From positions 1,890,001-1,922,000 of the forward strand of contig NZ_CP007754.1 in NCBI RefSeq assembly GCF_000757865.1: a DNA stretch of 32,000 nt, in the 5' to 3' direction. This DNA is from Prochlorococcus sp. MIT 0801 (GTDB lineage: Bacteria > Cyanobacteriota > Cyanobacteriia > PCC-6307 > Cyanobiaceae). Both the position numbers and the translations under genes were made by a program. This document shows, in pieces, positions 1-32,000 of this stretch; positions within the stretch are counted from its first letter, which is position 1, and the number at the start of each line of letters is the position of its first letter. Under the pieces are notes generated by a model. The model was not told the origin of the DNA. It was given only the letters and a program-made list of their open reading frames with translations, and did no database searches.

Positions 1-74
1 AAAAATATCAACTAACCCCAAAGAATTTTGGCTGAGTTTGTTAAAAATCTAAAAAATAATATCGGACATACTAT

Positions 75-860
75 CTATATAGGAATTGGAAATGTCACTT
101 CAGCTGGCTTTGGAGAGCAAGCTTCTACTTGAAAATCCACAACTGAACCTATTACAACAATCGCAGGAGACCTTATATTTTCTTCTTGAACTCGGTCAAA
201 AAGCTTTACCAAAGGGCTCTTAATATAACGTTGACCAATAACAGTACCCTGCTCAATTACTGCCGCAGACGTCTCAGGATTCATACCACCAGCAATCAAC
301 TCTGCTGAGATAAATTTTAAATTATGAACACCCATATATATAACGATTCCATCACTGGATTTCGCTAAAGACCGCCAATTTACAGCTGGGCGTTTTTTAT
401 CAATCCCCTCATGTCCAGTCACAAAAGTGACTGAAGATCCAGCACGTCTATGAGTAATAGGTATCCCAACATAGGCAGGAGCAGCTATACCTGATGTAAC
501 CCCAGGTACTACTTGTACTGGAACCCCTTTTTTATGAAGATAAGAAGCTTCTTCCGCACCTCTACCAAACAAAAATGGATCACCACCTTTTAATCTAACA
601 ATACAAGAATAACTCTTTGCTAAATCAAATAAAATATCATTCGTTGTCCTCTGAGGAACCGAATGATGACCACGCCTCTTACCCACTGAATGAAGTTGAC
701 AATTTGAAGAAACTAATTCAAGTAGCTCTATAGGAACTAAAGAGTCGTATACAAGCGCATCACATTTACTAATTAGTTTTTGCGCTTTAACTGTTAATAA
801 ATCGGGATCACCAGGACCTGCTCCGACAAGATGCACAGTGCCAAACTGATTTGTATTCAT
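75..860 (-). CDS. cobA: uroporphyrinogen-III C-methyltransferase (SUMT; makes precorrin-2 for siroheme/cobalamin)
   Basis: 261-aa ORF. It has the N-terminal VHLVGAGPGDPDLLTVKA and internal LKGGDPFLFGRG motifs typical of the SUMT/tetrapyrrole methylase family. The ATG at 858-860 overlaps the upstream gene's stop (ATGA on the minus strand). Confidence 0.9.
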   Translation of the reverse strand: MNTNQFGTVHLVGAGPGDPDLLTVKAQKLISKCDALVYDSLVPIELLELVSSNCQLHSVGKRRGHHSVPQRTTNDILFDLAKSYSCIVRLKGGDPFLFGRGAEEASYLHKKGVPVQVVPGVTSGIAAPAYVGIPITHRRAGSSVTFVTGHEGIDKKRPAVNWRSLAKSSDGIVIYMGVHNLKFISAELIAGGMNPETSAAVIEQGTVIGQRYIKSPLVKLFDRVQEENIRSPAIVVIGSVVDFQVEACSPKPAEVTFPIPI

Positions 861-1750
861 GGCAAGTTACCCAAAATATTAACAAGACCACGATGAATAA
901 TATCAATCTCAAGCAAAGATTTAAGCTGCTCTCCTTTACTATCAATTTCTACATTTTTGTTTGGAGTCAAAAGATAGGGAATAGGAAGATAATTCTTCTC
1001 CTTTTTAACAGTATCTTGATTCCATCTAGACCATGAATAAAGAGGAATATTTAGGAATTTTTCTAAGGACTTAAGAAAAACATCTGAAGTATCTGAAGAG
1101 ACAGGGTGATGAATCAACGCAGGTTTAAGAAAAGGACTCTGACTAGTTATCAGATCATCTATTAATGATAGCCATGGTATAAAAGAACCTAGGAAAGGAA
1201 ACAATTTTATATTTTGTCCCTCTTCTTGCAAACGTTTAAATATTTTTGGTACATCAATACAAACATGACTTCCAGGTAACAAAAAAAGAGGAACTAAAAA
1301 CACTGATCTATTACCGATGTCAATTTGCTCTGGATTGTCATCAGTTAAAGCCTCTATTGAAACAGAGCGATTTTTATGCCTTTTTAATTGGTCAACCAAA
1401 GAAAGAAGAGATGGATGTATCTCACCACCTCTAGAACCATGCACTAGTAAATGTAAATGGTGAGGAGGCTCACAATTAATTCTATTTGGTAACAAAGACA
1501 ACTTTTGATGGACATCTGAAGATGTATTAGTACTTTCAGCTAATTTATTAAAATTGAGATGATGAGAAATTCTAGATACTCGAGAACAAATAATTTCAGG
1601 CGAGGAGAGGGGGTTGATCGAAGAAACACTCAATACAGAGGAAGAAAAAGATTCAAAAGTACTTTTCATAGAGACCTCTTTGCTATGAAAGAGGTTTGGG
1701 AAATGCTCAAAAGTGGAGCGATTAGAAGCCTCGGAGAAATTGGACGCCAA
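857..1750 (-). CDS. CbiX/SirB-like class II chelatase (candidate sirohydrochlorin ferrochelatase) with a Ser-rich N-terminal extension
   Basis: 297-aa ORF. HLLVHGSRGGE and VFLVPLFLLPGSHVCIDVPKI resemble the CbiX motifs (xxxGHGSR; PLFLxxGxHxxxDIP). The track start at 1750 is TTG and the first in-frame ATG is at 1669 (MKSTFESF), so the true start is uncertain. The stop overlaps the cobA ATG. Confidence 0.6.
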   Translation of the reverse strand: MASNFSEASNRSTFEHFPNLFHSKEVSMKSTFESFSSSVLSVSSINPLSSPEIICSRVSRISHHLNFNKLAESTNTSSDVHQKLSLLPNRINCEPPHHLHLLVHGSRGGEIHPSLLSLVDQLKRHKNRSVSIEALTDDNPEQIDIGNRSVFLVPLFLLPGSHVCIDVPKIFKRLQEEGQNIKLFPFLGSFIPWLSLIDDLITSQSPFLKPALIHHPVSSDTSDVFLKSLEKFLNIPLYSWSRWNQDTVKKEKNYLPIPYLLTPNKNVEIDSKGEQLKSLLEIDIIHRGLVNILGNLP

Positions 1751-1803
1751 TACTAAATGAGAAATTATGAAACCAATTAATCAATTAAATGGATAAACAG
1801 GAT

Positions 1804-1817
1804 GTATTGAATGATAC
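1804..1817. promoter_or_regulatory. NtcA-box candidate 1 (GTA-N8-TAC)
   Basis: The sequence tGTAttgaatgaTACc is an exact match to the palindromic NtcA core consensus. It lies in the 153-bp divergent spacer between the CbiX-like gene and nirA, about 60 nt upstream of the minus-strand ORF start at 1750. Confidence 0.55.
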
Positions 1818-1837
1818 CAAAATAAATAAAAAATTTG

Positions 1838-1851
1838 GTAAAAACTGATAC
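1838..1851. promoter_or_regulatory. NtcA-box candidate 2 (GTA-N8-TAC), proximal to nirA
   Basis: The sequence gGTAaaaactgaTACa is an exact core match. AT-rich -10-like hexamers (TAATTA 1876-1881, TATAAA 1880-1885) lie 24-28 nt downstream, and the nirA ATG is at 1904. This geometry is compatible with a class-II NtcA-activated promoter. Confidence 0.6.
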
Positions 1852-1903
1852 ATCTAAAGTTTAGATTTTAAAGGTTAATTATAAATGTCAAGTCTCAATA
1901 CCA

Positions 1904-3565
1904 ATGGTTCAATACTATCTCGAAGGCAAAAAACTAAATCAAGTTGAAAAAAATAAAGCTGCTAAGGATGGACTCGAAATCGGAAAGGATATAGACAAAT
2001 TTGCTGAAATGGGATGGGAGCAAATGGATAAAACTGATTTAGAATTAAGATTGAAATGGTATGGGATGTTTTGGAGACCCAAAACCCCTGGAAAGTTTAT
2101 GTTAAGGTTAAGAATACCTAATGGAATAATCAATGCAGAACAATTAAAGGTAATTGCATCAATTGTTGCGAGATATGGAGAGAATGGAAGTTGTGATATA
2201 ACAACTAGGCAAAATATACAACTTAGAGGTGTTTTGATTAGTGATTTGCCTGAGATATTAAATAGGTTAAAAAAAGTAAACATATCAACAACTCAATCTG
2301 GATTTGATAATCCAAGAAATGTTACTGGAAATCCCATCGCTGGAGTTGATCCAGAAGAGATTATAGACACAAGAATATATACATCAAAAATGCAAGACCA
2401 TTTAACTAATGATGGTAAGGGAAACTCAGAATTTTCAAATCTTCCAAGGAAATGGAACACAGCTATAGCAGGCTCTAAGGATAATTTTCTTTTACATAAT
2501 GATTTAATTTTTCATCCAGTTAAAATTAATGGGGTTTTAGGTTTTAGTGTTTGGATTGGAGGCGTACTTTCATCAGTAATGAATGAATATGCAGTTCCGT
2601 TGAATGCCTGGGTTGAAGAAGAAAAAATTTATGAATTAACATCAATTATTTTATCCCTATGGAGAGATAATGGGGAACGTAATATAAGACCTAAAGGTAG
2701 GTTTAGATTTTATTTAGATAAAATTGGCATTGAAACATTTAGAGATCTTATCGAAAAACAATATGGAACATTAAAAGAAGATCCAGGCTCAATATTTTCA
2801 GATAAACCAAGGTCATTTTTTGGAATTCATTCTCAAAAACAAGAAGGTAAATATTTTGCAGGAATTCATGTGCCAGTAGGCCGTCTTTTGGCTGAAGATT
2901 TACAAGATCTAGCAAATATATGTGAGAATTTTGGTGATAAAGAAATAAGACTTACCGAAGATCAAAATATTATTATTACTGGTATAGATACAAATCTAAT
3001 TGAAGAATTTAAGGAGCAATCTATCTTACAAAAGTTTCCATTAGAACCAGAAACTATTGCAGCAGGTACTGTTTCTTGTACTGGAAATACCTATTGTGGT
3101 TTCGCTCTAACAAATACAAAGGATCAAGCTTTAAAAATCTCGCATGAATTAGACAAAGAATTAGATTTGAAAGACGAATTAAAGATTCATTGGACTGGGT
3201 GTCCTAATAGTTGTGGTCAAGCCTATATGGGAGGAATTGGTTTAACGGGCAAAAAAGCTAAAGACAAAGAAGGAAAAACCGTTGAAGCTTATGATATAAG
3301 CATTGGTGGATCACAAGGGCCTAATTATAAATTAGGAGAATTAATAAAAAAATCTGTCCCTCAAGATGAATTAAAAGATGTACTAAAAGATTTACTTATT
3401 TCAGATTTTGATGCAAAAGAAAAAATATTTTTAAGTAAAAAATCTGGTTCATTATCTCGATTTATGAATTGGTTTAGTCCTCTTGGCAAAGATAAACCGC
3501 TGATTAATCGAGCTAATGGCAGCCACGACATCTTTTCCAAATTTATGAATCGAATTAGCAATTAA
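1904..3565 (+). CDS. nirA: ferredoxin-nitrite reductase (siroheme/4Fe-4S) with a C-terminal extension of about 45 aa
   Basis: 553-aa ORF. It has two nitrite/sulfite reductase half-domains. The cluster-ligand cysteines are in SCTGNTYCGFA and WTGCPNSCGQ. An NtcA-box promoter lies upstream. Confidence 0.93.
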   Translation: MVQYYLEGKKLNQVEKNKAAKDGLEIGKDIDKFAEMGWEQMDKTDLELRLKWYGMFWRPKTPGKFMLRLRIPNGIINAEQLKVIASIVARYGENGSCDITTRQNIQLRGVLISDLPEILNRLKKVNISTTQSGFDNPRNVTGNPIAGVDPEEIIDTRIYTSKMQDHLTNDGKGNSEFSNLPRKWNTAIAGSKDNFLLHNDLIFHPVKINGVLGFSVWIGGVLSSVMNEYAVPLNAWVEEEKIYELTSIILSLWRDNGERNIRPKGRFRFYLDKIGIETFRDLIEKQYGTLKEDPGSIFSDKPRSFFGIHSQKQEGKYFAGIHVPVGRLLAEDLQDLANICENFGDKEIRLTEDQNIIITGIDTNLIEEFKEQSILQKFPLEPETIAAGTVSCTGNTYCGFALTNTKDQALKISHELDKELDLKDELKIHWTGCPNSCGQAYMGGIGLTGKKAKDKEGKTVEAYDISIGGSQGPNYKLGELIKKSVPQDELKDVLKDLLISDFDAKEKIFLSKKSGSLSRFMNWFSPLGKDKPLINRANGSHDIFSKFMNRISN

Positions 3566-3854
3566 TTCGATTTTATAAAAAATTATTTTTCTAACTTTTT
3601 AAATTTATGACTCAAAGTACTTCTCAAATGAGCTACGTCTTACCTAAAGATTCTATTTCTCGTTTCATGAATTGGTTTAACAACCTTGGTAAAGATAAAC
3701 CGCTGATTAATCGAGCTAATGGCAGCCACGACATCTTTTCCAAATTTATGAATCGAATTAGCAATTAATTCGATTTTATAAAAAATTATTTTTCTAACTT
3801 TTTAAATTTATGACTTCAAGTGCCTCTCAAATGGACTATGTCCTACCAAATGAA
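3449..3854 (+). repeat. tandem direct duplication, period 203 bp (unit 3449-3651 repeated at 3652-3854)
   Basis: Hand alignment at a constant offset of 203 shows no indels. Positions 3488-3611 are identical to 3691-3814 (124/124). The left arm has about 28/39 matches and the right arm about 29/40. Confidence 0.9.
3607..3768 (+). CDS. chimeric small ORF (53 aa): first 15 codons of a transporter-gene copy fused in frame to a copy of the NirA C-terminal tail
   Basis: It runs from ATG 3607 to TAA 3766-3768 and encodes MTQSTSQMSYVLPKDSISRFMNWFNNLGKDKPLINRANGSHDIFSKFMNRISN. It is preceded by the same 41-nt spacer that precedes the transporter ATG at 3810. It is below the 60-aa ORF-track cutoff. 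Expression is unknown. Confidence 0.4.
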   Translation: MTQSTSQMSYVLPKDSISRFMNWFNNLGKDKPLINRANGSHDIFSKFMNRISN

Positions 3855-4721
3855 TTGGTAGATGGAATGATTGCTGCAGGTGGCAAGAAATCATCTGTAA
3901 GCGTAAAAAACTTGCTAATAAGAGGCTTCTATTCAGGAGCAATTTTAGGTTTAGCGACATGTCTTGCAATTACTATTGGTATTCAATCAGGGATGCCTTG
4001 GTTAGGTTCTTTTATATTTCCTTTTGGTTTTGCAAGTATCGTTCTTTTCGGTATGGAGCTTGTTACTGGTAATTTTGCGTTACTACCAATGGCTGTATGG
4101 GCTGGAAAGAGTTCTTGGTCTGCAACTGTAAGGAATTGGCTATGGGTTTGGATCGGTAATTTTCTAGGTACAGCATTTGTTGCCGTACTACTTTCAATTA
4201 GTTTATCAAGTGCTGGAAATGTAGATCCATTAACTGCTGCTGAAGGTGGAAAAGGATGGGCAGTTGTAGCAGCAAAAATAATAGCTATACATAAAGCAAA
4301 CACAGTTGTTAAATATGAAGCACTTGGAAGTACTGGTTTTTTCCTTGCATTTTTACGTGGAGTAATTGCAAACTGGCTAGTTTGTTTAGGTGTAACAATG
4401 GCACTTGTAAGTAAAAGTGTTCCAGGAAAGATACTTGCTTGCTGGCTACCTATAACTGCATTCCAAACAATGGGAATGGAGCACATAGTAGTTAATATGT
4501 TTTTGCATACAACTGGCCCTCTACTTGGTTCGGGTATTCCTTTTACAAAAGTAATTTTTTGGAATTTCTTACCAGTGACGATTGGAAATATTGTTGGAGG
4601 AATGGTATTTATTGGAATGCTTTTCTATAGCACCCACAAAACTCCTATCTCTAATGTTTTACCAGACGTAAAAGATGAAAAATTAGAACGAGAGCTCGAA
4701 GCACAACTTGGTGCAAGATAA
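3810..4721 (+). CDS. focA: formate/nitrite transporter family protein (FocA/NirC type; probable nitrite channel)
   Basis: 303-aa polytopic membrane ORF. It has the FNT-family motifs FGMELVTGNF and GNIVGG. It lies immediately downstream of nirA. Confidence 0.9.
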   Translation: MTSSASQMDYVLPNELVDGMIAAGGKKSSVSVKNLLIRGFYSGAILGLATCLAITIGIQSGMPWLGSFIFPFGFASIVLFGMELVTGNFALLPMAVWAGKSSWSATVRNWLWVWIGNFLGTAFVAVLLSISLSSAGNVDPLTAAEGGKGWAVVAAKIIAIHKANTVVKYEALGSTGFFLAFLRGVIANWLVCLGVTMALVSKSVPGKILACWLPITAFQTMGMEHIVVNMFLHTTGPLLGSGIPFTKVIFWNFLPVTIGNIVGGMVFIGMLFYSTHKTPISNVLPDVKDEKLERELEAQLGAR

Positions 4722-4751
4722 AATTAAAAAAATTAAATTTTAAACTAAATT

Positions 4752-4786
4752 AAGAAAGCCTAGAAAGTTGTATTCTAGGCTTTCTT
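4752..4786 (+). terminator. strong hairpin downstream of the transporter gene (probable intrinsic terminator)
   Basis: aagaaagcctagaa (4752-4765) pairs perfectly with ttctaggctttctt (4773-4786), giving a 14-bp stem and a 7-nt loop, 31 nt after the stop codon. There is no clean U-run after the stem, so efficiency is uncertain. Confidence 0.6.
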
Positions 4787-4860
4787 AATATGTCTACTAT
4801 TTAATAGTTATTAATAGGGTTTTAAAAAATTTTCCATTAATCTCTAAACAAATCAGATAC

Positions 4861-4890
4861 TTGACTTGATCAATAAACAAATAGTAAATT
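4861..4890 (+). promoter_or_regulatory. candidate sigma70-type promoter for the HEAT-like/TrpD-like pair
   Basis: It has TTGACT (4861-4866), an 18-nt spacer and TAAATT (4885-4890), about 50 nt upstream of the ATG at 4940 and downstream of the hairpin. It is a pattern match only, in AT-rich DNA. Confidence 0.25.
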
Positions 4891-4939
4891 AAAAAATTAC
4901 TCTGATTAATTATTTTCTAATCCACTAAATTTAAATTCT

Positions 4940-5650
4940 ATGATTATTGAAGAAAGCAATATATGGGATACCATTAATAACGCGAAAAAAACCAAGCCAA
5001 GTGCTGAGTGGCTTAAGACTGCATACAATCCAAATATTAACTTTGAACTTAGACAAGAAATCGCTATTCGCTTGGGACAATTATCAAAAGTAGGATGGAT
5101 AAAAATAAAAGATCTACTTAAGACGTATGGAAATAAAGATGAACTAATCCTTGCTGCAGGACTTACTTATCAAGATGATGCCAAAGAATGGCTCTTAAAC
5201 CATCTTTATAGTGATGACACAATGAACATCAAAGTCGTAGAAGCTTTGGCTTGCTGGGGAGGAACCTTACCGATTGAGCTTATTAAAAAAACATTAGAAG
5301 AAAAAAGTGCAGAAATGAAAATAGCTGGTTTAGAATTATTAAAATTCAAAGCTCATTTACTTTCTGATTTTGATTTACTTGAGATAGCAAAATCTCCTTT
5401 AAATGATTTCAGAGAAGAGATAGTGATCAAAACACTGACAATAATTCAAAGACGTGAAAGCTTAAATATCTGTGAAGCAATCAGCGATGTAATACAAAAA
5501 GGCTCGGATAAATCTGCATACTATGGACTAATGGCTCTTGGTTCAATCGGTACTGAAATTAGTAAAAAAATCCTATTAGATTTAGTTAAAAATTTAAAGA
5601 ATACTGAGCGCAAAGAACTTGCAAAAAAACAACTTAACTTTGAAATATAA
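4940..5650 (+). CDS. hypothetical alpha-helical repeat protein (HEAT/PBS-lyase-like repeats)
   Basis: 236-aa ORF with repeated blocks of about 30-35 aa of helix-turn-helix character (for example VVEALACWGG, IAGLELLKF, VIKTLTIIQ, GLMALGSIG). Its stop is 6 nt before the next ATG, so it probably forms an operon with 5657-6715. Confidence 0.6.
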   Translation: MIIEESNIWDTINNAKKTKPSAEWLKTAYNPNINFELRQEIAIRLGQLSKVGWIKIKDLLKTYGNKDELILAAGLTYQDDAKEWLLNHLYSDDTMNIKVVEALACWGGTLPIELIKKTLEEKSAEMKIAGLELLKFKAHLLSDFDLLEIAKSPLNDFREEIVIKTLTIIQRRESLNICEAISDVIQKGSDKSAYYGLMALGSIGTEISKKILLDLVKNLKNTERKELAKKQLNFEI

Positions 5651-5656
5651 ACTCCA

Positions 5657-6715
5657 ATGACAAATAAATATGAAGAATTTAAAACCTATTTAAAAAAAAT
5701 AGGTAGTGGTGAGTTTACAGGAAAAAGTCTTACTCGCGAAGAAACTAAATCAGCTCTCATGCTGATGCTAAAAGAAGAAGCAAGTGCAGCCCAAATTGGT
5801 GGCTTCATGATTGCACATAGAATTAGACGTCCTATCCCTGAAGAACTAGCCGGGATGATTGATGCCTATATCGAACTAGGACCCAAAATTCAATCGCCCA
5901 GTAATCAACGTCAACCTATATTTTTTGGGATGCCTTTTGATGGTAGGAAAAAAACTGCACCTATTTATCCTCTGACAACTTTACTATTACTAACTCAAAA
6001 ACAGCCTGTTATTTTGCATGGTGGTTCTCGTATGCCAGTAAAATACGGCGTTACCCATAACGAACTCTTTCAAGCCTTAGGAATAAATTTAACCGGTCTA
6101 TCCATAGAACAATTGCAAAGTTTTTTCAACCATAACGACCTAGCTTTAATACATCAGCCAGATCATTTTCCGCTAGCTGAAAATTTAATTCCTTATAGAG
6201 ATCAAATAGGTAAGCGCCCACCTCTAGCAAGTATGGAATTAATCTGGACATGTCATCAAGGAAGTCATCTACATATAAGTGGCTATGTTCATTCTCCTAC
6301 TGAAGAAAGACATTGGAAGACCTTAGAACTTATGGGAGAACAAAATGTGATTACTATCAAAGGACTGGAAGGTGGAATAGATCTTTCAATAAGTCGTTCA
6401 TCAACAATTGGACAGTACAAAAATCAACATGGAACTAGAACTGTTTTTCATCCAAAAGACTACGAATGTTCTGGAAAAGATGTTGAATGGAGCGACATCA
6501 CAGAATGGAAGAAATTTGCTTTACAAGCTCTTCATGGCGAGGGTCCTTTAAGTAAAGCACTTGAATGGAATACTGGTATTTACTTTTTTTATGCAGGTAT
6601 AAGCTCTGATATTAAAGAAGGAATAAATAAAGCAAAAGAAGTAATCAATTCAGGATTTGCTCTCAAGCAATTAGAAAAATTAATTCATTGGAGTGACGAA
6701 AATATTGATTCCTAA
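5657..6715 (+). CDS. anthranilate phosphoribosyltransferase-like protein (glycosyltransferase family 3 fold; divergent TrpD paralog, function unknown)
   Basis: 352-aa ORF. The N-terminal helical domain (LTREETKSALMLMLKEEASAAQIGGFMIAHRIRRPIPEELAGMIDAY) matches the Glycos_trans_3N pattern. The canonical GTGGDG and KHGN(R) motifs are replaced by GMPFDG (5927-5944) and LHGGSR. Confidence 0.65.
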   Translation: MTNKYEEFKTYLKKIGSGEFTGKSLTREETKSALMLMLKEEASAAQIGGFMIAHRIRRPIPEELAGMIDAYIELGPKIQSPSNQRQPIFFGMPFDGRKKTAPIYPLTTLLLLTQKQPVILHGGSRMPVKYGVTHNELFQALGINLTGLSIEQLQSFFNHNDLALIHQPDHFPLAENLIPYRDQIGKRPPLASMELIWTCHQGSHLHISGYVHSPTEERHWKTLELMGEQNVITIKGLEGGIDLSISRSSTIGQYKNQHGTRTVFHPKDYECSGKDVEWSDITEWKKFALQALHGEGPLSKALEWNTGIYFFYAGISSDIKEGINKAKEVINSGFALKQLEKLIHWSDENIDS

Positions 6716-6733
6716 AGTTTTAAAAAAATAAAT

Positions 6734-7222
6734 TTAATACAAAGTTTTTTCCATCAAATAACGAGAAAAATGCACACCACCTATTTGGATTTCCTCAGGA
6801 GCAATAATTGTCCATCCATGACGTAAAAGCAGTTGATAACTACATAAACTTGCCTCAGTTTTTAAAGTTATTGGCTTATCTGTAAGAGTATCTGCCTCAA
6901 TTTGATGTAATAGAGCCGTAGCATGCCCCTGCCGGGACGAACGCCCTCGGCAATAAAGCAATGCCAAGCGATTATGGGGATATTTTAAAGCAAATGCTTC
7001 AATCGTTTTATCAACACAACTCACCCAGCCCACCCCTTGCTTCAAAGGTTTATCTAAAATCCCAGGAAGATATGCCAAAGCCGACCACGCTTCAATCTGT
7101 TCTTGGCTGTACAAGGATTTATCGCAAGTTCGAATAGCATCTTCATAAACTTCTCTAAGAGCCATTTCATCAAAACTCTCACAAGGTCGCAAATATCGAT
7201 TTAGACTGCTAAATGAAGCCAA
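6734..7222 (-). CDS. GNAT-family N-acetyltransferase
   Basis: 162-aa ORF. It has an acetyl-CoA-binding motif-A-like segment, LLYCRGRSSRQGHATALLHQIE. The track start at 7222 is TTG, and an in-frame ATG (MALREVY) lies 18 codons downstream. The gene is noticeably more GC-rich than its neighbours. Confidence 0.7.
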   Translation of the reverse strand: MASFSSLNRYLRPCESFDEMALREVYEDAIRTCDKSLYSQEQIEAWSALAYLPGILDKPLKQGVGWVSCVDKTIEAFALKYPHNRLALLYCRGRSSRQGHATALLHQIEADTLTDKPITLKTEASLCSYQLLLRHGWTIIAPEEIQIGGVHFSRYLMEKTLY

Positions 7223-7268
7223 GTTCTCTGACAGTATGAGAAGGTGAATAAATTATGAGCTATTTGCA

Positions 7269-8513
7269 TTGAGAAGGCTAAAAATTCCCACCCTTTTAGG
7301 AGCTTTCATCACACTTCTAGATGATCGATTAGGCGAAACCATTGTTTTACCTTTATTACCTTTTTTATTAGAACAATTCACGACAAGCGCGACGACTCTT
7401 GGTTTTTTAACTGGAACTTATGCGATATCTCAGTTTGCTGCAGCCCCACTAATTGGAGCTATGAGTGATCGTTTCGGTCGTAAGCCAATCATGATCACAT
7501 GTGTATCTGGTTCAGTAATAGGAATATGTCTATTTGCATTAACTGTAAGCCTAAATTGGGATAATTATTTACCTTTATGGGCCTCAACTTTACCTTTATC
7601 TTTACTATTTTTAGCAAGAATAATTGATGGTATAAGTGGTGGTACCGCAGCTACTGCTACTACAATACTTGCAGATATATCAACTCCCGAAAATCGCGCA
7701 AAAACCTTTGGATTAATTGGAGTAGCGTTTGGTTTAGGTTTTATTCTTGGGCCAGGCTTAGGAACAGCTCTTGCTAAATTTAGTGTTACTTTACCGGTAT
7801 GGGTGGCCAGCGGATTTGCAATATTTAATCTTATTTTTGTAATTTGGTTTCTACCGGAAACACTGCCCAAAAACAAAAGAAATTTACTACCAAGAAAAAG
7901 AGATTTGAATCCAATTAGTCAGCTACTAGTTGTATTTAAAAACCCCTTAGCTAGAAGACTTTGCTTATCGTTCTTTGTTTTCTTTATGGCATTTAATGGC
8001 TTTACAGCTGTTTTAGTCCTTTATTTAAAAGAAAAATTTGGATGGAGTCCTGAATTATGTAGTGCTGCTTTTATTGTCGTTGGAGTTATTGCGATGATTG
8101 TTCAAGGAGGCCTAATTGGTCCTCTTGTAAAAAGATTTGGGGAGTCGAGATTAACTTTTGCTGGTATTGGCTTTGTAATGACAGGATGCATTCTTTTAAC
8201 GCTCGCCAATATAGACACGTCAATTCCTCTTGTATTTTCTGGCGTCGCAATACTTGCAATGGGAACTGGACTAGTAACTCCTAGTTTAAGAGCACTAATT
8301 TCAAGAAGACTAAGTTCTATTGGTCAAGGAGCAGTATTGGGAAATCTGCAGGGTTTACAAAGTCTGGGAACTTTTCTTGGAGCAATAGCAGCAGGACGGT
8401 CATATGATCTTTTGGGTCCAAGAAGTCCATTCTTTGGCACAATATTGCTTCTACTATTTGTTATGTTTTTAATTTCAGGGAAAAGTCTTACCAAGAAAAA
8501 AGTAATCTCCTAG
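7269..8513 (+). CDS. major facilitator superfamily transporter (drug/H+ antiporter-like, 12 TM)
   Basis: 414-aa hydrophobic ORF with MFS motif A (GAMSDRFGRKPIM). It has a TTG start at 7269 and there is no in-frame ATG close by. Confidence 0.85.
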   Translation: MRRLKIPTLLGAFITLLDDRLGETIVLPLLPFLLEQFTTSATTLGFLTGTYAISQFAAAPLIGAMSDRFGRKPIMITCVSGSVIGICLFALTVSLNWDNYLPLWASTLPLSLLFLARIIDGISGGTAATATTILADISTPENRAKTFGLIGVAFGLGFILGPGLGTALAKFSVTLPVWVASGFAIFNLIFVIWFLPETLPKNKRNLLPRKRDLNPISQLLVVFKNPLARRLCLSFFVFFMAFNGFTAVLVLYLKEKFGWSPELCSAAFIVVGVIAMIVQGGLIGPLVKRFGESRLTFAGIGFVMTGCILLTLANIDTSIPLVFSGVAILAMGTGLVTPSLRALISRRLSSIGQGAVLGNLQGLQSLGTFLGAIAAGRSYDLLGPRSPFFGTILLLLFVMFLISGKSLTKKKVIS

Positions 8514-8573
8514 ACTAATAGATGATCAAGATATTAAAGTAATAATTAGAAATTGAATAAATTGGTTATAGAT

Positions 8574-10703
8574 ATGACTAGTCCAAAAATCAATAATGAA
8601 ACTTATATTAATCGTGAACTCAGTTGGATAGATTTTAACAAACGTGTTTTAGAACTTGCTACAGAAGAGGAAACGCCATTACTAGAAAAAATTAAATTCA
8701 GTTCAATTTTTAGCAATAATTTAGACGAATTTTTTATGGTTAGAGTTGCTTCATTAAAATCACAAGTAGAAGGTGGAATCTCAAAAAGAAGCCAAGATGG
8801 AAAATCACCTGAAGAACAACTTATCGGAATTCGAAATTATTTAGACCCTATTTTAAAGACGCAGCAATATAAAACAAAACAATATATTGAAGATGACTTT
8901 AAAAAAGAGAATATATTTATTCTTGAATATAAAGAATTAAATGAAAGACAAAAAGTTTGGATAAATAATTATTTTACAACTGCAATTTTTCCGATACTAA
9001 CTCCCTTAGCCGTTGACCCTTCTCATCCATTCCCATTTATAAGTAATCTTAGTTTAAATTTAGCTGCAATTATCGTCGATAGTGAATCAGATAAAGAGCA
9101 ATTTACCCGCATAAAAATTCCTGGAGAGAGTATTTCCAGATTTATAAGTATTCCAATTGAACTACATAATAATGAATCAACAAAATACACAGGAATAGCG
9201 ATTGAACAAATCATTGCAAATAATCTGTCCATGCTTTTCCCTGGAATGAGTGTTAAAGAATATTCATTCTTTCGCGTTACAAGAGATGCTGATCTAGAGC
9301 TTCGAGACCTTGAAGCTGATGATTTAATGAGTGCTCTAGAAGAAGGTTTACGCAAGCGTCGCAAAGGAGGTGAAGTAGTCAGGCTAGAAGTCTCTACAAA
9401 TACGCCAAAAGTGATTCTTGATCTTTTGCAAGAAGGGATGAATATTGACAAAGAAAACTTATATCAAATTGAGGGGTTACTAGCATTAGATGAATTAATA
9501 GAATTAACTAATTTCAATCTTCCTAAATTAAAATTTAGGGAGCATCAAGGCGTTACTCATAATTCACTCAAAAATAGTCAATTACGAGAACAAGAAGAAT
9601 TAGATACAAGAAATAACAGCAATTTTAAAAGTATATTCTCCATTATTCGCCGTAGTGATTTACTAGTTCATCACCCATACAATCTATTCTCAACATCAGT
9701 CGAAGAGTTTATTAATCAAGCCGCGGAAGATAAGCAAGTCATGGGAATCAAAATGACCTTGTATAGAATTTCCAAAGACTCTTTAATTATTGATGCCCTA
9801 ATAAGAGCTGCTGAGAAAGGAAAGCAAGTCATGGCTCTAGTTGAACTAAAAGCAAGATTTGATGAAGATAATAATATCCAATGGGCAAAACAATTAGAGC
9901 AAGCTGGAGTGCATGTTGTCTATGGAGTCATTGGACTAAAAACTCATACAAAAATCGCTTTGATTATAAGAAAAGAAAAAAACAGATTAAGAACATACTT
10001 TCATATTGGGACTGGTAATTATAATTCGAAAACGTCTAAAACATATACAGATTTTGGCTTACTGTCTTGTCAACCTGAACTTGGTCAAGATCTTATTGAA
10101 CTATTTAATTATCTGACTGGATTTGCTAAACAACAATCCTACAGAAAATTATTAGTTGCACCGGTAACTCTTAGAAGTGGAATAGAAAAACTAATAAAAA
10201 GAGAAATCAATTATGCAAAAAATGGCTTACCAGCAAAGATAATAGCCAAGATGAACTCCCTAGTTGATCCAGAAATCATAAAATTACTTTATCTAGCATC
10301 ACAGGAAGGAGTAAAAATTGAACTTATAATTAGAGGAATGTGCTGCCTATATCCTCAGAAAAAAGGCTTAAGCGAAAATATAAAAGTAACAAGCATTATT
10401 GGTAGATTTTTAGAGCATTCAAGAATCTTTTGGTTTAATAACGATGGAGATGCAGAAGTATTTATTGGTAGTGCTGATTGGATGAGGCGTAATTTGGATA
10501 GAAGAGTTGAAGCAGTTACACCTATTGAGGACAATAAGATTAAAAAAGAAATTAAACATTTATTAGATTCTTATTTAGAACCAAATAAAGACTCTTGGAA
10601 CATGCAAAGTGATGGAAGCTATACCAAGAATCAAATTTTGAATGATAAGAAAAAATATATTCAAGAAAAAATTATTAAGCTATACAAAAAAGAAGAACAT
10701 TAA
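8574..10703 (+). CDS. ppk: polyphosphate kinase 1
   Basis: The ORF track starts at TTG 8553. The in-frame ATG at 8574 gives MTSPKINNETYINRELSWIDFNKRVLELA, which aligns with the PPK1 N-terminus. It has the phosphohistidine region GLKTHTKIALIIR and two C-terminal PLD-like domains. Confidence 0.92.
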   Translation: MTSPKINNETYINRELSWIDFNKRVLELATEEETPLLEKIKFSSIFSNNLDEFFMVRVASLKSQVEGGISKRSQDGKSPEEQLIGIRNYLDPILKTQQYKTKQYIEDDFKKENIFILEYKELNERQKVWINNYFTTAIFPILTPLAVDPSHPFPFISNLSLNLAAIIVDSESDKEQFTRIKIPGESISRFISIPIELHNNESTKYTGIAIEQIIANNLSMLFPGMSVKEYSFFRVTRDADLELRDLEADDLMSALEEGLRKRRKGGEVVRLEVSTNTPKVILDLLQEGMNIDKENLYQIEGLLALDELIELTNFNLPKLKFREHQGVTHNSLKNSQLREQEELDTRNNSNFKSIFSIIRRSDLLVHHPYNLFSTSVEEFINQAAEDKQVMGIKMTLYRISKDSLIIDALIRAAEKGKQVMALVELKARFDEDNNIQWAKQLEQAGVHVVYGVIGLKTHTKIALIIRKEKNRLRTYFHIGTGNYNSKTSKTYTDFGLLSCQPELGQDLIELFNYLTGFAKQQSYRKLLVAPVTLRSGIEKLIKREINYAKNGLPAKIIAKMNSLVDPEIIKLLYLASQEGVKIELIIRGMCCLYPQKKGLSENIKVTSIIGRFLEHSRIFWFNNDGDAEVFIGSADWMRRNLDRRVEAVTPIEDNKIKKEIKHLLDSYLEPNKDSWNMQSDGSYTKNQILNDKKKYIQEKIIKLYKKEEH

Positions 10704-10854
10704 AAAATTTTCATAGCTTTTTTAAACATTGCATCTATTTTTTTGATGCGCTTTATACCTAATTAGGCAAAAAATCATAAATTTTTCGTTTCAATTAGTC
10801 AACTTCTCCTTATAAGTGCTAACTTCTTAATAAATCTAATTTCAAGAGGCCAGG

Positions 10855-11880
10855 GTGATGGGGATCCCGCTGGAATCTGCCAAGGAAATTTCTGATGTTT
10901 CATCAGGAAAATCTAATTCGGCAAGAACAAGTCAAAAACTATCTACATCAAATGTAAGTAGTCAAAAATCTCGAAGTTCTAGAAGACAAAGTAATCGTTT
11001 AGCTACTGATGCAATAGGTTTCTATCTAACAAGTATCGGTAGAGTCCCACTTCTCACTCCTGCAGAAGAAATTGAGCTTGCTCATCATGTTCAACAAATG
11101 AAAGATTTGTTGAACCTTCCTCTTGAACAACGCTCTACCCGTCAGAAACACAAAATAAAAATGGGTAAACGGGCAAGAGATCGCATGATGGCTGCAAATC
11201 TTAGACTTGTTGTAAGTGTTGCAAAAAAGTATCAAAACCAAGGTCTCGAATTACTCGATTTAGTTCAAGAAGGTGCCATTGGATTAGAAAGAGCTGTTGA
11301 TAAATTTGATCCTGCAATGGGTTATAAATTCTCAACCTATGCTTACTGGTGGATAAGACAAGGGATGACTCGTGCCATAGATAACAGTGCTAGAACTATT
11401 CGACTGCCAATACATATCAGCGAAAAACTTTCAAAAATGCGCCGTATATCGCGTGAATTATCTCATCGATTTGGTAGACAACCAAATCGACTCGAGTTGG
11501 CAAACGCGATGGGAATTGAACCTCAGGATTTAGAAGATCTAGTGTCTCAAAGCGCGCCATGTGCATCTCTTGATGCTCATGCAAGAGGAGAAGAAGATCG
11601 TAGTACTCTTGGAGAACTCATCCCAGACCCAAATTCTGATGAGCCCATGGAAGGGATGGATAGAAGTATTCAAAAAGAACACCTCGGAGGCTGGTTATCT
11701 CAATTAAATGAAAGAGAGCAAAAAATCATGAGACTTCGCTTTGGCCTTGATGGAGAAGAACCACTTACTCTTGCTGAAATTGGAAGACAAATAAATGTTT
11801 CTAGAGAGCGCGTAAGACAACTTGAGGCCAAAGCAATTTTAAAATTGAGAGTAATGACTACTCATCAAAACGCTGCCTAA
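10855..11880 (+). CDS. RNA polymerase sigma-70 family factor (group 1/2 type, probably a group 2 paralog)
   Basis: 341 aa. Region 2 is DLVQEGAIGLERAVDKFDPAMGYKFSTYAYWWIRQGMTRAI. The region 4.2 HTH is TLAEIGRQINVSRERVRQLEAKAILKLR. It starts GTG at 10855 with an ATG at 10858. Confidence 0.9.
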   Translation: MMGIPLESAKEISDVSSGKSNSARTSQKLSTSNVSSQKSRSSRRQSNRLATDAIGFYLTSIGRVPLLTPAEEIELAHHVQQMKDLLNLPLEQRSTRQKHKIKMGKRARDRMMAANLRLVVSVAKKYQNQGLELLDLVQEGAIGLERAVDKFDPAMGYKFSTYAYWWIRQGMTRAIDNSARTIRLPIHISEKLSKMRRISRELSHRFGRQPNRLELANAMGIEPQDLEDLVSQSAPCASLDAHARGEEDRSTLGELIPDPNSDEPMEGMDRSIQKEHLGGWLSQLNEREQKIMRLRFGLDGEEPLTLAEIGRQINVSRERVRQLEAKAILKLRVMTTHQNAA

Positions 11881-11883
11881 ACA

Positions 11884-12537
11884 TTGCCCATTCAAATAGC
11901 TGTTTTTGTTATTGCTTTATGGATAATTATAATTTTATTGATTGCATTTTTATGTAAGAGATATTTTCCTAAAAAAGAGGAGTTAAGAAGAAAAATTATT
12001 CATATCGGAACAGGGCCCGTAATTCTTTTAGCTTGGTTATTTGATATCCCACAAAACATAGCTTTCTTATCTGCATTATTTATCACCATAGCCTTAGGAA
12101 TTAATTATCAATATCGTTTATTACCTGCCATTGAAGATATCGAGAGAAAAAGTTTTGGAACAATTGCATATGGCATCAGTATCACACTTTTACTTCTACT
12201 ATTCTGGCCTCGCTACGCATCATCTATTTCCATAGGAGTCCTATCAATGGCTTTTGGTGATGGATTAGCAGGTTTAATCGGAAGATCTATTAAATCTCCA
12301 AAATGGTCAGTACTGGGTCAAACAAAATCGATTGTTGGAACATTGACAATGGCGTCAGTAGTAGCCATAACTACTTCAATTATCTCTTCAACTAATAATT
12401 TAGGCATACAACCCCTAGAAGTTTTAGTCATATCACTTCTAGCAACTTTTTTAGAACAAATAAGTCCTTGGGGAATTGACAATCTAACTGTTCCTATTGG
12501 AGTAACTTGTATTGGAATATGGTTAGTAGGAATATAA
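11884..12537 (+). CDS. CTP-dependent polyprenol/phytol kinase family membrane protein (VTE5/dolichol kinase-like)
   Basis: 217-aa multi-TM ORF. It has an RKIIHIGTGPV motif and C-terminal DNLTVPIG, typical of the phytol kinase/CDS-like family. It has a TTG start 4 nt after the sigma gene stop. Confidence 0.55.
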   Translation: MPIQIAVFVIALWIIIILLIAFLCKRYFPKKEELRRKIIHIGTGPVILLAWLFDIPQNIAFLSALFITIALGINYQYRLLPAIEDIERKSFGTIAYGISITLLLLLFWPRYASSISIGVLSMAFGDGLAGLIGRSIKSPKWSVLGQTKSIVGTLTMASVVAITTSIISSTNNLGIQPLEVLVISLLATFLEQISPWGIDNLTVPIGVTCIGIWLVGI

Positions 12538-12551
12538 ACAACTAACTACAT

Positions 12552-13622
12552 TTATTTAACCGATGCAGCTAGTTCCTCTAATAAAATTTCAGTTGTAGAA
12601 AAGTTTATGCATGCATCCGTAACACTTTGCCCATAGGTAAGTTTTGACAAATCTGAATTTAATTTCTGATTACCCTCCACAAGATGACTTTCTATCATTA
12701 CACCCATTACATTCTTTGATCCACCTTTAATCTGTGATGCTACATCTCTTAAAACTTCTGATTGTCTACGAAAATCTTTATTGGAATTACCATGACTACA
12801 ATCAACCATAACTTTTCCAAGCATCTTAAATTGTTCTAACTCATCCACAATTAAACTAATTGCATCGAGATGGTAATTAGTTCCATTTTTACCACCTCTT
12901 AAAACAAGATGTCCATTTGGATTACCTGTAGTACTCACTATTGAAGCGTGACCATCATTATTAATTCCTAAAAAATGATGAGGCTTTGAAGCCGCTTGCA
13001 TTGCATTAATCGCTATCGTTGCTGTCCCGTCAGTACCATTCTTATAACCAACAGGCATTGATAATCCAGACGCCATTTCACGATGAGTCTGACTCTCTGT
13101 CGTTCTTGCTCCAATAGCAGTCCAACTAATTAAATCAGCAATATATTGAGGAACAACTGGATCAAGTAATTCAGTTGCAGCCGGCATTCCTGCTTTCGCT
13201 AAATCAAGCAATAGACCTCTTGCCTTTCTTAAACCAGTATTAATATCGTAAGAATCATCAAGATGAGGGTCATTAATAAGTCCTTTCCAACCAACTGTTG
13301 TGCGTGGTTTCTCAAAATAAACACGCATAACAATTTCAAGCTTTTGCCTATATCTCTCCCTCAATGGAGCTAAACGCTTTGCATATTCAATAGCAGCATC
13401 AACATCATGAACCGAACACGGTCCAACAATAACCAAAATTCTTGGATCATTACCATGAAGAATTGATTGAATCTTGTTTCGAGTAGAAGAGACAACTCCA
13501 GAGGCTGCCTTATCTAGAGGCAAATCTCTATGAAGTAATGCTGGTGACATTAATGGACGAGTCTCGACCACATTAAGGTCAGAGGTGCTATCCACCATTG
13601 AAAAATATGATGAGGTGGACAT
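12552..13622 (-). CDS. aroG: 3-deoxy-7-phosphoheptulonate (DAHP) synthase, class I
   Basis: 356 aa. It is nearly collinear with E. coli AroG as I recall it, for example IVGPCSVHD, VYFEKPRTTVGWKGLINDPHLD, IGARTTESQTHREMASGLSMPVGYKNGTDG and ESHLVEGNQ. Confidence 0.93.
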   Translation of the reverse strand: MSTSSYFSMVDSTSDLNVVETRPLMSPALLHRDLPLDKAASGVVSSTRNKIQSILHGNDPRILVIVGPCSVHDVDAAIEYAKRLAPLRERYRQKLEIVMRVYFEKPRTTVGWKGLINDPHLDDSYDINTGLRKARGLLLDLAKAGMPAATELLDPVVPQYIADLISWTAIGARTTESQTHREMASGLSMPVGYKNGTDGTATIAINAMQAASKPHHFLGINNDGHASIVSTTGNPNGHLVLRGGKNGTNYHLDAISLIVDELEQFKMLGKVMVDCSHGNSNKDFRRQSEVLRDVASQIKGGSKNVMGVMIESHLVEGNQKLNSDLSKLTYGQSVTDACINFSTTEILLEELAASVK

Positions 13623-13775
13623 TTAAAGCGTGATCATAGATATAAGATTAGAGAAGTATCAGTCATAGGGGGGTAATAAGTTGCATTATCTGAATGTTTG
13701 TTCAAGAAACATGAGGTTGTAAACAATGAAAACAAAAGGCTCTCACTCAAATACATTCTCTGTTGAGATTTAAAA

Positions 13776-16376
13776 ATGCTAAAAGATTACTTATCACATG
13801 TTGCAGCAAGAGAAGCGTTGGGGATCCCTCCACTTCCTTTAGATGCAAAACAGACTCAAATTTTAACAGAGTTATTAGAAAAACCAGATCAAGAAATCGA
13901 TCAAAACTTCTTACTTGATCTTCTTGTTAATCGAATTCCTCCCGGAGTTGATCAAGCCTCTTATGTCAAAGCGACTTGGCTTAGCTCAATTGCTCAAGAA
14001 GAGTCAAAAAGTCCGTTAGTAAATCCTCTAAGAGCAACTGAGCTTTTAGGTACAATGATTGGCGGATATAATGTAGCAGCGTTAATTGAAATACTAAAAT
14101 CTGATAATAAAGAATTAGCAACCTCAGCCTGTCAAGCATTGAGTAATACCCTTTTAGTTTATGACGCTTTAAACGACATTTTAGAATTAGCTAACACTAA
14201 TATTTATGCAAAAAAAGTTATTAATAGCTGGTCCAATGGAGAATGGTTCACTAATAAACAACCCTTAGCTCAAGAAATAACAGTAACAGTATTTAAAGTT
14301 GAAGGAGAAACAAATACAGACGACCTCTCTCCAGCAACTCATGCCACAACAAGACCAGATATTCCTTTACATGCTCTAGCGATGCTAGAGACTCGAGATC
14401 CAAATGGTTTAAGCACTATTGAAGAATTAAAAAAGAAAGGATATCCAATCGCATATGTTGGCGATGTCGTTGGAACAGGAAGCTCTAGAAAGTCAGCAAT
14501 TAACTCAGTCCTTTGGCATACAGGACAAGACATACCGTACGTGCCTAATAAAAGAGGGAGTGGGGTTGTAATAGGAGGGAAAATTGCTCCTATTTTCTTT
14601 AATACTGCTGAAGATTCAGGTGCACTTCCAATTGAATGCGATGTAAGCAATCTCAAAACAGGTGATGTAATTACTATTTTTCCTTACAAAGGAGAAGTGA
14701 GAAGAAGTAAAAATGAGGCAAATAGTGGAGAACTTTTATCAAAATTTGTCTTAAAACCACAAACTATTACTGATGAAGTAAGAGCAGGTGGGCGAATTCC
14801 TTTAATGATTGGAAGAGCTTTGACAGACAAAGTTAGAACAAAATTAAAACTTCCTCCCTCTACTCTGTTTATTCGTCCTGGTCAGCCACCTGCATCAAAG
14901 TATGGGTTTACACAAGCTCAAAAAATGGTTGGAAAAGCTTGCGGTTTAGAAGGCGTGCTCCCTGGTGCAAGTTGTGAGCCAATAATGACAACAGTCGGTA
15001 GTCAAGACACTACTGGTCCGATGACCAGAGATGAAATGAAAGAATTAGCGTGTTTAGGATTTTCTGCTGATTTAGTTATGCAGAGTTTCTGTCATACGGC
15101 AGCATATCCCAAGCCTGTTGATATTAAAACTCAAAAAGAACTCCCTGATTTTTTTGCTGAAAGAGGAGGGATAGCATTAAAACCCGGTGATGGAATTATT
15201 CACAGTTGGCTAAACAGGATGCTTTTGCCGGACACAGTCGGGACAGGTGGCGATAGTCATACACGATTCCCGTTAGGCATCTCATTTCCAGGAGGTTCGG
15301 GAGTGGTGGCATTTGCGGCAGCCATTGGTTCCATGCCTTTAGATATGCCGGAGTCAGTTCTTGTTCGTTTTAAAGGGTCTTTACAAACTGGCGTCACCTT
15401 AAGAGATGTAGTTAATGCCATTCCCTGGATGGCCATACAACAAGGTCTTCTGACCGTCGCAAAAGCAAACAAAGTTAATGTGTTCAATGGAAAGATACTA
15501 GAAATTGAAGGTCTACCAAACCTAAAATTAGAGCAAGCCTTTGAATTGACTGATGCAAGTGCAGAAAGATCTTGCGCCGGATGTACTATTCAACTGTCTG
15601 AATCAACAATCAGTGAATATTTAAAAAGCAATATTGTTTTACTTAAAAATATGATTGCTAGGGGATATAAAGACGCACGAACAATAAGTAGAAGAATTAT
15701 AGAAATGGAAGATTGGTTAAAAAAACCAAATTTACTATCAGCCGACTCAAATGCTCAATACTCAGAAACAATCGAAATAGACTTGAACGAACTCAAAGAA
15801 CCTGTTTTAGCTTGTCCTAATGATCCTGATAACGTCAAACTTTTAAGTGAAGTCGCAGGCACTCCCATTCAAGAGGTTTTCATTGGTTCGTGTATGACCA
15901 ATATCGGTCATTATCGAGCCGCTGCAAAAATTCTCGAAGGAGAGGGGAAGATATCAGCACGATTATGGGTGTGTCCGCCAACACGAATGGACGAAGAAAT
16001 TTTGAAAAAAGAAGGATACTACGAGATTTTTGCAAAAGCCGGTAGCCGAATGGAAATGCCTGGTTGTTCTCTATGCATGGGCAATCAAGCTCGTGTAGAA
16101 GATAATTCAACTGTTTTCTCAACAAGTACAAGAAATTTCAACAACAGATTAGGGAAAGGAGCTCAAGTGTTCTTAGGAAGTGCAGAATTGGCTGCTGTAT
16201 GCGCTTTGTTAGGTCATATCCCTACACCTGATGAATATCTTGCAATAGCTTCCAAAAAAATTTCACCAATAACTGATGAAATTTACAGATACTTAAACTT
16301 TAATGAAATACCAAACTTTATCGAAGATGGTCGTGTAATAACAAAAGAAGAAGAGGCCTCTATTTTACAAACCTAA
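13776..16376 (+). CDS. acnB: aconitate hydratase B (bifunctional aconitase 2 / 2-methylisocitrate dehydratase)
   Basis: 866 aa. It has an AcnB-specific N-terminal HEAT-like domain plus a swivel domain, followed by catalytic domains with Fe-S ligand cysteines ([16 protein letters not shown]). Confidence 0.93.
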
Positions 16377-16386
16377 ATTGAGTTAA

Positions 16387-17745
16387 ATGATCAAAAGTAA
16401 AAGTCAAATTCCAATACAAAAAAAATCAACTCAAAGCATAAAAAAACTTCTTCAAAGGAAATGGCTAAATGTAATTCTTGCTCTCATACTTACAGGTTTA
16501 GGAGCAGCATTAACGGGAATATTATTTAAAACTGGAATTCATGCATTAGAAGATTATCGATCAAATCTTCTTGTATTTATGCCTAGATGGATAGTTTTAC
16601 CAATACTAGGAGTATTAGGAGGCTTAGTTTCTGGATCGCTCATTCAAAATTTTGCCCCTGCAGCAAAAGGAGCGGGCGTAAGTCACATCATTGCTTTCCT
16701 TCGCCATAAGCCAGTCCCCATGGGATTAAGAGTTGGAATAGTAAAACTGTTTGCTGGAATTATTGCTATTGGAAGTGGATTTCCGCTAGGCCCAGAAGGC
16801 CCAGCAGTACAAATGGGAGGATCTGTTGCCTGGAAAATGGCGAAATGGCTAAAAGCCCCTATTTCATTTCGCAGAGTCATAGTTGCAGCAGGCGGAGGAG
16901 CTGGAATTGCAGCAATTTTTAGTGCACCTATTGGAGGCTTTGTCTATGCAATTGAAGAACTTCTAAATTCAGCAAGACCAGTCGTCCTCTTACTAGTAGT
17001 AGTAACAACTTTCTGGGCTGATAGTTGTGCTGATATCTTGCAAGCGATTGGACTAGATCAAAAAGCTGGTGGATTTATTAATAATTTAGGTTTTCAACTA
17101 GAGAGAGCATACACACCAGTAATCGAATTCTTTCCAATAGATTTTTTATACCTAATATTTTTGGGAATTATATTAGGATTTTTAGCAGAAATGTATTGCC
17201 GATATGTTTTAAAAATGCAAGTTCTGGGAAATAAATGGTTTAAAAATAAAACGATTGAAAGAATGAGTTTATCGGGTTTTTTGCTTGGTACTATGTATTC
17301 AATTATTCCGGAAAATTTTCACAATATCGAAGGATTACAAAAAATTATTGTTAATGAAAGTAGCAGTTTCACACTTGCAATAAGTATATTTTTTGTTTTA
17401 TTCTTTGCCTCTGGCCTTGCTGCTGCTTCAGGCGCACCAGGTGGTTTGTTTTATCCAATGCTTACCTTGGGCGGAGCGATAGGGTTAGCAAGTGGTATTG
17501 GAGTAGAAACAATAACTGGCCATGTTCCAACAACCTATATTTTTGCAGGAATGGGGGGATTCGTAGCTGGATGCTCAAGAACCCCTTTAACAGCAATGTT
17601 TTTAGCCTTCGCATTAACTAAAAATCTTTTAATACTAAAGCCACTCTTAATTACATGTATAGCTAGCTTTTTAACTGCGAGAATATTTAATGAACACTCA
17701 ATTTATGAAAGACAAATTACAATTGAAGAAGGAGAATTAATTTAA
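16387..17745 (+). CDS. ClC-family voltage-gated chloride channel / Cl-/H+ antiporter
   Basis: 452-aa polytopic ORF with ClC selectivity-filter-like motifs (GSGFPLGPEGP, GGFVYAIEE, GAPGGLFYP). Confidence 0.85.
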   Translation: MIKSKSQIPIQKKSTQSIKKLLQRKWLNVILALILTGLGAALTGILFKTGIHALEDYRSNLLVFMPRWIVLPILGVLGGLVSGSLIQNFAPAAKGAGVSHIIAFLRHKPVPMGLRVGIVKLFAGIIAIGSGFPLGPEGPAVQMGGSVAWKMAKWLKAPISFRRVIVAAGGGAGIAAIFSAPIGGFVYAIEELLNSARPVVLLLVVVTTFWADSCADILQAIGLDQKAGGFINNLGFQLERAYTPVIEFFPIDFLYLIFLGIILGFLAEMYCRYVLKMQVLGNKWFKNKTIERMSLSGFLLGTMYSIIPENFHNIEGLQKIIVNESSSFTLAISIFFVLFFASGLAAASGAPGGLFYPMLTLGGAIGLASGIGVETITGHVPTTYIFAGMGGFVAGCSRTPLTAMFLAFALTKNLLILKPLLITCIASFLTARIFNEHSIYERQITIEEGELI

Positions 17746-19056
17746 TACTTTATTAAACTGTTTTAATGAATTATTGAAGCTCGTAGAATTATAAATCATA
17801 CATCTAAGACCTATCAATAATATCCAACCTAAGATATTTATTCTGCTATCAAAAAGTGGAATGTCTGTCGCATGAAAACAAATAAGAATTAATGTCGAGG
17901 TCCACCAAGCTCGATCTACTATTATATTTTTTTGAAGATTTAAATTGTTAAATATTCTCTTGAAGGAAGAAATTAATAATAAGCTAAATACAAATATATT
18001 AATTAAAAAAGAAACTATTATACCATGACTAATTGCTAATTCTAAAGGCAAATTATGAGAGTGACCATGAGATAAACCAGTTCTTAAAGGATAAATAATT
18101 GAAAAAGCTGCTGCCCCCCAACCCAACCATGGTTTTTCAAAAATTAAGTTAAATGCTATTTTCCATTGACCAATACGCGTTGCTTCAAAAGGTCTAGTAT
18201 CAACGAATTGCATATCATTTAGTCTCATCCAAATAGATTCAGGAACAATACTTCTTGCAAATTGTTGAATCCCAAAATCAAAAAATGGTGCAACCGCAAT
18301 AATCACCGGAAGAAAGCAAATAAGCATTAAAGGAATTAACCAACTCCATGATGCTGAACCAAAAACCAATGGTAAAGCTAAAAAAATTGCACCCCAGGCG
18401 TTTCGAGAATCAGTCAAAATCATTCCTGAAATAAAAGCAATTAAAAGTGCACATGGAATAGCACGGTTTCTTCCAAGAATAAAAGGATGCAAAACGGACG
18501 CTAAACAAAATGGCCATACGCCCGATAACCATGCAGCAGCAATATTCGCGTAATCAAACAACCCAGATAATCTGCCTAACGGCTCTCCTCCTGGAGAAAT
18601 AAACCAAATTATTAAACCATCAAAAATCTGCCAAGGCCCCTCCCATCCAAGCCATAGTTGACCAAAACCTGTTATTAAAACAGGAAGACTTCCGAAGACA
18701 AGCCAAGAAGCACATTTTTTTCTTCTTTCAGGAGTAAGCAAATATGGTTGCAAGCCCCAAAAACACAAGAAGAATGGGAACCAATTAAAAAGACCAAGCC
18801 AAGCTAGCCAGCCGGTATGAGAGCGAATTGAACCAATTATCATCAAAAAAGTTACAAGCACTAGCGGATAATTCCAATATTCCCTCCAATAGAGATCTCT
18901 TCTTTTAAGACCTCCCTCCAAAAGAGCTACAAGCAAAAATACACAAGAAATTAATGCGCTGGACGGCAAACAAAAGACACCTAACTGAAAACAAGTCCAG
19001 CCAAGATTCTCTGAAAAATTATTTTTTAAATTTAAGAAATAAGCATTATTAATCAT
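17737..19056 (-). CDS. O-antigen ligase/polymerase (Wzy_C)-like polytopic membrane protein, IctB-like
   Basis: 439-aa ORF that is very hydrophobic and Trp-rich, with at least 10 predicted TM segments. It resembles cyanobacterial IctB-type proteins. Its ATG overlaps the purU stop (ATGA at 19053-19056). Confidence 0.6.
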   Translation of the reverse strand: MINNAYFLNLKNNFSENLGWTCFQLGVFCLPSSALISCVFLLVALLEGGLKRRDLYWREYWNYPLVLVTFLMIIGSIRSHTGWLAWLGLFNWFPFFLCFWGLQPYLLTPERRKKCASWLVFGSLPVLITGFGQLWLGWEGPWQIFDGLIIWFISPGGEPLGRLSGLFDYANIAAAWLSGVWPFCLASVLHPFILGRNRAIPCALLIAFISGMILTDSRNAWGAIFLALPLVFGSASWSWLIPLMLICFLPVIIAVAPFFDFGIQQFARSIVPESIWMRLNDMQFVDTRPFEATRIGQWKIAFNLIFEKPWLGWGAAAFSIIYPLRTGLSHGHSHNLPLELAISHGIIVSFLINIFVFSLLLISSFKRIFNNLNLQKNIIVDRAWWTSTLILICFHATDIPLFDSRINILGWILLIGLRCMIYNSTSFNNSLKQFNKVLN

Positions 19057-19907
19057 GTAAATACAGCTGTTCTACCTCTATAAACAATAACTTGTCTTTT
19101 TAAATGTAATCTTAAAGCTCTTGCTAAAGCGACTCGCTCCAAATCTCTACCCTTTCTTATTAAATCTGATACTTCATCACGATGACTCACGTTAGATATC
19201 GTCTGTTCAATTATCGGACCAGCATCAAGATCCTTAGTGACATAATGCGCTGTTGCACCAATTAATTTTACTCCTCTATCCCAAGCTTGATGATATGGTT
19301 GAGCCCCTTTAAAAGCAGGAAGGAAAGAATGATGAATATTAATGAGATGTGGAAACTTCTCTAAAAATGAACTACTTAAAATTTGCATATATTTAGCCAA
19401 AACACCTAAATCAATGTTGTACTCATTTAGTAAATCTAAAATTTTACTTTCGGAATCTGCTTTATTATTTTTATCTACTTCTATAAGCTTAAAAGGAATA
19501 GAGAAACTGGAGCAAATTTCCTCTAAATCTGTATGATTTGAGATAACTAAAGGTACATTCATACATAATTCGCCTGCCTTAACTCTCCATAAAAGATCAA
19601 CTAAACAATGGCTCTGCTTACTAACAAAGATTGCAACATTAGGAAAATCATCAGAGAAGCTCAAGACCGCTTTTCCATTCAATCTTTGCTCAAGTAAATT
19701 TACCTCCGAGATAATTTCATTTTTATCAAGCAGAAATCCATCTAAATCCCACTCAATGCGACTGAGAAACAGTTTTGCATCTTCATCTGTATGGTGATCA
19801 GCATGTCTAATATTGCCATTTTTACTTGCTATCCAACTTGCCAAATCACTTACAAGTCCTGGCTTGTCAGGACAAATGAACTGCAAAATAACTGTTTTGA
19901 TGCTCAC
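19053..19907 (-). CDS. purU: formyltetrahydrofolate deformylase
   Basis: 284 aa. It has an N-terminal ACT domain (ILQFICPDKPGLVSDLASWI) and a formyltransferase domain (NIHHSFLPAFKGAQPYHQA). Confidence 0.9.
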   Translation of the reverse strand: MSIKTVILQFICPDKPGLVSDLASWIASKNGNIRHADHHTDEDAKLFLSRIEWDLDGFLLDKNEIISEVNLLEQRLNGKAVLSFSDDFPNVAIFVSKQSHCLVDLLWRVKAGELCMNVPLVISNHTDLEEICSSFSIPFKLIEVDKNNKADSESKILDLLNEYNIDLGVLAKYMQILSSSFLEKFPHLINIHHSFLPAFKGAQPYHQAWDRGVKLIGATAHYVTKDLDAGPIIEQTISNVSHRDEVSDLIRKGRDLERVALARALRLHLKRQVIVYRGRTAVFT

Positions 19908-19969
19908 TATAGCTATATCCTTAAACTATTCTCTTTTTTAGACCACAGATTGAAAATTAACAAGCAAAT

Positions 19970-21094
19970 TTGATAGGATCTCTGCAAATGAATAGCCAAA
20001 AAACAGAAAAAAAACACATCAAAATCTCAATTATTGGTGGTGGGATAGCAGGAATTACAACTGCCTTTCACTTAGGGAAAAAAGGTTATCAAGTAAATTT
20101 AATAGACCCAACATTAAATTCAGAAATAAATAATTTAAATCCAAAAAATGGATCACAAGCTAGTTTAGGTGTTCTCATGGGAAATATCTACAAAAGATCA
20201 AAAGGAAGAGCTTTTTTACTAAGAAATAAAAGTATGAAATTATGGAAAGAATGGCTTACTGAAATAAACCATTCTGAGACAGATTTTATTCTTGAAAAAC
20301 CATTAATTAAATTAGCAAGTTCAGAGAAAGAGTATCAATTAATGATTGAATTAAGTCATAATAAAAAAAAGTATGGAATTGAGCTTTTAGATAAAAATTC
20401 TTTAGGTTTCTGGAATTCGATATTTGATACAACCTTAATAGGGGGATTAATATCTTATGAAGATGGTCGATTAAATCCGATAAAATTAATCAAGTCATTG
20501 ATACAAAGTCTTGATCAAATTAAGATAAATAAAATCGACAAAAGTGTTATTAGAATCAGTAGAAATAAAAATTTAAATGAAAAAAACTGGACTATAAATC
20601 TTGACAATAATCAATCTATTAATCAAGATTACATCGTCATTTGTTCTGCATTAAATACTCAAAATTTATTAAAACCATTAGGTCATGAAATACTTTTAGA
20701 ACCAATATTAGGACAAGTTGTTGAATTAGAATTAAAAAAAGAAATTTCGAATTGGAAAAAATGGCCTGCAATATTAAATTATCAATCTATAAACTTTATA
20801 CACCATTCTCCCACTCGCATTCTTATAGGAGCAACTATCGAAAGAAGAACTAAACCAAGCCAATTAGATAAGCAAAAAATGTTAAACCTGAGAAACGGTC
20901 CTCCAAAATGGATGGTCAACGCAAAAATCAGCCATGAATGGAGCGGAATAAGAGCTAGACCAATTAATGAACCTGCTCCCTTATTAAAACAATTAGAACC
21001 TGGACTACTACTTAATACAGGTCACTACAGAAATGGTGTTTTATTAGCTCCTGCTTGTGCCGAATGGATTGGACTTCAAATTGAGGGCCAATAA
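19970..21094 (+). CDS. thiO: FAD-dependent oxidoreductase, glycine oxidase (ThiO)-like
   Basis: It has the dinucleotide-binding motif ISIIGGGIAGITTAFHLGKKG and a C-terminal GHYRNGVLLAPACAEWI typical of the ThiO/DAO family. The track start is TTG 19970; the likely ATG is at 19988 (MNSQKTEKK). Confidence 0.6.
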   Translation: MIGSLQMNSQKTEKKHIKISIIGGGIAGITTAFHLGKKGYQVNLIDPTLNSEINNLNPKNGSQASLGVLMGNIYKRSKGRAFLLRNKSMKLWKEWLTEINHSETDFILEKPLIKLASSEKEYQLMIELSHNKKKYGIELLDKNSLGFWNSIFDTTLIGGLISYEDGRLNPIKLIKSLIQSLDQIKINKIDKSVIRISRNKNLNEKNWTINLDNNQSINQDYIVICSALNTQNLLKPLGHEILLEPILGQVVELELKKEISNWKKWPAILNYQSINFIHHSPTRILIGATIERRTKPSQLDKQKMLNLRNGPPKWMVNAKISHEWSGIRARPINEPAPLLKQLEPGLLLNTGHYRNGVLLAPACAEWIGLQIEGQ

Positions 21095-21110
21095 GTATTA
21101 TTTAATCTAT

Positions 21111-23003
21111 TTATTTTGTCTCTGTAAAGTCAGCATCAATAACATCATCTCCATCAACTTTACCGTCAGTATTAGAATCTGCAGCAGCTTGAGAAGCATC
21201 ATTTGCTTGTTGATATACAGAAGCTCCTAACGAATACAATTCTTGTTGTAGCTCTTCAACTAGCGTCTTCATGGTTTCATGATCATCTTTTTCAGTGGCT
21301 TCTTTTAACTTGACGCGTTTCTCTTCAACTTTTTCTTTTGCTGCTTCATCAACTTTATCGCCAAGCTCAGCGATTTGTTTTTCAGCCTGATAAACAAGTG
21401 TTTCAGCTTGATTTTTAATATCAATTTTTTCACGCTTTTCTTTATCAGCAGAAGCATTCTTTTCTGCGTCTTTAACCATTTTATCAACTTCATTATCCGA
21501 CAAAGTAGATGCTCCAGTAATAGAGATGCTTTGCTCTTTACCACTTCCTTTATCTTTTGCATTAACACTAAGAATTCCATTAGCATCGATATCAAAAGTT
21601 ACTTCAATTTGCGGCACGCCCCTAGGAGCAGGAGGAATTCCATCTAAACGAAATGTTCCTAGACTTTTATTATCAGAAGCCATCTCACGTTCTCCTTGTA
21701 AGACGTGAATTTCCACATTGGTTTGACCATCAACTGCGGTTGAATAAGTTTCAGCTTTTTTAGTGGGAACAGTAGTATTTCTTGAAATCATTTTTGTCAT
21801 CACCCCACCCAAAGTTTCAACTCCAAGTGACAATGGAGTTACATCAAGTAGCAAAATATCTTTAACTTCTCCGGCAAGAACTCCACCTTGAATAGCTGCT
21901 CCAACCGCTACTACTTCATCTGGATTAACTGTTTGATTTGGATCCTTAGTAGTTACTCTTTTTACTAACTCTTTAACAGCTGGCATTCGTGTAGAGCCTC
22001 CAACCATAACAATCTCATCTATTTCACCAGTAGATAATTTTGCATCTTTCAAAGCTTGCTCAACAGGGACCCTGCAGCGATCAATAAGGTTTGACGCCAA
22101 CTCTTCAAACTTTCCTCTTGTAAGAGTCAAATCAAGATGCTTAGGCCCTTCAGGCGTAGCAGTTATAAATGGAAGATTTATTTCGCTTTGAGTAGCGTTT
22201 GATAATTCTATTTTAGCTTTTTCAGCTGCTTCAGTTAGGCGTTGAAGTGCTTGCTTATCTTGGCGTAAATCAATGCCTTCATTACCTTTAAAAGTAGAAG
22301 CCAAATGATCAACAATTACTCTATCGAAATCATCACCACCCAAATGAGTATCTCCAGAAGTAGAGAGAACTTCGAAAACTCCATCTCCCACTTCTAAAAC
22401 AGATACATCAAAGGTCCCTCCACCCAGATCGAAAACTAAAATTCTTTCATTACTCTTTTTATCTAAACCGTACGCTAAAGCAGCAGCAGTTGGTTCATTT
22501 ATTATTCTAAGAACTTCTAAGCCTGCAATCTTTCCAGCATCTTTAGTTGCTTGTCTTTGTGAATCATTGAAGTAAGCAGGAACTGTAATGACGGCTTGAG
22601 TAACCGTTTCACCTAAATATTTTCCTGCATCATCAGAAAGTTTTCTTAAAACTTGAGCACTTACTTCTTCAGGAGAAAACTGCTTATCGAGTATTGGGCA
22701 TTTTATTTTGACGTTGGAACCTGCTTTTTCAACTCCATAACTAACTTCTTTTGATTCATCATTTACTTCATCAACTCTACGACCAACAAATCTCTTTGAA
22801 GAATAAAAAGTATTTTCAGGATTCATCACCGCTTGGCGCTTAGCAATTTGTCCAACCAATTGATCTTGATTTTTTGTATAAGCAACGACAGATGGAGTTG
22901 TTCTAAATCCTTCAGCATTAGCTATTACTGTAGGCTTACCGCCCTCCATAACGGCGACACAACTATTTGTAGTTCCTAGATCGATTCCGACAACCTTCCC
23001 CAT
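21111..23003 (-). CDS. dnaK: molecular chaperone DnaK (Hsp70)
   Basis: 630 aa. It has the canonical Hsp70 signatures [20 protein letters not shown] and [13 protein letters not shown]. An AGGAG Shine-Dalgarno sequence lies upstream of the ATG. Confidence 0.97.
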
Positions 23004-23119
23004 GGGTGAGTAGCTCCTAATTTCTTTCTTTAGGACATATCCTCGTCAGTGAATCCTATTTGAGGCGAGGCGTGGTTCCCGAACAGTCTCTTAGCAAATT
23101 TAAATCTTCATCATCAAAA

Positions 23120-24007
23120 ATGAGTACTATCACTGGAAAAACTAATCTGGTAGGACTTCTTGGACAACCAGTAAATCATTCACTGTCCCCAATTATGCAC
23201 AATGCCGCATATGCAGAAATGGGACTTGACTGGTGTTATGTTGCAATGCCTTGCGACAGTCAAGATTTAGAGAAAGTCGCAAAAGCATTAAGGTTTTTAA
23301 ACTTCAAAGGCTTAAATATAACTATTCCCCATAAGCAAGAGGTATTGAAGGCTTGCAACAAACTAACTGAAATTGCAAATGAAATCCAAGCAGTTAATAC
23401 ACTTATACCTGAAAAAAATAATCAATGGATAGGTGCTAATACTGATGTGCAGGGATTCTTGACACCATTAAAAGATCACAATTTAAAGAATAAAAATGTG
23501 GTTGTAATAGGTTGCGGAGGCAGCGCTAGAGCAGTAGTAATGGGATTAAGCAGTTTAAATGTTAAAAAAATAACAATAATTGGTAGAAACAAAAGTACTT
23601 TAAATATTTTTGTAAAAAGCACGAGTAATTTATTATCAAAAAAAGGTATTTCAATTGAAAGTATTAATAATAAAGAATTCAATGTTTCACCATATATTCA
23701 AGAAGCCGATTTAATTATAAATACAACTCCAATAGGAATGAGTAGCACTCAAACTAAACAAGACAATGTTCCTCTTGGTCATGAAATATGGGACTGTCTC
23801 TCTAACAAAACTATTTTATACGATTTGATTTATACTCCAAAACCAACAACCTGGTTAAAAATTGGACAACAAAAGAATTGTTTTACACTTGATGGGTTGG
23901 ATATGCTTGTTGAACAAGGAGCTTTTTCAATAAGACTTTGGAGTGGTTTTCATGACGTACCGGTTCAGACAATGAAATCATCTGCGGAAAAACATTTAAT
24001 GGTTTAA
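23120..24007 (+). CDS. aroE: shikimate 5-dehydrogenase
   Basis: The motifs are GLLGQPVNHSLSPIMHNAAY, NITIPHK and NTD..G, with the NADP-binding GCGGSARA. I prefer the ATG at 23120 (MSTITGK) over the track's TTG start at 23060. Confidence 0.88.
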   Translation: MSTITGKTNLVGLLGQPVNHSLSPIMHNAAYAEMGLDWCYVAMPCDSQDLEKVAKALRFLNFKGLNITIPHKQEVLKACNKLTEIANEIQAVNTLIPEKNNQWIGANTDVQGFLTPLKDHNLKNKNVVVIGCGGSARAVVMGLSSLNVKKITIIGRNKSTLNIFVKSTSNLLSKKGISIESINNKEFNVSPYIQEADLIINTTPIGMSSTQTKQDNVPLGHEIWDCLSNKTILYDLIYTPKPTTWLKIGQQKNCFTLDGLDMLVEQGAFSIRLWSGFHDVPVQTMKSSAEKHLMV

Positions 24008-24029
24008 TCTAAAATAAATATGATTAATT

Positions 24030-24488
24030 ATGCCTTCAACAGGAGCGAGATTACTAGCATTTCTTTTGTACATGATTCCATGGTCTGATTCTCTTACCTT
24101 TGGCAATCATTTATATATAAAATATCCTTTTATTCAAATCATTCAAATACCAGCAATTCCAATAATATTAATTGAAAGATCAATACCTTTTGGAAGTTTA
24201 TTATTATTTTTAGCTATCTTTTTTGGACTAGTAAGAAATAGTAAATTATCTTACTTTTTACGTTTTAATGCACTTCAATCATTATTAATGAATCTTGGGG
24301 TAATCATAATTAGTTTTATTTTCGAAATTATTTTTAGTCCTTTCTCAAACTCATTAATTATCAGAACTTTCTCTAGTTCTTTATTAATAAGTATTTTTGC
24401 AATGATTGTTTACTCTGTTTGGTCTTGCACACAAGGAAATGAGCCCAACCTGCCCGGAATAAGCCAAGCAGCAAAAATGCAATTGTGA
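24030..24488 (+). CDS. Tic20/Ycf60-like small membrane protein
   Basis: 152 aa with 4 predicted TM segments. VRNSKLSYFLRFNALQSLLMNLG resembles the conserved VRN..x..F.RFNAMQA motif of cyanobacterial Tic20 homologs. Confidence 0.55.
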   Translation: MPSTGARLLAFLLYMIPWSDSLTFGNHLYIKYPFIQIIQIPAIPIILIERSIPFGSLLLFLAIFFGLVRNSKLSYFLRFNALQSLLMNLGVIIISFIFEIIFSPFSNSLIIRTFSSSLLISIFAMIVYSVWSCTQGNEPNLPGISQAAKMQL

Positions 24489-24503
24489 AAGTTACCACTT
24501 CAG

Positions 24504-24509
24504 TATAAT
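24504..24509 (+). promoter_or_regulatory. candidate -10 element (TATAAT) upstream of rpsF
   Basis: A perfect TATAAT lies 55 nt upstream of the rpsF ATG. There is only a weak -35 (TTGTGA, 15-nt spacer). It is a pattern match only. Confidence 0.3.
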
Positions 24510-24564
24510 ATTAATATTCCGTCGCTCTAAAAGAGCCATACAGTCCTAGTCGGAAATCTCATTC

Positions 24565-24981
24565 ATGTCTGAAAAACCCTATTACGAAACGATGTACATT
24601 CTTCGTCCGGACATACCGGAAGAGGAAGTTGATAGCCATTTAAAAAAATATAGTGAGATTCTTGAGAAATCAGGAACTGAAGTATTAGACAGTCAAATGA
24701 GAGGCAAAAGAAGACTTGCTTATCCCATTGCAAAACACAAAGAGGGAATATATGTGCAATTGAGTCACAAAGGCAATGGACAACAAGTTGCAACATTAGA
24801 AAGAGCTATGAGGTTAAGTGAAGACGTTATTCGCTACCTCACAGTTAAACAAGATGGTCCTTTGCCAACTCCAAAATCCACTGCTAAAGAAGACGAAACA
24901 GAAAAAGAAGAAGTAAAACCTACTGAAAACAAAACTGAAGCCCCTACCACAGACGAGAAGAAAGAAGACTCTAAGGAATAA
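24565..24981 (+). CDS. rpsF: 30S ribosomal protein S6 with a Lys/Glu/Thr-rich C-terminal tail
   Basis: The N-terminus [16 protein letters not shown]....[10 protein letters not shown] is the S6 signature. The last 40 or so residues are a low-complexity acidic/basic tail. Confidence 0.93.
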
Positions 24982-25017
24982 AAGTAAAAGCTAAATAAAA
25001 TCCAAAAATTATTTAAT

Positions 25018-26220
25018 TTACTTGTTTATCCAAGACCAAATTCGATTGGGCAATCCCCATACATAAATAAATCCTTCAGCTGATTTGTGATTAAACTTAT
25101 CCTCACTTCCGTAAGTCGACATATCTGAGATATACAAACTGTTTTCTTTTGACTTGCGACCAATAACATCAGCATTACCCTTGAAAAGCCTAACTCTGAC
25201 TGTTCCATTTACTTGCTTTTGAGAATAATTAATAAAGCCATCCAAAGATTCTTTTAAAGGACTAAACCAGAAACCTTTATAAACCAAGTCAGCCCACTGT
25301 CTTTCCAGTCTAGATTTAGTATCTAACAAGTCAGCTGGTAAAGTTAAACTCTCCATTTCTTGATGAGCTTTAATTAATAAAAGCAATCCTGGTGTTTCAT
25401 AAATTTCTCGACTTTTTATTCCCACTACTCTGTCTTCAATAATATCCAACCGTCCAAAACCATGCTTTCCTGCGAGGCTATTAGCCTTTTTAATCAATGG
25501 CACTGGATCCATTAGTTCACCATCAATTGCAACTGGATAACCATTTTCAAACAAAATGTCCACAATCTCAGGCTCGTTAGGTGATTCAGCAATAGAAGAA
25601 GTGATACCAAATACTTCTTCTAATGGCATCTCAAAGGGATCTTCAAGCGGACCGGCTTCAATACTTCTTCCCAAAAGATTCAAATCAATAGAGTATGGAT
25701 TTTTTTTACTTACAGGAGGGACTATTCCATATTTTTCCCCATACGCAATCGTTTCTTCACGACTCATTCCCCATTCCCTCGCTGGCGTAAGCAATTGCAA
25801 ATCAGGCGCTAAAGCTCCTATTGTCACATCAAAACGAACCTGATCATTGCCTTTGCCTGTACACCCATGAGCAACTCCATCAGCATTTAATTCCCTTGCA
25901 ATTTCAACAAGTTTTTTTGCAATTAATGGTCTAGCTAATGCCGTTGAAAGAGGATATCTTCCCTGATACAAAGCATTAGTCCTAATTGCTGGAAAAGCAA
26001 AATCTTCAATAAAAGGCTTTACTAAATCGCCAATTAATGATTTTGAGGCTCCTGCTGAAATAGCCTTTTTTTTAATTTCATCCAACTCATCACCTTGTCC
26101 AAGATCTGCTGCAAAAGCAATTACATGCTCAACTCCGTACTCCTTCTTCAAATAAGGAATACAAACGCTAGTATCTACCCCTCCTGAATAAGCCAAAACG
26201 ACTTTGTTAGCCTTTCCCAT
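25018..26220 (-). CDS. argG: argininosuccinate synthase
   Basis: It has the ATP-pyrophosphatase motif [13 protein letters not shown] prefer the ATG at 26220 (MGKANK), which is preceded by AAGGAG about 9 nt upstream, over the track's TTG at 26247. Confidence 0.93.
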
Positions 26221-26351
26221 ATGGTTCTCTCCTTTAAGGTGATTCAATTCTATTTAGTAAATATAGAGAACTATTGGACAATATTTATGATTTAGAGAAT
26301 CAATGCTGATTCAAATATTTTACAGGTTTAAAACTGGAGAAGTGATTGAAA

Positions 26352-26564
26352 TCATTCCCATGGCTGCTTAATAGATTTTCCTGATTGACGGCTTTCATTT
26401 AAGAATCCTATGAACCACACCGAAACAAAAGCTAAAGAAGTTAACCCAAAAAAAACAAGTACATAAATTAACCAAGCATCAATATTATGACCAAAAATCA
26501 ACAAATCTTGGACATCATTATTAGTAGTGAAAATAAAATAAAACTGTAAAAACTTAAAAGTCAC
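26352..26564 (-). CDS. small hypothetical membrane protein (70 aa, about 2 TM)
   Basis: The ORF has a hydrophobic profile and starts with GTG. It is tandem with 26578-26784 on the same strand. I recognise no family. Confidence 0.4.
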   Translation of the reverse strand: MTFKFLQFYFIFTTNNDVQDLLIFGHNIDAWLIYVLVFFGLTSLAFVSVWFIGFLNESRQSGKSIKQPWE

Positions 26565-26577
26565 TTGAAAATCACAA

Positions 26578-26784
26578 TTAAATTGAAGGGTTTAAAGAAA
26601 AAGATCTCTTAACCAAAAAATAAATTAAAAGCAACAGAGAAGGACCAAAAACCAAAAACCAAACTAAGAGATGATTTACGTAAAAGGGATGAGGATGAGC
26701 AATGCCTGCTGCGCGAAGAGAAATACTTACTAAAAAAGCTATTAACCAAGTCAAAGACATTAATATCAGCTTTGAAGTCAGCAT
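26578..26784 (-). CDS. small hypothetical membrane protein (68 aa, 2 TM)
   Basis: The ORF starts with ATG and has two clear hydrophobic segments. I recognise no family. Confidence 0.45.
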   Translation of the reverse strand: MLTSKLILMSLTWLIAFLVSISLRAAGIAHPHPFYVNHLLVWFLVFGPSLLLLIYFLVKRSFSLNPSI

Positions 26785-26842
26785 AAAGATTAGAAAATTA
26801 ATCCATAATGCATTATGTTAATTCATCGACCATAATATTGAT

Positions 26843-27118
26843 ATGAGCGATCTAGAAAAAATCAATTTATCAGATTTAGACGGTATTAACCCCGCGCTAA
26901 CTCGTTACGGGAGAGAAGAACCTGCTCCTGTTCTGCCACTAAGAGAAGAACCCGATTTATTATCTTGGCTAGAAACAAGTGGAAGATTAGTCTCTGATCA
27001 AGATTCAAATGATCAAGAAATAAGTACAGTTGAGGAAGAAGAGCTTTCAGCTTTAATGGGAGAAAAAGAAGACTATAAGACTGAAGAAGAACCAACCGAT
27101 GAAGAATGGGAAGATTAA
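26843..27118 (+). CDS. small acidic conserved-hypothetical protein (possibly the cyanobacterial DUF3134 type)
   Basis: 91 aa. NPALTRYGREEPAPVLPLREEPDLLSWLETSGRLVS resembles, from memory, a conserved cyanobacterial small-protein motif. The C-terminus is highly acidic. It ends 16 nt upstream of mraY. Confidence 0.5.
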   Translation: MSDLEKINLSDLDGINPALTRYGREEPAPVLPLREEPDLLSWLETSGRLVSDQDSNDQEISTVEEEELSALMGEKEDYKTEEEPTDEEWED

Positions 27119-27134
27119 TTTACTAGTTTAAATT

Positions 27135-28262
27135 TTGGAAAAAAATAAAAAGCTTTTAGATAACAAAAAAGTATCATTTTTTAATAGTATTAGTAAAAAT
27201 ATATTTATTTTATTTGGATTAATATCGATCACTTGTCTAGTCTCTGATTTTTATTTTAAAACGAGTAATTTAAGTATTACCTTCATAATTACAACGCTTG
27301 TATCATTCATTATTACTTTGATAGGTATACCTAAATTAAAAAAGATTAATATTAAACAAATTATTAGAGAAGAGGGACCTAAAAATCATTTTCTTAAGCA
27401 AGGAACGCCAACAATGGGTGGTATTTTCTTTATCCCTATTGGAATAATAATAAGCAATATTTTATATTTTAATAAAGACAATTACGATATTATTTTGACA
27501 TTAAGCTTTGTTATTATATTTTTTATGTTTATTGGTTTTCTAGATGATTTGCTTAGTTTAAAAAAAAGATTTAATACTGGTTTGAGCTCTGGCCAAAAAA
27601 TAATTTTACAAGCTTTTATCAGCCTCATTTTTATTATTATTTGCGCATCAAATAATTTTATACCTCAAAATATTCTAGTAGCTAATAAAATTGTGAATGT
27701 AGGTAATCTAATTTATCCTTTAGGAATATTTGTATTATTAGCTGAAAGTAATTCAACCAATCTAACAGATGGTTTAGATGGTTTATTGAGTGGCTGTAGC
27801 ATATTAATTTTTACAGGACTAGCTATTAATATCTTAATTGAAAATCCAAGTAATGATTTTACACTTGCTCCTCTCTGCATAGCAATGTCTGGAGCTTGTA
27901 TGGGATTTCTTTTTCTAAACAAATATCCAGCAAAATTATTTATGGGGGATGCAGGTTCCTTAGCTATAGGAGCATCTCTTGGTGGTATAGCTTTGATATC
28001 AAATCAACTTTGGTCTGTTTTAATTATGGGAGGAATACTTGCGGCAGAATCTATCTCAGTAATAATTCAAGTAAGTATTTTTAAAATTTCTAAGCGAATA
28101 AAAGGAAAAGGTCATAAGTTATTTTTAATGACTCCGTTACATCACCATTTTGAACTTAAAGGTAACAATGAGAGTTTAATTGTAAGTAGCTTTTGGTTAA
28201 TTACATTATTCTTAGTCATAATAAATCTAATTTTTTCATTAAATCCAAATTCTTTAAATTGA
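27135..28262 (+). CDS. mraY: phospho-N-acetylmuramoyl-pentapeptide transferase
   Basis: 375-aa polytopic ORF. The motifs are GTPTMGG, NLTDGLDGL, MGDAGSLAIG and PLHHHFE. It has a TTG start and there is no nearby in-frame ATG. Confidence 0.92.
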   Translation: MEKNKKLLDNKKVSFFNSISKNIFILFGLISITCLVSDFYFKTSNLSITFIITTLVSFIITLIGIPKLKKINIKQIIREEGPKNHFLKQGTPTMGGIFFIPIGIIISNILYFNKDNYDIILTLSFVIIFFMFIGFLDDLLSLKKRFNTGLSSGQKIILQAFISLIFIIICASNNFIPQNILVANKIVNVGNLIYPLGIFVLLAESNSTNLTDGLDGLLSGCSILIFTGLAINILIENPSNDFTLAPLCIAMSGACMGFLFLNKYPAKLFMGDAGSLAIGASLGGIALISNQLWSVLIMGGILAAESISVIIQVSIFKISKRIKGKGHKLFLMTPLHHHFELKGNNESLIVSSFWLITLFLVIINLIFSLNPNSLN

Positions 28263-28266
28263 AAAG

Positions 28267-28506
28267 ATGACCTATTTTACTTGGAAAGAAGAAGGGTTAA
28301 CTAAAGACTGTGAAACTTTAGATTCTATGGCCGCTCGATTTGAAGAATCTGCAAGACTGATGAGAAAAATGTCAGCAGAAGGTTTTAAAGTAGAAAAAAG
28401 AAATAAACAGCTAATAATCACCCATATCGATTCAAAAATTTTTAATGATTGGGGTTTTATTAGTGAAGAGCCGCCATATCAACAACTTACAATGATATTT
28501 GAATAA
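28267..28506 (+). CDS. hypothetical soluble protein (79 aa)
   Basis: The ATG lies 4 nt after the mraY stop. The composition is typical of a coding region. I recognise no family. Confidence 0.45.
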   Translation: MTYFTWKEEGLTKDCETLDSMAARFEESARLMRKMSAEGFKVEKRNKQLIITHIDSKIFNDWGFISEEPPYQQLTMIFE

Positions 28507-28575
28507 AAAATTCAATAAAATTAACTTTTTTATTTTCAAAAGGTAAATACTTACAAACCATGCCAATGATAAAAA

Positions 28576-30702
28576 TTAATGACTTTTAAAAAATCGAAAA
28601 TGCTTTAAGCCATCTAAAATACCATTTTTAGCATCAGAAAAGAAAACTCTTTGCTGAGATCTCAATCCATCTAATGACGCATCATGATCAAAAGGAATAA
28701 CACTGGTTGTCAGTCCCTTGATTAACTCAGCATCACCTTGTTGACTTGCTACTATGAGAACTTTTTCTAAAGATAACCCCCACCGTAAAGCCAAGTATCT
28801 AATAGCTTCTGATCGTGATGCTCGCAAAGGAACAACATCTAAATACCAATGACATTTTAGGTGAGGAGAAGCGGCAAGTCCAGCCTGCCTAAGTCTTTTT
28901 CGTACTAAAGGTAAAGTCGCATCACTAGGTTCTTTTAATAAATAACTAATCTTATAGGGAGCTTGATGTTCATCTGATTGAAACTCCAAGTATTCTTTTA
29001 AATCAAACAAAACCTTTTCTACACCTTTACGATTCCAATCAACAGTTATTGAATCTTGCCAAAAGATATCTGATTGATTTTCATCAGAATAATAAATTTC
29101 AGTCCCAGCTTGACATACCCAAACTGCAGGCTTGGGTAGTTGTGTTTCTGCATATCTATAACGAGCCGCTTTAATTGATCTTCCAGTTAAAATTCCCAAT
29201 TGAATATCCGAATTCAATGAATGATTTTTTAAATTGTCTCTCAATTTTGATAAGCATTTTGATTGCTCAAGGTAATTATCTAAATCAAGAAATATTATTT
29301 TTTGACCAATAGGAGTAGTTTCTTTAATATTTCCAACTGTCCAGTGTCGAGGTGCAAGAAATTTGAGACGCTTCTGCATCAATGCAATGTAATTACAAAC
29401 ATGAGCATCCCAACTAAAATGCCTGCTTACTCCCTCAACTCCATTGTTACTCCAAGTTTTCCATAAAGAAAAGTTTGAACCAGCTGTCTCTAAACCATCT
29501 CTAAACGCTTCTAAATCAGTTACGTCGACAAGTAGACCATTTTCACAACGAGAAAGAATATCCCTTGGGCCGCCATCATCAGTAGTCACCGTAGGTAAAC
29601 CAGACGCAGCAGCTTCAAGCAGTGTCAAGCCAAATGGCTCAGTTAAGGCAGGATTAACAAAGAGTCCTTTTCTATTTGCAACCCAACGATAAATTGATGG
29701 AATTTGTTCTCTTTTATGTTGTTTTGGATAAGCAACTTTTCCATATAGATTATATTTATCCACCAATTCAAAAACTTGCTGAAATACTTCCCTTTGCTGT
29801 TTTTCAAGCTGACGAGAATCTTCGCGACAACCTAAAATTAAAATAAGATTATGTCTTTGCTGCAAAATTGAAGAACGTCCATAAGTCTCAATTAACGCAG
29901 GAATATTTTTTCTCCTTACTGCTCTTGATATTGCTAATAGCGGTGGCAGATTTAAATCTCTGAGAAATGGTTTAAAAAGTTTGTTTAATTCTTTTTCCTC
30001 TTCGTTTAAATTAATATCTACTGAGTGAAAACGATTTAAATCAACACCAGGTGGAATTACTTCTACGTTTTTCGAGCTAAATCGCCCATAACGAGAATAC
30101 TGTTCATCAGATTCCTGCTTAGTACTTGTGATAAGTAAGTTTGAATGTGCTAAAGCTAATTCCTCTGCATCAATTCTTTTGCTAATTGAGTAAGTTTGCT
30201 CTATCTGATCATGATCAATTCCAGCAGCCAATAATCTTCTAAGTTTTTCTCGTCCCAATGAATGACCAGTAAAAACTAATGGTAATCTCAATCTTCGACT
30301 AACCAACGCTCCTACGTAACCAGCATCAGCGTAATGAGCATGAATCCAATCAGGAAATCTATTTTCTTTCTGCAATCTTTGAACTATGTGATCAGCTAAA
30401 TCATCTAGATAAGGCCATAACAATTCCTTCCTCAAATAACGCTTAGGACCAAAAGGAATTCGAATAATTTCCGCACAATTGGATATTTTTTCAAGAGGAT
30501 TTGAATAGTCAGAAGATACTCTTCTATCGTTAATTAATCTGGTAATTAGTCCAACTTTTTCAACTTCTGGTCTTGCTGCAAGTCCTTTTACTAATTCTAA
30601 AACGTATAAAGTTTGCCCTCCAGTGTCTGAGTCTCTACCCAACTCAAGATCATGTGAACGGATTAAACCATGCAAATTTAAATGTAAAAGTCTTAATCCC
30701 AA
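28576..30702 (-). CDS. sps: sucrose-phosphate synthase (GT4 domain) fused to a C-terminal sucrose-phosphatase-like HAD domain
   Basis: 708 aa. The N-terminus is HGLIRSHDLELGRDSDTGGQ. The GT-B motif is EPFGLTLLEAAASGLP. The C-terminal domain has DLDNY (29272-29286), which resembles HAD motif I. A TTG start is obligatory: an upstream in-frame TAG lies at 30733-30735, and there is no in-frame ATG for about 440 codons. Confidence 0.9.
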   Translation of the reverse strand: MGLRLLHLNLHGLIRSHDLELGRDSDTGGQTLYVLELVKGLAARPEVEKVGLITRLINDRRVSSDYSNPLEKISNCAEIIRIPFGPKRYLRKELLWPYLDDLADHIVQRLQKENRFPDWIHAHYADAGYVGALVSRRLRLPLVFTGHSLGREKLRRLLAAGIDHDQIEQTYSISKRIDAEELALAHSNLLITSTKQESDEQYSRYGRFSSKNVEVIPPGVDLNRFHSVDINLNEEEKELNKLFKPFLRDLNLPPLLAISRAVRRKNIPALIETYGRSSILQQRHNLILILGCREDSRQLEKQQREVFQQVFELVDKYNLYGKVAYPKQHKREQIPSIYRWVANRKGLFVNPALTEPFGLTLLEAAASGLPTVTTDDGGPRDILSRCENGLLVDVTDLEAFRDGLETAGSNFSLWKTWSNNGVEGVSRHFSWDAHVCNYIALMQKRLKFLAPRHWTVGNIKETTPIGQKIIFLDLDNYLEQSKCLSKLRDNLKNHSLNSDIQLGILTGRSIKAARYRYAETQLPKPAVWVCQAGTEIYYSDENQSDIFWQDSITVDWNRKGVEKVLFDLKEYLEFQSDEHQAPYKISYLLKEPSDATLPLVRKRLRQAGLAASPHLKCHWYLDVVPLRASRSEAIRYLALRWGLSLEKVLIVASQQGDAELIKGLTTSVIPFDHDASLDGLRSQQRVFFSDAKNGILDGLKHFRFFKSH

Positions 30703-30901
30703 GCAGAAATCCTTAAGAAAGATTGTGAATTCCTAATTGATTTTCTGCTCATTAAATCTGAAGAAAACATAAAAGTTTTTTTGAGATAAAAAATTCTTTT
30801 AATTTTCTGTCTATCACTTGATTTTTAAACTTACATAAATTAATAGCAGCCAAGTCAATCATAAAAGTTAAGGAATATGTACAAAGCTGAAAAATTCAAA
30901 A

Positions 30902-32000
30902 TTATCTAGGAGGGTGAGTTTCTAAAACCTTTTTTAAATAACCACCTGTATGACTATTTTTATTTGTTGCTACTTCTTCAGGAGTTCCCATGGCGATAAT
31001 CTCTCCTCCACGATTACCTCCTTCAGGTCCCATGTCAATAATCCAATCTGAACACCTAATAACATCTAAATTATGCTCAATAACAATAATTGAATTCCCT
31101 TTGTCTACCAATCTCTGTATAACATCCATTAATTTATGAACATCATAAAAACTTAAGCCAGTTGTAGGTTCATCAATCAAATAAAGAGTTTTACCAGTGG
31201 CTCTTCTAGATAACTCAGTCGCAAGTTTTACTCTTTGAGCTTCTCCTCCAGATAATGTTGGAGCAGGTTGACCAAGTTTAATATATCCAAGCCCGACATC
31301 TAAAAGCGTCCTTAATCGATCTGCAGCTTGAGGTATTGCAGAAAAAACATCAACAGCTTGTTCAACCGTCATTTCTAATACATCGGAAATAGAATAGTTC
31401 TTATATTTGACTTGTAATGTCTCTCGATTAAATCGAGCTCCTTTACAAACATCACATTGAACATAGACATCAGGAAGAAAATTCATCTCAATTACATTTA
31501 CACCTTGACCACGACAAGCCTCACATCTTCCCCCTTTAACGTTAAAACTGAATTGACCTGCTTGATATCCTCTCGCTTTAGCTTCAACAGAAGTAGCAAA
31601 AAGTTGACGTATTGGATCAAATGCACCTGTATAAGTAGCTGTATTAGATCTTGGAGTTCTACCAATTGGAGACTGATCAATAACTATAACTTTATCAATT
31701 GATTTAATACCTTTCAGTTCTTTTAATCCTTTAGGAAAAGGAACTTTCAAACCTAGAGAGTGATTTAGAGCAGGATGAAGTAATTCATTTATCAAAGTAC
31801 TTTTACCACTTCCACTAACTCCAGTAACAGCAACTAATCTGCCTAATGGAAAATCAACTGAAACATTTTTTAAATTATTTTTATTACAATCAATCAAACG
31901 TAATTTTCTTTGAACTGAATCTCTCCTACTAGTAGGAGTAGGAATAGATGAGCGCCCGCTAAGATAATCACCAGTCAATGATTTTTTTGCTTTCAACAAA
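30902..32000 (-). CDS. uvrA: excinuclease ABC subunit A, C-terminal part (5' end lies beyond the window edge)
   Basis: It has a C-terminal ABC module ([32 protein letters not shown]) and a zinc-finger (CEACRGQG...CDVCKG). The reading frame stays open to the window end, so the track's initial M is an artefact. Confidence 0.93.

What the first reader, a model, noticed from the sequence alone, without database searches (positions are those of the whole stretch)
3449..3854. A 203-bp tandem duplication across the nirA/transporter junction creates an in-frame chimeric 53-codon ORF
The unit 3449-3651 recurs at 3652-3854 at a constant offset of 203 with no indels. The unit holds the last 39 or so codons of nirA, its stop, the 41-nt spacer and the first 15 codons of the FNT transporter gene. 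The right edge of copy 1 (transporter codon 15) abuts the left edge of copy 2 (NirA tail) in frame. As a result, ATG 3607 opens MTQSTSQMSYVLPKD|SISRFMNWFNNLGKDKPLINRANGSHDIFSKFMNRISN*, with its stop at 3766-3768. This ORF is below the 60-aa track cutoff and would be missed by routine annotation. Its 41 upstream nucleotides are identical to those in front of the genuine transporter ATG (3810), so it should share whatever initiation signal that gene uses. It also sits inside the NtcA-controlled nirA-transporter transcript. The product would be a free-standing copy of the NirA C-terminal tail carrying the transporter's N-terminal peptide. That could be a competitor or adaptor for a reductase-channel contact, or simply a young duplication scar.
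Basis: seen in the sequence. Interest (0 to 1): 0.75.

Follow-up and report, generated by a model that had tools for sequence, protein, structure and literature searches.

The report
Duplication re-creates a small nitrite-cluster protein gene
The 203-bp duplication is real and old, and its 53-codon "chimeric" reading frame is a rebuilt stand-alone copy of a conserved, unstudied roughly 45-residue protein that nearly all marine picocyanobacteria encode between their nitrite reductase and nitrite channel genes.

Summary
Window 3446-3648 and 3649-3851 (boundaries ±3 nt) are head-to-tail copies with 22 mismatches and no indels. They share a 125-nt identical core.

The interpretation needs correcting. 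The "NirA tail" (residues 508-553) lies beyond the canonical nitrite reductase. It is a fused copy of a 41-49 aa two-helix protein. That protein is free-standing between nirA and the FNT nitrite-channel gene in 57 of the 58 more distant loci where nirA lies directly upstream. The family has 249 clusters, no Pfam or NCBIfam model, and shows a coding signature.

In this low-light Prochlorococcus lineage the protein is fused to NirA. The duplication rebuilds a free-standing gene using the channel gene's leader, ATG and first 14 codons.

The duplication is not an artefact: the exact 53-aa product occurs in 208 assembly blocks, and the same ORF from its second ATG is annotated in strains MIT0801 and XMU1403. 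It is not young: a lineage with 84% NirA identity has the same junction and an intact ORF (pN/pS 0.27 at pS 0.44). Gene conversion keeps the two copies alike.

Function is inferred only. Whole or partial fusions to NirA in several lineages suggest a partner of NirA or the channel. Phage-like contigs also carry homologs.

The parts
1804..1851 (+). Two NtcA-type boxes (GTATTGAATGATAC at 1804-1817, GTAAAAACTGATAC at 1838-1851) upstream of nirA. This is the likely promoter region of the nirA, small ORF and FNT operon.
   Evidence: 2 of the 5 GTA-N8-TAC matches in the 32-kb window fall here. One search shows the sequence. Function is inferred, not tested.
1904..3424 (+). nirA core (codons 1-507), ferredoxin-nitrite reductase.
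   Evidence: Pfam NIR_SIR and NIR_SIR_ferr. NCBIfam NF007125 equivalog scores 877 bits and covers residues 2-507. The AF2 core is confident.
3425..3565 (+). NirA C-terminal extension (codons 508-553 plus the stop). This is the fused copy of the small two-helix protein.
   Evidence: It lies outside the NirA model. A profile built only from free-standing homologs hits it at 65 bits, E 2e-19. AF2 gives pLDDT below 50 with no docking.
3446..3648 (+). Duplication copy 1: the tail of nirA, the stop, the 41-nt spacer, and the ATG with 14 FNT-derived codons.
3649..3851 (+). Duplication copy 2: the body of the chimeric ORF, the stop, the 41-nt spacer, and the genuine FNT start.
3488..3612 (+). 125-nt tract identical to 3691-3815, interpreted as a gene-conversion tract.
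   Evidence: permutation p < 5e-6. Strain-specific SNPs are shared by both copies within each of 12 genomes and in L086.
3542..3579 (+). Stem-loop spanning the TAA stop, followed by a U-rich run. It is repeated at 3745-3782.
   Evidence: -11.2 kcal/mol, z -2.6. One search reports the inverted repeat. Stop-spanning hairpins with different sequences occur in several other lineages. The role is unknown.
3607..3768 (+). Chimeric 53-codon ORF (a second in-frame ATG at 3628 gives 46 aa). This is the rebuilt free-standing small-protein gene.
   Evidence: The independent profile scores 71.9 bits, E 1e-21. It is intact in 12 of 12 duplication-bearing close genome sequences (the window plus 11 loci), in L083/L084 and in L086. 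The exact product is in 208 collection blocks. AF2 predicts two helices at 13-29 and 41-52.
3810..4721 (+). FNT-family nitrite channel gene (focA/nitM type).
   Evidence: Pfam PF01226 at 212 bits. TIGR00790.
4749..4789 (.). 17-bp palindromic terminator-like stem-loop after the FNT gene, the likely operon end.

Best explanation
SHOWN. The NirA C-terminal 46 residues and the 53-codon ORF are two copies of one small protein. That protein is about 44-47 aa long and has two amphipathic-helix motifs, D-[FL]-F-S-R-F-V-N-W-[FL] and D-x-F-S-[RK]-L-M-N-R-I-S-x-stop, joined by a flexible linker. In almost all other marine Synechococcus and Prochlorococcus it is a separate gene between nirA and the FNT nitrite-channel gene. 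In this low-light Prochlorococcus lineage the gene is fused in frame to nirA. A 203-bp tandem duplication spanning tail, stop, leader and FNT codons 1-14 places a second copy of the tail behind the FNT leader and ATG, so a stand-alone gene exists again. The event is old: a lineage with an 83%-identical nirA core has the same junction. The two copies evolve in concert by gene conversion, and the frame has stayed open.

INFERRED. The ORF is translated from the NtcA-driven nirA-FNT transcript using the duplicated FNT leader, and it serves as this lineage's version of the free small protein. Its two amphipathic helices bind NirA and/or the FNT channel or the membrane surface. That would couple or tune nitrite import and reduction. 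The fused copy tethers the same module to the enzyme.
For: Homology. A profile built from 62 free-standing proteins, with no sequence from this lineage, hits only two places in the six-frame window: the chimeric ORF (71.9 bits) and the NirA tail (65 bits).

Family. 249 clusters of 41-49 aa proteins were found in the 90%-identity collection and 46 representatives at 50% identity. A homologous copy, free-standing or fused, is present in 73 of 81 sequences (80 FNT-anchored genome loci plus the window). Seven of the eight without it lack an adjacent nirA. Look-ups starting from the small protein itself always gave the order cobA, cbiX, nirA, small ORF, FNT.

Coding signature. Codon-position entropy is 0.91 / 0.68 / 1.47, and median dN/dS is 0.26.

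Fusion. The NirA model ends at residue 507. Other lineages carry only motif 1 or only motif 2 on the NirA C-terminus. This is Rosetta-stone evidence for a NirA partnership.

The duplication is real and widespread. It is in 11 of the 15 closely related genome-collection loci (mostly single-cell assemblies) and in two further NCBI assemblies with contigs up to 1.5 Mb. Strains MIT0801 and XMU1403 carry it as an annotated 46-aa protein on a contig of up to 1.93 Mb. The exact 53-aa product is in 208 blocks.

Age and constraint. L086 (84% NirA identity) has the same junction and an intact ORF whose motif is the canonical DFFSRFVNWF, while its fused copy has drifted to YSMSRFMNWF. Window versus L086 gives pN/pS 0.27 at pS 0.44 for the chimeric ORF. 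On the nirA-core NJ tree the duplication is in a deep-branching lineage (L086) as well as the crown group, with single-copy forms nested inside.

Concerted evolution. Two helices. Amphipathic moment 0.67-0.76. Homologs on phage-like contigs argue that the free peptide is active on its own.
Against: There is no expression evidence of any kind: no RNA, ribosome or peptide data.

Gene conversion from two selected templates, the NirA tail and the true FNT start, could keep most of the ORF clean without selection on the ORF itself. Only about 85 nt evolve independently.

Some lineages and strains with the fused NirA show a single copy (L005, L008, L010, L012, L085, L087, L102, L103). A free copy is therefore not indispensable, although these may be short-read assembly collapses across the 125-nt identical core.

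AF2 did not dock the tail onto NirA (pLDDT below 50), so there is no structural support for a NirA contact.

A 40-aa paralog class sits at loci unrelated to nirA or FNT, so the family's target need not be NirA or the channel.

The order of events, fusion then duplication or the reverse, is not resolved.
Confidence: 0.7

Rival explanations
1. Neutral but long-lived scar. The duplication has no function of its own. The chimeric frame stays open only because gene conversion keeps overwriting it from the NirA tail and from the real FNT 5' end, both of which are under selection.
For: There is clear concerted evolution with a 125-nt identical core. Apparent single-copy relatives show the free copy is dispensable. 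One frameshifted variant exists (P0010). No expression data exist.
Against: A tandem repeat with a recombinogenic identical core should collapse quickly in a streamlined genome with a deletion bias (established knowledge). Yet it has persisted since before a lineage with pS 0.44 split off. The regions not homogenised, chimeric codons 1-28, still show pN/pS of 0.24-0.44. In L086 the free copy keeps the family's canonical DFFSRFVNWF motif while the fused copy has diverged, the opposite of passive copying. The chimeric copy scores higher against the free-protein profile than the fused copy does.
Confidence: 0.2
2. RNA-level or regulatory role. What matters is a second copy of the stop-spanning hairpin, the U-rich tract and the FNT leader. 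These could act as an attenuator, a processing site, or a translated upstream ORF that sets FNT expression relative to nirA. The peptide would be incidental.
For: The hairpin plus U-run is duplicated. Stop-spanning hairpins with different sequences recur in other lineages. The small ORF always ends 12-61 nt before the FNT ATG.
Against: No Rfam family matches. The hairpin is weak (-11 kcal/mol, z -2.6) and largely dictated by the conserved MNRIS codons. The peptide sequence itself is under purifying selection across the family, and phage-like contigs carry it without nirA or FNT.
Confidence: 0.08
3. Assembly artefact: only one copy exists in the cell.
For: None positive. Short-read assemblers do mishandle such repeats, and two metagenome contigs 100% identical in NirA and 99-100% in FNT are single-copy (L102, L103).
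Against: The two copies differ at 22 positions, and the junction sequence (...CCTAAAGAT|TCTATTTCTCG...) can only arise from a tandem arrangement. The same structure is found in 11 further genome-collection loci, most of them single-cell assemblies. It is also in two NCBI assemblies with contigs up to 1.5 Mb, and the exact 53-aa product occurs in 208 collection blocks, 20 of them with contigs over 1 Mb. A divergent metagenome lineage (L086) has the same junction. Assembly error would collapse such a repeat rather than create it.
Confidence: 0.01

Closest known systems
Uncharacterised small protein encoded between nirA and the FNT gene in marine picocyanobacteria (e.g. P. marinus MIT9313 CAX32444.1 / WP_041384806.1; Synechococcus Minos11 SynMINOS11_02666). 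It is annotated 'hypothetical protein' or, wrongly, 'ferredoxin--nitrite reductase'.
   Same: It has the same two motifs, the same C-terminal MNRIS-x-stop, the same position immediately upstream of the FNT ATG and downstream of nirA, and the same predicted two-helix architecture.
   Different: Here the N-terminal 14 residues, the start codon and the leader are borrowed from the FNT gene by duplication. A second copy is fused to NirA. The product is 53 (or 46) aa rather than 41-49 aa.
NirP1 of Synechocystis sp. PCC 6803 (nitrite-reductase-interacting small protein; PMC10907346).
   Same: Both are small proteins tied to nitrite reductase within an NtcA-linked nitrogen regulon. The fusions to NirA seen here suggest physical association, as co-immunoprecipitation showed for NirP1. 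NirP1 is reported absent from Prochlorococcus and most marine Synechococcus, which leaves an open niche.
   Different: There is no sequence or fold relationship. NirP1 is 76-86 aa and is predicted to have four beta strands, one invariant Cys and three invariant Trp. This family is 41-49 aa, has two helices, one Trp and no Cys. NirP1 is encoded elsewhere under its own promoter. Interaction and function are untested here.
Gene fission and fusion ('Rosetta stone') events, and tandem-duplication-derived chimeric genes kept alike by gene conversion.
   Same: A protein exists fused in some lineages and split in others. A tandem duplication creates a new start for the distal part. The repeats undergo concerted evolution.
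   Different: Here fused and split forms coexist in one genome at one locus. The new start is taken from the downstream neighbour gene rather than arising de novo.
FocA-PflB coupling in E. coli, where an enzyme contacts the cytoplasmic N-terminus of an FNT channel (recalled from the literature, not checked here).
   Same: It provides a conceptual precedent for an FNT channel being functionally coupled to the enzyme that handles its substrate. The chimeric product even carries the FNT N-terminal peptide.
   Different: No homology is implied, no interaction is shown here, and the partner enzyme and substrate differ.

Membership tests
nirA-FNT-linked small protein family of marine picocyanobacteria (unnamed) | Significant match to a profile built from free-standing members only. 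| tested here: met
   the chimeric ORF scores 71.9 bits (E 1.3e-21) and the NirA tail 65.0 bits. The next best of 803 six-frame segments scores 10 bits.
nirA-FNT-linked small protein family of marine picocyanobacteria (unnamed) | Two motifs (D-x-F-S-R-F-V-N-W-F/L and D-x-F-S-R/K-L-M-N-R-I-S) with the second ending one residue before the stop. | tested here: met
   Alignments A2 and A4. W23, D42, S45, M48, N49 and S52 of the chimeric ORF fall in invariant columns.
nirA-FNT-linked small protein family of marine picocyanobacteria (unnamed) | Gene located between nirA and the FNT gene, ending 12-61 nt before the FNT ATG. | tested here: met
   The ORF ends at 3768 and the FNT ATG is at 3810, a 41-nt spacer.
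nirA-FNT-linked small protein family of marine picocyanobacteria (unnamed) | Own short N-terminus (3-10 variable residues) and a length of 41-49 aa. | tested here: not met
   The N-terminal 14 residues are FNT-derived and the length is 53 aa (46 aa from the second ATG). It is a derived, rebuilt member rather than a direct ortholog.
NirP1 | 76-86 aa with an invariant central Cys, three invariant Trp, and four predicted beta strands (PMC10907346). | tested here: not met
   One search gives the paper's definition. By contrast searches show one Trp, no Cys and two helices.
NirP1 | Physical interaction with NirA and a nitrite-excretion phenotype. | not testable with these tools
   There is only indirect evidence from the fusions. 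AF2 did not dock the tail.
Ferredoxin-nitrite reductase NirA | Match to the NCBIfam equivalog NF007125 above its cut-off. | tested here: met
   877 bits against a cut-off of 594, covering residues 2-507 only. The small ORF alone matches no NirA model, so its PGAP name is a misnomer.
Formate/nitrite transporter (FNT) family | Pfam PF01226 match over the full channel. | tested here: met
   211.8 bits for 3810-4718. The chimeric ORF contains only the first 14 codons, so it is not a transporter.
Tandem duplication with gene conversion | Head-to-tail copies at constant offset, and within-genome copies more alike than orthologous copies between genomes. | tested here: met

The most novel reading that the evidence does not exclude
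The two-helix peptide may be the marine-picocyanobacterial counterpart of NirP1. It would be a NirA- and/or nitrite-channel-binding regulator or tether, analogous in role but not homologous. It would set how much imported or nitrate-derived nitrite is reduced versus released. It exists free, fused to NirA, or both, and cyanophages would have captured it to reprogram host nitrite and reductant use. The LLI duplication would then be a natural fission experiment in which selection restored the free form after a fusion.
Probability: 0.3. Interest if true: 0.85.

Novelty: new variant of a known kind. Interest (0 to 1): 0.65.

Why it matters
Prochlorococcus and marine Synechococcus dominate ocean primary production. 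Their handling of nitrite, whether uptake, reduction or release of up to about 30% of assimilated nitrate, shapes the primary nitrite maximum (PMC10470740).

The only known protein regulator of cyanobacterial nitrite reductase, NirP1, is reported absent from these organisms (PMC10907346). This work identifies a conserved, unstudied small protein sitting exactly between the reductase and channel genes. It is fused to the reductase, in whole or in part, in several lineages. In one abundant clade it has been rebuilt as a free gene by a duplication. Phage-like contigs also carry it.

That gives a concrete, testable candidate for enzyme-channel coupling or regulation. It also provides a clean natural example of fusion followed by duplication-mediated fission with concerted evolution.

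There is a practical annotation point as well. Hundreds of these small proteins are misnamed "ferredoxin--nitrite reductase" in public records.

Tried and rejected
1. Homology to NirP1 is rejected on the defining features.

2. AF2 of full NirA with its tail, to see intramolecular docking, was uninformative. The tail has pLDDT 26-38.

3. A profile search against PDB gave only chance hits (influenza haemagglutinin, E 0.025). Pfam and NCBIfam gave no model for the small protein.

4. Rfam on 1600-5000 found nothing relevant.

5. I tested whether the ancestral small gene itself arose by the same kind of junction duplication. If so, its start region should resemble the FNT start region. Over 54 distant loci the mean z was 0.37, so this is not supported. 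DNA similarity between partial NirA tails and the adjacent small ORF is only weak.

6. An exact 23-nt junction pattern in the JGI metagenome contigs gave 0 hits. The protein-based look-up then found the product in 208 blocks.

7. tblastn of the phage-type homolog against GenBank phage genomes gave no match. The phage evidence therefore rests on metagenomic viral contigs only.

8. Literature searches for the peptide motifs, for a NirA C-terminal extension in Prochlorococcus, and for a MIT0801 nirA duplication found nothing describing this.

9. The single-copy status of some relatives cannot be used as firm evidence of loss. Short-read assemblies can collapse a repeat with a 125-nt identical core, and L102 and L103 are 100% identical to the window in NirA (99-100% in FNT) yet single-copy.
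Full report
OBSERVATION

The window sequence, the repeat finder and Tandem Repeats Finder (period 203, 1.9 copies, 0% indels, score 674) confirm a head-to-tail duplication. In the register 3446-3648 / 3649-3851 the copies differ at 22 positions, all near the two ends. Positions 3488-3612 and 3691-3815 are identical over 125 nt. That clustering was never reached in 200,000 permutations. Similarity ends at the unit edges.

The unit contains the last 38-39 codons of nirA (1904-3565, 553 aa), its TAA, a 41-nt spacer, and the ATG plus 14-15 codons of the FNT transporter gene (3810-4721). Its 41 upstream bases are identical to those before the true FNT ATG.

WHAT THE "NirA TAIL" IS

The NCBIfam equivalog for ferredoxin-nitrite reductase aligns to residues 2-507 only. 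Residues 508-553 are an extension.

I fetched 80 genome loci through the FNT protein and translated the nirA/FNT junction in each.

- Fifteen close relatives have NirA at least 95% identical to the window. Most are Prochlorococcus single-cell genomes.
- Every more distant Prochlorococcus and marine Synechococcus locus with nirA directly upstream of FNT, except L065, has a separate small ORF there. An example from RCC307 is MAQKADFFSRLVNWFSTSGKDKPAINKPEGSKDAFSKLMNSISG*.
- This ORF is homologous to the window's tail.

The family alignment shows a 41-49 aa protein with two related motifs joined by a variable linker:

- D-[FL]-F-S-R-F-V-N-W-[FL]
- D-x-F-S-[RK]-L-M-N-R-I-S-x-stop

One homolog has a linker stretched by a proline-rich insert (P0306).

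A profile search of 5.8 billion proteins found 249 clusters. An exhaustive HMM search of 1.84 billion representatives found only 46, essentially all small proteins or NirA fragments plus a few unrelated repeat proteins. There is no Pfam or NCBIfam model, no relative with a solved structure and no paper that I could find.

Sources name these proteins "hypothetical protein" or, misleadingly, "ferredoxin--nitrite reductase".

The family is genuinely coding. Over the last 38 codons, codon-position entropies are 0.91 / 0.68 / 1.47 and median dN/dS is 0.26.

A profile made only from free-standing members hits exactly two places in the six-frame window:

| Target | Score |
|---|---|
| Chimeric ORF | 71.9 bits |
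| NirA tail | 65.0 bits |

Look-ups that start from the small protein, not from FNT, always return the same order: cobA, cbiX-like, nirA, small ORF, FNT, HEAT-like ORF, then (cynS) and a trpD-like gene.

WHAT THE DUPLICATION DID

In this lineage the small protein is fused in frame to NirA. The window's chimeric ORF, read from its second ATG, is the 46-aa protein annotated in strains MIT0801 and XMU1403. MIT0801 is an LLI-clade strain (from recall, not checked here), so this is probably the "type I NirA plus FocA" configuration of PMC10470740.

The 203-bp duplication places a second copy of the protein's body behind the FNT leader, ATG and first 14 codons. This re-creates a free-standing gene. 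The Asp at chimeric codon 15 aligns with GGT in the fused copy and with Asp in more divergent fused tails. The junction is therefore FNT codon 14 | D-x-x-S-R-F.

REALITY, AGE AND CONSTRAINT

The structure is present in 11 of the 15 close genome loci, always with an intact ORF. The exact 53-aa product is indexed in 208 blocks of the public assembly collection, 20 of them with contigs over 1 Mb. Further intact 53-aa variants come from ENA and JGI metagenomes. One frameshifted variant was seen (P0010).

More divergent NirA proteins with the full fused tail exist at 80-88% identity:

| Locus | NirA identity | Copy state |
|---|---|---|
| L085 | 80% | single |
| L087 | 88% | single |
| L086 | 84% | duplicated |

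L086 has the same 203-bp architecture, the same junction and an intact 53-codon ORF: MTQSTSQMDYVLPNDFFSRFVNWFNRLGKDKPSINRINGSPDLFSKFMNRISS. In L086 the free copy carries the family's canonical DFFSRFVNWF, whereas the fused copy has drifted to YSMSRFMNWF.

On a nirA-core NJ tree the duplication is in a deep-branching lineage (L086) as well as the crown group. Single-copy genomes are nested at two places within the crown.

Window versus L086 comparisons:

| Region | pN/pS |
|---|---|
| Chimeric ORF (pS 0.44) | 0.27 |
| NirA tail | 0.27 |
| NirA core | 0.16 |
| Chimeric codons 1-14 and 15-28, partly outside the conversion tract | 0.24 and 0.44 |

Within each genome, strain-specific substitutions in the core are shared by both copies. 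This is concerted evolution by gene conversion.

The duplication is therefore neither an artefact nor young. The apparent single-copy relatives may be real collapses by recombination in the identical core, or they may be short-read assembly collapses. L102 and L103 are 100% identical to the window in NirA (99-100% in FNT) yet single-copy. That point stays open.

MECHANISM

The following are shown:

- homology of both copies to the free-standing family
- fusion to NirA
- the duplication architecture
- gene conversion between the copies
- a frame that has stayed open over substantial divergence

The following are inferred.

1. Expression. Two NtcA-type boxes lie upstream of nirA (1804-1817 and 1838-1851). 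There is no promoter-like site in the junction, and a strong palindromic terminator-like element follows FNT. The leader is identical to that of FNT.

2. Molecular role. AF2 predicts two helices (13-29 and 41-52, pLDDT about 73) with a flexible linker. Both motifs are strongly amphipathic (hydrophobic moment 0.67-0.76).

3. A NirA partnership. Several lineages carry the whole protein (this one), only motif 1 (...DFFSRFMNWFSELGESSxG*, at least 28 clusters) or only motif 2 (...GGSDFFSKFMNRISG*) on the NirA C-terminus. This is classical Rosetta-stone evidence that the peptide works with NirA.

Because the gene invariably abuts the FNT gene, a role as tether or regulator between reductase and channel or membrane is the most economical hypothesis.

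Direct support is lacking. AF2 leaves the fused tail undocked (pLDDT below 50).

RIVALS

- Passive preservation of a neutral scar by conversion. This is possible, but it is hard to square with long persistence of a recombinogenic repeat in a streamlined genome, or with the L086 motif pattern.
- An RNA-level role for the duplicated hairpin and leader. It is weakly supported.
- Assembly artefact. This is excluded.

COMPARISON WITH KNOWN SYSTEMS

The closest functional analogue is NirP1 of Synechocystis, a NiR-binding small protein. Its authors report that it is absent from Prochlorococcus and most marine Synechococcus (PMC10907346). This family is not homologous to NirP1: it has two helices, one Trp and no Cys, against four beta strands, three Trp and one Cys.

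As an evolutionary event it is a fusion followed by duplication-mediated fission, with concerted evolution.

VERDICT

It missed that the tail is itself a captured small gene, that the duplication is old and widespread, and that annotators already call the ORF.

Interest is moderately high. This is less for the duplication itself than for exposing an unstudied, conserved, phage-borrowed small protein at the heart of the nitrite-assimilation cluster of the ocean's dominant phototrophs.

Noticed in passing
L081:3977-4123 and L082:3977-4123 (IMG/VR contigs of 57.5 and 81 kb); L183-L186 (Tara/Logan contigs, protein P0296): Phage-like contigs encode free-standing homologs: MNSIKPSNDLFSRFVNWFSNSGSDYILADSKVGGKDFFSRLMNRISTM and MKAVNQPRDFFSRFVNWFSNSHPDGVLVDSKMGGKDFFSRWMNRISE. 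They sit next to phage-type psbA (phrog_182), hsp20 (phrog_432) and phage-only ORFs, with no nirA or FNT nearby. This may be a new cyanophage auxiliary gene. There was no match in GenBank phage genomes.
   Followed up: partly
L127:2498-2617, L131:2498-2617, L155:2393-2617, L158:740-964, L180:272-391: A 40-aa paralog class (MD[FL]FS.FVNW...GKDLP...FSRFMNKISG) lies at loci unrelated to nirA or FNT. In L127 and L131 it sits between ORFs that, by eye, look like a rubredoxin-like protein and trigger factor, downstream of a purU-like ORF. These neighbour identities are my reading of the translations and were not tested. The family is therefore not exclusively tied to the nitrite cluster.
   Followed up: partly
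NirA C-termini in L018, L027, L048, L052 (motif 1 only) and L058, L070 (motif 2 only); proteins P0135-P0142, P0227, P0238: Many NirA proteins end in just one of the two small-protein motifs while a complete free small gene follows. DNA-level similarity to the neighbouring gene is weak. These look like older, independent partial fusions or remnants.
   Followed up: partly
window 3542-3579 and 3745-3782; equivalent positions in L015-L023, L054-L060, L076-L080: A stem-loop spans the stop codon of the small ORF in several lineages, with different sequences (for example GATCAGCGGCTAACTGTTGATC in Synechococcus). This may be a conserved RNA element or a by-product of the MNRIS codons. Covariation was not tested.
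   Followed up: partly
public records for P0004, P0012, P0031, P0062, P0075, P0076 and others: PGAP and UniProt name many of these 41-57 aa proteins 'ferredoxin--nitrite reductase'. No NirA model matches them. The name probably propagates from similarity to the fused NirA tails.
   Followed up: yes
L102 and L103 (metagenome contigs OBPD01000014.1 and OBOA01000017.1): NirA is 100% identical to the window in both contigs, and FNT is 100% (L102) and 99% (L103), yet both are single-copy at the junction. This is either a very recent collapse or, more likely, a short-read assembly collapse across the 125-nt identical core.
   Followed up: no
protein P0010 (JGI, 47 aa): One frameshifted version of the chimeric ORF exists: MTQSTSQMSYVLPKDSISRFMNWFNNLGKDKPLLIEPMAAPTSFPNL. 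It could be a sequencing error or a real pseudogenised allele.
   Followed up: no
window 4940-5650 and 5657-6715: A 236-aa ORF with no Pfam or NCBIfam hit (faint HEAT_2 hits in orthologs) and a TrpD-like protein (NCBIfam PRK07394, 'hypothetical protein', 545 bits) follow the FNT gene, in the window and in all related clusters examined. Both are conserved and uncharacterised members of the nitrite cluster.
   Followed up: no
window 3361-3561 (-) and 3633-3764 (-): Antisense ORFs of 66 and 43 aa overlie both tail copies. They are a consequence of the duplication and the codon pattern. The codon-position statistics favour the sense frame.
   Followed up: no
L065 (Synechococcus MAG JAYKIT010000080.1), about 3790-3990: This is the only locus with nirA directly upstream of FNT that lacks a recognisable small ORF in the 200-nt spacer.
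   Followed up: no

Follow-up and report, generated by a model that had tools for sequence, protein, structure and literature searches.

A putative CnaT orthologue and a HEAT-like protein gene at the nirA-focA locus of Prochlorococcus sp. MIT 0801

Introduction

The closest described counterparts of the genes considered here are those of the nitrate/nitrite assimilation clusters of other cyanobacteria. In Anabaena the nir operon spans alr0607-0612, with nirB as all0605 and ntcB as all0602, according to PMC7699953, and cnaT as all0601, according to the title of a reference listed in PMC9430850. As cited at second hand in the latter paper, CnaT promotes nir-operon transcription in heterocystous cyanobacteria; in the nitrate cluster of Synechococcus WH7803, the paper names cnaT as a positive regulatory element. 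NirB, again by secondary citation, is reported to be needed for maximal/full nitrite reductase activity (PMC9430850, PMC10161378 and PMC7699953 for the phenotypes).

CnaT also has to be seen against anthranilate phosphoribosyltransferase (TrpD) and its relatives. In TrpD, a D-E pair coordinates Mg2+ (PMC9835598). The TrpD2 proteins have the TrpD fold but no PRPP motif, and are DNA-binding (PMC9835598, PMC10123104); the Escherichia coli member, YbiB, is catalytically inactive and instead binds nucleic acid and an acidic peptide (PMC10123104).

In the window, i.e. the whole stretch of 32,000 nucleotides analysed here, an initial annotation had singled out two open reading frames (ORFs) next to the nitrite reductase gene as an uncharacterised two-gene unit, formed by a HEAT-like repeat protein (ORF1) and a TrpD-like paralogue with a rewritten PRPP-binding site (ORF2). 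In the following, the two genes are compared with the systems above in terms of family, fold, active-site motifs and gene order.

Gene order at the locus

The features of the locus are, in order of position:

75 to 860, minus strand: cobA, uroporphyrinogen-III C-methyltransferase of the siroheme/corrin branch (NF004790, 303 bits; PF00590; synteny)
857 to 1750, minus strand: CbiX-like protein, candidate sirohydrochlorin chelatase (PF01903, E 8.5e-7)
1804 to 1817 and 1838 to 1851, plus strand: two canonical NtcA boxes (GTAN8TAC) upstream of nirA
1904 to 3565, plus strand: nirA, ferredoxin-nitrite reductase (NF007125, 877 bits)
3810 to 4721, plus strand: focA/nitM-type formate/nitrite transporter (PF01226, E 1.3e-62)
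4749 to 4789, no strand assigned: hairpin with a 17-bp stem, 3' of focA, separating nirA-focA from ORF1 in the Prochlorococcus lineage of the window
4861 to 4890, plus strand: promoter-like site TTGACT-18-TAAATT, 50 nt upstream of ORF1, a consensus match only
4940 to 5650, plus strand: ORF1, predicted HEAT-like (PBS-lyase type) alpha-solenoid of 236 aa (predicted structure, family profile matches)
5657 to 6715, plus strand: ORF2, putative cnaT orthologue (NF005635/PRK07394, 545 bits), TrpD-fold, TrpD2-like, 352 aa

The two ORFs lie where they had been placed initially, after the transporter hairpin. Both are read from the plus strand in one frame, with a spacer of 6 nt (TAA and two codons between). 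Many Prochlorococcus and Synechococcus genomes carry both in conserved synteny, so that they are genes rather than chance ORFs. GTAN8TAC occurs five times window-wide, a count not above chance, so that the pair before nirA is suggestive by position only; no such box precedes ORF1 or ORF2 within the window, and none is found between focA and ORF1. As a separate observation, nirA carries a 203-nt tandem duplication, which gives the encoded protein a C-terminal extension of about 45 aa.

The cobA gene flanks the cassette and, by synteny, is still present in relatives without nirA. The CbiX-like gene, divergent from nirA, is instead a member of the variable cassette, being gone in four of five related loci that have no nirA (L090, L091, L093 and L094) and present in the fifth (L092).

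Family identity of ORF2

ORF2 matches the equivalog model NF005635 (PRK07394) with 545 bits against a cut-off of 287, over profile positions 2-346 of 348. With the same model, 554 bits are obtained for the gene at the cnaT position of Nostoc sp. MG11 (L082, 10001-11101). In Nostoc sp. MG11, nrtA and nirA, both read leftwards, are followed on the other side by genes for a Rieske protein, a HEAT protein of 432 aa, a LysR (ntcB-like) protein and CnaT; this order matches the published Anabaena layout and supports the identification of ORF2 as CnaT. In filamentous cyanobacteria, the CnaT homologue is preceded on its own strand by a LysR gene in 76 of 80 loci, and by a NirB-type HEAT gene as well in 36 of the 80.

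On these profile matches and gene neighbourhoods, we identify ORF2 as the Prochlorococcus orthologue of CnaT, a predicted TrpD-fold protein that belongs to a broad TrpD2-like clade and would not be a phosphoribosyltransferase. The description of ORF2 as uncharacterised has, thus, to be withdrawn, the family having been studied genetically and the gene being already annotated in marine Synechococcus (PMC9430850). In public annotations the name given is 'anthranilate phosphoribosyltransferase (family protein)'.

ORF2 shares family, length, invariant loop motifs and a nitrate/nitrite gene setting with CnaT of Anabaena/Nostoc sp. PCC 7120 (All0601). CnaT and nitrate/nitrite assimilation genes are clustered in the window and in eight other picocyanobacterial places, the exceptions being the five loci without nirA (L090-L094). 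However, cnaT follows ntcB in the filamentous cyanobacteria, whereas at that place a LysR gene is absent from the picocyanobacterial loci, so that the regulatory circuit of Anabaena is not simply transferable.

A TrpD fold with a rebuilt active site

Both family-3 glycosyltransferase domains are recovered by Pfam (Glycos_trans_3N, E 1.2e-13; Glycos_transf_3, E 2.9e-9), and Foldseek aligns ORF2 with TrpD structures at TM 0.73-0.80 and 15-21% identity over a two-domain fold, made of a helical bundle and an alpha/beta domain. The overall fold (TM about 0.8) is thus that of TrpD, and the beta2-alpha6 loop of ORF2 keeps the K-x-G element; yet every catalytic signature examined is replaced, and the score with the TrpD model TIGR01245 (66.9 bits) is far under the cut-off of 199. 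The motif changes listed in the initial annotation are all present when placed by a HMMER alignment to Xanthomonas TrpD (4hkm):

5927 to 5944, plus strand: GMPFDG, aligned on the GTGGDG loop of TrpD (HMMER alignment, family alignment)
6014 to 6031, plus strand: LHGGSR, aligned on KHGNRS (HMMER alignment)
6014 to 6049, plus strand: LHGGSRMPVKYG in place of KHGNRSVSSKSG, with P127, K129 and G131 invariant in 97 CnaT members
6362 to 6388, plus strand: GLEGGIDLS, aligned on GRDGMDELS, with K-G-L-E-G-x-x-D-L invariant in the CnaT family

Across the 97 CnaT sequences, the GTGGDG site reads G-x-[PA]-[YF]-D-G-R-x-[RK]-T-A-P, the His of the LHGGSR site is Gln in 11, and D242-L243 is invariant, with Leu replacing the second Mg-binding acid of TrpD; in all, the loops forming the active site in TrpD contain 24 invariant residues. 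The nearest relatives have motifs of the [PA][YF]DG / HG..PK.G / G.EG type (80 of 82 full-length representatives of 50% clusters) and not GTGGD. On these alignments the rewritten PRPP site is not peculiar to ORF2 and marks a broad TrpD2-like clade. The motif loops are the low-confidence parts of the structure model and are probably mobile, like the ligand-gated loops of TrpD (PMC9835598). A class II nucleoside phosphorylase was also considered and rejected: ORF2 scores 15.6 bits with the thymidine phosphorylase model NF003338 (cut-off 434) and, with its 352 aa, has no additional C-terminal alpha/beta domain.

The best non-cognate NCBIfam match of ORF2 is the YbiB model NF006005, with 94.1 bits, under its cut-off of 185. 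Common to ORF2 and YbiB are the x-[YF]-[DN]-G and G-x-E-G variants, and the GTGGD PRPP motif is missing in both. Basic residues of ORF2 lie at or beside the positions of the basic-groove arginines of YbiB, the invariant R97 and [RK]99 (K99 in ORF2) being at most one residue from Arg92 and the invariant K129 aligning with Arg123, in loops whose alignment is uncertain; the pI of ORF2 is 6.7, which is not diagnostic for nucleic-acid binding. ORF2 differs from YbiB/TrpD2 in being outside the LexA/dinG context and in belonging to a distinct cyanobacterial subfamily associated with nitrogen clusters.

The strict conservation of the rebuilt loops raises the question of whether CnaT may be catalytically active on a new substrate, through some other glycosyl, phosphoribosyl or phosphorolytic reaction that would yield the signal or cofactor intermediate on which nir expression or nitrogen metabolism depends, with ORF1 perhaps presenting the substrate. 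The loops are indeed rewritten and invariant rather than decayed (D95-G96-R97, P127, K129, G131, R181, K186-R187, E194, H212, T215-E216, K235, E238 and D242), K129-x-G131 falls on the K-S-G of the phosphate-binding loop of TrpD, and the probable loop mobility and the low dN/dS reported below point the same way. However, CnaT has lost one of two Mg-binding acids together with the glycine-rich 5'-phosphate loop, the characterised relative in the clade, YbiB, is a non-catalytic binding protein, and genes that could supply a substrate are not consistently adjacent. We regard an enzymatic CnaT as unlikely.

Conservation and co-loss

The order nirA-(micro-ORF)-focA-ORF1 is found in all eight other picocyanobacterial places with nirA at the locus, and the ORF1 family is known only from Prochlorococcus and marine Synechococcus, in every case after nirA-focA. 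The distance from ORF1 to cnaT varies. In Synechococcus, where ORF1 adjoins focA, cynS lies between the two on the opposite strand; in LLIV-type Prochlorococcus the gap is 447 nt; and in other Prochlorococcus lineages the two genes are neighbours, 81-153 nt apart. Thus, they abut only in the lineage of the window and form no obligate unit.

The five related loci without nirA are informative as to which genes travel together. In L090, L091, L093 and L094, nirA, focA and ORF1 are all missing, and L092 has neither nirA nor focA, with ORF1 reduced to a pseudogene; P0154 represents a deletion chimera of NirA and ORF1. The broken genes of L095, a long-read assembly with many frameshifts, were left out of the pseudogene count. 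In all five loci cnaT is intact, with dN/dS of 0.11-0.22, and is under purifying selection there. In the loci examined, ORF1, therefore, behaves as part of a mobile nirA-focA cassette, and cnaT is evidently part of the conserved backbone, with a role that outlasts the loss of nirA. The link to nitrogen assimilation suggested by the initial annotation is real, and in this survey it is ORF1 that tracks nirA, while ORF2 does not. Since cnaT is kept where the locus has no nirA, it fits poorly to a purely nir-specific activator, and this difference from the Anabaena/Nostoc system suggests a wider or different role. A literature search for expression of either gene under nitrogen stress in Prochlorococcus found no data.

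The same survey bears on whether ORF1 and ORF2 are the subunits of an obligate complex, the strongest form of the two-gene unit first proposed. Their 6-nt spacing, shared strand and shared frame in the window, their proximity in other Prochlorococcus lineages and the presence of a HEAT gene and cnaT in one cluster in filamentous cyanobacteria would agree with such an arrangement, but the intervening cynS, the LLIV-type gap and the five loci with intact cnaT and no working ORF1 make it distinctly improbable, being largely refuted by gene content.

ORF1, a HEAT-like protein

The HEAT-like character proposed for ORF1 holds. AlphaFold predicts a solenoid made entirely of helices (pLDDT 93.2, pTM 0.84), whose best matches in the PDB are HEAT-like alphaRep proteins (TM 0.68). 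ORF1 itself has no Pfam match below E 0.01 and no meaningful match in a sequence search of the PDB; a profile search of the PDB finds alphaRep with 26.7 bits (E 2.8e-5), and 25 of the 26 members of its family match HEAT_2 at E <= 0.1, the best at 2.7e-9.

Profile-profile comparison (hhalign) with the proteins at the NirB position gives a probability of 93.9% over 183 columns, against 0.4-5% for controls. With All0605 and with NirB of Synechococcus elongatus, ORF1 shares HEAT_PBS-type repeats and a position between nirA and cnaT, on the strand of cnaT; however, it is about half as long (236 aa, compared with 364-474 aa) and has far more degenerate repeats, with a similarity not clearly above that among HEAT proteins in general. 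ORF1 is, plausibly, the picocyanobacterial counterpart of NirB by class and position. Orthology is not claimed, because comparisons with single NirB sequences give probabilities from 0.4 to 67% and alphaRep in the PDB scores similarly. The loss of ORF1 along with nirA fits the function reported for NirB.

The fold and repeat type are also those of alphaRep and of the PBS-lyase HEAT-like proteins (CpcE/F, NblB), and ORF1 might be a phycobilin-lyase or NblB-type protein without a role in nitrite assimilation, in line with a structural match to CpcE/F (5n3u, TM 0.50) and a weak match of one ORF1 relative to the CpcE model. This appears very improbable, as ORF1 falls outside the lyase families, with no match to an NCBIfam lyase or NblB model at E <= 0.01, and has a different gene context, with a fixed place after nirA-focA in both genera and deletion or decay together with them.

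Proposed functions and significance

That ORF2 is a true TrpD paralogue, i.e. a second functional anthranilate phosphoribosyltransferase, as its fold, its Pfam domains and the public names would have it, can practically be dismissed, and had been called unlikely in the initial annotation, given the replacement of GTGGD by GMPFD, of HGN by HGG and of DE by DL, the low TIGR01245 score and the low identity to TrpD structures.

The reading that we consider probable combines ORF2 as CnaT, a TrpD2-like protein without phosphoribosyltransferase activity, with ORF1 as a short HEAT accessory protein of the cbiX-like/nirA/focA/ORF1 cassette. Family, fold, motifs, synteny, co-loss of ORF1 with nirA and purifying selection on cnaT are observed; the phenotypes are taken from the literature on other organisms; and ligand binding, a scaffold role and any physical contacts are inferred. 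In mechanistic terms, NirA would have in ORF1 a chaperone or protein-binding scaffold that aids maturation or activity of the holo-enzyme. The rebuilt, strictly conserved inter-domain loops of CnaT would bind an anionic ligand, candidates being a phospho-metabolite, a nucleic acid or, as in YbiB, an acidic protein segment, and binding would promote expression of nitrogen-assimilation genes.

A more far-reaching version, possible albeit doubtful, is that Prochlorococcus CnaT functions beyond the nitrite/nitrate genes, taking part in nitrogen control generally, as a ligand sensor or a catalyst, where NtcB has been lost, and that ORF1 is a dedicated chaperone for NirA maturation or siroheme insertion, of the bilin-lyase HEAT class. 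The wider role of CnaT is proposed because the gene is intact, with all of the invariant pocket residues and a dN/dS near 0.12, in an old and stable cobA-cnaT configuration without nirA, focA and ORF1.

These results temper a reading that was appealing but went too far: the TrpD-like gene is assigned to cnaT, the changes in its active site are shared across the clade, and most of the biology is known. CnaT was already known in cyanobacterial nitrate assimilation, and the unnamed HEAT gene is a candidate NirB equivalent, which may be useful to specialists. Likewise of use to them, the conservation of cnaT in Prochlorococcus loci without nitrite reductase is unexplained by the published picture of a nir-operon activator, in the ocean's most abundant phototroph, for which the use of nitrite and nitrate is a key ecotype trait.

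Gene arrangement in the window

The two genes considered here, ORF1 and ORF2, lie in the nitrite-assimilation neighbourhood of the window, the main features of which are as follows.

Features of the window
75-860, minus strand: cobA, upstream of ORF1 and ORF2
857-1750, minus strand: CbiX-like gene, divergent from nirA (297 aa; matches CbiX weakly, E 8.5e-7)
1804-1817 and 1838-1851: two canonical NtcA boxes, before nirA
1904-3565: nirA, upstream of ORF1 and ORF2
3810-4721: formate/nitrite transporter gene (focA), upstream of ORF1 and ORF2
4749-4789: hairpin with a 17-bp stem, upstream of ORF1
4861-4890: promoter-like hexamer pair
4940-5650, plus strand: ORF1 (236 aa)
5657-6715, plus strand: ORF2 (352 aa)
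6734-7222, minus strand: weak-GNAT gene, converging on ORF2 with an 18-nt gap

The coordinates of the initial annotation, which placed the two ORFs 6 nt apart and downstream of nirA, the transporter gene and the hairpin, were reproduced. The ORFs share a frame and are parted by nothing more than TAA and two codons (ACT CCA; 5648-5659), so that read-through would yield a HEAT-CnaT fusion. No NtcA box was found before ORF1 or ORF2 in the window.

In the window a stretch of 203 nt is present twice in tandem (3448-3650 and 3651-3853, 90% identical), which doubles a conserved micro-ORF that in other picocyanobacteria sits between nirA and focA and encodes 44-47 aa (e.g. MQSTSQARDLFSRFVNWLSNSGSDKPAINQKEGGRDVFSRLMNTISG) with the internal repeat D[LF]FSR[FL]xNW / DxFS[RK][LF]MN. 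Copy 1 continues the end of nirA in frame, so that NirA here is 553 aa long (513-544 aa elsewhere), and copy 2 forms an ORF of 53 aa (3607-3768), the first 16 residues of which duplicate the focA start.

Identity of the second ORF

ORF2, initially described as uncharacterised, contains both glycosyltransferase family-3 domains and scores 545 bits on NF005635/PRK07394 (NCBIfam; cut-off 287), while falling far below the cut-offs of the YbiB model (94 versus 185 bits), PRK09071 (88 versus 257) and TrpD TIGR01245 (67 versus 199). The last score and the replaced PRPP motifs bear out the earlier view that a second anthranilate phosphoribosyltransferase (PRT) is unlikely. When one genome per GTDB species was scanned, at least 505 genomes were found to contain a relative of ORF2, and the best 80 loci all belong to filamentous cyanobacteria; among these, 76 have a LysR gene, and 36 a NirB-type HEAT gene, upstream and on the same strand. 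In Nostoc sp. MG11, leftward nrtA and nirA are followed by genes for a Rieske protein (135 aa), a HEAT protein (432 aa), a LysR regulator and an NF005635 protein (554 bits on that model). This order agrees with the published Anabaena layout, namely the nir operon alr0607-0612, nirB all0605 and ntcB all0602 (PMC7699953) and cnaT all0601 (a reference title within PMC9430850), which identifies ORF2, on sequence and gene order, as the Prochlorococcus cnaT. In 5 of the 80 loci, the gene for the small PetC-like Rieske [2Fe-2S] protein (e.g. L082, a filamentous locus, 6742-7149) sits between nirA and the gene for the NirB-type HEAT protein.

The rewritten PRPP-binding site

Alignment to Xanthomonas TrpD by both HMMER and MAFFT confirms the three substitutions noted initially: GMPFDG (5927-5944) falls on GTGGDG, LHGGSR on KHGNRS and GLEGGIDLS on GRDGMDELS. 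PRPP/Mg-binding roles in TrpD are ascribed to GTGGD, the beta2-alpha6 loop and the D-E pair (PMC9835598). In 97 CnaT sequences the loops matching the TrpD active-site loops are invariant, namely G-x-[PA]-[YF]-D-G-R-x-[RK]-T-A-P, H-G-G-x-x-M-P-x-K-x-G, Y-R-x-x-I-G-K-R-P-P, G-[YF]-V-H-P-P-T-E and K-G-L-E-G-x-x-D-L.

The substitutions are thus real, but they are not private to ORF2. A search through all of 1.84 billion representatives returned 1038 relatives, only 30 of them at E <= 1e-30; similar [PA][YF]DG / HG..(P)PK.G / G.EG motifs occur in 80 of the 82 nearest full-length representatives and GTGGD in one. Escherichia coli YbiB (SYNGARK / HGVSEDPTR / HGTEGE) shows a variant of the same pattern. 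Because the pattern is so widely shared, CnaT is placed within a large TrpD2-like clade, as one of its subfamilies, restricted in name to cyanobacteria, rather than being a privately remodelled TrpD. A basic groove of YbiB, with conserved R92 and R123, is described as binding nucleic acid and the acidic ObgE tail (PMC10123104), and the invariant R97/[RK]99 and K129 of CnaT lie at or beside these positions, the loop alignment being uncertain. The AlphaFold model of ORF2 (pLDDT 86.8) has the TrpD fold (TM 0.73-0.80 to TrpD structures), and its lowest-confidence segments are precisely the conserved loops, as may be expected of ligand-gated loops.

ORF1 and NirB

The ORF1 sequence alone gave no Pfam or NCBIfam match at E <= 0.01. 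Profile search delineates a family of 236-260 aa, confined to Prochlorococcus and marine Synechococcus, with HEAT_2 hits (E <= 0.1) for 25 of 26 members, and the ORF1 model is a solenoid of 15 helices (pLDDT 93.2), so that its description as HEAT-like holds. In structure it comes closest to alphaRep HEAT-like proteins (TM 0.68), with importin-alpha, deoxyhypusine hydroxylase and CpcE/F ranking next. With hhalign, ORF1 matches the NirB-position HEAT proteins at 93.9% probability over 183 columns, and two single-sequence HEAT controls at 0.4-5%. However, single NirB sequences give just 0.4-67%, and the ORF1 profile matches PDB alphaRep chains (26.7 bits) no worse than NirB (20-30 bits); therefore, ORF1 is the NirB counterpart by class and position, and orthology is not claimed.

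A variable nirA cassette and a conserved cnaT

ORF1 and cnaT are not the two-gene unit that was first proposed. In Synechococcus RS9917 and a second marine Synechococcus, ORF1 adjoins or overlaps focA, and cynS, on the opposite strand, sits between ORF1 and cnaT; in LLIV-type Prochlorococcus, 13 nt separate focA from ORF1 and 447 nt separate ORF1 from cnaT. Furthermore, cnaT is kept where ORF1 is lost. In four close relatives of the window (L090, L091, L093 and L094) the order is pabC and leftward cobA, then rightward cnaT, and tblastn of the locus detected no CbiX-like gene, nirA, focA or ORF1. A fifth locus, L092, has lost nirA and focA and retains the CbiX-like gene; its ORF1 is a two-frame pseudogene (5285-5985), and an intact cnaT follows immediately. 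In the metagenomic protein P0154, NirA residues ~41-136 run straight into the C-terminal part of ORF1, which starts there at 'NDFREE', a junction that is a deletion scar; L092 and P0154 both represent naturally occurring deletions within the nitrite cassette. At all five loci cnaT is intact and keeps the 24 family invariants, with one K-to-R change (dN/dS 0.11-0.22; 0.116 between two nirA-less loci). Therefore, ORF1 is part of a variable nirA cassette and cnaT part of the conserved backbone. The CbiX-like protein of the window may be a sirohydrochlorin ferrochelatase dedicated to NirA.

The divergent cobA/cnaT spacers of the four nirA-less loci (86-104 nt, e.g. L090 5915-6000) are mutually homologous and agree at 86% column identity, even though dS between the adjoining cnaT genes is ~1; hence the arrangement is old, and the conservation suggests a shared promoter region.

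In L095, a close relative known from a long-read assembly with many frameshifts, the cnaT position is immediately followed by mog, moaD, moaE, moeA, moaC, mobA, moaA and a nitrate-reductase-associated gene (8341-13464), and therefore cnaT is embedded in the full nitrate cluster in nitrate-using strains. The weak-GNAT gene, without evident functional link to cnaT, keeps its position in most Prochlorococcus loci examined; neither L087 nor Synechococcus RS9917 (L085) has it, and in L086 its place is taken by an unannotated ORF of 200 aa on the minus strand.

Possible roles

Our best guess is that ORF1 would serve NirA as a HEAT-type scaffold or chaperone, which fits the reported need for NirB in maximal NiR activity, the co-loss of ORF1 with nirA, and the candidate siroheme chelatase in the cassette with cobA adjoining. 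CnaT, again as a best guess, would be a ligand-binding TrpD2-like protein, not a PRT, that promotes expression of nitrogen-assimilation genes; since the gene is retained where the locus is without nirA, CnaT probably does more in Prochlorococcus than activate nir. Both genes, cnaT and a NirB-like HEAT accessory gene, are of already known kinds. Of most use as new findings are that ORF1 behaves as part of the cassette and that cnaT is conserved independently of nirA.
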